In this document: one piece after another, positions 1 to 64,000 of the stretch
Layout: each line of letters opens with the position of its first letter
Numbering within the stretch: the first letter of the stretch is position 1
Assembly (NCBI RefSeq): GCF_057098645.1
Contig: NZ_CM169472.1
Reading direction: 5' to 3' (one strand)
DNA length: 64,000 nt
The notes under the pieces: generated by a model
What the model was told of the DNA's origin: nothing
Seen by the model: the letters and a program-made list of their open reading frames with translations, nothing else
Database searches by the model: none
Made by a program: the position numbers and the translations under genes

Positions 1-63
1 AGAGATGACAGGCGGACTTAACGACTGGCGGCAACAACAGAGTAACGGTTGCGAGGAAAGATG

Positions 64-291
64 ATGAAAACCGCAAAAGAGTACAGCGATACCGCAAAAC
101 GTGAGGTCAGCGTCGATGTCGATGCCCTGCTGGCGGCGATCAATGAAATTAGCGAAAGCGAAGTTCATCGCAGCCAGAACGATTCTGAACACGTTAGCGT
201 CGATGGACGTGAATATCATACATGGCGTGAATTGGCGGATGCCTTCGAACTGGATATTCATGACTTCAGCGTCTCTGAAGTGAATCGTTGA
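64..291 (+). CDS. yodD: Small stress-induced protein YodD
   Basis: 75-aa product MKTAKEYSDTAKREV... matches recalled YodD; position upstream of yedP as in K-12. ORF-track start at 49 is probably an upstream in-frame Met. Confidence 0.75.
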   Translation: MKTAKEYSDTAKREVSVDVDALLAAINEISESEVHRSQNDSEHVSVDGREYHTWRELADAFELDIHDFSVSEVNR

Positions 292-570
292 ATGCACAAT
301 AAAAAAATCCCGACCCTGAGGGGGTCGGGATGAAACTTGCTTAAGCAAGAAGCACTTAAAAAATTCGTTACACCAGGAAATCTGATGTGTTCATCACCTT
401 ATCCGCAATTTTTTTCGCTGACAAGAAAATATTCGCTATATGAATGATTAACGCTACTTATGAATAGAAATGTGACGCACGTCACCCCTTGGTGGCTCTG
501 GCGTCAGCGGGATCGCTCCCGAAAAAATCATCTTTGATTATTTGTGCTGTTTTGAGAATCATCCTGGTAA

Positions 571-3095
<2,525 letters not shown>

Positions 3096-3265
3096 CCTGA
3101 CGACTCCCCACCTGCTTTTTTATGATTCTGGCATAACCTGGCGATAGCGTACCGCAAAACAGCGATAATTTTATAATGGTGGCATGATAAGACGCGACTA
3201 TCATTCATTGCAGGCATTGGCACATCAGGCCGGATGTGATCCGGCCTGGTCTTAATGATACCCTT

Positions 3266-3448
3266 TCAAACTTCTTCCGCAGGACGACTCCCCTCCCCCG
3301 GAACAAGCTCGGTTTCATGAAAAGCTTCCCGCTTGACCCCGTAACCGTCATACCAACGACACTCAACCATACCGCTGGAGTATCCAGTGACAATCATCCG
3401 CGGGCCACCCTCTTTAACCGTAACTTCCTCACTAACCATAAAGCTCAT
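3266..3448 (-). CDS. yodC: Small protein YodC
   Basis: 60-aa ORF MSFMVSEEVTVKEGGPRMIVTGY... in the expected position between yedQ and yedI. Confidence 0.65.
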   Translation of the reverse strand: MSFMVSEEVTVKEGGPRMIVTGYSSGMVECRWYDGYGVKREAFHETELVPGEGSRPAEEV

Positions 3449-3526
3449 ACTCGCCTCCTTTTTTCGAGTGAAATTTGTTCACCTTAGTTGAAGATGGCGA
3501 ATTTTGCATAATAGCCTGTGCGAGTT

Positions 3527-4444
3527 TTAATGTGCCTGACCGCGCATTTTCTCTACGGCTTTCACTCCCAGCACCACGATGCCGCCGATGATAAATCCAA
3601 GAATCAGATTTAAAACAGTCGGTAATATCATCGCCACCACTGCACTTTGCTGCCCGGCGAAATGTTCAATGGCGTGATGCAGCGGCGCAATACCATGTAC
3701 CACAATCCCGCCGCCGACGAGGAACATCGCCAGCGTGCCGACAATCGATAACGCTTTCATCAGCCAGGGCGCAATGATCAATAACCCTTTACCTAATGCC
3801 TGCATCAGCGTGCTGGATTTTTCCGCCAGCCAATACCCCAGGTCATCAATCTTAACGATAACCCCTACCAGACCGTAGACGCCCACGGTCACTACCAGCG
3901 CGATGCCTGACAGTACCAGCACCTGATTAATCAACGGCGCTTCGGCCACAATCCCCAGCGTGATGGCGACGATTTCGGCAGACAATATAAAATCGGTACG
4001 AATCGCTCCTTTTATTTTGTCCTTTTCAAACTTCAGCGGATCCTGCGCCGCCAGCTTCTCCAGACGCTGCTGGCTCTGCGCCGGATCTTCCTTATGTTTA
4101 CGCGCCTCCAGCATATGCAGCACTTTCTCTACCCCTTCAAAGCAGAGAAACGCGCCACCAATCATCAACAGAGGCGTAATCGCCCACGGGATAAACGCAC
4201 TGATGATCAGCGCCAGTGGCACCAGAATCACTTTATTAATCAGCGATCCTTTCGCCACGCCCCAGACCACGGGAAGTTCCCGGTTGGCCCGCACGCCTGA
4301 AACTTGTTGCGCATTGAGCGATAAGTCATCCCCTAATACACCGGCGGTTTTCTTCGCCGCCAGTTTGCCCATCACGGAGATATCGTCCAGCAGTGTGGCG
4401 ATATCATCGAGCAACGTCAGTAAACTACTCCCGGCCAAAAGCAT
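3527..4444 (-). CDS. yedI: DUF808 inner membrane protein
   Basis: 305-aa ORF with several hydrophobic segments; conserved position. Confidence 0.8.
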
Positions 4445-4616
4445 TCCCTCTCATTTTTATTGTTGAAGGGTGTAAGTATGAAGCAAAAACGGCAGCTCTG
4501 ATACTTGCTTCACAGGTCAACATTTTTTTAACAATCAAGTGCAATTATATCTCTCGCCAGCAGAATGATTTTCACGTTTACTATGAACCACCTTTTTATT
4601 TCCACCGTGAGGGATT

Positions 4617-5537
4617 ATGCGTTTCCGCCAGTTATTACCGCTTTTTGGCGCGCTGTTTGCGTTGTATATCATTTGGGGCTCAACCTATTTTGTCATTCGG
4701 ATTGGCGTGGAAAGCTGGCCTCCATTAATGATGGCGGGCGTTCGATTCCTGGCAGCCGGTATTTTATTGCTGGCATTTTTGCTACTGCGCGGACACAAGC
4801 TCCCCCCGCTACGTCCGCTGCTCAATGCCGCGCTGATTGGCCTGTTATTGCTGGCTGTCGGTAATGGCATGGTGACGGTTGCCGAACATCAAAATGTTCC
4901 TTCCGGCATCGCCGCCGTAGTGGTTGCAACCGTGCCCCTCTTTACCCTGTGCTTCAGCCGCCTGTTTGGCATTAAAACGCGCAAACTGGAATGGGTGGGT
5001 ATCGCCATTGGGCTTGCCGGAATCATCATGCTCAATAGCGGTGGAAATTTAAGCGGCAATCCGTGGGGCGCGATTCTGATTTTAATCGGCTCGATTAGCT
5101 GGGCGTTTGGCTCAGTTTATGGCTCGCGCATTACCTTACCTGTAGGGATGATGGCGGGTGCGATTGAGATGCTGGCGGCAGGCGTGGTGTTAATGATCGC
5201 GTCGATGATTGCGGGTGAAAAACTGACGGCGCTCCCTTCCCTTTCAGGCTTCCTTGCGGTCGGCTATCTGGCGCTGTTTGGTTCGATTATCGCCATCAAC
5301 GCTTATATGTATTTAATCCGCAACGTCAGTCCGGCTCTCGCCACCAGCTACGCTTACGTTAACCCGGTGGTCGCGGTCTTGCTGGGTACGGGACTGGGCG
5401 GAGAGACGTTGTCGAAGATTGAATGGCTGGCGCTCGGCGTAATTGTCTTCGCGGTGGTACTGGTCACGTTGGGAAAATATCTCTTTCCGGCAAAACCCGT
5501 AGTTGCGCCAGTTATTCAGGACGCATCAAGCGAGTAA
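4617..5537 (+). CDS. yedA: EamA/DMT-family transporter
   Basis: 306-aa polytopic membrane protein (about 10 TM segments) in the expected position. Confidence 0.8.
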   Translation: MRFRQLLPLFGALFALYIIWGSTYFVIRIGVESWPPLMMAGVRFLAAGILLLAFLLLRGHKLPPLRPLLNAALIGLLLLAVGNGMVTVAEHQNVPSGIAAVVVATVPLFTLCFSRLFGIKTRKLEWVGIAIGLAGIIMLNSGGNLSGNPWGAILILIGSISWAFGSVYGSRITLPVGMMAGAIEMLAAGVVLMIASMIAGEKLTALPSLSGFLAVGYLALFGSIIAINAYMYLIRNVSPALATSYAYVNPVVAVLLGTGLGGETLSKIEWLALGVIVFAVVLVTLGKYLFPAKPVVAPVIQDASSE

Positions 5538-5996
5538 ATGAATCCCCTGCGTGTCGATCTGCGCGCTGGCACCTTCGCCGCAGATCCACTCTTCCAGACG
5601 CTCGCTAAGCGCTTCATCCGTCAGCTTCTCGCGCCCACGTAACGCGCACTCCCAGACAATCAATACGCGCCAGCCGAGTTCCTGCAAGCGACTGATATCG
5701 CGGCGATCGCGCTCAACATTTTTACCTATCTTCTCCAGCCAGAACTCGGTTCGAGTCGCAGGCACTTTAAACAGATAGCAGTGATGATGATGCCAGAAGC
5801 AGCCATGGGTAAATATCACGCAGCGATATTCATCAACGACAAAATCCGGGCGTCCGGGCAGACTGGCGTCCTGAACGCGAAACGCCAGGCCCTGCCCGGT
5901 TAACAGACTGGCGAGGCGCTTCTCAATCGCCGTATCACGCGTGGCAATCGCGCGCATATTTTTGCTGCGAGTGGCCTTATCGTGAACGTCGGCCAT
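5526..5996 (-). CDS. vsr: Very short patch repair endonuclease
   Basis: 156-aa product [25 protein letters not shown]...; start is internal to the 210-aa track ORF and overlaps the 3' end of dcm, the classic dcm-vsr overlap. Confidence 0.85.
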
Positions 5997-7395
5997 GTTG
6001 TGCCTCTTGCTGACGCAACGCCACCGCCTGTTTGATTTTTGGCTCAAGCAGTTTTGCCACCGCGGCAAAGACCGGCACGACCACCGAGTTACCGAACTGG
6101 CGATAGGCCTGAGTGTCCGAAACCGGAATGCGGAATTTCGCTTCTCCCGGCGCTTCAAAACCCATTAAGCGCGCGCATTCCCGAGGCGTTAACCGACGTG
6201 GACGATGTTGCTGATTCTGCGGATCGTCAAAGTCTTTCTCACCCGTGGCCATATCCCAGCCGCGATCGATTAAAATTTCCGCGCCATCTTTGTAATAACG
6301 CGCAGACAGCGTACGGGTGACGCTTTGCGGATTGTTCGGATAAACCATTCCATAACCGAAGCCGTTACCGCGCGCCTGATGTTTTTTCGCATATCGATAG
6401 AGGTACTTCCACAGCACCGGCGTCAGGATATATTTCGCCTCGACCATCGGGTCCAGCAGCTGCGCTAGCGTCACTCGCTGTCCAGGGAAACATTCGCTGA
6501 TATCACGCAGAGTAAAATCGGCTTTAAGATTCAGATCGCGACGAAAACCCACCAGCACGATGCGTTCACGGTGCTGCGGCAGAAAATGTTTACCATCGAT
6601 GATTTTCGGATCGTCCGGCCCGTTATCTTCTGCATCAGCCACGTCATAGCCCAGTTCGTCCAGCGTCTGCATGATGATGCGGAACGTTTTACCCTGGTCG
6701 TGGCTTTTCAGGTTTTTGACGTTTTCGAGCACAAACATCGCCGGACGACGCGCGTCGATAATGCGCACCACATCAAAGAACAGCGTGCCCTGAGTATCGC
6801 AGGCAAAACCGTGCGCCCGCCCGAGCGAGTTCTTTTTCGATACGCCAGCCAGCGAAAATGGCTGACAAGGGAAACCGGCCAGTAAAACATCGTGTTCAGG
6901 AATGTGTTGACGAATATGTTCCGCCGCCGCCTCATCACTCACGCCTTCTTTATGGCTGAGGGTGATGTCGCGGATATCTTCATTAAAATGATGCGTCGCC
7001 GGATCGCAATAATGGTTGGCTTTATAAGTGCGTACCGCATGTTTGTTCCATTCGCTGGTAAACACGCACTGTCCGCCAATCGATTCAAAACCGCGACGGA
7101 TGCCGCCAATTCCGGCGAATAGATCGATAAAGCGAAACGCATAATGCGGATGATGTGCCGGTGGTTTGGGTAACAACGTTTGCAGATGGGCGAACTCTTT
7201 CTCACTTAAACGGTGCCATGCCGAGTCATTCGCCAGCGCACGTTTTAAAATTGCCGCGCTCCAGTGATTCTCACCTACACCATTAAGCTGAGCCACCAGC
7301 GTTTTAACATCATAAATTTGCAGCAGTTTCTCCAGCATTGCCTGTGCGGCATTCCCGGTGCTGTATGAATCGGTTACTGATATATTTTCCTGCAT
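5977..7395 (-). CDS. dcm: DNA cytosine-5 methyltransferase
   Basis: 472-aa ORF with C5-MTase motifs ([17 protein letters not shown]). Confidence 0.9.
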
Positions 7396-7461
7396 AGATT
7401 TAACCGGCCATCTGAGATGGTCGACAGGTTAACATAATTACTGCCGTTTAGGGCCACGCGC

Positions 7462-8157
7462 TCAGCCCGCAGGTGAAAACGCATCTATCACCTTGTGATC
7501 GACACCTTCATTCTCCCCCGCCAGTTCGGCACTGAGCTTCGCCATAAACTCGACTAAAAATTGCGCGTTGTGCTGCGCCAGCTGCTTGCCTCTTACGGTT
7601 TGCATGGTTTGCGGTAGCTTCAGCAACTTAGTCTGGAAATGATCCAGCGCGTAGCGTTTATCATCAAGCGGGCGATACTGTGCGAACGGATCTTCGCCAT
7701 CAAACAGCGCCACGCCCAATGCCCCTGAAACGGCAAACACGCGCGCCAGGCCAATCGCCCCCAGGGCTTCCAGCCGATCCGCATCCTGGACGATTTTAGC
7801 TTCCGTGGTTAAGGGGGCGATTTGCGCGCTGAAACTGTGAGCGGCAATGGCATGACAAACGGCCTCGATTTTCTCCGCCGGAAATTGCTCGAACTCTTCA
7901 CGGAGCAGGCGACGCGTCTCTTCTGCCGCCAGGATTGAAGAACGCTGCCGTTGCGGATGATTTTTCGCCAAGCTCACAATATCGTGAAAATAACAGGCGG
8001 TTAAAATCACCAGCATATCGACGTCATCATCTGCCGCCAGCTTCTGTGCCGTAGCCCAGACGCGGCGAAAATGACACACGTCATGGGCCGCGTCCTGGTG
8101 CTGATGATGGTTTTTCAACCAGTTTTCGAACTCTGCCTGCCAGTGTTGTAAGTCCAT
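7462..8157 (-). CDS. yedJ: HD-domain phosphohydrolase
   Basis: 231-aa ORF with HD-domain His/Asp residues (CHFRRV... HD); conserved position. Confidence 0.8.
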
Positions 8158-8196
8158 ACGCGCTCCGTTGCCAAAGAGTCGCCACCTTAGCAGTTT

Positions 8197-8499
8197 TTAT
8201 TCATAGCGTCTGCTACGTGCGGGACGAGGTCGGGTGTACCAGGCAATGCTGCCTAACAATGCCCCGACCAGAGCCATAAATAAAAATCCGACCAGTGCCC
8301 CTAACCACTTTCCCGCGGTAGAGCCTAAATCGCTTTCAAATCCCGACACGGGGGCATCGGGGATCCGGCTCATCACCCAGATGTAACGCGCCATTGCCCA
8401 GACGAAATAGCCACACCATGTATAGAAAGCCCACAAAGCCAGTTTGCCACCAGGGCTGCGAGAGAGTCTCTCTTCCATCTTTGTCGAACCGTATTCCAT
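8197..8499 (-). CDS. yedR: Small inner membrane protein YedR
   Basis: About 100-aa product with two hydrophobic helices; start chosen at internal Met (MEYGSTKMEERL...) of the 127-aa track ORF. Confidence 0.65.
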   Translation of the reverse strand: MEYGSTKMEERLSRSPGGKLALWAFYTWCGYFVWAMARYIWVMSRIPDAPVSGFESDLGSTAGKWLGALVGFLFMALVGALLGSIAWYTRPRPARSRRYE

Positions 8500-8729
8500 T
8501 TTGAGATAACCCGGAAAATTCAGACTTAGTACTATTATGTGATAAAAATCACATTTTTCCACATTGAATGAGCCAGTCAAGACTCAATCATTTTTTGAAC
8601 AAATAGATAATTTTTGCGCAACGGCAGTGAATACAAGAAAAATCGTTTTGAGCGATTTTATTTATCTTTGATATCGGCTTTATTAATTCATTCAATCAAT
8701 ATATTAGCACTGATTACAATTATACCTTT

Positions 8730-8822
8730 TTATTATTCTGTGTCATGATGCCTCCGTTATTAGCCTTTTATCGTCTTGTTTATATTTTTTGGGCCGGCAT
8801 GATGCCGGCTTTTTTTTATGCC
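8730..8822 (+). ncRNA. Candidate small RNA with intrinsic terminator (position matches the RseX locus between yedR and yedS)
   Basis: GC hairpin gccggcATGATgccggc followed by T8 at 8793-8822 on the + strand, with no CDS upstream on that strand. 5' end not determinable by eye. Confidence 0.3.
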
Positions 8823-9127
8823 TTCATTAATGTGCGCGTGATCACACCAGCCGTTTAGCGCAACAATCATTGATGCCCCCTATCTTTCCGCTCAACTCAT
8901 AACATATTGATATACATTCATAATTTTCATGAATATTTATATTTAGAATTCATAATTCTGAATTATATTAAATGGATTGGAAACATTTTGAAATCTTTTA
9001 AATATATTTGTTACACGTAATCCTTAAAATAAAATGAACTTCATAGAATAGTATCCAAATGTGCTTTTTTTGGATAACGGCACTTATTGATATATTCATG
9101 AAGATTATAATCACAAGGGAATACATA

Positions 9128-10201
9128 ATGAAAAGAAAAGTTCTAGCAATGCTGGTCCCGGCGTTATTAGTTGCTGGCGCAGCAAATGCGGCTGAAATTT
9201 ATAATAAAGATGGCAATAAAGTTGATTTCTACGGCAAGATGGTTGGCGAACGCATCTGGTCAAATACTGATGATAATAACAGCGAAAACGAAGATACCTC
9301 CTATGCTCGTTTCGGTGTTAAAGGTGAAACCCAAATCACCAGCGAACTGACTGGTTTTGGTCAGTTTGAATACAACCTCGACGCCAGCAAGCCCGAAGGT
9401 GAAAACCAGGAAAAAACCCGTTTAACCTTCGCCGGTTTGAAATATAACGAGTTAGGATCATTTGACTATGGCCGTAACTACGGTGTTGCTTATGATGCCG
9501 CAGCTTATACCGATATGTTAGTTGAATGGGGTGGCGATTCCTGGGCTTCCGCTGACAACTTCATGAATGGTCGTACCAACGGTGTTGCAACCTACCGTAA
9601 CTATGATTTCTTTGGCCTGGTTGATGGTCTTGATTTTGCGATTCAGTACCAAGGCAAAAACAGCAACCGTAGCACTAAGAAACAAAATGGTGACGGCTAT
9701 GCGTTGTCTGTAGACTACAACATCGAAGGTTTTGGTTTTGTAGGTGCATATAGCAAATCTGATCGTACTAATGAACAAGCTAGTGACGGCTACGGTGATA
9801 ACGCTGAAGTGTGGTCATTAGCAGCCAAGTATGATGCAAATAATATCTATGCAGCAATGATGTACGGTGAAACCCGCAACATGACCGTTTTGGCTAATGA
9901 TCATTTTGCAAATAAAACCCAAAACTTTGAAGCTGTTGTACAGTATCAGTTCGACTTCGGTTTACGTCCGTCTTTAGGCTACGTATATTCCAAAGGCAAA
10001 GATCTTTATGCTCGTGATGGACATAAAGGTGTTGATGCTGACCGCGTAAATTATATCGAAGTTGGTACCTGGTACTACTTCAATAAGAACATGAACGTCT
10101 ACACAGCATACAAATTTAACCTGCTGGATAAAGACGATGCAGCGATTACCGATGCCGCAACTGATGACCAGTTTGCAGTTGGTATCGTCTACCAGTTCTA
10201 A
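9128..10201 (+). CDS. yedS: OmpC/OmpF-family general porin (yedS-like), apparently intact
   Basis: Signal peptide [21 protein letters not shown], porin-like beta-strand pattern, C-terminal ...VGIVYQF; an intrinsic terminator follows. Confidence 0.85.
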
Positions 10202-10240
10202 TCAGCCAACGCGCCGCGGCGTGTTACTGTAAAACTGAAC

Positions 10241-10282
10241 ACTAGCCTGAGTTCGTCCCTCATCGAACTCAGGCTTTTTTAT
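10241..10282 (+). terminator. Rho-independent terminator downstream of porin gene
   Basis: Inverted repeat agcctgagttcg...cgaactcaggc followed by TTTTTTATT. Confidence 0.55.
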
Positions 10283-10792
10283 TGGCATTTCATCTCCATC
10301 TGCGGCACACGCAATTGCCAAAGCTTATCGATACACCCCCTTACCCTGCCCCTCCTGGCACAATAACATCAACCAGCTACTCTTCAAGCTAACACCCAAA
10401 TGCATTTCTTTATGAATTAATCCGTAACAAACACGCTTCCCATATAGAAATTTTTGCAAAAATAGTGCATGAAATAAGCTTTTTCTCTACCAATCCGGGA
10501 TATAAATATTCATCAGCACCACAATATTCCACATCACTAAATCTCTCCCCGCCGCCCCGTACCTCTGATAATGGTCTAAAATCATTGAGGCCACTTGCGA
10601 CGACGTTGCTCAATAAGGAAAATTTGGCGTGAATAATATTCAACACCAGTGCAGCATCATCATTACATACTTACACCCGCCGACTACCGCTTTCGATATA
10701 TTGACTCAATTTTCCAGCCTGGTTAAAAATAGCGACCAGCTCAGTCGCAAATATAGTGACTACCCTAACTAAGCAACAATAAGGAATACACT

Positions 10793-11341
10793 ATGACTGT
10801 TCAAACAAGTAAAAATCCGCAGGTCGATATTGCTGAAGATAATGCATTCTTCCCTTCAGAATATTCGCTTAGCCAATATACCAGTCCTGTCTCTGATCTT
10901 GATGGCGTGGACTATCCAAAACCGTATCGCGGTAAACATAAAATTCTGGTGATCGCCGCGGACGAACGTTATTTGCCAACCGATAACGGAAAACTGTTCT
11001 CGACCGGTAACCATCCGATTGAAACGTTGCTGCCGTTGTATCATCTCCATGCTGCAGGTTTCGAATTCGAAGTGGCGACCATTTCCGGTCTGATGACCAA
11101 GTTTGAATACTGGGCTATGCCGCACAAAGATGAAAAAGTAATGCCATTCTTTGAGCAGCATAAATCGTTGTTCCGCAATCCGAAGAAACTCGCGGATGTT
11201 GTCGCCAGCCTCAACGCTGATAGCGAATATGCAGCAATCTTTGTTCCTGGTGGTCATGGCGCACTTATTGGTTTACCTGAAAGCCAGGACGTAGCTGCCG
11301 CTTTACAGTGGGCAATCAAAAATGGGTTTTTTGTTGCCTGA
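10793..11341 (+). pseudogene. hchA: hchA (Hsp31 glyoxalase) 5' fragment, interrupted by prophage integration
   Basis: First ~177 residues match HchA (MTVQTSKNPQVDIAEDNAFFPSEY... AAALQWAIKN), then the frame runs into phage DNA (GFFVA, stop). The missing C-terminus is found at 47701-48018. Confidence 0.85.
11316..11336. other. attL junction (host hchA / phage)
   Basis: hchA reading frame diverges after ...gcaatcaaaaatg; imperfect identity with the right junction (AAATGggTTTTtTGTT versus AAATGaccgTTTTGTT). Confidence 0.5.
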
Positions 11342-11390
11342 AATTTAAGCTGTTTAAAATCATGATGTTAGAAACACTATTTTTTAACGA

Positions 11391-11412
11391 TGGCGACAAA
11401 ATGGCGGCAGCG
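11391..11412. repeat. 22-bp direct repeat, putative integrase arm-type site (copy 1)
   Basis: TGGCGACAAAATGGCGGCAGCG, about 70 bp inside attL; near-identical copy at 47582-47603 inside attR. Confidence 0.4.
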
Positions 11413-11628
11413 TCAAAGAGAGAGCGCCACCTGTCCTGATTTCATTGGATGCGGCTGAACCGGATTTGACTCTTTTGGCGTTGCAATCGAACGAACAAAA
11501 GTTTCATGGGTAACAAAAGTATGGCTGCAGTTAATGTTCTGGCACTGGTTGTAACGCTCTTTGGTCAATGAAGATACCTGAAAACTGCTGCGAGTATGGG
11601 CGGCACTTCCACACAGTGGGCAAATCAT
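11413..11628 (-). CDS. ogr: Ogr-like zinc-finger late transcription activator
   Basis: MICPLCGSAAHTRSS...KERYNQCQNINCSHTF... resembles P2 Ogr (CPLC...C..C zinc finger); located between gene D and att as in P2. Confidence 0.8.
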   Translation of the reverse strand: MICPLCGSAAHTRSSFQVSSLTKERYNQCQNINCSHTFVTHETFVRSIATPKESNPVQPHPMKSGQVALSL

Positions 11629-11721
11629 CATTTTTCGAGTTCTCCCCATTTTTGCTAAATTCACAATAATGATACCGCATTATTCCATTTTGCAAACTTA
11701 AAAGTTCTCCATTGCGAAGAA

Positions 11722-12822
11722 TCATTCCATTTCGAAATCATCAATCCTCACTTCAAGCTCCAGACTGGTCGTAAAACCATTATCCGGGCTTACAGTATGC
11801 GTCAGAGTCGTAATGGTCCATTCCGCATCATCTATCGGCTGTTTAAAGCCACTGACTTTCACTGGCATTTCCGTGTAGAGATCTGCCCGCCCTTCCGCCA
11901 GTTGTAGCGAGAATGACGCAACGCCACGTTGCAGGCGTTCCCACTGCATTTTCGCTGCCCGTTCAGCGTTGCTCCGGTTGGCATAAGTGCGATTAAGTAC
12001 CAGCACGTTTTCATCCGTCCCCACCAGGTAATCGCCCTGCTTCGCTTCCGGCTCTTTCTTCTGCTTCTTAGTCCTGCGCTTACGCTTCACCGTAGTGCTT
12101 TCTTTCTTCGCGGGTTCGCGGGTATGCAACCAGCTGGCAATTACCCCCGTGTAGGCTCCGCGATCTGCCAGGGTAAAGCGGTGACTGTCGCCGTCCTTGC
12201 GTGTGATAGTGATCACCGGCAGTGGTTTACCAGTGGCGCTTTTGCCCTGTCCCTGCCGGATGAATAACAGATTGCCATTTTTCACCGACGCGATGGCACC
12301 GTACTGGCGCGCCAGCCGCATCAGAAAACTGCCGTCACTCTCATTAGTCTGGTCTATATGCTCTACGAGCTTATCCGACAGGTCTTTACCCAGTGCCATC
12401 TTCAGCTTGTGCCGCGAGGCTATTTCCTTCACCACTTCCCCGACGGTGGTCTTATGCCACGATTTTTCACGGCGGGTATTCAGCGTTTCCCGAAAATCAG
12501 CACTTCGCGCCCGGATAGTCAGGCGGTCCGGTGCGCCAGTGTGTTCAATCTCGTCCACCGTGAATGCCCCTTTCGGGAAAAGCGGCTGCCCCTTCCAACC
12601 CAGCGCCAGCGTAACGACCGCACCACGGCGCGGCAGCACGATTTTTCCGTCGGCGTCGTCCAGCTCCAGATCAAGCTGGTCTGCTTCAAAGCCCCGGTTA
12701 TCCGTCAGCGTCAGCCCCATCAGGCGGTTGTCCAGCACTGTGGTGATATCCCTGCCCTCAATACTGATGCTGAATGCGGGAGTTTTGTTGCCTTTGTTAA
12801 GCAGTTCAGAGCTGAAATTCAC
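11722..12822 (-). CDS. Tail protein gpD-like
   Basis: 366-aa ORF in the P2 gene D position, overlapping U stop; recalled similarity to P2 D. Confidence 0.75.
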   Translation of the reverse strand: MNFSSELLNKGNKTPAFSISIEGRDITTVLDNRLMGLTLTDNRGFEADQLDLELDDADGKIVLPRRGAVVTLALGWKGQPLFPKGAFTVDEIEHTGAPDRLTIRARSADFRETLNTRREKSWHKTTVGEVVKEIASRHKLKMALGKDLSDKLVEHIDQTNESDGSFLMRLARQYGAIASVKNGNLLFIRQGQGKSATGKPLPVITITRKDGDSHRFTLADRGAYTGVIASWLHTREPAKKESTTVKRKRRTKKQKKEPEAKQGDYLVGTDENVLVLNRTYANRSNAERAAKMQWERLQRGVASFSLQLAEGRADLYTEMPVKVSGFKQPIDDAEWTITTLTHTVSPDNGFTTSLELEVRIDDFEME

Positions 12823-13304
12823 GACAGCAGCCCTCCCACCGTTTTACTGATATCGCTTAAGACAGATGTTGCCGTGTCCTGAAGATTATTCAGTTGCGCA
12901 CTGAGATCACCGAACATATCGGACAGGGATTCATCCACGCGTTTGAGCGACAGGGTGAACTCAATCCGGCGCGGCATACCGTCGCGGAAAAACTCCGTTT
13001 TAGTCTGATTCAGTCCCTCAATCACATACATGCCGTAAATCGTGCCGCTGCCTTCAATCAGGGGCCATGCTTTCCCCTGTTCTGCCATCTGCTCCAGTGC
13101 CAGCAACGACAGCCTGCCGCCTGTTATCTCCGGCATAAGAACACCGGAAAGCGTCAGCATGTCGTTGTCCGGTCCCAGAAACTGCGTGGACGGACGACGA
13201 TTTACCCGGCTGTTTGCCGCATGTCGCCAGCTGCGTTGATACTGCAGTTCCTGATACGGAACGGTGCGCAGCATAAACACGTACAATCCCAGCACCATCA
13301 TCAT
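12819..13304 (-). CDS. Tail protein gpU-like
   Basis: 161-aa ORF between tape measure and D, with 4-bp overlaps typical of the P2 tail operon. Confidence 0.7.
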   Translation of the reverse strand: MMMVLGLYVFMLRTVPYQELQYQRSWRHAANSRVNRRPSTQFLGPDNDMLTLSGVLMPEITGGRLSLLALEQMAEQGKAWPLIEGSGTIYGMYVIEGLNQTKTEFFRDGMPRRIEFTLSLKRVDESLSDMFGDLSAQLNNLQDTATSVLSDISKTVGGLLS

Positions 13305-16300
13305 GCGTCGTATCCCCCCTGATCGCTGTAGTTACTCCTGGCTTTTGCCTTCAGCCTGCGTTCACGTTCATCAAGCTGGCGTGCCACCTCCCGCGCAATA
13401 TCCTGCGCACTTTGTCCTGGCTGCGTCTGAATGATGATCTGCGTCGGTGCCTCAATCCGTTGAACGGGCGGCACAGTGGCTGCGCGACTCACAATTGCTT
13501 CTCCACCTTTCGCGGGAAGTGCCAAAGGGTGCAACGGTGGAAGCTCTGCTGGCGCGGCAGCAACGCCCATCATTCCGGCAACAACGGCAGCCAGTGCAGC
13601 TGTATTTCTCCGGCTGGTCACATTTGCCGGGCCGTTAACAATTTCCGGCCCGTTTTCACCGACGATGCCAAACTGCCCGCGCGGGATATACCCGCCGCTG
13701 TCATACATCCCCGCAAAGCCATATCCCCATGACGGAAAACCACCCGATGGCATCATCACTTTACCGTCTGCATTCACCGTCGCAGGTTGCTGACGCGTCA
13801 CGCTTTCCGGCAGTTTTGCCTTTGCGGCCTCTTTACTGACAATGCCAAGTTTCTCCAGCAACCAGGAAACGCCGGATTTCAGGGAGTCCAGCGGATGCAT
13901 GACCATATTCAGCCCTTCCGCCAGTACCTCTCCGAATCGCCGCCCCATTGCCGCTGCACTCTGCAGTTCGGCAGAGGTCGACTTAACGGGCGTCAGCAGA
14001 TCAGTAAACCAGCCCCACAGCGCCTGTACTTTGTCGCCAATCCACTGGAACACGGGCTTAAGCGGTTCGAATGCTGCACTGACGGGACCTGCCGCCGCTT
14101 TGAATCCTTCCACCACGCCACCAAGAAATGCGGTGATGGGTTGCCAGTATTTCCAGACAACCAGCGCCACGCCCGCCAGTGCAGTAACCACAAGACCTAT
14201 CGGACTGAGTAGAGCACCTAACAGACCAGATACGGCATACAGGGCAACGCGCAGCATCGCCAGTGGACCAGATGCCAGTACTCGCAGCACCGTGCCTGCG
14301 GCGACCAGTCCACCGCGCAGTACCGCCAGAGGATTCATAAACATCACAGCAACAGCACGTAAACCGGATAATCCAGACCGCAAAAGTGCAACCGGCGCAC
14401 CTGCTACAGTTTTCAGGACATTTCCCGTCAGTGATGCCGTGCGGCGCAAAGACGACAACGGCGCAGTAAGTAAACCTGCGGCGTTGCCCGATGAAGCAAG
14501 CCCGCGTCGCAGCAGTGCAAGTGGTGCGCCAGCCAGCCAGGACAACGCGATGCTGGTTCGTGTTACTGCTGCCGTAACGGAAGGTAACGTTTTGATACCC
14601 AGCACAGAGAATCCCAGACGGATCACTGCCAGCGGCCCCAGCACTGCAGCCAGCGCCACCGCTAAGGTGCCGAGGCCTACGGTAACCGCAGCCACAACAG
14701 CCGCTACTTTCATCAGTGTGCCTGTCAGTTCCGGGTTAGCTTCCACCCAGCGGCGCAACGCCCCCGTGATGCTTTTCACCGTGTACAGAATATCCATCAG
14801 CGGCTGGCGCAGCGTTTCGCCCAGGCTGCTGAAGGTGTTCTGCGCTCCGGTTTTAACCAGCAACCACTGCGCAGAAAGTGAGTCCTTGTTAATGTCGGAT
14901 TCTTTCTGCATCGAACCGAGCGCATCATTGCCCGCTGTCAGTTTTAGCTGGCGCTGCAGTTCCGGCAGGTTGTTTGCCAGTTTCGCCGCATCATCGCCAA
15001 ACTCTTTACCAAACAACATGGTCATGGCAGACAGGCGCTTATCCTGCGGCAGTGCGTTCACCTTCTCCAGCACGCGCTGGATGGTTCCCATCGCATCCTT
15101 CGTCATCTGCTTTTCAATCACTTCAGGATTGAGTTTCAGCAGATTCATCCCTTCAAAAAAACTCTTGCTTTGCATGGTGGCAATGGACAATTCACGCACC
15201 ATCGCGTTTGCTGCACTGGCTGCAACCTCCGGCGCAGCGCCCAGTGTCAGGAAGGTGGAACCCAGCGCCGCCGCTTTACGATAATCCAGACGGTCAGCCA
15301 CACCGCCCAGACGTTGCATCACATCAATGATGTCTGCCCCTTTCGACATGGCGTTATCATCCAGATAATTCAGCGCATCACCGAGCTGTTCAATATTGCG
15401 GGTAGGGATTTTGTAGAGCTGGGCGATTTTCCCCAGACTTTCTGACAGTTCATCCGCTGGCAGCTCAAAGGCTGTTGCCGCCTTTGCTGCCGTACTGGCG
15501 AAGGCCAGCAGGTCACGTTTCTGATCTTCCCAGCTGTCGTCAGGGTTTGCGACGTTCATGCGCGCACCACCTTCAACCAGTGCAGCGAAGTCCACCGCAC
15601 CGTTTTCCATCGGCAACTGTTCGCTGGCAGCCTTGATGGCATCCTGCATTTCATAAAAACGTGCAGTGCGGTTGCCATTATCGTCACGCAGACCATTGAC
15701 CTGCTTTGCCACACCTTTCATGGCATCTTCCATGCTGGTATAGCTTTTTACTGCCGCCATCACTGGCGCACCCATTGCCAGCCCTGCAGCCGTGGTGGTG
15801 GCTCCGGCACCTGCAATACGATCACGCACCTCCAGCGAACGGGTATAACTGGCACGCGCTGCATTCATCCTGCGCTGAGCTTCCCCCAGTCGCTTCAGCC
15901 GCGCCTCCTGTTTCGAAAGTTCCTGGTTATAACGTGATGTTTCACGGGCTAAACGGGCAGTTGCTCCCGCATCGTCTTTCGCAGAAATTCCCGCCCGGTA
16001 CAGTTCAGCACGCACAAGCGCCGTCTGCTGCTGCAGCTTTTTCTGGCGTTCTTCCAGGCGCTGAATAGCCAGCCGTTGACGGCCCAGAGCAACAACCTGA
16101 CGTTGCGAAGGCGGCCCCATCGCTCCCAGTTCCTGACTGAGCAAATTTGCACGCTGGCGGGCATAGTTCAGCCTGTCGCCTAATTTCTGATTTTCTGCCT
16201 GCAGCTTTCGGAAGCTGTCCAGACTGCTCCCGGCCTGATCAAGCTGCTTTATTGCATCGCGGGATTTTTTGACAGCAGCAGCCAGTTCTCTTGAACTGGC

Positions 16301-16378
16301 CTGCGCAGATCGAAATGGGCGGGTGAGCTTGTCAACCGCATTAAGAATGACCTGCAGACGCAGGTTGTTATCACTCAT
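13301..16378 (-). CDS. Tail tape measure protein (gpT-like)
   Basis: 1025-aa Ala/Leu-rich coiled-coil protein with hydrophobic central segment, downstream of E/E'. Confidence 0.85.
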   Translation of the reverse strand: MSDNNLRLQVILNAVDKLTRPFRSAQASSRELAAAVKKSRDAIKQLDQAGSSLDSFRKLQAENQKLGDRLNYARQRANLLSQELGAMGPPSQRQVVALGRQRLAIQRLEERQKKLQQQTALVRAELYRAGISAKDDAGATARLARETSRYNQELSKQEARLKRLGEAQRRMNAARASYTRSLEVRDRIAGAGATTTAAGLAMGAPVMAAVKSYTSMEDAMKGVAKQVNGLRDDNGNRTARFYEMQDAIKAASEQLPMENGAVDFAALVEGGARMNVANPDDSWEDQKRDLLAFASTAAKAATAFELPADELSESLGKIAQLYKIPTRNIEQLGDALNYLDDNAMSKGADIIDVMQRLGGVADRLDYRKAAALGSTFLTLGAAPEVAASAANAMVRELSIATMQSKSFFEGMNLLKLNPEVIEKQMTKDAMGTIQRVLEKVNALPQDKRLSAMTMLFGKEFGDDAAKLANNLPELQRQLKLTAGNDALGSMQKESDINKDSLSAQWLLVKTGAQNTFSSLGETLRQPLMDILYTVKSITGALRRWVEANPELTGTLMKVAAVVAAVTVGLGTLAVALAAVLGPLAVIRLGFSVLGIKTLPSVTAAVTRTSIALSWLAGAPLALLRRGLASSGNAAGLLTAPLSSLRRTASLTGNVLKTVAGAPVALLRSGLSGLRAVAVMFMNPLAVLRGGLVAAGTVLRVLASGPLAMLRVALYAVSGLLGALLSPIGLVVTALAGVALVVWKYWQPITAFLGGVVEGFKAAAGPVSAAFEPLKPVFQWIGDKVQALWGWFTDLLTPVKSTSAELQSAAAMGRRFGEVLAEGLNMVMHPLDSLKSGVSWLLEKLGIVSKEAAKAKLPESVTRQQPATVNADGKVMMPSGGFPSWGYGFAGMYDSGGYIPRGQFGIVGENGPEIVNGPANVTSRRNTAALAAVVAGMMGVAAAPAELPPLHPLALPAKGGEAIVSRAATVPPVQRIEAPTQIIIQTQPGQSAQDIAREVARQLDERERRLKAKARSNYSDQGGYDA

Positions 16379-16504
16379 CGTTGGCCCCGCTTCTCTGAAT
16401 CGCTTTATACCGCCATTCCAGCACTTCGGTCAGCGGCATAACGTCAGTAACGGATGGCGGCCAGTGAAAGATGGTGGCGATATCTGCCACCAGATCGTCA
16501 ACCG

Positions 16505-16807
16505 TCAGGCTGTCGGTAAACCGGCAAGCACCGACTTCTTCAACAAAAAAGTGACAACCTCAACCGACATGGCAGTGAGATCTGCCGGGTCCATCTCTGC
16601 GATTTCCTGTGCAGTCAGTGCCGGACTGGAGATGCGGGGGATCACGGTCATCATCGCGTTCACATCCATATCCATAATGGCCTGCAGGCGTGTGCCGCGC
16701 AGCGCACCGGACTGCGGTTTACGCAGCACAATTTCGGTAATTTCTGTTTTACCGCGCATGATGGGAGTATCCAGTTTAATAGTCTTTTCAGTCTGCTTAT
16801 CGCTCAT
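16505..16807 (-). CDS. Tail assembly chaperone gpE-like (with E' frameshift extension)
   Basis: 100-aa ORF upstream of T; ends ...VVTFLLKKSVLAGLPTA with the T6G slippery heptamer inside. Confidence 0.75.
   Translation of the reverse strand: MSDKQTEKTIKLDTPIMRGKTEITEIVLRKPQSGALRGTRLQAIMDMDVNAMMTVIPRISSPALTAQEIAEMDPADLTAMSVEVVTFLLKKSVLAGLPTA
16541..16555 (-). other. Programmed -1 ribosomal frameshift site (TTTTTTG) for E+E' product
   Basis: Minus-strand sequence gtc act TTT TTT G ttg near the 3' end of gene E, the same slippery motif and position as P2 E/E'. Confidence 0.55.
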
Positions 16808-16861
16808 TTTGCTGTCCTGTAAATTGGGTTCTGGCGCGGCATTCCGCGCCGTTCAGATACA

Positions 16862-17377
16862 TCAGAGGCCGAGGGCGTTGCGGTGCGCTTCCATCAGGTC
16901 CACACCGTCCACAATTTCCACCATGTTGATAAGGTCCACTTCATAGAGCACCTCACCATTGATAGTCAGCTTCGCGTAGCTGTTGGTACTGGTCACTTTG
17001 GTGGTGTTGCTTTCGCCCGTCTTCCACTCGCCGGAATCCACTTCTTTGTGACGTCCACGCACCACAAGCTCCACGGCCTGCACTTCTCCGGTATCGTCAC
17101 GCTGGATAGAGCCGGTGAAGCGCAACTGGATGCCATCCACCGTGGCTTTGCCCATCTGTTTAAACAGCAGCAGTTCAGTACCACCAATGGAAAATTCTGT
17201 GTCCAGCGCACTGTCATCAAGCCCCAGATCCACATCCACTGCACCCGGCATTCCGCCGCCGCGATACTTCTCATATTTGCGGGTGAATTTCGGCAGCGTC
17301 AGCGACTCAACGATCCCCTGCCAGTTGTTCCCGTCATTAAACAGGTTCAGGTGTTTTAATTTGCGTGGTAAAGCCAT
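16862..17377 (-). CDS. Tail tube protein (gpFII-like)
   Basis: 171-aa ORF immediately downstream of the sheath gene; P2 synteny. Confidence 0.8.
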   Translation of the reverse strand: MALPRKLKHLNLFNDGNNWQGIVESLTLPKFTRKYEKYRGGGMPGAVDVDLGLDDSALDTEFSIGGTELLLFKQMGKATVDGIQLRFTGSIQRDDTGEVQAVELVVRGRHKEVDSGEWKTGESNTTKVTSTNSYAKLTINGEVLYEVDLINMVEIVDGVDLMEAHRNALGL

Positions 17378-17386
17378 GTTGTCCCC

Positions 17387-18559
17387 TTACGCGCTGACCT
17401 GGCTAGAGAAATTCACCAGGTACTGATCGGTGATGCGCTGACGCAGCATCAGGTTTTCAAGTGGCGGCACTGGCGTGTAGTCGTAGTCGATGGTGAGTTT
17501 TCCGGCTTTCAGCGTGTCTTTGTCGTTCACCGACTCATCCAGCCAGCAATCACCACCAATGAGATAGCCCTGACTGACCAGGCTGCGCATTTTGGCGCGG
17601 ATCCCCTCGATAATGTCGCGGGCCAGCGACGGGTTAAGCGGTTTATCCACCGCCCACATGTGTGCTTCTGCCATCGTGTCCATCAGCACCTGCGCCGTGC
17701 GGGTGTAGTTTTCGAAGGCAAAGAGCGGGTCATCACTCAGGCAGCGGGAACCCCAGAAGCGGAAACCGTCTTTACGCACAAGCGTGGTGACGTCGTTCTG
17801 GTTCAGCAGACCTGCATCGGTTGCCGGGTCCTGCAGATCCCAGAACACATCAGCAGAAATTCCGGTGACACCGTTCACGCCCACGTTGGACAGGCTTTTG
17901 TGCCATCCGGTCTGCTCGTCAATTTTGGCGCGCAGACCAAGCGCACGGGCGGTGGCATATGCCGTTGCTTCGGCATTCAGCACCGTGTCCCAGCCAGTAA
18001 AGTCAGGCCAGATCAGCATCCCTTCGCGCTGGCTGAAGTTTTCACGGTAAGTGATCGCCTCCTGTACCGTCTTGCAGCCATACGCTGACAGGTAAGCAAA
18101 TCCACGCAGGCTTTGCGCCACGCTCAGCAACTCAGTAGCTACCGCCTTGGTGTCGTGGCCTGGCACGCCGAGAATGCGCGGTTTAACGCCGAGCTGTGAC
18201 TGGGCAGATAACAGGGCTTTCATGCCTGTTTTTTTACCTTCAGCGGTCACTGCTCCGATGATATTGGTCGTGGTTTCTTCTTCCGTTTCACCCTGCGGCA
18301 CACGCACAACAACGGTCACGGGTTTTGCCTGGTCAGCGATGGCGTCCAGCGAACGGGCCAGCGTACCGGACTCACCCGCTTTACCGCTGGCAGTCAGCAC
18401 ATCAGTGATCAGCACGGGTTTATTAAGAGGAAACATTTTTGCATCGGCATCATCGCCCGTGCAGACCATACCCACGATGGCGGTGCTCACCGTGGTAATG
18501 GATCGGGTGCCTTCGTTGACTTCAACAACGCGCACTCCGTGGTGGTAATCCTGAGCCAT
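17387..18559 (-). CDS. Contractile tail sheath protein (gpFI-like)
   Basis: 390-aa ORF, P2 FI-like size and position. Confidence 0.85.
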
Positions 18560-18701
18560 AGTGGCGAACCTCCTGATTGGATTAGGCTTCGCCCTATGTT
18601 GAAGTGATTGTGCCTGACAAACAGCTAAGCGCAGTTGTGTCGTTATTCACACAAAATAACGGTATTTGTCCGCTTACAGGAAAAATCAAAATAATGCTGA
18701 C

Positions 18702-19268
18702 TCAGGGCGATTCATTGTTCTCATTCGCCGGAAATTTTCTATAAATGGTAGAAACGCCCACATCAAAAATCAGTGCAATACGCTGTCTTGATTCTCCGGC
18801 CTCGAGTAAACGTCCAATCTGTGCCCACTGTTCGGTAGTCAACTTAGGACGGCGTCCACCTACTCTGCCTTTAGCACGAGCTGCAGCCAGCCCTGCCCTG
18901 GTACGTTCAACTATCAGTTCGCGTTCCATTTCAGCCAGGGCACCCATGACATGAAAAAAGAAACGGCCCATTGGGGTACTGGTATCAATACTGTCAGTCA
19001 GACTTCTGAAATTCACGCCGCGCTGGCGCAACTCTTCTATCAGAGTAACAAGATGCCGCATACTGCGCCCCAACCTGTCCAGCTTCCAGACAACCAGTGT
19101 GTCACCTGCCGATAGTGTCCTGAGCAGTTTTTTAAGCCCCGGTCGGTCGGACTTCGTGCCGCTGATTTTATCCTCAAAAATCAGCTCACATCCTGCACAC
19201 TCCAGCGCGTTACGCTGCAATTCCGTATTCTGGTCATTTGTTGACACGCGGACATAGCCAATAAGCAT
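18702..19268 (-). CDS. Serine site-specific DNA invertase (Hin/Gin/Cin/Pin family)
   Basis: 188-aa ORF MLIGYVRVSTNDQNTELQ... with catalytic Ser region and C-terminal HTH (GVSTIYRKF); adjacent to the invertible tail-fibre segment. Confidence 0.85.
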   Translation of the reverse strand: MLIGYVRVSTNDQNTELQRNALECAGCELIFEDKISGTKSDRPGLKKLLRTLSAGDTLVVWKLDRLGRSMRHLVTLIEELRQRGVNFRSLTDSIDTSTPMGRFFFHVMGALAEMERELIVERTRAGLAAARAKGRVGGRRPKLTTEQWAQIGRLLEAGESRQRIALIFDVGVSTIYRKFPANENNESP

Positions 19269-19323
19269 GATGGATCCCCTGAATAAAAACCGGGGATGAT
19301 GCCAGTTAGCCGTAATCTCTGCA

Positions 19324-19349
19324 TTTTCTTAAACGTTGGTTTGGGAGAA
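19324..19349. repeat. Invertase crossover site (left), gix/hix-like
   Basis: TTTTCTTAAACGTTGGTTTGGGAGAA; about 20 of 26 positions match the inverted partner at 21269-21294. Confidence 0.5.
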
Positions 19350-19790
19350 GCGGCAAAACGAAATGTGGGCAACGGGGAAAACCAAATCCCTGATATGTCT
19401 TTCTGGACGGTTACTGGTGGCAATGGAAATTTTGTGATTCGTCAACCTGACGGACTAATCATTCAGATGGTTACTGTAAGTATAAGCGGTCCAGTGGCGA
19501 TGAATGGAATGACTGATAATGCTTATGCCATTACAGGTTCTAATAAGTCTTATATTGCCACAGCCACATTGCCCTTTGTATTTCCTAATAAGGTGCTGGG
19601 CGTTATCCCTCTGGTATCAACAACAGCTTATGGTGGTGTATCCAGTAATATTACAGGTTCATACGCGACGGCGGTTTGTTCTTTTGCCGCTGTCAGGGGG
19701 AATAATACGATTGTGTTCAAAGTCGACAAACCACTGAATGCAGCCTTTCCTTCAGATACCAGCGTCTCAGCGTTAATCATTGGACGGTAA
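19350..19790 (+). CDS. Alternative tail-fibre C-terminal segment (Hc'), expressed only after inversion
   Basis: ORF begins at the crossover site, lacks an N-terminal domain, and is followed by a tail-fibre assembly gene; mirrors the Mu G-segment S'/U' arrangement. Confidence 0.55.
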   Translation, partial: AAKRNVGNGENQIPDMSFWTVTGGNGNFVIRQPDGLIIQMVTVSISGPVAMNGMTDNAYAITGSNKSYIATATLPFVFPNKVLGVIPLVSTTAYGGVSSNITGSYATAVCSFAAVRGNNTIVFKVDKPLNAAFPSDTSVSALIIGR

Positions 19791-19792
19791 GA

Positions 19793-20236
19793 ATGAACTC
19801 AGTATTCTTTTCACCCGCAAGTAAAAGTTTTTATCTGCAAGAATTGTTTCCAGAATATGAGGATGCGGGAACGCTTCCTGATGATGTTATTGAAATTACC
19901 AGAGAAACATATGAGCAATTTCTTGGGCTGCATCCAGAAGGGAAAGAAATTGGCGCTGACAGTTCAGGACGGCCAATATGGATTAATTCCCCGCCGCCTT
20001 CAAAAGAGGATGAGATGCTGGCGGCTGAAATGAAAAAGATATCTTTGGTTTCAGAAGTCAATACCTACATCAATACCCATCAGTGGCCTGGCAAAGCTGC
20101 TATTGGTCGTCTGAAAGGTTACGAGCTGGAACAATATAATTTATGGCTGGATTATCTGGACGCACTGGAACTGGTTGATACCGCCAGTGCTCCAGATATT
20201 GAATGGCCTACGCCTCCGGTAGTTCAGGCCAGATGA
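19793..20236 (+). CDS. Alternative tail-fibre assembly chaperone (G'-like)
   Basis: 147-aa ORF with the conserved Tfa C-terminus ...LWLDYLDALELVDTASAPDIEWPTPP. Confidence 0.75.
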   Translation: MNSVFFSPASKSFYLQELFPEYEDAGTLPDDVIEITRETYEQFLGLHPEGKEIGADSSGRPIWINSPPPSKEDEMLAAEMKKISLVSEVNTYINTHQWPGKAAIGRLKGYELEQYNLWLDYLDALELVDTASAPDIEWPTPPVVQAR

Positions 20237-20813
20237 CATCCGGCGCGGTGCTGGTATCTGTTGCAGTCACCGCGTCAATGTAATCCAGCACAGCGTTAAG
20301 CCGGGTTGTTTCTGCCTGCGTCAGCTTCCGCCCGGCCTGCAATTTCAGCTGAATCAGACTAATGGAAGCCATAGCAGCATCAATCAGTGACTGGCGCCGT
20401 ACTTCTGCCGCGTCTACTGCGGCGTTATGCTGTGCCTCAGTATCGGTCACCCATTTCTCACCATCCCATTTATCGTATGACGTTAACGGGGCGATAGTGG
20501 TTGTATTTTCAGGGTAATCACCCGGAACTGTGATTTCTTTTGATTTTCCTGTTTCGGTGCTATAGACGATTTCACCGCGATGGTCTGGCACATATTCCCA
20601 TGAGTTAAAATCTGCAGAACGGCAAATTGCATAACCAGCTTTATATGAGCCAGGAGCATCTAAACAGGAACATGCCGGGATACCGACACCCACAGCAAGA
20701 TATTCAGTTGATGTGGAAATATATTCCCGTGTTTCACCATCATAATTATAAACGGTAATGTCTCCGGCCTTTGTGGCGATGAGTTCATTATTTAATACAG
20801 CTTTACTTATCAT
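20208..20813 (-). CDS. Tail-fibre assembly chaperone (gpG-like)
   Basis: 201-aa ORF with Tfa C-terminal motif ...LNAVLDYIDAVTATDTSTAPDVIWPELP; downstream of H. Confidence 0.75.
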   Translation of the reverse strand: MISKAVLNNELIATKAGDITVYNYDGETREYISTSTEYLAVGVGIPACSCLDAPGSYKAGYAICRSADFNSWEYVPDHRGEIVYSTETGKSKEITVPGDYPENTTTIAPLTSYDKWDGEKWVTDTEAQHNAAVDAAEVRRQSLIDAAMASISLIQLKLQAGRKLTQAETTRLNAVLDYIDAVTATDTSTAPDVIWPELPEA

Positions 20814-22330
20814 GCAGCCCTCACAATATAATTAAAGGCGATGTTACGGGAGCGGGTTTCAGATGCTGTGCGAACTGAGCGAGATGCGTCGAATGTCCAG
20901 TTATAAGCGCCATAACCCTCAATAATTTCGGCTTCCTTTAGACCTGTAGATAATACTTGCCCATGTTGACTAAATGGCCCTGAACTAAGTACGTCTCTAA
21001 AAAGCTGGGTACGCCCAAAAGAACCAACAATATTCTGAATTGCATCATTCTGTGCAGATAATAAGTTACGACCAGAGTCAATCCCGCGCCCATCATCCCA
21101 GCCACGAATAAATTCACCGCGTAAATCTGGTAATTTTAATGTTGGGTAAGCCTTTGCCAGATTTGGGTACTTTTCAGAAGAAAATGCTGCTCCGTTACAT
21201 TTTAGCCAGCCCGTTGGTGGTGTTTCTAAGGGCCACGGAACGGGCACACCAACAGGCAGTGCAGAGCCTTCCCCCAAACCAAGGTATGCGAGAAGACCAG
21301 CTACATCCTTTCCACTCAAATGAGTCAGCGTCTCATCCAGCGGTTGTTTACCTGCCAGCGCATTAAGCATTGTCGTGGCAAAGTTCGGGTCATTCCCCAG
21401 CGCTGCCGCCAGTTCGTTCAGTGTATCCAGTGCCGCAGGTGCAGAACCCACCATTGCCGCAATCGCCGATTTCACAAATGCCGTGGTGGCAATCTGTGTA
21501 TTGTTGACCGACTGTGCCGCAGTAGGTGCGGTTGGCGTTCCGGTGAGTGCCGGACTCGACAGCGGCGCTTTCAGTGCCAGCGCATTGTTAATGGTGGTAC
21601 TGAATTTCGGATCATTGTTAATGGCTGCGGCTATTTCTTTCAGCGTGTCCAGCGTGGCTGGCGCACCATTAATAAGAGCCGTCAGAGCCGCCTGAACAAA
21701 CGCGGTGGTCGCAATCTGCGTGGTGTTATTCCCTGCGGCTGGCGTTGGCGCTTTGGGTGTCCCGGTAAACGTCGGACTTTCTTTGGGTGCATACTGTGAA
21801 TGCGGGTCCGGTGCGGCAAGATGTTTTGCCATCTGATCATCCGCGTACACCTTCAGCTCCAGTGCCTTGTCATCCACATACTTGCGGGTTGCCAGCACTA
21901 CGGCAGGGTCGATTTTCAGGGTGATATTGTCCGTGCTGCTGGTAATCAGCACCATGCGCACGGTCTGAGTGCGCCCGCTACCTTCAGCCAGTTGCGGCTT
22001 ATAGCTTTCCGGGCAGTTGCCCACGGCAATCAATGCCCCGGACTCATCAAACAAGCCCACTTCACGTATCCACCAACCGCCCTCGTTTTCAGGGATCACC
22101 TGTTCGGCAATAATCTGGCTGCTGTTCTGCAGGTCGATATAGAGCATATTCAGCGCAGCCCGGCGTTTCTCATTTACCAGTGCAGTCTGCTTTGAGTCTG
22201 GCGTTGGCAATACTCCGCCGCCATCGCCGACCGCCATATGGGTAATTTTTAGCGGCACACCGAGCGCGGCGGCGCTGGCAAGTTTCGCCGCGCCAATATC
22301 CGTCAGCAGGGTATAAAATTTTGTGCTCAT
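20810..22330 (-). CDS. Tail fibre protein (gpH-like); C-terminal ~160 aa lie inside the invertible segment
   Basis: 506-aa ORF with repeated tail-fibre-type motifs (TTQIATTAFV... twice); a crossover site lies inside it. Confidence 0.8.
   Translation of the reverse strand: MSTKFYTLLTDIGAAKLASAAALGVPLKITHMAVGDGGGVLPTPDSKQTALVNEKRRAALNMLYIDLQNSSQIIAEQVIPENEGGWWIREVGLFDESGALIAVGNCPESYKPQLAEGSGRTQTVRMVLITSSTDNITLKIDPAVVLATRKYVDDKALELKVYADDQMAKHLAAPDPHSQYAPKESPTFTGTPKAPTPAAGNNTTQIATTAFVQAALTALINGAPATLDTLKEIAAAINNDPKFSTTINNALALKAPLSSPALTGTPTAPTAAQSVNNTQIATTAFVKSAIAAMVGSAPAALDTLNELAAALGNDPNFATTMLNALAGKQPLDETLTHLSGKDVAGLLAYLGLGEGSALPVGVPVPWPLETPPTGWLKCNGAAFSSEKYPNLAKAYPTLKLPDLRGEFIRGWDDGRGIDSGRNLLSAQNDAIQNIVGSFGRTQLFRDVLSSGPFSQHGQVLSTGLKEAEIIEGYGAYNWTFDASRSVRTASETRSRNIAFNYIVRAA
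21269..21294. repeat. Invertase crossover site (right), inside gene H
   Basis: TTCCCCCAAACCAAGGTATGCGAGAA, inverted relative to the site at 19324-19349; central AAACCAAGGT resembles hix/gix. Confidence 0.5.
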
Positions 22331-22932
22331 GGATTCACTCTCATTGTGTCAATAACATGGACCGCCCCGCCTTCATGCGCGGTGCCGCCAGAAATAATTG
22401 TTTCGTTGATATACGGATAGATCGTGATTTCTTCGCCAAGATAGCTGGCGGCCCCCACCCAATGCGGACCGCTGGTCTGCAGATTGATGGACATGCCGAT
22501 CATGTGACGGCTACATGGTTTGGCATCGCTTATCAGCCGCTCAAGTTCCAGATAGGTATCTTCAGTGATGCCCTGGTCCTGCACGCCGATATCCAGGCGA
22601 AACGTGCCCGGTGTTTCTCCGGTCTGCCACCACTCAATAATGCGGATCAGGAATCCGAACGGTTCCACCACCCGCCGCACGGCACTGGTGGTTCCTTTAT
22701 GCTGATGAATATAAAAAGCATCCTTCACTACCTGGCGTTTGACGCTTTCTGTCCAGCCCTCGTCCCAGCGATCCACAGAGAACGCCCAGGCGAGATAAGG
22801 CAGGAAGCTGACCGGACAGGTAGCCGGACTCCACAAGTCACGCAGCGGCACCTGCAGATCAGAAATCCCGCTACAGGTTTGCGCCAGTCGGCGCTCCAGT
22901 GAAGTTGAACCCGGTGGCAGCAGACTATTCAT
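22327..22932 (-). CDS. Baseplate protein gpI-like
   Basis: 201-aa ORF between J and H; P2 synteny. Confidence 0.75.
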   Translation of the reverse strand: MNSLLPPGSTSLERRLAQTCSGISDLQVPLRDLWSPATCPVSFLPYLAWAFSVDRWDEGWTESVKRQVVKDAFYIHQHKGTTSAVRRVVEPFGFLIRIIEWWQTGETPGTFRLDIGVQDQGITEDTYLELERLISDAKPCSRHMIGMSINLQTSGPHWVGAASYLGEEITIYPYINETIISGGTAHEGGAVHVIDTMRVNP

Positions 22933-23833
22933 CCGTTCCTCCGTTGGTTACGCTCCACTGCGTACATGATGCCGCCTGTGTTTTGTTCAGGACCACATCC
23001 GCCAGAGGAGAAGCCAGCTCCACACGCTGCACACCCTCAACATGCAGGGCGGCAAAGATGGCGCTACGGCGAATATCCCGACCAAGACGCGTCTGACTGG
23101 CGATGTACTTCTGCAGGCTGGCTTTTGCCGCTGCCATTACCGGCTCTGCTTCCGGTCCCGGATAGAGAAAAATGGTGGCTTCCACGCGATACGGGATGAT
23201 TTCTGCGCTGCGAACCGTCAGACGGTCAGCCACCGGGCGGACGTTCTCACTGTTCAGAGCTTTTTCCACCACGTCCAGCAGGTCTTTTTCTGCAGTTCCA
23301 TCGCCTTCGCGGCTAAGGACAGTCAGCACCACCTCTGCAGGTGCCGGGCTGGTTGCACTGGCATCCGCCACCCGACCGTCGGCGCTTCGGGCATGAAATT
23401 CATAAGCTGCAGTTGGCCCCGCAACAGAAAGCCCTTCAAAGGCTGCAGGCACACGCAGGCGTAACGCTTCATCGCTTTCCATCACAGCTGCAACGGGCGG
23501 CACAGCATCATTATCAGCAGGCGTCACCGTCAGGCGTGTCACGTTGTAGTTGGCAGCGAGCTGGTCAAGATCGCCGCCCATCGCGTAAGCCACCATCACC
23601 GCCTGCGCGGCTTCGTTAATGCGCTGGCGCAGAAGCAACTCACGGTAAGCGTTCTCCTGCAACAATTTAGTGACGGGTTCAGATTCCAGTTCCAGCGTGC
23701 GGATCATGGCTTCCTGCTCATCTTTCGGATGAAACGCCACAAATTCTGCCTTGCGTTCGGCAAGCAGCGTCTCAAAGTCCGGCACATCCACAATCTGCGG
23801 TGCAGGCAACTGCGAAAGGTCAATCACTGCCAT
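22925..23833 (-). CDS. Baseplate protein gpJ-like
   Basis: About 302-aa product; start chosen at the Met just after the W stop (track ORF extends to 23872). Confidence 0.75.
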   Translation of the reverse strand: MAVIDLSQLPAPQIVDVPDFETLLAERKAEFVAFHPKDEQEAMIRTLELESEPVTKLLQENAYRELLLRQRINEAAQAVMVAYAMGGDLDQLAANYNVTRLTVTPADNDAVPPVAAVMESDEALRLRVPAAFEGLSVAGPTAAYEFHARSADGRVADASATSPAPAEVVLTVLSREGDGTAEKDLLDVVEKALNSENVRPVADRLTVRSAEIIPYRVEATIFLYPGPEAEPVMAAAKASLQKYIASQTRLGRDIRRSAIFAALHVEGVQRVELASPLADVVLNKTQAASCTQWSVTNGGTDE

Positions 23834-24179
23834 TCTCTGCTCCTGTTGATACGGAAAGGGACACAGGCACACCGTTATTCCGCCGCCCGGTCAGCTCCAC
23901 CACCATAGAACCGTCAAAGTTGCTGTTGATGGTGATGGAATCCAGCGTCAGCCGTGGCTCCCAGCGACTCAGCGCCACATACACTGCCGACATGACCTGC
24001 AGGCGTAATGCCGGATTTTGTGGCTGATCTATCAGTGCCGACAGTAGGGAACCATATTCCCGACGGGCAATGCGGCTACCCTGCGGCGTCAGCAGAATGT
24101 CCCGCACCGACTGGCGCAGATGGTCAATATCAGTAATGACTTTGCCGCTGGTATTGTTCATCCCGCTATAAAGCGTCAT
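23820..24179 (-). CDS. Baseplate wedge protein gpW-like
   Basis: 119-aa ORF, P2 W-like size and position. Confidence 0.75.
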   Translation of the reverse strand: MTLYSGMNNTSGKVITDIDHLRQSVRDILLTPQGSRIARREYGSLLSALIDQPQNPALRLQVMSAVYVALSRWEPRLTLDSITINSNFDGSMVVELTGRRNNGVPVSLSVSTGAENGSD

Positions 24180-24754
24180 ACCGGGCCTCCGGTTGTGTCG
24201 CCGCCTTTCAGGACGCCAGTATGCTGATGTGCATCAACCACAATTCCGTTAGAACTCATTGCACCGCCGCCCTGGGTAACGCCACCATTGATCACCACTT
24301 CGCTGTTAATGCGCGTGCGGTCAGCCTCCAGTACAAACTCATTGGTTTTCATGGTGATGTTGTCAGCGGCCTCAATGACCATTGATTTGATGCCCCTGAC
24401 ATACCAGCGCCCGGTGGCGGGTTCGTATTCAAACCAGCCACCGTCAGGATGTTCTGTCACGCAGGCGTCCGCCGACGTCGACGGTGGCGCGAACTGATTC
24501 GAATAGATGGCGGGCAGCGCAAACGCGGTTTCCAGATTGCCTCCCAGACTCAGCAGCACCACCTGCTCACCTTCCGATGGTTTCCACCATGTGCAGGCAT
24601 TACCCGCGCGCAGCGTCAGCCAGTTAATCCAGTTGGTTTCAAGGTCGCCCGTTTTCACCCGACAAAGCCAGTTTTCCCGGTCCACTTCGGTGACTACACC
24701 TGTGCGGATCAGATTGGTGATAAGGCGCATGATTTCGGTTAATTGTGCGTTCAT
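24176..24754 (-). CDS. Baseplate spike/assembly protein gpV-like
   Basis: 192-aa ORF upstream of W. Confidence 0.75.
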   Translation of the reverse strand: MNAQLTEIMRLITNLIRTGVVTEVDRENWLCRVKTGDLETNWINWLTLRAGNACTWWKPSEGEQVVLLSLGGNLETAFALPAIYSNQFAPPSTSADACVTEHPDGGWFEYEPATGRWYVRGIKSMVIEAADNITMKTNEFVLEADRTRINSEVVINGGVTQGGGAMSSNGIVVDAHQHTGVLKGGDTTGGPV

Positions 24755-24822
24755 AGGGAAAGGTTGCCATCAGGGGAAGAAAGGCGGCAGTGCTGCAACT
24801 TGTATCAGTGCTGATACAAAGA

Positions 24823-25269
24823 TCACCCCGCCAGCCATTGCAGAATCATGTCGCGGGTCATTGCCTCAACATCATCATTTACACCCAGCAGGCGGCGCTC
24901 TGCGTAACGAACCTCCGGTCCTTTGCGACTGACGCGATCACGCAGGCCGTAATGGTGAACACGGGCAATACGCTGCACCTTGCCTTCAAACTGTACGCTG
25001 GCAGAGTCGGCGCTGGCGGCAGTTTTCAGGTATTTTGTGGTGCGCAGCTTTGCAAACATCTGACGTTTGATGCGCCCCTTCTTGCTGCGTGCTGTTACCC
25101 TGCGCGGTTCATAACTGCTGCCATCTGGATTGCGCTGCATCCTGATATTCTGCTGCTGTGTCCGGCGCAGTTCCTGCGCCAGCTGGCGCATCATACGGCT
25201 TCTTGCGGCTGGCTCCAGATTCGCCAGCAAGGCACTCAGCCAGTCGTCCACCTTCTGCAATTCAGCCAC
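24823..25269 (-). CDS. Tail completion protein gpS-like
   Basis: 148-aa ORF overlapping the R stop. Confidence 0.7.
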   Translation of the reverse strand: MAELQKVDDWLSALLANLEPAARSRMMRQLAQELRRTQQQNIRMQRNPDGSSYEPRRVTARSKKGRIKRQMFAKLRTTKYLKTAASADSASVQFEGKVQRIARVHHYGLRDRVSRKGPEVRYAERRLLGVNDDVEAMTRDMILQWLAG

Positions 25270-25714
25270 GTTTCACCGTCCACATTTCTTCAGGTTTATC
25301 GGGTTCCGCTACAGCTTCAACACTCGACACACTGCCGTCAGTACTGACCAGCACACGCTCCGTCAGTTGCAGGTTAAGGCTGATATCACAGACATCGTTG
25401 CGCACAATATCCACCTCAAAGGTGAATAGTTTTTCCCGTAACGCCGGGTTATTGATGGCATCGGGCTGGTTATCACGCAGCCACAGCAAAACCGGGGCCA
25501 TCAGCAGATTCTGGTCGCCGCTGAAATCCTCAATCACCACGTTGAGGGTATAATGGTACTCCCATGACATGGAGCTGGCCCCCGTGGCAACCAGCGAACC
25601 GTTATCCACAAACAGATGCAGTTTGTCCGGGTTATTGCGGACATAAGGCACTGCTTTATTGAGGGCGTGGCGCAGGGACTGTGGTTTGTTCACTGTTTCG
25701 CTCCTGACACGCAA
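25262..25714 (-). CDS. Tail completion protein gpR-like
   Basis: 150-aa ORF downstream of the lysis cassette. Confidence 0.7.
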   Translation of the reverse strand: MRVRSETVNKPQSLRHALNKAVPYVRNNPDKLHLFVDNGSLVATGASSMSWEYHYTLNVVIEDFSGDQNLLMAPVLLWLRDNQPDAINNPALREKLFTFEVDIVRNDVCDISLNLQLTERVLVSTDGSVSSVEAVAEPDKPEEMWTVKRG

Positions 25715-25946
25715 TAATCATGTCCACTTTGTCTGCACAGACCGCCCAGGCGGCCTCCGTTTCATCCAGCAACGCATTCAGATCACCGTTAGTGCGCGGT
25801 GCTGCCTGCTCCAGCCGACACGGCGTCACTCGCGGACAACCACTGACGGTAAGCTGCACCTCCGGTGAGTGCCGGACGTTCCCGCAGCCGGATAATGTCA
25901 GCAGGCAAAGGAGTATCAGCCCAGCGGCGTAAATCCTCGTTCTCAC
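25656..25946 (-). CDS. LysC / Rz1-like outer-membrane lipoprotein spanin
   Basis: 96-aa ORF with lipobox (LLCLLTLSGC), starting in an alternate frame inside lysB and extending past its stop. Confidence 0.6.
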   Translation of the reverse strand: MRTRIYAAGLILLCLLTLSGCGNVRHSPEVQLTVSGCPRVTPCRLEQAAPRTNGDLNALLDETEAAWAVCADKVDMIIACQERNSEQTTVPAPRPQ

Positions 25947-26217
25947 GTTTCAGTTCCTCGATCCGGCGTTGTCGTTGTCTCAGCTGTGCGCTGGTCTGTT
26001 CTGCTTCGGCATAGAGCCGCGCCTGCTCCCGGTTATTGGTTTCAGTCAGAATGGACAGGCTGATAAGCTGGCTGTTGCTCTTTGCCAGTGCCTGGCTTTT
26101 GCTCTGCAGCTCGTCTGCCTGCGTGCTGATGGTCTGGCTGGCATCAGCCAGCCGCCACGTCTGCCAGCCCAGCGCCGCCAGTAATAACGCCAGCACAACC
26201 AGCAGCAACCGGTTCAT
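25789..26217 (-). CDS. LysB / Rz-like inner-membrane spanin
   Basis: 142-aa ORF with N-terminal TM helix and charged coiled-coil region. Confidence 0.65.
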   Translation of the reverse strand: MNRLLLVVLALLLAALGWQTWRLADASQTISTQADELQSKSQALAKSNSQLISLSILTETNNREQARLYAEAEQTSAQLRQRQRRIEELKRENEDLRRWADTPLPADIIRLRERPALTGGAAYRQWLSASDAVSAGAGSTAH

Positions 26218-26663
26218 GCTGCTACCTGTTGCGCCATCTGATTACGGGTGATCCAGAAGGCAATAACGGTCAGTAGATAAAAGACCAGGGTAATAGCCCA
26301 CCCCGTCCAGGCGAGACTTACAACAATCAGCAATCGCATCACCCAACTGGTAAATACGTTTTCTTTTCGGGTAATTGTCTTCAGCAAAGATGCCCTTAAC
26401 TCCTGCCAGAGCGGGCCATTCTTAATTAACGCAGCCAGTGCTACCGGAATTACCGCCCATGTCAGCAAACAGGCTACCCAAACGCCGGACGCTGCCAGTA
26501 CCGGAAAAATCCCCTGCGGATACACCATTGCTGCGATTAACAGCGCCATCCATAACATCAGAAACAGTCCGCTGATTAATTTCTTTTTCATTTCAGTTTG
26601 CTCCCTGTAAACACCAGGCCATCTCCCGCGCACGGCGGTTATCCAGCCCCTGATTAAAAACAC
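26214..26663 (-). CDS. LysA-like membrane protein (lysis regulator / antiholin candidate)
   Basis: 149-aa ORF with about 4 hydrophobic helices, between endolysin and lysB as in P2. Confidence 0.55.
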   Translation of the reverse strand: MFLIRGWITAVRGRWPGVYREQTEMKKKLISGLFLMLWMALLIAAMVYPQGIFPVLAASGVWVACLLTWAVIPVALAALIKNGPLWQELRASLLKTITRKENVFTSWVMRLLIVVSLAWTGWAITLVFYLLTVIAFWITRNQMAQQVAA

Positions 26664-27105
26664 CTTTCACATAAACCCAGCGCGGCAACTGTCGGCACGC
26701 ATCTGCCCAGCGCCGCTGATTGAGTAATTTCACCAGCGTGGAACTGCAGGCATTGCCCGTTCCCACGTTGAAGGCAAACGACACCGCAGCGTCATACACC
26801 TTCTGCGGCGGCTGTTGCTTCACACACCTTTCCAGCGCCCGCTCCACACGCAGCACGTTGGAGATCAGCCCTTCTGCTGCCTGTCGCTCCGTAATGGTTT
26901 TGCCGGGAATGACGCCTGACGTATTACCAATGCCGTCGGTCCAGACACCCGCGCTGCACTGATACGGCTGCAGACGACAACCTTCGTAATCGGCAATCAG
27001 TTTCAGCCCCTCCACGGAGGTGTGAAGCTGCTGAAAACCCGGCAGCGTGGCAGCAATAGCCAGCACGGCCCCGACAAGGCAGCGTTTAACGATTGATGGA
27101 TTCAT
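26593..27105 (-). CDS. Endolysin (lysozyme-like), possibly signal-anchor-release type
   Basis: 170-aa ORF with hydrophobic N-terminus (LVGAVLAIAATLP) and lysozyme-like body; occupies the P2 K position. Confidence 0.7.
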   Translation of the reverse strand: MNPSIVKRCLVGAVLAIAATLPGFQQLHTSVEGLKLIADYEGCRLQPYQCSAGVWTDGIGNTSGVIPGKTITERQAAEGLISNVLRVERALERCVKQQPPQKVYDAAVSFAFNVGTGNACSSTLVKLLNQRRWADACRQLPRWVYVKGVFNQGLDNRRAREMAWCLQGAN

Positions 27106-27301
27106 AGTCCTCCCGCGAGATCTGCCCGTCGCGCAGAAGCTGGTAGGCTTTGTGTTTGTAGTACCAGTTGATAGCCAGCATCAGCACACCAATCATCAGG
27201 CCGCCCAGCGTTGAGGCATCCTTGATGGACAAATCGCCCAGCCAGGCCAGCACGACGGCGATGCAATACGTGATAAAGGCGCTGATTCGCTCAAGCGTCA
27301 T
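27086..27301 (-). CDS. Holin (small two-TM protein)
   Basis: 71-aa ORF with two hydrophobic helices and charged C-terminus, immediately upstream of the endolysin. Confidence 0.65.
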   Translation of the reverse strand: MTLERISAFITYCIAVVLAWLGDLSIKDASTLGGLMIGVLMLAINWYYKHKAYQLLRDGQISREDYESINR

Positions 27302-27304
27302 AAT

Positions 27305-27508
27305 TCAGTCCCATAGCTGGACGGTCTGCACGGTGGTGGTGGTCGGAATGTCCGGCAGCTCCACCTGCAGCCCGTGAGGTAAAAAGGGGCCGTATTCGGC
27401 AAGCCCCGGATTTGCCTTCAGTACCTGCTCCGTGACACCCTGCGTGCGCCCGTAATGACGCCAGCAAAGCGCGTCCACCGTGTCATACTGATGCGCACGC
27501 ACTTTCAT
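27305..27508 (-). CDS. Tail protein gpX-like
   Basis: 67-aa ORF between L and the holin, as in P2. Confidence 0.7.
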   Translation of the reverse strand: MKVRAHQYDTVDALCWRHYGRTQGVTEQVLKANPGLAEYGPFLPHGLQVELPDIPTTTTVQTVQLWD

Positions 27509-28035
27509 CAGATAAGCTCCACTGTGCAGTGCGGCGCATCCTGCACCCGGCTGATGGCCCAGCGGGCGTCACGCCACAAATCACCGCTGGCTTCTGCCAG
27601 TTCTTCGCCCCGCTTCACACCGGATGCCGTGGCGTCATAGTCCTGGTAACGTTCGTTGAGCATGGCGCGTGCCCAGCAGTAAACCGCGTTGAAATAGTGC
27701 TGAATGCGCTCGCTTTTGCCGTCCAGTTGTTCCGCCGGGACTTCTGCCAGCGAGGCATACCCCAGCATCTGCTGGCGTCTGCGAAACTCATACAGCTCTG
27801 CGTTGACCTCCGAAATTGCCGACAGCGCAACCTGCTTTAAACGCGGCTGCGTCACCGTGCCATCAGTGCGCATCACGCTGCGAAACTCCGACAGGTCCAC
27901 ATCAGGCCAGAACGGCGTATTTCTGATGATTTCCGCCTGTTCCGGTGCCTGTTCTGGCGCAACAAACTTCATGCTGCTTTCTCCTGAAATAAAGGGCGGT
28001 GGACGGGGTTTTGATGTGGCAGTGCCTTTCGCCAC
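27508..28035 (-). CDS. Head completion protein gpL-like
   Basis: Central motif ...NAELYEFRRRQ... and C-terminal WRDARWAISRVQ resemble P2 L; true start may be the internal Met (MKFVAPEQ). Confidence 0.75.
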   Translation of the reverse strand: MAKGTATSKPRPPPFISGESSMKFVAPEQAPEQAEIIRNTPFWPDVDLSEFRSVMRTDGTVTQPRLKQVALSAISEVNAELYEFRRRQQMLGYASLAEVPAEQLDGKSERIQHYFNAVYCWARAMLNERYQDYDATASGVKRGEELAEASGDLWRDARWAISRVQDAPHCTVELI

Positions 28036-28067
28036 CCCGTGCCGCCCGTGCGCGGGGGCACGTTCTG

Positions 28068-28706
28068 TCAGCGGCTGTCATTGCGCAGTCTGCGCTCCAG
28101 CTGCTGTTTGTCTTTTTTCACGCCACAGCGGGGATCGAGCTGTAACGCATGGTTGAGATGATTAAGGGCGGAAGCCGGATTGCTTTCACTCAGAACAGCG
28201 CCAATCGCTTTATGCAGACGCGCCCGTGACTGGTCCGGCATATCCAGACCGTCTGTCAGCTCCAGCGTCTGCAGCAACAGATCGGCATCAAAGCCGGTGG
28301 CGGCAAGCATTGCGCTCTGCGCTGCATCTGCCATTTCCTCTGCCAGCACGGTCTGCACATTGCGGTTACCCAGCGGCATCACCCAGCCATGACGCAGGGC
28401 ATGACGCCCGATCTCCAGCGCTCCGGCATCAATGCGCCACAGCATCACGTACATCAGCACGTCATCCTGTTGAGCGCCTCCGGCAGCCAGGACGCCCTCC
28501 GCCCAGGCGGCATATTTCGGCAGCAGCTCCACCTTTATTTCCGCTTTTTTGACCGTGGACTGAACGCCCTTGAGACGGCGGCGGTCTTCCGCCAGTTGCA
28601 GCAGCATCAGGTCATAGCCAGATGCGTGGCGAACGCTGCCGCCCTCGCGGGCGGCCTGTTCAGCCTGAACGCGCAGGCGATGCTGCCGTGCGGGACTCAG
28701 GCTCAT
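28068..28706 (-). CDS. Terminase small subunit gpM-like
   Basis: 212-aa ORF between N and L. Confidence 0.75.
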   Translation of the reverse strand: MSLSPARQHRLRVQAEQAAREGGSVRHASGYDLMLLQLAEDRRRLKGVQSTVKKAEIKVELLPKYAAWAEGVLAAGGAQQDDVLMYVMLWRIDAGALEIGRHALRHGWVMPLGNRNVQTVLAEEMADAAQSAMLAATGFDADLLLQTLELTDGLDMPDQSRARLHKAIGAVLSESNPASALNHLNHALQLDPRCGVKKDKQQLERRLRNDSR

Positions 28707-28709
28707 AGG

Positions 28710-29768
28710 TTACGCTCCGGCTTCTGCTGCAGCGGCGCTGAAATCGCCAATCTGGATGTTTTCCACCAGTGCGGCGCAGCGGTAGTCCTCAACCACATAG
28801 GCTTCGTTAACGGATTCAAAGTTTTCAATCCGGTCACGTTTCGGGTTGTCGATAACTGAACGGCGGCGGGTGTCTTCCTGCCAGTAGATGGACAGGTTAT
28901 CCAGACGGGTGATTAGCAGCGCATTCGGCGGGAAGAACGGCGCACGCACGGCCTGCAGGCCACCCATGCGTTTCTGACTGATGATCATATCGGCAGCCAG
29001 TTTTTCACTGTTTTCCTGCTCTTTGTTGACCAGCGGGAAATACTTGTCAGACAGCAGTTCACGCCCGCAAATAACCACCAGATCGTCATCGTCCTGGTAA
29101 ACCACGTCGATAAGCTCATTGACGGCATCCATCACTACGGCGTCCAGGTTGGCATATTCGCCACCTTTCCCGACTTTCACCGCACCCGGTGTAGTTTCAC
29201 CGCCCGTGGTGGTGCTGCCCATGACGTGATCCGGTGCATCCTCACGGATTTTCTGCAGCCAGCCTTTATTCACATCCTGCAGCAGCGGGTTTTCGCTACG
29301 GTTGGAGGTTTTCGCACGCTTCACGCCGTTAAAGCCGATCATGATGCGGTCCAGTGCCTGACGTTTCACGATGGCGTCACGGATACGCACCTGGAAATCC
29401 TGAAACTTCGCCCACAGGTCCAGCTTCGCGTAGGTCAGCACCGTGTCAAAGTTGGTCTGCTCGCATTTATATTCCACATCGACCATCAGCGTCGGATCGA
29501 CAGGTTCACGCTCTTTCGCGGTGGTATCAGTGGTTCCGGCAATGGTGCTGCCAACACCCAGCCCCAGCAACTGACCGGACTGCTCAGTCACTGGCGTGAC
29601 GTTAATCAGTGTCAGGAAAGCGGCGGACTGCTGGATCTGGTCTTCCAGCGTCTGCTGCACGGACGGTTCGACGGTGAACTTGCTGGACAGTTCTTCAACT
29701 GCAACACCGTTCAGACGCGCCAGCTGCTGCAGGTAAGCGTTAAAAGCAAAGCGGGTATTCTTCTTCAT
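28710..29768 (-). CDS. Major capsid protein gpN-like
   Basis: 352-aa ORF downstream of the scaffold gene. Confidence 0.85.
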   Translation of the reverse strand: MKKNTRFAFNAYLQQLARLNGVAVEELSSKFTVEPSVQQTLEDQIQQSAAFLTLINVTPVTEQSGQLLGLGVGSTIAGTTDTTAKEREPVDPTLMVDVEYKCEQTNFDTVLTYAKLDLWAKFQDFQVRIRDAIVKRQALDRIMIGFNGVKRAKTSNRSENPLLQDVNKGWLQKIREDAPDHVMGSTTTGGETTPGAVKVGKGGEYANLDAVVMDAVNELIDVVYQDDDDLVVICGRELLSDKYFPLVNKEQENSEKLAADMIISQKRMGGLQAVRAPFFPPNALLITRLDNLSIYWQEDTRRRSVIDNPKRDRIENFESVNEAYVVEDYRCAALVENIQIGDFSAAAAEAGA

Positions 29769-29784
29769 CGGGTTTTGTGCTCCA

Positions 29785-30618
29785 TCAGCAATTGGTCAGA
29801 GTGTCAGCGGGGGCGTTACCGCCTGTTGCACGCTGGCGGTAGTCCTGGCGGCTGTCTTCATGACTCAGCTTGTCCACCAGTTCGTTAAAGGCGGTCTGCT
29901 GTGCCTGCAGGGCAGTCTCCAGCTCAGACAGGCGTTCTTCCTGCTCAGACAGGGATTTTTCGGTGCGTGCGCTCAGGTTCTGCTGCTCTGTGGCGACCAG
30001 CTCCACGGCCTTATGCACATCAGAGAACCGGGCGTCATCGGACTGCTCTTTTTTGGTAAACAGCGCCGTGACGCGGGCAAACAGGGACGGTTTGTCGTCC
30101 TGGATTTCTTCCAGTTCGATCACCGTTTCCTCTGCAGCGGTAAAGAGATTGGCAGGATTCTGCTTGCGGTTTGCCAGCGGGTTATGGGCTGCACTGGCGC
30201 TGAATGTCAGCATTTCCGTACCCAGACTGGCGGGATCATCAGTGGCAGCCAGGCCGACCAGGTAGGCTTTGCCCGTATCAGCGAACTTCGGGCTGACTTC
30301 CATAGAGGTGAATAATTTCTGGCCTTTTTTCACCAGTTCCACCAGGGACTCCGTTGGCTCAACGTCGGCATACAGCGCCATCTTGCCTGCCAGCGGACCT
30401 TCCGTGATTTCTTCAGCAAACAGCGCCGTCACCTTGCCGTAGCGGTTAAAGGTGCTGTCCGGCAGATAAGACTTGATGTGCTCAAGGTTAATCAGCGCGG
30501 TATACACCGCCGGGTTGTAGCTGGCTGCCATCTGTTCCAGCCATTCACGCTGGATTTCGCGTCCGTCGGTGGTGGCACCTTCCACCCCGATGCGAAAACG
30601 CTTTGCTTTCACTGTCAT
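29785..30618 (-). CDS. Capsid scaffolding protein gpO-like
   Basis: 277-aa ORF with acidic/coiled-coil C-terminal half, divergent from P. Confidence 0.8.
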   Translation of the reverse strand: MTVKAKRFRIGVEGATTDGREIQREWLEQMAASYNPAVYTALINLEHIKSYLPDSTFNRYGKVTALFAEEITEGPLAGKMALYADVEPTESLVELVKKGQKLFTSMEVSPKFADTGKAYLVGLAATDDPASLGTEMLTFSASAAHNPLANRKQNPANLFTAAEETVIELEEIQDDKPSLFARVTALFTKKEQSDDARFSDVHKAVELVATEQQNLSARTEKSLSEQEERLSELETALQAQQTAFNELVDKLSHEDSRQDYRQRATGGNAPADTLTNC

Positions 30619-30760
30619 GAGCCGTGCTCCGTTAGAAAAAACTTACTGGAGCCTTATGGTTGCGGTGATGGGGGCAGTGAAACAATGCGCGGTATTTGTA
30701 CCGACAACCACACAAACCGCAGGCGGGGAAAGCCTTCATTCAAGGCTGTAGGTTTGTGCC

Positions 30761-32527
30761 ATGAACACCACACTGACACCCGCAGATCTCGATCCCCGTC
30801 GGCAGGCCATGCTGCTGTACTTTCAGGGATACCGCGTAGCCCGCATTGCTGAAATGCTGGGCGAGAAAGTTGCAACCGTTCACAGCTGGAAAAAACGCGA
30901 CAAGTGGGGTGACTATGGGCCGCTGGATCAGATGCAGCTCACCACCGCCGCACGCTACTGCCAGCTCATTATGAAGGAGCACAAAGAAGGGAAAGATTTC
31001 AAAGAGATTGACCTGCTGGCGCGCCAGTCTGAGCGCCACGCGCGGATCGGCAAGTTTAACAATGGCGGCAACGAAGCCGACTTAAACCCTAACGTCGCCA
31101 ACCGCAACAAAGGCCCACGCCGTCAGCCGGAAAAGAATGTTTTCACCGATGAACAGATTGAGAAGCTGGAAGAAATCTTCCATTCCTCCATGTTCAACTA
31201 CCAGCGCCACTGGTGGGAAGCCGGAAAAACCAACCGCATCCGCAACCTGCTGAAGTCACGCCAGATCGGCGCGACCTTCTATTTTGCCCGTGAAGCCCTG
31301 ATTGACGCCCTGCTGACCGGACGTAACCAGATTTTCCTTTCTGCCAGTAAGGCACAGGCCCACGTCTTCAAACAGTACATCATCGACTTTGCCAAAGAAG
31401 TAGAGGTGGAGCTGAAAGGCGATCCGATGGTGCTTCCCAACGGGGCCACACTGTATTTCCTCGGCACCAATGCCCGCACGGCCCAGAGTTATCACGGCAA
31501 CCTGTATCTGGATGAATATTTCTGGATACCAAAATTCCAGGAGCTGCGCAAAGTGGCTTCCGGTATGGCTATTCACAAAAAATGGCGACAAACCTATTTT
31601 TCCACGCCATCCAGTCTGACACACAGTGCTTATCCGTTCTGGTCCGGTGCGCTGTTCAACCGTGGGCGCAACAAAGCCGATAAGGTGGACATCGACCTGT
31701 CCCACAGCAATCTGGCCCCCGGCCTGCTGTGCGCAGACGGGCAATACCGCCAGATAGTCACCGTGGAAGATGCGGTGCGCGGCGGCTGTAACCTGTTCGA
31801 CCTCGACCAGCTACGCATGGAGTACAGCCCGGACGAATACCAGAACCTGCTGATGTGCGAGTTTGTGGACGATCTCGCGTCCGTGTTTCCGCTCAGCGAG
31901 CTGCAGGCGTGCATGGTGGACAGTTGGGAAGTCTGGACCGACTTTCATGCACTGGCGCTGCGCCCGTTTGGCTGGCGCGAAGTGTGGATCGGTTATGACC
32001 CGGCAAAAGGCACGCAAAACGGCGACAGCGCCGGATGCGTGGTGGTGGCACCGCCAGCCGTGCCGGGTGGTAAGTTCCGCATTCTTGAGCGTCACCAGTG
32101 GCGCGGGATGGACTTCCGCGCCCAGGCTGACGCCATCAAAAAACTGACCGAACAGTACAACGTGACCTATATCGGTATCGACTCAACCGGCGTTGGTCAC
32201 GGGGTTTACGAGAACGTGAAAGCGTTTTTTCCTGCCGTCCGGGAGTTTGTCTACAACCCCAACGTTAAAAACGCCCTGGTACTCAAGGCCTACGACATTA
32301 TCAGCCACCGCCGTCTGGAGTTTGACGCCGGACACACCGACATAGCGCAGTCCTTTATGGCAATACGTCGCGCCACCACCGCCAGTGGCAACCGCCCGAC
32401 CTATGAAGCCAGCCGCAGCGAAGAAGCCAGCCACGCCGATCTGGCCTGGGCAACAATGCACGCACTGTTTAACGAACCGCTGCAGGGCGAATCCGCCAAT
32501 ACCAGCAATATTGTGGAGATTTTTTGA
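30761..32527 (+). CDS. Terminase large subunit (ATPase) gpP-like
   Basis: 588-aa ORF divergent from the capsid operon, overlapping Q start. Confidence 0.85.
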   Translation: MNTTLTPADLDPRRQAMLLYFQGYRVARIAEMLGEKVATVHSWKKRDKWGDYGPLDQMQLTTAARYCQLIMKEHKEGKDFKEIDLLARQSERHARIGKFNNGGNEADLNPNVANRNKGPRRQPEKNVFTDEQIEKLEEIFHSSMFNYQRHWWEAGKTNRIRNLLKSRQIGATFYFAREALIDALLTGRNQIFLSASKAQAHVFKQYIIDFAKEVEVELKGDPMVLPNGATLYFLGTNARTAQSYHGNLYLDEYFWIPKFQELRKVASGMAIHKKWRQTYFSTPSSLTHSAYPFWSGALFNRGRNKADKVDIDLSHSNLAPGLLCADGQYRQIVTVEDAVRGGCNLFDLDQLRMEYSPDEYQNLLMCEFVDDLASVFPLSELQACMVDSWEVWTDFHALALRPFGWREVWIGYDPAKGTQNGDSAGCVVVAPPAVPGGKFRILERHQWRGMDFRAQADAIKKLTEQYNVTYIGIDSTGVGHGVYENVKAFFPAVREFVYNPNVKNALVLKAYDIISHRRLEFDAGHTDIAQSFMAIRRATTASGNRPTYEASRSEEASHADLAWATMHALFNEPLQGESANTSNIVEIF

Positions 32528-33552
32528 TGGGAAAGAGTAAGAAGAACCGCACTGCGGCGACGAAACAGATCCAGCTTAAAAGTCAAACTACAGCCGAAGC
32601 ATTCAGCTTCGGCGATCCCGTTCCTGTTCTGGACCGCCGAGAACTGCTGGATTATGTGGAATGCGTACAGATGGACCGCTGGTATGAGCCGCCCGTCAGC
32701 TTTGACGGACTGGCGCGCACCTTCCGCGCTGCCGTGCATCATAGTTCCCCGATTGCAGTAAAGTGCAACATTCTGACCAGCACCTACATCCCTCACCCGC
32801 TGCTCAGCCAGCAGGCTTTTTCGCGTTTTGTGCAGGACTATCTGGTATTTGGTAACGCCTACCTGGAGAAACGCACGAACCGCTTCGGTGAAGTTATCGC
32901 CCTTGAACCTGCCCTGGCAAAATATACCCGACGCGGGTTAGACCTGGATACCTACTGGTTTGTGCAATACGGTATGACCACGCAGCCATATCAGTTCACG
33001 AAAGGCAGCATCTTTCATCTGATGGAACCGGACATCAACCAGGAGATCTACGGCCTGCCCGGTTATCTTTCTGCCATTCCGTCAGCCCTGCTCAACGAGT
33101 CCGCCACGCTGTTCCGCCGAAAGTATTACATTAACGGCAGTCATGCTGGCTTCATCATGTACATGACCGATGCTGCGCAGAACCAGGAGGATGTGAACAA
33201 CCTCCGCAACGCAATGAAAAGCGCCAAAGGTCCAGGCAACTTCCGCAACCTGTTTATGTACTCACCTAACGGCAAAAAGGATGGTCTTCAGATTATCCCG
33301 TTGTCAGAAGTCGCGGCGAAGGATGAATTTCTGAATATCAAAAATGTCAGCCGCGACGACATGATGGCTGCGCACCGTGTACCACCACAAATGATGGGGA
33401 TAATGCCTAATAATGTTGGGGGATTTGGGGATGTGGAGAAAGCCTGCAAAGTATTTGTTAGAAATGAGTTAACAGTATTACAAAAAAAAATACTGGAACT
33501 GAACACTTGGTTAGATGATGATGTAATTAATTTTAATGAGTATATGCTTTGA
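32524..33552 (+). CDS. Portal protein gpQ-like
   Basis: 342-aa ORF following P, as in the P2 P-Q operon. Confidence 0.85.
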   Translation: MMGKSKKNRTAATKQIQLKSQTTAEAFSFGDPVPVLDRRELLDYVECVQMDRWYEPPVSFDGLARTFRAAVHHSSPIAVKCNILTSTYIPHPLLSQQAFSRFVQDYLVFGNAYLEKRTNRFGEVIALEPALAKYTRRGLDLDTYWFVQYGMTTQPYQFTKGSIFHLMEPDINQEIYGLPGYLSAIPSALLNESATLFRRKYYINGSHAGFIMYMTDAAQNQEDVNNLRNAMKSAKGPGNFRNLFMYSPNGKKDGLQIIPLSEVAAKDEFLNIKNVSRDDMMAAHRVPPQMMGIMPNNVGGFGDVEKACKVFVRNELTVLQKKILELNTWLDDDVINFNEYML

Positions 33553-33579
33553 TGAAATAGGGGGCTAACGCCCCTATTT

Positions 33580-34362
33580 TTAATCATTTTCTGGTTTGTT
33601 TGAAGTTTCATTTACAGGCTGGATCACATCCTTATTAAAATGGCGCGTTTGTTCGACTTTACCTTTTCTAGAAAGGCCTGCACCTTCTAAAATTGAATCG
33701 ATTTTATCGCCACCATTAGCTAAGAAATGCTTAAAATTTTCCGATGATAACATTTCCATTATAGGCGATGAATGGGTAGCTTCTTCAACAAATCTTAATG
33801 GCGGCTCCTCCAGTCGAGTAAGTGCATTACCAAATAACCTTTGGGTAAAGTCGCTATCAAGTTGGACAGCTTCTCTTCTATATCCCTCATAAGCTTTGGA
33901 TACTGAGGCCTTGAATTCATAATCCTCTGCCAATCTGAATCGCTGACCAATTTGTTTCGTTGCTAACCAAGCAAACCATAATGGTGCTCCAACACTTAAA
34001 ATGGAGAGTAAAAGTTGAATAGCTAACTTTATACCTGATGCGTCAGGGTTTGACAGATATGCTTCGAGAGCATGTAAACGCGTATAACCAACAGCAGCAC
34101 CTGCAACCAAAGCACCTATTAGTCCACATACCCACCAACGTATGCTCCGGTTTAATTTTTCTGCTTTATCTTGAAATGCCCCAGCCAAACCTTTTGAAGT
34201 AGTAGTTCTAAATGCCTCTTCACATTTATTAATATAACCCTGAGCTTCTTCACGGAGAGATTGTAAATAATCTTTTGCATCCTTGCTTGCATTCTGTTTC
34301 AGCGCCAAAATTTCTTGTCTGGCCTCATCTACGATTTTGGAGTTCTCTTCAGTCTCTTTAAG
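33580..34362 (-). pseudogene. 3' part of an IS1-disrupted cargo gene (two-TM protein of unknown function)
   Basis: Frame continues from the 8-bp IS1 target duplication; encodes two hydrophobic helices (WWVCGLIGALVAGAAVGY, LLLSILSVGAPLWFAWLA) and a C-terminal soluble domain. Confidence 0.6.
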
Positions 34363-34377
34363 GGTAATGACTCCAAC

Positions 34378-34881
34378 TTATTGATAGTGTTTTATGTTCA
34401 GATAATGCCCGATGACTTTGTCATGCAGCTCCACCGATTTTGAGAACGACAGCGACTTCCGTCCCAGCCGTGCCAGGTGCTGCCTCAGATTCAGGTTATG
34501 CCGCTCAATTCGCTGCGTATATCGCTTGCTGATTACGTGCAGCTTTCCCTTCAGGCGGGATTCATACAGCGGCCAGCCATCCGTCATCCATATCACCACG
34601 TCAAAGGGTGACAGCAGGCTCATAAGACGCCCCAGCGTCGCCATAGTGCGTTCACCGAATACGTGCGCAACAACCGTCTTCCGGAGCCTGTCATACGCGT
34701 AAAACAGCCAGCGCTGGCGCGATTTAGCCCCGACGTATCCCCACTGTTCGTCCATTTCCGCGCAGACGATGACGTCACTGCCCGGCTGTATGCGCGAGGT
34801 TACCGACTGCGGCCTGAGTTTTTTAAATGGCGGAAAATCGTGTTGAGGCCAACGCCCATAATGCGGGCGGTTGCCCGGCAT
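34378..34881 (-). CDS. insB: IS1 transposase InsB
   Basis: 167-aa [21 protein letters not shown]... matches IS1 InsB. Confidence 0.9.
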
Positions 34882-35075
34882 CCAACGCCATTCATGGCCA
34901 TATCAATGATTTTCTGGTGCGTACCGGGTTGAGAAGCGGTGTAAGTGAACTGCAGTTGCCATGTTTTACGGCAGTGAGAGCAGAGATAGCGCTGATGTCC
35001 GGCGGTGCTTTTGCCGTTACGCACCACCCCGTCAGTAGCTGAACAGGAGGGACAGCTGATAGAAACAGAAGCCAC
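34800..35075 (-). CDS. insA: IS1 InsA
   Basis: 91-aa ORF with zinc-finger [16 protein letters not shown]... matches IS1 InsA. Confidence 0.9.
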
Positions 35076-35130
35076 TGGAGCACCTCAAAAACACCATCAT
35101 ACACTAAATCAGTAAGTTGGCAGCATCACC

Positions 35131-35747
35131 TCTTTAAGCATGCCATTAATATTTCTGCAATGCTCAACTGCGCTATTGTAAACATTTTTAACTTCATCAT
35201 TTGTTTCACGAAGCATTTTTACTGTTGTCGGTAGATTCTCGGCTGCATCATATGCTTCATTTATAGTTTTAATTTTCTCTTCTATATTACCAGTTTCAGC
35301 TGCAATTGCAGATATACCTGAATTATATAATTCTAATCTGCGTAAAATTTGCTTTGGTAATAAATTTCTATCTTTCAGCCTCTCAAATGAAAAAAGGTCA
35401 TTAATCCTATGAGAGATATATAACATTGAAATAACATAAGATGGTATAGCGGTCTGTTGAACTGATGCGTTACCATTGTTTATATGATTAATATTTTGCT
35501 GAGCATGATCCAGAGTGTAAATGAGCGCATCAATTACTGCAATGTCATCTGAAGATGGTACAAATTCCTGCATCTGATTAATTCTATCAGATAACATTTT
35601 TGGTAGTTCTATCAGATCCTCTTTATGTAAAAAAGGAAATGTGTACGGCCCAAGGTTTATAAAATCTTCCACAGGGAATACAAGACCATTAAGTGTTGTA
35701 TGTAAATTATCTAGTTTCTCTTTTAATTCAGTTAGTTTTTCGTTCAT
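35131..35747 (-). pseudogene. 5' part of the IS1-disrupted cargo gene (N-terminal helical domain)
   Basis: About 205 native codons (MNEKLTELKEKLDNL...NINGMLKE), then the reading frame enters the IS1 inverted repeat. Confidence 0.6.
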
Positions 35748-35841
35748 TAAAAAAATCCTTTATGACGCTATAGAACTTCCAGAGTAATCCGATAAAGATA
35801 TCATAAGACAATATTTTGGTATAAACACTTATTGCGCGCGC

Positions 35842-35860
35842 TCGTATCCCCGCCACGCCT
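35842..35860. other. Candidate phage cos site (186-like cohesive end)
   Basis: Minus-strand GGCGTGGCGGGGATACGAG shares its first 13 nt with the recalled 186 cohesive end and resembles that of P2. Confidence 0.45.
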
Positions 35861-36032
35861 GCCCGCTTTATGTAGTGGTTTTCATGCACCTGCATGATCT
35901 ACGCAAAAGCCCGCCAGAACTGGCGGGCCTTAACACAAAAGATCCTCAAACGATCATGCGATCTCATGCAGCATAGACATGCGCGCTTATGCAGAATGTG
36001 CAAAATCGTAACATACTCAGTAAGCGTGAAAA

Positions 36033-36710
36033 CTAGAACGTGACAGCCTTGTCAAAGCCAGAAATAATTGTATAAGAAATAGACGAGTTATCAGCCTTGT
36101 TCACTTTGAACTTGGCACCTTTGTAAGCGATAACGTCACTTCCCTTAGAATCTACAGAAAAATCTGTTGTAAATGCTGCACGAGCCATATCGTTTGCAAA
36201 TTCACGATAGGTGAACTTCATTACACCGCCTGCATTTCCATTGTATTCGATAGTCTTAACCAATGAGTTACTAACTCGACACAGCCCATCAGGAACACGT
36301 TTGATAGAAATTTCTGATGCAGTATAAGAAGTACCATTTGGCGGTGATATCTCATTTTTTGCAGCATCGTAACTAACATAATCAACATAGTTACCGATTT
36401 GCCCATAGAGATTTTTTAACGCAACAGCTTGAGGGTTATGATAATTGCGGTAAATTCCATTCCCCTCACTGCAATATGTACCAGCAGCGATAGAAGACAA
36501 TGCACCATTAGCCGCACCAAGTTCTAGTACGTCCGTTTTAAATCCAGTAGCAGATGTGATAATGGGATCGCCCATGTAGGCGGTAGCACTTTGCCCAATA
36601 GCAGGCTTCACCACTTCAATAGCAGTGATATTTCGGTTAGAAGCATGTGGCACGCAACCAGTTAGGATTACAGCAAGAGATATTGGTAACGCTACATTAT
36701 TAATTTTCAT
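36033..36710 (-). CDS. Lipoprotein of unknown function (prophage cargo next to cos)
   Basis: Signal peptide with lipobox MKINNVALPISLAVILTGC and a Gly/Ser/Thr-rich mature domain; AT-rich. Confidence 0.7.
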   Translation of the reverse strand: MKINNVALPISLAVILTGCVPHASNRNITAIEVVKPAIGQSATAYMGDPIITSATGFKTDVLELGAANGALSSIAAGTYCSEGNGIYRNYHNPQAVALKNLYGQIGNYVDYVSYDAAKNEISPPNGTSYTASEISIKRVPDGLCRVSNSLVKTIEYNGNAGGVMKFTYREFANDMARAAFTTDFSVDSKGSDVIAYKGAKFKVNKADNSSISYTIISGFDKAVTF

Positions 36711-36823
36711 TTTTAGCCTATTATTCTTTTCTTGACAAAAAACAAGGCGATATCCGATTGACATCGCCTCTCACTCATATGTAACCCTTTTTGATTAGTA
36801 AAAACAAGCGTCTATTGACAAAA

Positions 36824-37057
36824 TCAATGCAGCCAGCTGTCGTCTTCCCACACCTTCTGCATAATTTTCATCACTTGTTTTCTTTCTTCGTCCAGTTGCA
36901 GTCCGGTCAGTTCCACACCGTTAGAGCTACCTTTACGGATACGGATTACCGTTTTGGGATACAGGGGGCGCAGATTGCGGTAAAGCTCGGATTCAAGGGC
37001 GTCCAGGGTAGACTGGCTAATCTTCTGCTCTTTATCGATCATTATTTCAATGCGCAT
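36824..37057 (-). CDS. DinI-family protein
   Basis: MRIEIMIDKEQKISQSTLDALESEL...QKVWEDDSW resembles DinI (MRIEVTIAK...ETWESADDW). Confidence 0.7.
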   Translation of the reverse strand: MRIEIMIDKEQKISQSTLDALESELYRNLRPLYPKTVIRIRKGSSNGVELTGLQLDEERKQVMKIMQKVWEDDSWLH

Positions 37058-37067
37058 AAAAGTCACC

Positions 37068-37256
37068 TCAGCTGATGACATCCATTGAGCGGTTGTATTC
37101 GTGGCTTCTGATTTTTGCCATGAGTTCATCAGTCAATTCAGAAACCCACTGCAGAGCCAGCCCCTTCTCTTCATCACTACACTCACTAGCCGCTACAAGC
37201 TTAAGAAAAAAATCAATGCGCTGGAGCTTCAAAGACTCCAAAAAATAGTCCTGCAT
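37068..37256 (-). CDS. Small SOS-controlled protein, possible Tum-like antirepressor
   Basis: 62-aa ORF directly downstream of a LexA box and upstream of the dinI-like gene, the arrangement of the 186 tum operon. Sequence similarity not confirmed. Confidence 0.35.
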   Translation of the reverse strand: MQDYFLESLKLQRIDFFLKLVAASECSDEEKGLALQWVSELTDELMAKIRSHEYNRSMDVIS

Positions 37257-37299
37257 CTTTCCTCCTATGACACCACAAGAAATACTGTATGTATAACCA

Positions 37300-37315
37300 C
37301 TGTTTATATTTACAG
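37300..37315. promoter_or_regulatory. LexA operator (SOS box)
   Basis: CTGTTTATATTTACAG matches the CTGT-N8-ACAG consensus, about 45 bp upstream of the tum-like ORF. Confidence 0.6.
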
Positions 37316-37410
37316 TATATAATAATCTTACTGATGTAAAACGTTTTTTTTACGCTTATCAGCTTGATATGCCTGGTATTATTAAGAGCACGAATTGTTA
37401 ACCAGCGTAA

Positions 37411-39416
37411 TTAATACAGGTTCCGCCACTTATCATCTTCCTGCAAACGCTGGTTCCGATAGAAGATACGCAGGCCTGCTCCTGACGGAATACTGCCGCC
37501 GCGAAGGAGTAAATCGACCTCTTTCTCGCTGCCATCAAATCCTCTGGATTTCAGTTCATAGACGAGCTGCTGTCGTTGATGGTCTGTAATTCGCTGTTTG
37601 TAGTCTCTACGCCGTTTCGGTTTCACCAGACGTAACCTTGCAGCCAGTTCCCGGCGCTCCTTTTTGTTCATACTGTGCAGGTAATCGTGCAACTCCTTGT
37701 CATCCATGCGGGTAAAGTCCGTTCTGGGGTCCCCATCAGCTGATTTATCTTTCTCCTGTTGGTTCAAATTTTCAGCAAGGGGACAGTTATTGCCACGAGT
37801 CCAAGGGGCGCAAGCGCCCTGGTCGGCTGCCGCCTCCTGAACGTCAACGGCCTTACGAACCATTTTCCACTTCACTGCATGAGTACAAATCTTGCCCTCT
37901 GCAATGGGTGACCAGATGCCATAAATACGAATACCGTGATCGCCATAGGCGGTCGGCTCTTCGTTAATTTCATAAGCTGTTCTGATAAGGTGATATTTGC
38001 GGGGAACCAGTACGCCGCCCTGCTTCATAATGTAGGTGGCAAAACAACCAGCATCAGCAGCAGCCAGAATGGCATCAAGGCGCGGGTTATCCAGTACCGG
38101 CGCACCTGCTTTTTTGTCACCCTGTTGCCTTGCCGCCTGACCAGCCAGCAATCGCAATTCACGGTACGCCTGACGCCCCGGAATACCAAAGAAGCGAAAT
38201 TGCTGAACACGATGCAGAGACGCCCAGGCATTAACGTATTCAGCGTTATCACGCAGGGATTTACCCGTTTCCTTGCTGATTTCGCCAGCCAGACCACGCC
38301 CATCAATGTTCTTACTGATGTATTTCGCGATGTAGCTTGTCGGCGTTCCTTTTCGCGGGTTAATCAGCTCAGACTTAAAGCGCGGCCCCGTGTTATTGCC
38401 CAGCTCCTCACGGTCTTCACGGATAGCAAACTTACGCAACAATGCAGTAATGGCGCGGCGGTCTTTTTTGCGCATGAAACACAACAGGTGCCAGTGAACT
38501 GTGCCGTCATGATGCGGCTCAGCCACCCGCACGCCATACCAGCGCAACCCGGCTTTGTGCATCGCCTTACGAAATGCAGCAAACATACCGACCAGATAAT
38601 CGCTGCTTTGTCTTACCGTCGCATTTGTCCATGTCGGGTTGGGTCTGCCGTTATTGAGCGTGGAATGGAAACGTGACGGACAGGTAATGGTGTAGAAAAC
38701 GGCGCAGTCACCGCGCATTTCCGCGATAAGCTCCAGACCTTTAACACAGGCCATCATCTCATTGCGACGATGCGCCGGGTTGCTGCTGCTGGCGTTTACC
38801 ACATCTTCCATATCCAGCGCGTCTCCGTCTTCGTTCACCAGTTCATGAGAACGGAAAAACTCCAGTGACTTACGGCGCTGCTCACGTTTATGCATCACGG
38901 CTTCATAGCTGACATAGGGAGATGCTTTTTTGCTGACCAGGCAGACAGCACGCAACTGCTCTTCCCGCCATTCGCAACGCATCTTCCACAATTTCCGATA
39001 CCACCAGTCGGCGCACAGCATACGCGCCAGCGAACCCGGAATGAGTTCATAGGGCACGGGTTTACGGCGGTTTCTTTTCCGACGGAGTTGCTCAAACGCA
39101 GGCGGGATGACATCCAGACGCAGGGTTTCCGCTGCCACCTTTTCCCATGTCTTGCGGATTTCTTCTGGCTTAACGTCATCGGTGGCATACAAATCACCAC
39201 AAGCTGCATCAAGGCACATACTCATATGCGCAGCTACCAAGGTGGACAGGCGTTTCACCTGATCCTGACTCATTTCAGGCAGGATCAGCAGGCCGTCCAG
39301 CCCTTCATGGCTTGCCATAAAGCGAAAAGATGCAGATAGCTGACTGTCGCGTACATGCTCCAGTCGTTCCAGACATGGCTTAATCGTCTCACGTAAATAG
39401 CGGGAATAAGCCTTTG
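37411..39416 (-). pseudogene. Replication initiation endonuclease gene A, 3' portion (split by IS21-family insertion)
   Basis: 635-aa ORF with rolling-circle initiator motif ([11 protein letters not shown]); frame stays open upstream of the annotated Met as far as the IS boundary. Confidence 0.8.
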
Positions 39417-39515
39417 TGCGTATTCCGCTCTATTCGATCACGGATTGGCATCGAAGTCCGATCAGCGATTCGCATCCATTCGATCAACCGGGAACTTAAC
39501 TTTTTCTACCGCTTT

Positions 39516-40271
39516 TTAACGCGTTTTTTCGCTGCTTTCCACTACCGGGGGATTTTTCCTCAGTGACTCTCCCTGAAGGACCACTCGGTGTGAGTTATGT
39601 ACCAGTCTGTCCAGGATGGCATCTGCTGTTGTTGGGTTCTCCATCAGACCATGCCATTTATCTACCGGGAACTGGCTTACCACTATCGTGCTGCTTTGTC
39701 CGTAACGATCCTCTATGAGCTCCAGAAGGTCATTACACTGGGCGTTACTTAACTGTTCCAGCCCCAGATCGTCCAGGATTAGAACCTGTATTTTTTGCAA
39801 CTGTTTCAGATATTTCAGCCAGCTGCCATCAACACGTCCCTGAGCCAGTTGTTCCAGTAATCGCCCGGTTCTACAGTACCGGACGCTGTGTTTCTGTCGA
39901 CATGCCTGTTCGCCCAGCGCATTGGCTATCCAGCTCTTGCCACATCCTGTCGGACCGGTTATCAGCAGGTTTTTCCTGTGGGTTATGTAGTGGCCGTTCA
40001 GCAGTTCTCTCATCTGTTCAGCCCGCAGACCTCTTGAGGCCGGATAGCGCAGCCCTTCCGGTGTTGCCTGGTATTTCAGGCCGGCATTTTTTCTCAACCG
40101 TGCCACACGGCTGTTTTCCCTGCTCAGAAGCTCGTCATCAACCAGCAGCGTCAGCCTTTCCTCGAACGACAGTTCGTCGTAGGTCTGAGGCGTTTCCCGC
40201 TGCCGTATCAGGCTCCCGGCCATCGCCGGGAGTTTCAGTTGGGTCAGTTTGTTTAACAGGTTATCACTCAT
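39516..40271 (-). CDS. istB: IS21-family helper ATPase IstB
   Basis: Walker A (GPTGCGKS) and Walker B (LILDDLG) motifs; start chosen at MSDNLLNKL. Confidence 0.8.
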   Translation of the reverse strand: MSDNLLNKLTQLKLPAMAGSLIRQRETPQTYDELSFEERLTLLVDDELLSRENSRVARLRKNAGLKYQATPEGLRYPASRGLRAEQMRELLNGHYITHRKNLLITGPTGCGKSWIANALGEQACRQKHSVRYCRTGRLLEQLAQGRVDGSWLKYLKQLQKIQVLILDDLGLEQLSNAQCNDLLELIEDRYGQSSTIVVSQFPVDKWHGLMENPTTADAILDRLVHNSHRVVLQGESLRKNPPVVESSEKTR

Positions 40272-40287
40272 ACTGTTGTTCCTTCTG

Positions 40288-41823
40288 TCAGTGGTAGTAG
40301 CCCGGACCACGCAGGTTTTCATGCTCTGAAGCATATGCCGGATGTTGTTCGCCCTGGCGGGATAATGGAAGCTCCAGGTTCTCCCGATGGTGACGCAGCA
40401 GATTGTCGATAAAGCGTCTGTCAGGGGCGTTATAGTGCAGGGCAACGTAACAGGCCTTTTCCAGCCGTTCCGGGCCGTATTTTTTCTGAAGTGCCAGCAG
40501 CCCCAGAACTGCACGATAAGCCAGTTCCGGATGGGGTTTTGCCTTCAGCATGGATTCAACCACCCGGCCTGTGGACGGGCCCGTACGTTTTCCCTGCTCG
40601 ATCAGGCGTTCCGGTGTCCATGTCCCGTGCTGCCGGTGGCGCTCTGGCATGTGAAGCGGATTGGTTGTGTGTTTATATTCATGTGTGCTGCGCGGATGTT
40701 GCGCCACACACTGCCCCTTGTGCCAGAGCTGTACCACCGACTGCCCCGCCTTCAGTGACAGACGCTGACCGACCAGTTCGTGTGGAACGGAGTACCAGTG
40801 ACGGGCATATTCAACGTGGTAGTCAGGGCCAACCTTCACAGCTTTGTATTCCGTGTATTCATAAGGTGCCAGAGGCAGCGGAGAGAGTGCTGGCGCATCC
40901 AGTATGCGGAAGCGTTCTGCACGGGTTTGATTGCCGTACCCCTTCATTGGCCGGTTATTCATGTCTGTCAGTAACTCCCTAAGGCGCGCATTCAGCGCCC
41001 TGAGCGTGTGGAAGGTTTCATTACGGATGCGGGCAAGAAGCCATCGTTCAACGATGAGGACGCCGTTTTCTGCTTTTGGTTTATCTTTAGGTTTGCGTGG
41101 TCGGGCCGGGATGATAACCGTGCCATAGTGCTCAGCCAGTGCCTGATAACTGTCGTTGATGACAGGCTCATATCGATCGGCCTTTTTCACTGCGCTTCTG
41201 AGGTTATCGGGGATGAGCAGCTTCGGTACGCCGCCCAGGAAGGTCAGGCAACGGCTGTGGGCATTTAACCATGACATCATGTCCTGACCTTCGCACGCTT
41301 CAACGTAGGTATAGTTGGACGCCCCCATTACGGCCACGAAGATTGCCACGCGGCGTATCTCACCGGTGTCCGGATTAATAACAGGAACCGTAGGACCACA
41401 GAAGTCGATAAAAAGCTTTTCGCCGGCACGATGCTCCTGGCGCATGGAGAGACGTCGCGTTTTTTTCCACTCCCGGTAGCAACGGCAGAAGTGCGAGTAT
41501 CCCATCGCTTTGTTACCCGCCTGTGCCTTGTATTCCATCCACAACAGTTGCCGCGTCACACCTGGTTTTCTCATTTCCGTATCGAAGTACAACATGTCAG
41601 GCATTACAAGCTCTGATGCAAAGGTGTCTTTGGGCGGAAAAATGAGTTTCTCCAGCGTGTCATGGGATATATCAGCAGGTAATGGCCATGACAGAGAAGA
41701 GGCTTTGAAGCGGGCAAGAACCTCAAAAACGGTTGAGGCGCTGATGTGTAACGTCAGTCCGATACAACGGTTAGTCAGCTTCTTGTCGAACTTGAGCTGA
41801 AGGATCTTAAAACAGGTTTCCAT
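40288..41823 (-). CDS. istA: IS21-family transposase IstA
   Basis: About 512-aa product with integrase-type catalytic core; start chosen at METCFKILQL. Confidence 0.8.
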   Translation of the reverse strand: METCFKILQLKFDKKLTNRCIGLTLHISASTVFEVLARFKASSLSWPLPADISHDTLEKLIFPPKDTFASELVMPDMLYFDTEMRKPGVTRQLLWMEYKAQAGNKAMGYSHFCRCYREWKKTRRLSMRQEHRAGEKLFIDFCGPTVPVINPDTGEIRRVAIFVAVMGASNYTYVEACEGQDMMSWLNAHSRCLTFLGGVPKLLIPDNLRSAVKKADRYEPVINDSYQALAEHYGTVIIPARPRKPKDKPKAENGVLIVERWLLARIRNETFHTLRALNARLRELLTDMNNRPMKGYGNQTRAERFRILDAPALSPLPLAPYEYTEYKAVKVGPDYHVEYARHWYSVPHELVGQRLSLKAGQSVVQLWHKGQCVAQHPRSTHEYKHTTNPLHMPERHRQHGTWTPERLIEQGKRTGPSTGRVVESMLKAKPHPELAYRAVLGLLALQKKYGPERLEKACYVALHYNAPDRRFIDNLLRHHRENLELPLSRQGEQHPAYASEHENLRGPGYYH

Positions 41824-42055
41824 AGTGCTCCTGGATTTTCTCTTTCTGGACATTGACGTCTCCACTGGTTTAAACACGGCAATGGAGACTGTGGTGAAAA
41901 GAGTTAATTCCCGGAGTGACTGGCAGGATGCCAATCAATGATCGGAAGCATGCCAAATCGTGATCGATTGTGATGCCAAACTGTGATCGGAGATGGATGC
42001 CAAATCATGATCGATTCGAATGCCAAACTGCGATCGATTCAGATGCCATTTTGCA

Positions 42056-42470
42056 CCTTTGGCCTGCCCAGGCTGCTGAAGTATTCAATACGTTGCATCA
42101 GCGGCTTGCTGATATGGGAAGGCTGGGCGTTGACGTCCGCCAGAATGACCATGTCTGAATTAAAACGCTGCTGCTCATGCGCCAGCTTTGCCCGGCTAAT
42201 GAGCTTATCCTGCTCCATTTCGCGCTGGACAGGATCACGTGATTCATTAAAGAAATAACGCTCCCAGACCTGATCACTCAGTGCCTCGCGGCGCAACTGT
42301 TCCTGCTCGTTATCGGCAGCGTACAGAGTGATCAGGTTTGAAAGCGTAGAAACCGGCGCAACTTCCGCCGGGTCCAGATAAGGGTTAATGGCCTTTTTCG
42401 GGCTGTTCCATGAGAACGCTGCGGCAGCCTCGTTAAAGCCGCAGCAGTTGTTCATATCGGCATGACTCAT
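42056..42470 (-). pseudogene. Replication gene A, 5' portion (upstream of IS insertion)
   Basis: ORF is in frame with 37411-39416 once the IS and one copy of the target duplication are removed; its last 8 codons in the track come from the IS end. Confidence 0.6.
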
Positions 42471-43324
42471 GCACGTACTCCGTACACGGCAGAACTATCC
42501 ACGCCACGCGAATAATCAAATCCCATCCAGCAGCGCGGCCCGGAAACAGCAATGATTTCTGTTGCTGATTTACCCTCGCCAGCTGCCACACCGATGCTGC
42601 GTTTTACCTTGATATAGTGGTGAGTAAAATTGCGATACAGCGAACGGATCAGGGATGTGTCACTGTTAGAAACAATGACCGGATGTCCTTCTGATGACCG
42701 ATGTTCAAGAACGGATGCCAGGTGATACTGGTCATCTTCAGTGAAACCATCAGTGTGATAGCCGGAAAACGTACCGTCATACGGCGGATCGCAATACACC
42801 ACATCTCCCGCCTTCAACATCGCCAGCGTTTCATCAAAGCTGGCGCAGATAAACGTTGCTCGCTGGGCCTTTTCTGCAAATGCGCGAATTTCTTTTTCAG
42901 GGAAATACGGATTTTTATAATTACCGTAGGGAATGTTGAAATGCCCGCTCTTGTTATAGCGACATAAACCACGGTAACCGTGACGATTGAGATACAGGAA
43001 ATATACCGCTTTCATGAAATCAGTAATTTCAGTTGAGTAATTAAACTCCTGCCTTATGTTGTAATAAGCCACCTCCCTGTTTGCGATCTCAAATAAAACT
43101 CTGGCGCGAGATATAAACGATTCACAATCAGCGGCAACCTTTTTATAGAGGTTGATTAAATCAGGATTAATATCCGCAACCAGATAGCTGGGATAATCCG
43201 TCTCCATCATCACAGCACAGGACCCCGCGAAAGGTTCAACCAGTCGCGGGCCAGCAGGAAGATGTTTTTTCAGTTCGGACATAATGGCGGTTTTATTTCC
43301 CGCCCATTTCAGGATGGTGCTCAT
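42467..43324 (-). CDS. Dam-family DNA N6-adenine methyltransferase (phage-encoded orphan)
   Basis: [11 protein letters not shown]... N-terminus, SAM-binding FAGS motif and catalytic DPPY motif; stop overlaps the gene A start. Confidence 0.75.
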
Positions 43325-43548
43325 ACAACACCTCCGTTGTAATGTTTGCCTTTCAGCTCTGCGATTTCCTGACAGGTAATGCAAAGCTGCACACCCGGAA
43401 TGGCGCGGCGGCGTGCTGGCGGAATTGGCGCTTCACATTCAATACAAAGCACGCGAGACACGCCCGGTGTTTTGGCACGGGCAGCACGGATATGGCGCTG
43501 GCGTTCTTCTTCAACGCGCTGCTGTACGAGATCCATTGCATCAGCCAT
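43321..43548 (-). CDS. TraR/DksA-type C4 zinc-finger protein
   Basis: 75-aa ORF with CIECEAPIPPARRRAIPGVQLCITCQ. Confidence 0.6.
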   Translation of the reverse strand: MADAMDLVQQRVEEERQRHIRAARAKTPGVSRVLCIECEAPIPPARRRAIPGVQLCITCQEIAELKGKHYNGGVV

Positions 43549-43787
43549 TAGTGGATCTCCTGCGCTTCGCTCTGGATTGCTTCAGCAGTCACACGCAGCA
43601 GTTCTGCTGCTTCGACGTGGTTTAGCTGGCGGGATGTGATATGACACGCCAGGCTATCAAGGCGAGCTGCCATTGCTTCAGCCCTTGCCCGGCGTTCTTC
43701 CAGACGAGCCTCTGTCAGTAAAATATTAAGCCCTGCGTCATCCGGTCCGGTTTTAGTCGTGAGGATTTCAATATTACGCATAATCAA
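43548..43787 (-). CDS. Hypothetical early-region protein
   Basis: 79-aa ORF in the B-A interval; no recognisable motif. Confidence 0.4.
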   Translation of the reverse strand: MIMRNIEILTTKTGPDDAGLNILLTEARLEERRARAEAMAARLDSLACHITSRQLNHVEAAELLRVTAEAIQSEAQEIH

Positions 43788-43848
43788 TTCTCCTGAATTT
43801 AGATAAAGGGATGCCCGGCGGGTTTACGCCATTAATTTCATTAGTTGG

Positions 43849-44190
43849 TTAATTCGGCATGGTTAGCCGTCTGGGAAATAAGCTCACCACTGCACGAAAA
43901 TGATTCATTGCTTTAATCAACTCCCGCTTTTCGTCAGTGGTCAGCTCATTAATGCTGGTGCTATGACGTTCAGCTGGAATTTTTGCCATAAAGAATATGG
44001 CAGCCAGTGCCCTTTTATTTTGTTCATTATTGATATCCCATGGATCACGCATATCTTTAATAAACCGCTCAAGCTCTGACTCAATATTCAGGCCAAAAAC
44101 TTTCGCCCTTAATTCCGCAATGTGATTAAGTCCATTCAGGCGTTCACCGGGGCTTAATGGAACAGTCGCCGCAGTGCCTTCAATAGCCAT
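43849..44190 (-). CDS. Hypothetical early-region protein
   Basis: 113-aa ORF in the B-A interval. Confidence 0.4.
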   Translation of the reverse strand: MAIEGTAATVPLSPGERLNGLNHIAELRAKVFGLNIESELERFIKDMRDPWDINNEQNKRALAAIFFMAKIPAERHSTSINELTTDEKRELIKAMNHFRAVVSLFPRRLTMPN

Positions 44191-44384
44191 TTGTTCCCCC
44201 GTTTTTTCGTAGATAGTTCTGCCAGCAATTCATCTTGTGAACGGCACGGATGCCAGCGTTTACCATCCTCACCCATGATCCAGCCGTGACCGTAGTGCAT
44301 TGCCGGGCTTTGTTTTACCAGCAGCGATGCAAATGATGGTTCTTTCGTCAGCATAAGCACCTCACAGCAAACCGAATGAAGCAC
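44154..44384 (-). CDS. Hypothetical small protein
   Basis: 76-aa ORF overlapping both neighbours; coding status uncertain. Confidence 0.3.
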   Translation of the reverse strand: MLHSVCCEVLMLTKEPSFASLLVKQSPAMHYGHGWIMGEDGKRWHPCRSQDELLAELSTKKRGNKWLLKALRRLFH

Positions 44385-44877
44385 CGAGGCCAGTCACGGT
44401 ATCAACTGCACTCGCCATCGCAGGATTAGCCTGTAAACGGGCCTGCAATGAAACAGCCGCCAGCGCCATCAGTCGTGTTACAGAGTTAATGCTGCTGATA
44501 GCATCACGACGACCGGCACAGGTTTTTACATCGCCAGATACCGCACCTGCAGCAACACGCCCGATCTCTGCGGTTGCACTCATGACGTAATGTGGCAGTT
44601 TCTCTTTTGCCACCTCATTAATCGGTACACATGGCAGACAATGAATCTGTGCCAGAAAACCATCTACCAGCGTTGAATCTTCAGTCAGATCGGTAAGCAG
44701 CCAGATTTCTGGTGCGGTTAATAAATGAGGTTGAGCTGGGTTCAGCTTGTTCCGCAGAATCTGCACATTCATGCCAGCACGTTCTGCCAGTTGCACCAGG
44801 TTGTGGCGCAATGCGAATGCACGACAGGCTTCATCAAAATGTGGATGTTTGGAAACTTGGTAATCAAACATGGTCAA
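44362..44877 (-). CDS. Replication protein gpB-like
   Basis: 171-aa ORF downstream of cox, upstream of A, as in P2/186. Confidence 0.55.
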
Positions 44878-44903
44878 TGCCTCTGATGTATCTCAGAATC
44901 GAA

Positions 44904-45125
44904 CTAATTAAGGTTTAGATTGCATTCTGAAAGCGCATCAACGGTCATTGCTGCTATGTTGATCATCACTTTTTCGCGTTTTTTATCTTTGCGCAGACGG
45001 TGACGGATAAGGCGTCCATCAGCCAACATGTCATTGATGGTATCGATGGATAGCCCTGTCAGCTCGCTATAGCGTTCAATAGTCACATGAGGCGTGGTAA
45101 GAGTGATTGAAATGTTAGGTCTCAT
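44904..45125 (-). CDS. Cox/Apl-like excisionase and switch regulator
   Basis: 73-aa HTH protein divergent from the repressor gene (...[22 protein letters not shown]...). Confidence 0.55.
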
Positions 45126-45244
45126 GATGCAACATTCCTCGTTTAATGATGATTAATCAGGACGAATACGGATCGTTTGTATTTTGTGAACACCATAAAC
45201 ATACGATCGCACAGTGAAATCTTCAAGATAAAAGTTCACTTGGA

Positions 45245-45820
45245 GTGACCATGAATTTGGAGAAAGGCGGACGAGGCGCTATAGAGCGCATGGTAGAAGC
45301 TTATGGATTCAAGACTCGACAGGCGTTGTGCGATCATTTAGGAATCTCTAAAAGTACACTCGCCACACGCTACATGCGTGACTCATTCCCAGCAGAATGG
45401 GTAATCCAGTGCGCCCTTGAAACAGGCACCTCGCTTAATTGGCTCACAACCGGGCATGGTTCAAAGCAAACTTCAGGTAATACAAATACTATGGAAGTTG
45501 CTAAATATGTATTATCTGATGGGGCCTTGTGTGAAGACGGTTTTTATATTTTCGATAGAGAATTTCTACCGTCGGCATTCAAGAATCTTTTTGTAATCAC
45601 AGATAATAATTCTGAATTTATTTGTGATAAGGAATTTGATGATATACGTGATGGTAAATGGGTAATAAGTATTGATGGCGAAATAACGATCCGTGACATT
45701 ACTCGTTTACCCGGTGGAAGAATCTTCGTCGAGGGTGGAAACAGAGCCTTCGAATGCAAGATAGAAGACATTGAAATAATTGGTAAAATTATAAGCTTAA
45801 CAGTCAAGTATGTTAAATAG
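45245..45820 (+). CDS. 186-type CI immunity repressor
   Basis: 191-aa ORF; N-terminus ...MVEAYGFKTRQALCDHLGISKSTLATRYMRD...CALETGTSLNWLTTGHG resembles 186 CI; followed by int on the same strand. Confidence 0.7.
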   Translation: MTMNLEKGGRGAIERMVEAYGFKTRQALCDHLGISKSTLATRYMRDSFPAEWVIQCALETGTSLNWLTTGHGSKQTSGNTNTMEVAKYVLSDGALCEDGFYIFDREFLPSAFKNLFVITDNNSEFICDKEFDDIRDGKWVISIDGEITIRDITRLPGGRIFVEGGNRAFECKIEDIEIIGKIISLTVKYVK

Positions 45821-45835
45821 TACCGGGAGGAAATT

Positions 45836-46027
45836 ATGCTTGGTAAGGTATTTTTTGTGGTTTTGTCATGTTCTTTGTTATTAAACCCACTAGCTACCTA
45901 TGCTAGAAATTATCCCTGCTCAGGGAAAAAGGGAGGTGTTTCTCACTGTACCTCTGATGGCAAATTCGTTTGCAATGATGGAACTATTAGTAAATCCAAA
46001 AAAATCTGTACTAAAAACTCACGATAA
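45836..46027 (+). CDS. Small secreted cysteine-rich peptide (lysogenic-operon cargo)
   Basis: 63-aa ORF with signal peptide ([19 protein letters not shown]) and about 40-aa mature part with 5 Cys and many Lys/Gly; RBS ggagg upstream. Confidence 0.45.
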
Positions 46028-46215
46028 CTTTTGCTTTTATATCTGCGCCTAAAATAAAAATGAGCCACAGGTTAACCGCAAAAGTTACATGCTCACATAG
46101 CAAAAAGAATAGCCTACTTCATTATGGCTTCAGTGAGATGTATGGTCGCAGGATTTCATACATTGAAACTGGTTATACATACAGTAAAAATGCTCTCTAT
46201 TGGAGGGCATTTTTT

Positions 46216-47247
46216 ATGGCTGTACGAAAACTCACCACAGGAAAATGGCTTTGCGAATGTTACCCCGCCGGACGTAGTGGGCGTCGTGTGCGTAAACAAT
46301 TCGCCACCAAAGGCGAAGCACTGGCTTTTGAGCGTCACACGATGGAAGAAACCGAAGCAAAGCCCTGGCTGGGTGAATCAGTGGATCGTCGAACACTGAA
46401 AGACGTGGTTGAGCTATGGTTCAAACTACATGGTAAATCACTGACTGCTGGGCAGCATGTCTATGACAAATTGCTGCTGATGGTTGACGCTCTGGGCAAT
46501 CCCCTTGCAACTGATCTCACATCTAAAATGTTTGCCCACTATCGAGATAAACGCCTGACAGGTGAGATCTACTTCAGCGAGAAATGGAAGAAAGGAGCAA
46601 GCCCGGTCACCATTAACCTGGAGCAAAGCTATCTAAGTAGTGTTTTTAGCGAACTATCCCGCCTGGGCGAATGGTCGTATCCGAACCCACTGGAGAACAT
46701 GCGAAAATTCACCATCGCAGAAAAAGAGATGGCATGGCTTACCCATGAGCAGATTGTTGAATTGCTGGCTGATTGCAAACGTCAGGACCCAATTCTGGCA
46801 CTGGTAGTTAAGATATGCTTAAGCACAGGCGCACGTTGGCGTGAAGCCGTAAATCTTACCCGCTCACAGGTGACCAAATACCGAATTACCTTTGTAAGAA
46901 CGAAGGGGAAGAAAAACAGAAGCATCCCTATCAGTAAAGAGCTTTACGAAGAGATCATGGCGCTTGATGGGTTCAATTTCTTTACAGACTGCTATTTTCA
47001 ATTTTTATCCGTGATGGAAAAAACGTCTATCGTGCTCCCTCGCGGTCAACTGACACACGTTCTGCGCCATACGTTTGCGGCGCACTTCATGATGTCGGGT
47101 GGAAATATCCTGGCCTTACAAAAAATTCTCGGGCATCACGATATAAAAATGACTATGCGTTACGCACATCTGGCACCGGATCACCTGGAAACTGCATTAC
47201 GGTTTAATCCGCTGGCAACACTACCAACATCAATAGCAAGTTTTTGA
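46216..47247 (+). CDS. int: Tyrosine integrase (P2/186 family)
   Basis: 343-aa product from MAVRKLTTGKW...; C-terminal catalytic region (HVLRHTFA...MRYAHL) with conserved R/H/Y residues. Confidence 0.85.
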   Translation: MAVRKLTTGKWLCECYPAGRSGRRVRKQFATKGEALAFERHTMEETEAKPWLGESVDRRTLKDVVELWFKLHGKSLTAGQHVYDKLLLMVDALGNPLATDLTSKMFAHYRDKRLTGEIYFSEKWKKGASPVTINLEQSYLSSVFSELSRLGEWSYPNPLENMRKFTIAEKEMAWLTHEQIVELLADCKRQDPILALVVKICLSTGARWREAVNLTRSQVTKYRITFVRTKGKKNRSIPISKELYEEIMALDGFNFFTDCYFQFLSVMEKTSIVLPRGQLTHVLRHTFAAHFMMSGGNILALQKILGHHDIKMTMRYAHLAPDHLETALRFNPLATLPTSIASF

Positions 47248-47305
47248 AAATGCGTATTTTGCCCTGTTGAGCTAATATTCTTTTTTTTCACATGGAGCAC
47301 TATCA

Positions 47306-47575
47306 ATGAATAAGTTTCAGCATCAGGGAGCGGAATTGCGCAACAGAGCCAAAGAATTGGCTTTATCCGTACTTAAAACTCACCCAGATGCCCAAAAAAA
47401 CGGCAACGGCGTTAAGCAAGCTGAGGTATTTCGTCTAAGCGGCCTCGATTGGGGAGAAAAACGGAAAGCAACAAGTTCGAACCAACAATATTGGGTTGTT
47501 GCACTATTGCGTGAACTAGAAGAGGAGGGGTTAGTCGAACAGATTGAAGATAGAGGCCCCTGGCGTCTAAGGTAA
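47306..47575 (+). CDS. Hypothetical protein between int and attR, possible winged-helix regulator
   Basis: 89-aa ORF; C-terminal YWVVALLRELEEEGLVEQIEDRGPWRL resembles a winged-helix recognition element. Confidence 0.35.
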   Translation: MNKFQHQGAELRNRAKELALSVLKTHPDAQKNGNGVKQAEVFRLSGLDWGEKRKATSSNQQYWVVALLRELEEEGLVEQIEDRGPWRLR

Positions 47576-47581
47576 AACAAG

Positions 47582-47603
47582 TGGCGACAAAGTGGCGGCA
47601 GCG
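47582..47603. repeat. 22-bp direct repeat, putative integrase arm-type site (copy 2)
   Basis: TGGCGACAAAGTGGCGGCAGCG, 21 of 22 identical to 11391-11412. Confidence 0.4.
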
Positions 47604-47691
47604 GTTGGCATTACCCCGTAATAACCACCACTGACCACCAACCCAACTTATTGTTTTTACTCTAACTTATTGTTTTCATTAACCCATTTAC

Positions 47692-47712
47692 ATAAATGAC
47701 CGTTTTGTTATC
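47692..47712. other. attR junction (phage / host hchA)
   Basis: hchA frame resumes exactly here (..aaatgac cgt ttt gtt atc = N D R F V I). Confidence 0.5.
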
Positions 47713-48018
47713 TCCCTTTGCCACGGCCCGGCGGCTTTTCTGGCGCTTCGCCACGGCGATAACCCACTGAATGGTTATTCCATTTGCGCATTCCCAGACG
47801 CCGCAGACAAACAAACGCCAGAGATAGGCTATATGCCGGGTCATCTCACCTGGTACTTCGGCGAAGAGCTGAAGAAAATGGGCATGAACATTATTAATGA
47901 CGACATCACCGGGCGAGTACATAAGGACCGTAAAGTTCTCACCGGCGACAGTCCTTTCGCAGCGAATGCGTTGGGTAAACTGGCGGCGCAGGAAATGCTG
48001 GCAGCTTACGCGGGTTAA
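47701..48018 (+). pseudogene. hchA: hchA 3' fragment
   Basis: Encodes RFVISLCHGPAAFLALRHGDNPLNGYSICAFPDAADKQTPEIGYMPGHLTWY...AAYAG, the HchA C-terminus including the catalytic Cys region. Confidence 0.85.
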
Positions 48019-48125
48019 TCCCTGTTACGTTTTAATGTAAGCGCATAATCAATCGCAGCCGCGTTAGTATTCACGACGTGGCTGCGTTTTTTCACGGTTA
48101 ATTTATGGCGTACTGAAGCCCTATG

Positions 48126-49484
48126 TTAATTTCTTTGCGGCAACGTAATCCGGAACACATTATGCTTATTGAGATAGTGATACGTAGCACTTCCCCCATG
48201 TAATTCGGCAATCGCTTTGACTAAAGAAAGGCCTAGTCCCTGACCTACGGAATGACGCGAATTATCTCCCCGCCAAAATCTACGGAAGAGTTTTTCAGGC
48301 TCATTAATTTTCGTTCCAGGGCTGGCGATATCAATATTAAGAGATCCGTTAGTATCAAGAAAACTGGTTATATGAATGCGCGATTTTTCTGGTGAATATC
48401 GAATGGCGTTAACAATAAGATTCGATAACATTCGTTGCAGTAAAATTTTATCCGCATAAATTTGCTGATTGCACTCGACCTTAAAGCAAATCTCTTTCTC
48501 GTCTGAAAGGTATTCAAGATAGTCCAACAAATTTTCGACTTCCTTATTGAGAGAAAGCGATTCCAGTTTCACCAAAACATTATTTTTATCTGCCCTGGCA
48601 AGAAACAGTATGTTCTCTGTTAACCGCGAAATATTTTCCAGCTCTTCAATGTTTCCGGCAATTGTTTTTTGATATTCAGCGATACTTCTGGTTTGACTGA
48701 GCGTAACCTGATTCTGACCCAGTAATGCATTAATTGGCGTTCTAAGTTCATGAGCGAGATCGTCAGCAAACTGACTTAGACGCTCAAAATCTTTGACTAA
48801 AGCATGATGCATTTTATTCAACGCCTGCCCAAGCGGTTTTAGTTCTCTCGGTAATGCGCTAACCTCAACAGGCTCTCGGCTATCGTTATAATTCAGCGCT
48901 TCCGTTACACCACTCAACTTTTTGATCTCTCGTAACCCCGTTCGGATTAACAGCGGACTTAATACTGAGCACAGTATAATGGCGACAATGCAAATTATAA
49001 TGCTATTGATTTTATACTGTTCAAGCATGTTATGTCTGGCTGAAGCCAATTTAGCCACAGTAACCGTTAATGATGGCGAAACTTCATCAATATTAATTCG
49101 TAAAGCATCTATCTCTGTATCATTAATAATGCTTCTGTAAATGCCAGCTGCACTGATTGTCTCACTAGCAGGTATGTTATTTAACATGCCATCACTGACA
49201 TTTGTCCGGTTAACAATTTTATTGATGCTATCACCATGAATGATCAAGATATCCTGACTAACATCCATCATCCGGTTAAAGTACACAGGTAACGTATCTG
49301 GATTTACCCCATCAATTAACAACTGCTTGATCTGTGCTGTCCGGTTAATGAGTGTTGTATCATCGCGCCATTTCAACTCACTTGCCAGGCCATTATAGAG
49401 AGTCCAGACAATTCCAGCGCCAGCAACAGACAGCAGCAATATAAAAAGCAAGGTTAAACGGACGGTTATAGACAATCTTTTCAT
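48126..49484 (-). CDS. hprS: Two-component sensor histidine kinase HprS (YedV)
   Basis: 452-aa ORF with N-terminal TM, HAMP, H-box (LAHELRTP) and ATPase G-boxes. Confidence 0.85.
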   Translation of the reverse strand: MKRLSITVRLTLLFILLLSVAGAGIVWTLYNGLASELKWRDDTTLINRTAQIKQLLIDGVNPDTLPVYFNRMMDVSQDILIIHGDSINKIVNRTNVSDGMLNNIPASETISAAGIYRSIINDTEIDALRINIDEVSPSLTVTVAKLASARHNMLEQYKINSIIICIVAIILCSVLSPLLIRTGLREIKKLSGVTEALNYNDSREPVEVSALPRELKPLGQALNKMHHALVKDFERLSQFADDLAHELRTPINALLGQNQVTLSQTRSIAEYQKTIAGNIEELENISRLTENILFLARADKNNVLVKLESLSLNKEVENLLDYLEYLSDEKEICFKVECNQQIYADKILLQRMLSNLIVNAIRYSPEKSRIHITSFLDTNGSLNIDIASPGTKINEPEKLFRRFWRGDNSRHSVGQGLGLSLVKAIAELHGGSATYHYLNKHNVFRITLPQRN

Positions 49485-50155
49485 TATTTTTTTACCGCTA
49501 CGAACGAATATCCCATCCCACGGATTGTGGCAATTAGCTTTTCAGGAAAAGGATCATCAACTTTTGCGCGGAGCCTGCGAATGGCGACATCCACCGTATT
49601 GGTATCACTATCAAAGTTGATTCCCCAAATTTCACTCGCAATAACCGTTCTGGGTATAATTTCGCCAGCTCTGGAGGCCAGTAGCCAAAGTAACTGAAAC
49701 TCCTTGCGCGTCAGTGTAATACTGATATTGTCCCTGCTCACACTTTGACTAACAGAGTCCATTCTTAAGCCGCTGATTTCTAATATTGAATTCAAAGCGT
49801 GATGTTGCCTTAATTGTGCCCGAACCCTTGCCAGCAACTCAGAAAATGAAAAAGGTTTTACCAGATAATCATTTGCTCCACTGTCCAGCCCTCTGACTCT
49901 GTCATCGACAGAATCCCTTGCAGTAAGGCAAATAACAGGGGTTTGCTTTGCCGTTCTTAACGTTTGTAAGATCTGCCAGCCATCCATACCCGGAAGCATA
50001 ATATCCAGAATGATCAATGCATAATCATCCTTCAGCGCAAGATAAAGCCCATCTCTGCCATCAGAAACGGCATCAATGACATAACCCGCTTCGGAAAGCC
50101 CCTGCGTTACCCACTCCTGGGTCCTTTGATTATCTTCAATAAGTAAAATCTTCAT
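49484..50155 (-). CDS. hprR: OmpR-family response regulator HprR (YedW)
   Basis: 223-aa product from MKILLIEDN...; receiver domain plus winged-helix output. Confidence 0.85.
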   Translation of the reverse strand: MKILLIEDNQRTQEWVTQGLSEAGYVIDAVSDGRDGLYLALKDDYALIILDIMLPGMDGWQILQTLRTAKQTPVICLTARDSVDDRVRGLDSGANDYLVKPFSFSELLARVRAQLRQHHALNSILEISGLRMDSVSQSVSRDNISITLTRKEFQLLWLLASRAGEIIPRTVIASEIWGINFDSDTNTVDVAIRRLRAKVDDPFPEKLIATIRGMGYSFVAVKK

Positions 50156-50287
50156 GAAAATAATATGCCATAAATCATATGTTATAGAAACAGCCTGGTT
50201 CATTACAAAATTGTAATGCTGCTGTAAGGTTACCCTGGACGCTTTTTCGCTATCCTCAAAACTCATTCACATGACAAGGATATAAAC

Positions 50288-50701
50288 ATGTTAAAGCGTT
50301 ATTTAGTACTCTCCGTAGTAACGGCTGCATTTTCATTACCTTCTTTGGTCTATGCTGCACAACAAAACATTCTTAGCGTGCACATTTTGAACCAGCAAAC
50401 AGGAAAACCCGCTGCCGACGTGACAGTCACTCTTGAAAAGAAAGCGGACAACGGCTGGTTACAACTTAATACCGCCAAAACAGATAAGGATGGACGAATT
50501 AAGGCACTGTGGCCCGAGCAAACTGCAACTACGGGCGATTACCGTGTCGTATTTAAAACCGGGGACTATTTCAAGAAACAAAATCTTGAAAGTTTCTTCC
50601 CTGAGATCCCCGTTGAATTTCATATTAATAAAGTGAACGAGCATTATCATGTGCCTTTATTACTTAGCCAATATGGGTATTCAACCTATCGTGGCAGTTA
50701 A
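50288..50701 (+). CDS. hiuH: 5-hydroxyisourate hydrolase (transthyretin-like periplasmic protein)
   Basis: 137-aa ORF with signal peptide and C-terminal YRGS motif typical of HIU hydrolases. Confidence 0.85.
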
Positions 50702-50803
50702 TGCATAAATATGTAAAAGCAGATCTCTGCTACTGTTAGGGAGGACACTCCCTGACAGATTAACAGTAAACGGCTCTTGCTGGCTAACGACAAAAAAGTG
50801 TGA

Positions 50804-51814
<1,011 letters not shown>

Positions 51815-52450
51815 ATGCGTCTGACAGCAAAACAGGTGACATGGCTGAAAGTTTGCCTGCATCTTGCCGGATTGTTGCCGTTTCTCTGGCTGGTCTGGGC
51901 GATCAATCACGGTGGACTGGGTGCCGATCCGGTGAAAGATATTCAGCATTTTACCGGTCGCACTGCACTGAAATTTTTGCTGGCGACCTTGTTAATCACA
52001 CCTCTGGCACGCTACGCAAAACAGCCGTTATTGATACGCACTCGCCGCCTGTTAGGATTATGGTGCTTTGCCTGGGCGACACTGCATTTAACAAGTTACG
52101 CATTGCTGGAGCTGGGCGTGAATAATCTGGCGTTATTAGGTAAGGAGTTAATTACCCGGCCTTATTTAACGTTAGGTATTATCAGCTGGGTAATTTTGCT
52201 TGCTTTAGCGTTCACTTCAACCCAGGCGATGCAGCGAAAACTCGGCAAGCACTGGCAACAGTTGCATAATTTCGTCTATCTTGTCGCGATCCTGGCCCCA
52301 ATACATTATCTGTGGTCAGTGAAGATTATTTCACCGCAGCCGCTCATCTACGCTGGGCTGGCTGTACTGCTTTTAGCCTTACGGTATAAGAAGTTGCGTT
52401 CCCTTTTTAACCGGTTACGCAAGCAGATTCACAACAAATTATCTGTATAA
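51815..52450 (+). CDS. msrQ: Haem-binding membrane subunit MsrQ (YedZ)
   Basis: 211-aa polytopic membrane protein, translationally coupled to msrP. Confidence 0.85.
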
Positions 52451-52649
52451 CTTCATATTGCCGACAAAGTACGCGTTATCCCTGCCGGATGTGGCGCTAG
52501 CGCCCTATCCGGCATACACAGATCGCATCAGGTTATGTTTCGTTTGTCATCAACCTCAAATCACCAAAATAATTTATTTTATTTCAATAAGATAGATAAG
52601 TAGAACTGAGAAAGCCATGCTCTCGTTTCCTAAGAGTTGTTGCATTTTG

Positions 52650-52672
52650 CTATATGTTACAATATAACATTA
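52650..52672. promoter_or_regulatory. Candidate Zur operator upstream of zinT
   Basis: TATGTTACAATATAACATTAC, a near-palindrome resembling the Zur box (GAAATGTTATAWTATAACATTTC), about 35 bp upstream of zinT. Confidence 0.45.
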
Positions 52673-52706
52673 CACATCATATACATTAACTCTGGAGGAA
52701 ACTGTT

Positions 52707-53357
52707 TTGGCGATTCGTCTTCACAAACTGGCTGTTGCTTTAGGTGTCTTTATTGTTAGCGCTCCTGCCTTTTCGCATGGTCATCACTCACACGGCAAAC
52801 CCTTAACAGAGGTCGAACAAAAAGCTGCTAATGGTGTTTTTGATGATGCCAATGTACAAAACCGAACGCTCAGTGACTGGCATGGAGTCTGGCAATCCGT
52901 TTATCCTTTACTGCAAAGTGGCAAACTTGACCCCGTCTTTCAGAAGAAAGCGGATGCAGATAAAACTAAAACATTTGCTGAAATTAAAGATTATTATCAC
53001 AAAGGTTATGCAACAGATATCGAGATGATTGGCATTGAGGACGGCATTGTTGAATTCCATAGAAATAATGAAACAACATCCTGTAAATATGATTACGATG
53101 GATACAAAATACTCACCTATAAATCAGGCAAGAAAGGCGTTCGTTACTTATTCGAATGTAAAGATCCTGAAAGCAAAGCCCCTAAATATATACAATTTAG
53201 CGATCATATAATTGCACCACGAAAATCATCTCATTTTCACATTTTTATGGGTAATGATTCACAGCAATCTTTATTAAATGAAATGGAAAACTGGCCAACG
53301 TATTATCCATATCAGTTGAGTAGCGAAGAAGTGGTCGAGGAAATGATGTCTCATTGA
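52707..53357 (+). CDS. zinT: Periplasmic zinc/cadmium-binding protein ZinT (YodA)
   Basis: 216-aa ORF with signal peptide and His-rich N-terminus (HGHHSHGK). Confidence 0.85.

Positions 53358-64000: not shown

What the first reader, a model, noticed from the sequence alone, without database searches (positions are those of the whole stretch)
47306..47575. Extra ORF between int and attR
In P2 the integrase gene abuts attP. Here an 89-aa ORF with a winged-helix-like C-terminus lies between int and the junction and reads outward towards host hchA. It could be a moron regulator or an integration/excision directionality factor.
Basis: inference. Interest (0 to 1): 0.35.

Follow-up and report, generated by a model that had tools for sequence, protein, structure and literature searches.

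The report
Accessory winged-helix gene at prophage end
A real, conserved 89-residue gene has been inserted between the integrase gene and the attachment site of a P2/186-like prophage. It encodes a stand-alone winged-helix protein from an uncharacterised family that moves between very different mobile elements, so it is cargo rather than part of the integration machinery.

Summary
It is a genuine gene. About 200 homologues of constant length (88-91 aa) exist, and non-synonymous change is far lower than synonymous change.

Close relatives with a 96%-identical int (Klebsiella phage 4LV2017, E. coli phage vB_EcoM-813R9) lack it. In them int runs straight into the attP arm repeats. Here a ~353-bp block (about 47226-47578) sits between int and the arm and replaces the integrase's last residues.

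Only 209 of the 1119 complete E. coli genomes that carry this att arm have the gene. The prophage already encodes a Cox/Apl-type excisionase. Homologues 50-55% identical occur as a 389-bp integron-type cassette in marine bacteria, in Tn7-like cargo, and at the guaA end of Firmicutes mobilisable elements. A role as directionality factor is therefore very unlikely, and "moron" fits.

AlphaFold (pLDDT 94) gives a complete winged helix with an invariant ATSSNQQYW recognition-helix start. It matches no Pfam, PHROG, NCBIfam or PADLOC model and only generic winged-helix structures. I infer a self-sufficient trans-acting binder, probably of nucleic acid, co-transcribed with cI-int. Its actual function is unproven.

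The parts
47306..47575 (+). ORF89: 89-aa stand-alone winged-helix protein (identical to WP_001032044.1)
47294..47297 (+). GGAG Shine-Dalgarno, 8 nt before the ATG
   Evidence: read directly from the sequence
47226..47578 (.). Block of ~353 bp absent from close relatives. It carries a new 3' end for int (codons for ...TSIASF*), a 58-bp spacer and ORF89. The boundaries are ambiguous by a few bases (CAA/CAAGT microhomology).
   Evidence: alignment A2; Int tails
46216..47247 (+). P2/186-type tyrosine integrase, 343 aa. Its C-terminal tail differs from ORF-less relatives (...NPLATLPTSIASF* versus ...NPLATLPSGDKVAAAVGITP*).
47580..47603 (+). P-arm direct repeat AAGTGGCGACAAAGTGGCGGCAGC, a probable Int arm-type binding site. 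It is nearly invariant in lineages whose ORF89 has diverged to 69% nt identity.
   Evidence: The function is inferred by analogy with P2 attP.
47645..47676 (+). Two AACTTATTGTTTT repeats 19 bp apart in the P arm, possibly accessory-factor (IHF or Cox/Apl) sites
   Evidence: read from the sequence; inference only
47694..47709 (+). attR core AAATGACCGTTTTGTT. The attP/primary attB core is AAATGGGTTTTTTGTT. The hchA 3' part continues from here to 48018.
11320..11335 (+). attL core AAATGGGTTTTTTGTT at the break in the hchA 5' part (10793 to about 11324)
11391..11412 (+). P'-arm copy of the arm-type repeat (ATGGCGACAAAATGGCGGCAGC)
44904..45125 (-). Cox/Apl-like excisionase-repressor. This is the prophage's own directionality factor.
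   Evidence: phrog_575, E 4.8e-30
45245..45820 (+). 186-type CI repressor, first gene of the rightward cI - small ORF - int - ORF89 string

Best explanation
ORF89 is a horizontally acquired accessory gene (a moron). It was inserted into the narrow interval between int and the P arm of attP in one lineage of rcdA-targeting P2/186-like phages.

It has no detectable promoter or terminator of its own and follows cI, a small ORF and int on the same strand. It is therefore most likely made in the lysogen from the lysogenic cI-int transcript (inferred).

The product is a single winged-helix domain that works on its own (shown by its occurrence as a one-gene integron cassette). Its putative recognition-helix start (ATSSNQQYW), the preceding CGLDWG loop and the wing WR are invariant from E. 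coli to Clostridia. I therefore infer that it binds in trans a target that is the same in very different hosts. The target is most likely a nucleic-acid feature, less likely a conserved protein, and not a linked operator or an att site.

Its carriage by prophages, integrons, Tn7-like elements and mobilisable elements, and in a known minor defence hotspot of P2-like phages, points to a role in conflicts between mobile elements, or between element and host (inferred, not shown). It is not part of the integration/excision machinery.
For: - Real gene under purifying selection.
- Insertion relative to relatives with a 96%-identical int.
- Same int-ORF89-arm order in diverged lineages and in 13 IMG/VR prophage contigs.
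- Dispensable for the Int/att system: 209 of 1119 genomes.
- Own Cox/Apl-like factor present.
- Autonomy and mobility: a 389-bp cassette with GTTRRRY-type boundaries and an attC-like hairpin in three different arrays; Tn7-like cargo; the guaA end of Firmicutes elements; a lone insertion in a liu operon.
- Fusions of the domain to a DUF4145-like domain (two tandem copies) and to a DUF6998 domain that has a weak match to a methyl-directed restriction-enzyme model.
- No + strand promoter or terminator near the ORF.
- The int-att interval is reported as a minor defence hotspot of P2-like phages: bioRxiv 10.64898/2026.02.27.708500.
Against: - There is no expression data.
- No binding target was identified, and the upstream regions of homologues share no motif.
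- The family's pI ranges from 4.7 to 9.4, so it is not uniformly basic as many DNA binders are.
- No PADLOC defence model is hit.
- No homologue is found in 50,697 deposited phage genomes or 72,556 plasmids, so its value to an actively spreading phage is unproven.
- The E. coli copy has Ser in place of the nearly invariant Cys45.
Confidence: 0.5

Rival explanations
1. It is a conventional sequence-specific transcription factor (a moron regulator) that represses or activates particular prophage or host promoters, perhaps as a dimer through the long helix 1.
For: Winged-helix fold, with best matches including the DNA-binding domains of IclR-type repressors (TtgV, 28-31% identity over the aligned part). 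In Firmicutes it always follows an XRE-type regulator gene.
Against: The putative recognition helix is invariant across phyla, while the flanking DNA and the hosts differ completely. No conserved operator-like motif lies upstream. It has no effector or oligomerisation domain. It also occurs as a promoterless integron-type cassette.
Confidence: 0.22
2. It is a recombination directionality factor or att-binding accessory protein for the neighbouring integrase.
For: It lies 58 bp after int and 4-6 bp before the arm-type repeat. It is small and winged-helix, like Xis, Cox and Apl. In Firmicutes it is also the last gene before an att site.
Against: It is absent from 81% of E. coli prophages or remnants with the same arm, and from phages with a 96%-identical int. 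A Cox/Apl homologue is present. Homologues occur without any integrase or att site. The invariant helix cannot match unrelated att sequences. No Xis/Cox/Apl model is hit. 207 of 209 ORF-bearing prophages use the normal rcdA site.
Confidence: 0.03
3. It is a protein-binding module, such as an inhibitor or adaptor of a conserved host or rival-element protein (for example an orphan antitoxin-like or anti-defence factor), with no nucleic-acid binding.
Against: No conserved partner gene was found. The upstream neighbours differ: int, XRE, an MGMT-like 110-aa gene, or none. The fusions are to DUF4145-like and possibly nuclease-like domains, where a DNA-targeting role is the more usual one.
Confidence: 0.15
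4. It is a functionless hitch-hiker or a mis-called ORF.
For: No promoter or terminator was found. It is annotated only as hypothetical.
Against: Constant length, 14 invariant columns, pN well below pS, dN/dS 0.13, 50-55% identity across phyla, and a confident fold.
Confidence: 0.02

Closest known systems
Accessory or defence genes in the integrase-att interval of P2-like phages (minor hotspot; bioRxiv 10.64898/2026.02.27.708500)
   Same: Same position in the same kind of phage, present or absent among close relatives, with intact flanks.
   Different: ORF89 matches no known defence model (PADLOC). It is a single 89-aa domain with no enzymatic part. I did not find it named in that paper or elsewhere.
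Zalpha (Z-DNA/Z-RNA-binding) winged-helix domains of PKZ, ZBP1, ADAR1, E3L/ORF112
N-terminal winged HTH of IclR-family repressors (e.g. TtgV, PDB 2xrn)
   Different: No HTH_IclR Pfam match, no effector-binding domain, and E-values of only about 0.05.
Cox (P2), Apl (186) and Xis-type directionality factors
   Same: Small winged-helix or HTH proteins of temperate phages that act at att arms. ORF89 is adjacent to int and the arm.
   Different: Different family. This prophage has its own Cox/Apl homologue. ORF89 is optional for the Int/att system and also occurs outside integrative elements.
Integron gene cassettes of unknown function
   Same: The marine homologue (51% identity) is a discrete 389-bp unit with GTT-type boundaries and an attC-like hairpin, in arrays of co-oriented small ORFs.
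   Different: The prophage copy has no attC-like element. Its stop codon is 4-6 bp from the arm repeat.

Membership tests
Recombination directionality factor (Cox/Apl/Xis type) | Co-distributed with its cognate integrase and att site | tested here: not met
   209 of the 1119 E. coli genomes with this arm carry it. Phages with a 96%-identical int lack it.
Recombination directionality factor (Cox/Apl/Xis type) | Sequence membership in a known excisionase family | tested here: not met
   No significant Pfam or PHROG hit. phrog_575 (Cox-like) is matched by a different gene, 44904-45125.
Recombination directionality factor (Cox/Apl/Xis type) | Homologues confined to elements with a site-specific recombinase | tested here: not met
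   Integron-type cassette arrays and an insertion in a liu operon, with no integrase nearby.
Recombination directionality factor (Cox/Apl/Xis type) | Stimulates excision and/or binds the att arm | not testable with these tools
   Needs excision assays or footprinting.
Phage moron (accessory insertion) | Extra DNA between genes or sites that are adjacent in close relatives | tested here: met
   ~353-bp block absent from 4LV2017 and vB_EcoM-813R9, with flanks 96-100% identical.
Phage moron (accessory insertion) | Own promoter and terminator | tested here: not met
   No + strand promoter-like site at 46900-47306, and no terminator between 47575 and the att core. The downstream RNA fold has z +0.26. 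The scans are consensus-based only.
Phage moron (accessory insertion) | Expressed from the prophage | not testable with these tools
   Needs lysogen RNA-seq or Ribo-seq.
Winged-helix fold | H1-(b1)-H2-H3-b2-b3 topology with a hairpin wing | tested here: met
Zalpha domain | Sequence match to z-alpha (PF02295) | tested here: not met
   Not listed at E<=1 for the query, nor at E<=0.1 for 35 members. hhalign probability 0.2%.
Zalpha domain | Asn173/Tyr177 on helix 3 plus Trp195 in the wing (ADAR1 numbering, from my own knowledge) | tested here: not met
   The only aligned segment puts Arg69 at Tyr177, which puts Val65 at Asn173. Trp86 lies at about the Trp195 position by counting from the conserved Gly (inference).
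Zalpha domain | Binds left-handed Z-DNA or Z-RNA | not testable with these tools
   Needs CD or EMSA with d(CG)n.
IclR-family regulator | HTH_IclR domain plus C-terminal effector domain | tested here: not met
   No Pfam match. The protein is 89 aa, a single domain.
Integron gene cassette (prophage copy) | attC recombination site after the ORF, GTTRRRY boundaries | tested here: not met
   The stop codon is followed after 4-6 bp by the att arm repeat, and there is no attC-like hairpin.
Integron gene cassette (marine homologue P0062) | Discrete unit bounded by GTT core sites, with an attC-like imperfect palindrome | tested here: met
   Identical 389-bp unit in different arrays, ending ...GCGTT|AGGC, |AAGC or |ATTT. 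The bottom-strand hairpin folds at -22.1 kcal/mol, z -2.8. No intI was seen within +/-6 kb, and no curated attC model was run.
Known anti-phage defence systems | Match to a PADLOC model | tested here: not met
   0 families for ORF89. Only weak hits (E 0.01-0.025) for the fused relatives.

The most novel reading that the evidence does not exclude
The ORF89 family is a self-sufficient reader of a universal nucleic-acid feature (a non-B/Z-like conformation, a modification or a lesion) that mobile elements exchange across phyla. The stand-alone form would act as a defence or counter-defence factor, for example by occupying the feature that the nuclease- or DUF4145-fused relatives target. That would make it a bacterial functional analogue of the Zalpha domains, built with different contact residues.
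Probability: 0.1. Interest if true: 0.7.

Novelty: new member of a known kind. Interest (0 to 1): 0.35.

Why it matters
It also gives a base-level example of how P2/186-like phages can take on cargo inside the tight int-attP interval by re-making the integrase's C-terminal tail while keeping the arm sites.

It also flags a small protein family with no model in Pfam, PHROGs, NCBIfam or PADLOC. The family is under strong constraint and has moved between Enterobacteria, gut Clostridia and marine bacteria on four different kinds of mobile element. Such single-gene, widely exchanged modules are good candidates for new defence or counter-defence functions and are cheap to test: one 270-bp gene, with the identical protein present in the well-studied strains CFT073 and HS.

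Tried and rejected
1. I first took the 22-bp repeat (11391-11412 and 47582-47603) for the att core. I rejected this because identity to the rcdA-site lysogens runs on to 47713, empty sites match only from about 47696, and hchA is broken at about 11324 and 47697. The repeat is an arm-type site.
2. Directionality factor: rejected (see the membership test).
3. The idea that the ORF or the altered Int tail relaxes site choice, prompted by the window's hchA insertion and HZ13's ompF insertion: rejected. 207 of 209 ORF-bearing prophages are at rcdA.
4. A conserved two-gene (toxin-antitoxin-like) module: rejected. The upstream neighbours are unrelated (int, an XRE regulator, an MGMT-like 110-aa protein, a low-complexity 76-aa ORF, or none).
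5. True Zalpha membership: rejected.
6. Integron-cassette origin of the prophage copy: no attC or GTT boundaries were found.
7. Sequence searches of PDB, the literature (accession and motif strings), phage genomes and plasmids all returned nothing.
8. The AFDB50 fold library was unavailable.
9. Context look-ups for the fused relatives P0125 and P0138 gave only short contigs.

Full report
**Observation.** The window carries a 186/P2-like prophage of about 36 kb. At its right end, reading rightward, lie:
- a 186-type cI (45245-45820);
- a 63-aa signal-peptide ORF (45836-46027);
- int (46216-47247);
- the ORF in question (47306-47575; 89 aa; ATG; GGAG 8 nt upstream).

An 89-codon ORF means little by itself, but this one is a gene. 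A search of 5.8 billion proteins returned 200 homologues, nearly all 88-91 aa. An alignment of 35 diverse members has 14 invariant and 10 nearly invariant columns. Between this copy and a 69%-identical copy in another E. coli prophage, pN is 0.19 and pS is 0.76. dN/dS is 0.13 between that copy and an Enterobacter one. RefSeq calls it WP_001032044.1, hypothetical protein.

**Where the junction really is.**
- hchA is split. Its 5' part runs from 10793 to about 11324 (...QWAIKN). Its 3' part resumes at about 47697 (NDRFVISLCHG...) and ends at 48018.
- The 22-bp repeat just after the ORF (47582-47603, repeated at 11391-11412) is not the crossover site.
- Identity to lysogens at another locus continues to 47713, and empty sites match only from about 47696.
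- The core is AAATGGGTTTTTTGTT. The attL copy is at 11320-11335. The attR copy, at 47694-47709, reads AAATGACCGTTTTGTT.
- The 22-bp repeats are therefore best read as Int arm-type sites on the P and P' arms, by analogy with P2 (inference).
- The normal attachment site lies just downstream of rcdA. 207 of the 209 ORF-bearing E. coli prophages are there.
- The hchA insertion seen here occurs in none of 5426 complete E. coli genomes.

**It is an insertion.** Klebsiella phage 4LV2017/KP12 and E. coli phage vB_EcoM-813R9 have an int 95-96% identical at the DNA level and the same P arm, but no ORF.
- In the alignment, their int runs straight from ...NPLATLP into the arm repeat and ends inside it (...SGDKVAAAVGITP*).
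- In the window, about 353 bp (roughly 47226-47578) intervene. This block supplies a new short Int tail (...TSIASF*), a 58-bp spacer and ORF89.
- The arm repeat begins 4-6 bp after the ORF's stop codon.
- The same order (int, spacer, ORF89, arm repeat) is found in a diverged lineage: E. coli HZ13, where the prophage sits in ompF, and an Enterobacter remnant. There the ORF is only 69% identical in DNA, while the arm is nearly unchanged.
- It is also found in all 13 IMG/VR prophage contigs that carry a homologue. There Int is 91-100% identical and ORF89 67-100% identical.
- In complete E. coli genomes the arm occurs in 1119 and the ORF in 209, which is 19%.
- A 2026 preprint on thousands of P2-like prophages lists the int-att interval as a minor hotspot holding 3% of their defence systems (10.64898/2026.02.27.708500).

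**Not a directionality factor.**
- The gene is optional for this Int/att system (above).
- The prophage has its own Cox/Apl-like excisionase-repressor at 44904-45125 (phrog_575, E 4.8e-30).
- ORF89 matches no excisionase family.
- Homologues occur without any recombinase (next section).
- I also tested whether the ORF, or the changed Int tail, goes with use of secondary sites. It does not.

**What the protein is.** No Pfam, PHROG, NCBIfam or PADLOC model reaches significance. The best is a sub-threshold BLACT_WH winged-helix match in 12 of 35 members. No PDB sequence relative exists.

An exhaustive profile search of 1.84 billion cluster representatives found only 113 clusters, so the family is small and tight.

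AlphaFold2 with the 35-sequence alignment gives a confident model (pLDDT 93.8, pTM 0.83): helix 3-25, helix 38-44, helix 57-73 and a two-stranded wing (77-79, 86-88). The whole protein is thus one winged-helix domain.

Structure searches find only generic winged helices:
- Foldseek's best E-value is 0.05 (TtgV, an IclR-type repressor, 28% identity).
- The viral structure library adds nothing specific.

The family is not a Zalpha domain. hhalign gives 0.2% probability and places Arg69 at the Tyr177 position, which puts Val65 at Asn173.

Distinctive features are a long invariant loop between helices 2 and 3 (CGLDWG.Y.KA), an invariant start of helix 3 (TSSNQQYW), and WR in the last strand.

**Where else the family lives.**
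- Firmicutes: it is the last gene before the 3' end of guaA, at the end of integrase/NikA/Mob mobilisable elements, always just after an XRE-type regulator gene. Some Ruminococcus genomes retain only a stump of that regulator plus the gene.
- Marine bacteria: a 51%-identical copy is a discrete 389-bp unit, 98.7% identical between different arrays of co-oriented small ORFs. It starts at GTTGTAC and ends ...GCGTT before AGGC, AAGC or ATTT, and has an attC-like hairpin (z -2.8). I read this as an integron-type cassette, although no intI gene was seen within 6 kb.
- It is also in the cargo of a Tn7-like element, after an MGMT-like 110-aa gene, and alone inside a leucine-catabolism operon.
- Upstream sequences share no motif across these contexts, and no partner gene is conserved.
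- A few relatives carry two tandem copies behind a DUF4145-like domain (E 0.003). Others carry one copy behind a DUF6998 domain that weakly resembles a methyl-directed restriction-enzyme model (E 0.02), or behind a DUF6364-like N-terminal domain (E 0.004).
- No homologue is present in 50,697 deposited phage genomes or 72,556 plasmids.

**How it most likely works.**
- Shown: it is a selected, mobile, single-domain winged-helix protein. It is an optional insertion between int and attP, and it can function as a lone gene.
- Inferred: no promoter-like or terminator-like site accompanies it, and it follows cI and int on the same strand. It is therefore probably translated from the lysogenic transcript, which would then run on across attR into host DNA.
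- Inferred: the residues that would contact a ligand on the recognition helix and wing are identical from E. coli to Clostridia, while hosts, flanks and elements differ. The target should therefore be something common to all hosts, such as a nucleic-acid feature or a conserved protein, rather than a linked operator or an att site.
- Its carriers and its position in a known defence hotspot suggest a role in conflicts among mobile elements. That is a guess with no direct support, and PADLOC finds nothing.
- The family's pI range (4.7-9.4) keeps a protein-binding role open.

**Verdict.** The 'moron' reading is supported, the 'directionality factor' reading is not, and 'regulator' is untested. It is a new, unnamed member of a familiar class (phage accessory genes in a known hotspot, with a winged-helix fold). 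It is made modestly interesting by its cross-phylum mobility and strict conservation.

Noticed in passing
window 10793-11335 and 47694-48018: The prophage sits inside hchA (Hsp31/glyoxalase III) at a secondary site whose core AAATGACCGTTTTGTT-ATCT resembles the normal rcdA-side core AAATGGGTTTTTTGTT-ATCT. The gene is split after ...QWAIKN. None of 5426 complete E. coli genomes has this junction, and 207 of 209 ORF-bearing prophages are at rcdA.
   Followed up: partly
L036 (E. coli HZ13, NZ_CP128609.1) 4905-7404: A diverged prophage of the same integrase lineage, with its own ORF89 copy, is inserted in ompF. ompF is annotated there as a pseudogene missing its N-terminus.
   Followed up: no
window 45836-46027: A 63-aa ORF with a signal-peptide-like start and six Cys lies between cI and int (phrog_6000, E 3e-34; NCBIfam NF007463 'hypothetical protein'). 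This slot is variable: a DUF4041 protein in HZ13, a 323-aa hypothetical in CFT073, and an ATPase annotated as 'chromosome segregation ATPase' in vB_EcoM-813R9. It is probably the 'between integrase and primase' accessory slot of P2-like phages.
   Followed up: partly
window 47226-47247 versus L027/L028: The insertion replaces the last 13 residues of Int (SGDKVAAAVGITP) with six others (TSIASF). The HZ13/Enterobacter lineage has a third tail (MGQPTLDAAHVRA). In ORF-less phages the int reading frame overlaps the arm-type repeats. Whether the tail matters for Int activity is unknown.
   Followed up: partly
window 47580-47640; L036 and L015 6284-6340: The arm segment AAGTGGCGACAAAGTGGCGGCAGCGGTTGGCA.TACCCCGTAAT is almost invariant in lineages where the adjacent ORF has diverged to 69% identity. 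This fits a protein-binding DNA site that used to be coding sequence.
   Followed up: no
L009-L014 (Ruminococcus-like metagenome contigs) 5249-6276: Next to guaA, only the last 60-73 codons of the XRE-type regulator survive, followed by the intact 91-aa homologue. This arrangement is recorded on 196 contigs. The small gene outlives the element that brought it.
   Followed up: partly
L015-L019 (Enterobacter) 1-8600: A decayed P2-like prophage (truncated int, portal and tube fragments) keeps ORF89 and an AAA_15/AAA_21 ATPase plus DUF3226 gene pair that looks like a defence module. An arsRBC operon lies between ORF89 and the TetR-family (rcdA-like) gene.
   Followed up: no
P0121-P0127, P0131 (metagenome proteins): These proteins have two tandem copies of the ORF89 domain. 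Several carry them behind a ~140-aa N-terminal domain with an R..(G/C)N...H motif that weakly matches DUF4145 (E 0.003). The contigs available were too short to show context.
   Followed up: partly
L029-L035, gene at L029 5672-6004: In a Tn7-like element (TniB/TniQ), the homologue overlaps by 4 bp the end of a 110-aa gene. That gene weakly matches the O6-methylguanine-DNA methyltransferase DNA-binding domain but has LTNR in place of the catalytic PCHR motif. A DndB-like gene and a GIY-YIG gene follow.
   Followed up: no
window 47662-47922 (-): The 86-aa minus-strand ORF in the mechanical list is antisense to the hchA 3' fragment and the att core. It has no family match and is almost certainly spurious.
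   Followed up: yes

Follow-up and report, generated by a model that had tools for sequence, protein, structure and literature searches.

The zinT locus and its intergenic region

The DNA analysed here is a stretch of 64 kb, called the window throughout, in which the gene order hiuH-msrP-msrQ-zinT-yodB matches that of E. coli K-12. RefSeq annotation of identical or near-identical DNA names the gene under study metal-binding protein ZinT, and nucleotides 52760-53357 have 100% identity to the annotated zinT of the O145:H28 strain RM9872. The coding sequence and its ribosome-binding site lie as follows:

52707..53357, + strand: zinT coding sequence, 216 aa, TTG start (open reading frame list and RefSeq annotation)
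52694..52698, + strand: zinT Shine-Dalgarno GGAGG, 8 nt before the TTG (from the sequence)

The TTG start is kept in Escherichia, Citrobacter, and Lelliottia, while the GGAGG is constant in all E. coli haplotypes examined and reads GGAGA in E. albertii. Residue 6 of ZinT is H in the window and Y in K-12.

The msrQ-zinT intergenic region (259 nt plus the start codon) is identical to that of K-12 MG1655 except for one base, a T instead of a G at position 52497, which falls within a REP palindrome. This REP element occupies 52449-52514, includes a 16-nt inverted repeat at 52483-52514, and gave a sub-threshold, REP-derived Rfam match to naRNA4 over its whole span (52449-52514). The zinT locus of the window differs from that of K-12 in the prophage or island that follows yodB.

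A Zur-box-like palindrome in the zinT promoter

The first-pass annotation had reported a Zur-box-like palindrome in the zinT promoter at 52650-52672. The palindrome is indeed present, its 19-bp box lying 36-54 nt 5' of the zinT TTG start; the site itself is real, whereas its interval had been set 3 nt early and 1 nt short, as the 21-mer cited for it, TATGTTACAATATAACATTAC, was located at 52653-52673. It can be described as a 17-nt near-palindrome with its dyad centre at A52662 and with the arms ATGTTACA (52654-61) and TATAACAT (52663-70), which are complementary at 7 of 8 positions, C52660/A52664 being the sole mispair. The core TGTTAYAWTATAACA was found by a pattern search of the 64-kb window as a single occurrence with zero mismatches; a generic inverted-repeat finder, in contrast to the pattern search, did not return the palindrome.

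Published descriptions of the Zur box can be laid over the site in the following registers:

52653..52671: 19-bp Zur box core in the 9-1-9 register, TATGTTACAATATAACATT, centre A52662
52651..52673: gamma-proteobacterial Zur consensus GAAATGTTATANTATAACATTTC in the 23-bp register, 18 of the 22 specified positions matched
52655..52674: structure-based 20-bp two-dimer Zur box TGWNAYRWTATAWYRTNWCA, 20/20 positions matched, central TATA at 52663-52666

Against the 19-bp consensus AATGTTATAWTATAACATT, the box at 52653-52671 matches at 17/19 positions. The TGWNAYRWTATAWYRTNWCA match at 52655-52674 is the only one with 0 mismatches within the window, and since this pattern was partly derived from zinT itself (one of three sequences), the match is circular: its 20/20 establishes that the DNA is that of the published operator but adds no independent support.

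The operator (52651-52674) thus fits two dyad registers that are 2.5 bp apart, one odd (9-1-9, centred on 52662) and one even (structure-based, with its centre between 52664 and 52665). A 26-nt weight matrix in the structure-based register behaves in the same manner, as it scores nearly equally when displaced by 5 bp on the zinT operator (14.7 vs 15.6 bits). Operators of the Fur family are typically built from overlapping repeats, and the double register is a reflection of this.

Scoring against independent Zur sites

Position weight matrices (PWMs) were built in symmetrised form from the K-12 znuA/znuC, ykgM, and pliG operators, with zinT left out. The 26-nt PWM in the structure-based register (three sites) placed the zinT site first in the window at 15.6 bits, a score that is only marginal window-wide, being reached in 21 of 300 simulated windows, and matrices of 23 nt and 19 nt with independent sites took its place. 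The 23-nt odd-dyad PWM (K-12 znuC, ykgM, and pliG; zinT excluded) gave 24.1 bits at 52651-52673, with the next best position in the window at 12.3 bits and 0 matches in 3 Mb of simulated sequence. The 19-mer PWM was made from five validated sites, i.e., the K-12 ones together with two DNase-footprinted Yersinia pestis sites, again with zinT excluded. Of the 30.1 bits attainable, the zinT site at 52653-52671 obtained 25.6; the next best position of the window had 9.6 bits, and simulated sequence (Markov-1, 5 Mb) rose to no more than 18.2 bits. In leave-one-out scoring, the five training sites obtained 16.4-22.9 bits, and the zinT site exceeds all of them.

The first-pass annotation had named a low Zur weight-matrix score as what would speak against its reading; instead, the site is the top match of the window by a wide margin under matrices that exclude zinT. 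No second Zur-box candidate was found within the 64-kb window, from which the zur gene is also absent.

Conservation of the box

The 51 bp around the site were identical at ≥ 99% in only 524 of 4797 matching genomes, so this segment is non-uniform across E. coli. Twelve other E. coli haplotypes were compared, seven of them taken from the 51-bp search and five chosen by divergence of the zinT coding sequence alone. Across 52560-52706, 42 of 147 positions are variable among these haplotypes, and none of the 19 box positions varies as opposed to 42 of the 128 outside (Fisher one-sided p = 0.001), a contrast to be read with the bias towards conservation that comes from seven of the 12 haplotypes, and likewise all four cross-genus orthologues, having been found by box-containing queries. 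The longest invariant run, 25 nt at 52653-52677, spans the box, and the bases just upstream of it (52648-52652) vary freely among E. coli haplotypes. Relative to its flanks, the zinT Zur box therefore appears to be under purifying selection.

A plain-DNA scan for ATGTTAYAWTATAACAT with one genome per species returned at least 120 loci. Among the 120 loci listed, 44 have a homologue of ZnuA, ZnuC, ZinT, or L31B starting ≤ 400 nt downstream of the motif, and four of these 44 are zinT orthologues (E. albertii, two Citrobacter, and Lelliottia). The distance from the motif to the zinT start is 39-45 nt in E. albertii, Citrobacter, and Lelliottia, i.e., the spacing is constant. The cross-genus promoter alignment is circular for the 17-bp core, as the loci were retrieved by that pattern, and what can be learned from it is limited to the spacing, the failure of the flanks to align, and a TTG upstream that never varies.

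Relation to published Zur operators

Because the intergenic DNA is identical to that of K-12 apart from the REP base, the site is the same operator DNA as the one treated in the literature. Compared with the K-12 PzinT operator, the promoter shows no sequence difference along its entire length, and the gene, the position, and the 20-bp box are held in common; nothing differs in the operator, and only the host strain is another one. Gilston et al. (2014, PLoS Biol; PMC4219657) solved the structure of a Zur-znuABC DNA complex, showed that two Zur dimers bind cooperatively to PznuABC, PzinT, and PL31p, and derived the box TGWNAYRWTATAWYRTNWCA. In the same work, Zur bound PzinT with an apparent Kd of 0.053e-18 M2 in a cooperative two-dimer EMSA, a Zur-protected stretch of about 30 bp is cited, and zinT was repressed 984-fold in vivo (RT-PCR, wild type vs zur deletion). 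In O157:H7, a zur deletion accumulates ZinT even with added zinc (Gabbianelli et al. 2011, PMC3053223). The Zur-regulated expression of zinT that had been proposed from the palindrome is thus borne out by binding and roughly 1000-fold repression on identical K-12 DNA (PMC4219657) and by the Zur dependence seen in O157:H7 (PMC3053223), and the comparison with characterised Zur operators that had been suggested along with it yields 20/20 positions to TGWNAYRWTATAWYRTNWCA and identity with the K-12 zinT operator. A literature search found no Zur ChIP-exo studies.

The segment 52653-52674 is almost certainly the operator through which Zur controls E. coli zinT. This operator is already known and was experimentally characterised in 2014, which makes the finding an ordinary one. 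Its Zur site was reportedly predicted by comparative genomics as early as 2003, and among the four Zur operators known in E. coli only one is bound more tightly. As the only Zur target in the 64-kb window it carries little weight as a discovery, and its value is that of a positive control, in which a reader who had only the sequence found a true regulatory site.

The E. coli znuA/znuC operator (crystal structure 4MTD) shares with zinT the 20-bp pattern, the RNNNY skeleton, the overlapping dimer sites, and the central TATA. Unlike zinT, it serves a bidirectional promoter, and it is bound by Zur about 150-fold more weakly and repressed about 7-fold as compared with 984-fold (PMC4219657). For the gamma-proteobacterial consensus GAAATGTTATANTATAACATTTC and the 19-bp box AATGTTATAWTATAACATT, the sequences used here are those given by PMC2706843 and PMC2895646, and the 19-bp 9-1-9 box AATGTTATAWTATAACATT is found also at ykgM and znuCB/znuA of Yersinia pestis (Li et al. 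2009, PMC2706843), where the Zur boxes were DNase-footprinted and overlap mapped -10 elements. The Y. pestis ykgM site GATGTTACATTATAACATA has in common with the zinT site an unusual C at position 8. The Yersinia work concerns other genes in another genus and reports no zinT target (PMC2706843).

Probable dimer contacts and mode of repression

The skeleton RNNNYRNNRYNNYRNNNY is satisfied from 52656, a match that is weak when taken alone (about 1/256 per position). By analogy with the Zur-znuABC crystal structure (PMC4219657), two overlapping contact elements can be assigned:

52656..52668: putative Zur dimer 1 element RNNNYxxxRNNNY, GTTAC-AAT-ATAAC (analogy with the Zur-znuABC structure)
52661..52673: putative Zur dimer 2 element, AATAT-AAC-ATTAC, overlapping the first (skeleton match and analogy)

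Under this assignment, dimer 1 (52656-52668) and dimer 2 (52661-52673) would share the central TATA. The promoter elements that may accompany them are all on the coding strand of zinT:

52655..52663, + strand: candidate extended -10 TGtTACAAT, inside the Zur box (promoter enumeration)
52663..52668, + strand: alternative candidate -10 TATAAC, inside the Zur box, 17 bp after TTGCAT
52640..52645, + strand: candidate -35 TTGCAT

The hexamer TACAAT agrees with the consensus at 5/6 positions and has a TG at -15/-14; promoter enumeration predicts from it a transcription start at ~52670 and a 5'UTR of ~37 nt. The TTG of TTGCAT is invariant in the zinT promoters of Escherichia, Citrobacter, and Lelliottia. 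A consensus promoter scan of the intergenic region placed no promoter over the box and returned only an upstream pair, TTGTCA-18-AATAAT (52544-52573).

Since each of the two plausible -10 hexamers falls within the box, and since Zur boxes in Yersinia lie over mapped -10 elements, promoter occlusion is the most likely mode by which Zur represses zinT, the overlap with the -10 being itself predicted from the sequence. Under zinc sufficiency, the ~20-bp AT-rich box at 52653-52674 is occupied cooperatively by two Zn-loaded Zur dimers on opposite faces of the DNA, each of which would read one RNNNYxxxRNNNY element, with the elements overlapping at the central TATA. Bound Zur would cover the candidate -10 hexamers and keep RNA polymerase off, and zinT is repressed about 1000-fold; under zinc depletion Zur loses its regulatory zinc and leaves the DNA, and the periplasmic zinc-scavenging ZinT is made.

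Alternatively, the Zur operator might act as a roadblock downstream of an upstream promoter, with no occlusion of a -10 element. TTGTCA (52544-49) and AATAAT (52568-73), separated by an 18-nt spacer, form the sole 10/12 consensus promoter in the intergenic region, and the AT-rich block at ~52569-52595 beside this pair is conserved in E. coli and E. albertii. However, one or two such promoter-like matches are expected by chance in the msrQ-zinT region (shuffle mean 1.2), and the region upstream cannot be aligned in Citrobacter or Lelliottia, where the distance from the box to the zinT start is fixed. Both TGtTACAAT and TTGCAT-17-TATAAC sit on the box, and the boxes at the mapped Yersinia promoters overlap the -10 (PMC2706843), all of which runs contrary to a roadblock. 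We consider this arrangement unlikely and retain promoter occlusion as the probable mode.

The AT-rich block itself, AATAATTTATTTTATTTCAATAAGATA at 52569-52595, lies 5' of the Zur box and differs little between E. coli haplotypes, all of which agree at 52569-52574 and 52581-52595; it is nearly conserved in E. albertii, where its flanks have diverged. It overlaps the -10-like AATAAT of TTGTCA(52544)-18-AATAAT(52573), and could be a second promoter or the site of another regulator.

Other readings of the palindrome

A Fur (iron) box in place of a Zur box would have a similar appearance, given that Fur and Zur are paralogues with similar AT-rich operators and that the zinT palindrome is an AT-rich inverted repeat; the Fur box GATAATGATAATCATTATC has the AT-rich dyad in common with the Zur box and represses by promoter occlusion, the probable mode at zinT as well. 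The gene yodA/zinT was also tied to Fur in older work, and its cadmium induction is said to depend on fur and soxS, a finding ascribed to Puskarova in 2002. Nevertheless, the best match to GATAATGATAATCATTATC anywhere upstream of zinT is 11/19, a level equalled or bettered at ~390 positions of the window, so that a Fur box at zinT was rejected as a background-level match, the site differing from a true Fur box in this sequence match (≤ 11/19) and in its metal signal, which for Fur is iron and not zinc. The central TATA is moreover specific to the Zur box and missing from the Fur consensus (PMC4219657). That Fur and not Zur is the cognate repressor is very improbable.

To the same slight degree we credit a chance AT-rich palindrome, or a mere -10 region with no dedicated repressor, for which the shortness and AT-richness of the repeat and its position over -10-like hexamers could be adduced. 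Against this stand a PWM score that is reached nowhere in the 5 Mb simulation, a box that is invariant between variable flanks, a motif that is tied to zinc-uptake genes across phyla (among the loci listed), and the published EMSA and RT-PCR results on identical DNA, which contradict it directly (PMC4219657). Least credible of all is an RNA hairpin in the zinT leader (an attenuator or stability element), which was rejected because, even if any inverted repeat can in principle fold, the segment 52640-52706 has a minimum free energy of -3.9 kcal/mol, weaker than the shuffled mean of -6.28 (z = +1.1) and matched or surpassed by 180 of 200 shuffles, Rfam has no family over the Zur box, and the likely transcription start is at or 3' of the palindrome.

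A ZntR half-site downstream of the Zur box

The sequence ACTCTGGAG at 52689-52697 reproduces exactly (9/9) the left half of the ZntR operator of K-12 zntA, ACTCTGGAGTCGACTCCAGAGT; it is situated 15 bp 3' of the Zur box and shares bases with the Shine-Dalgarno of zinT. It is constant in all 13 E. coli haplotypes examined, has one mismatch in E. albertii (ACTCAGGAG), and is lacking in Citrobacter and Lelliottia. A full 22-bp ZntR (MerR-type) operator ACTCTGGAGTCGACTCCAGAGT was rejected here, as the half-site has no dyad partner and the overall match is 13/22, a level equalled or exceeded at 26 positions of the window.

PMC11618457 (2024) describes a 'through-DNA' ZntR-assisted unbinding of Zur at Zur promoters, zinT included, reports that the timing of zinT derepression is altered by zntR status, and counts zinT as one of the promoters in which partial recognition sequences for ZntR overlap the Zur box. 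In the window, the exact half-site lies downstream of the Zur box and does not overlap it. It is most likely coincidental, and that ACTCTGGAG is a docking point for apo-ZntR which speeds Zur release at zinT, and not simply a by-product of the Shine-Dalgarno, strikes us as quite improbable.

The rest of the window

Colinearity with K-12 stops at 54861, inside the serU of K-12, and ARAGORN found no intact tRNA in the interval 50-64 kb. Beyond 54861, and in agreement with O145:H28 RM9872 as far as 57733, there are T3SS effector genes of the nleF/nleH type, followed by open reading frames of IS3-family transposases (57.7-60.0 kb) and then by terminase and lysis gene fragments. The best match of the window to the Fur-box consensus, CAAAATGATAATAATTATC at 61687-61705 (16/19), is found here in degraded prophage DNA, ~230 nt upstream of an open reading frame that resembles a lambdoid terminase small subunit (60951-61460, minus strand). 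As a whole, 54861-64000 looks like an effector-carrying prophage remnant at serU that was broken up by IS elements.
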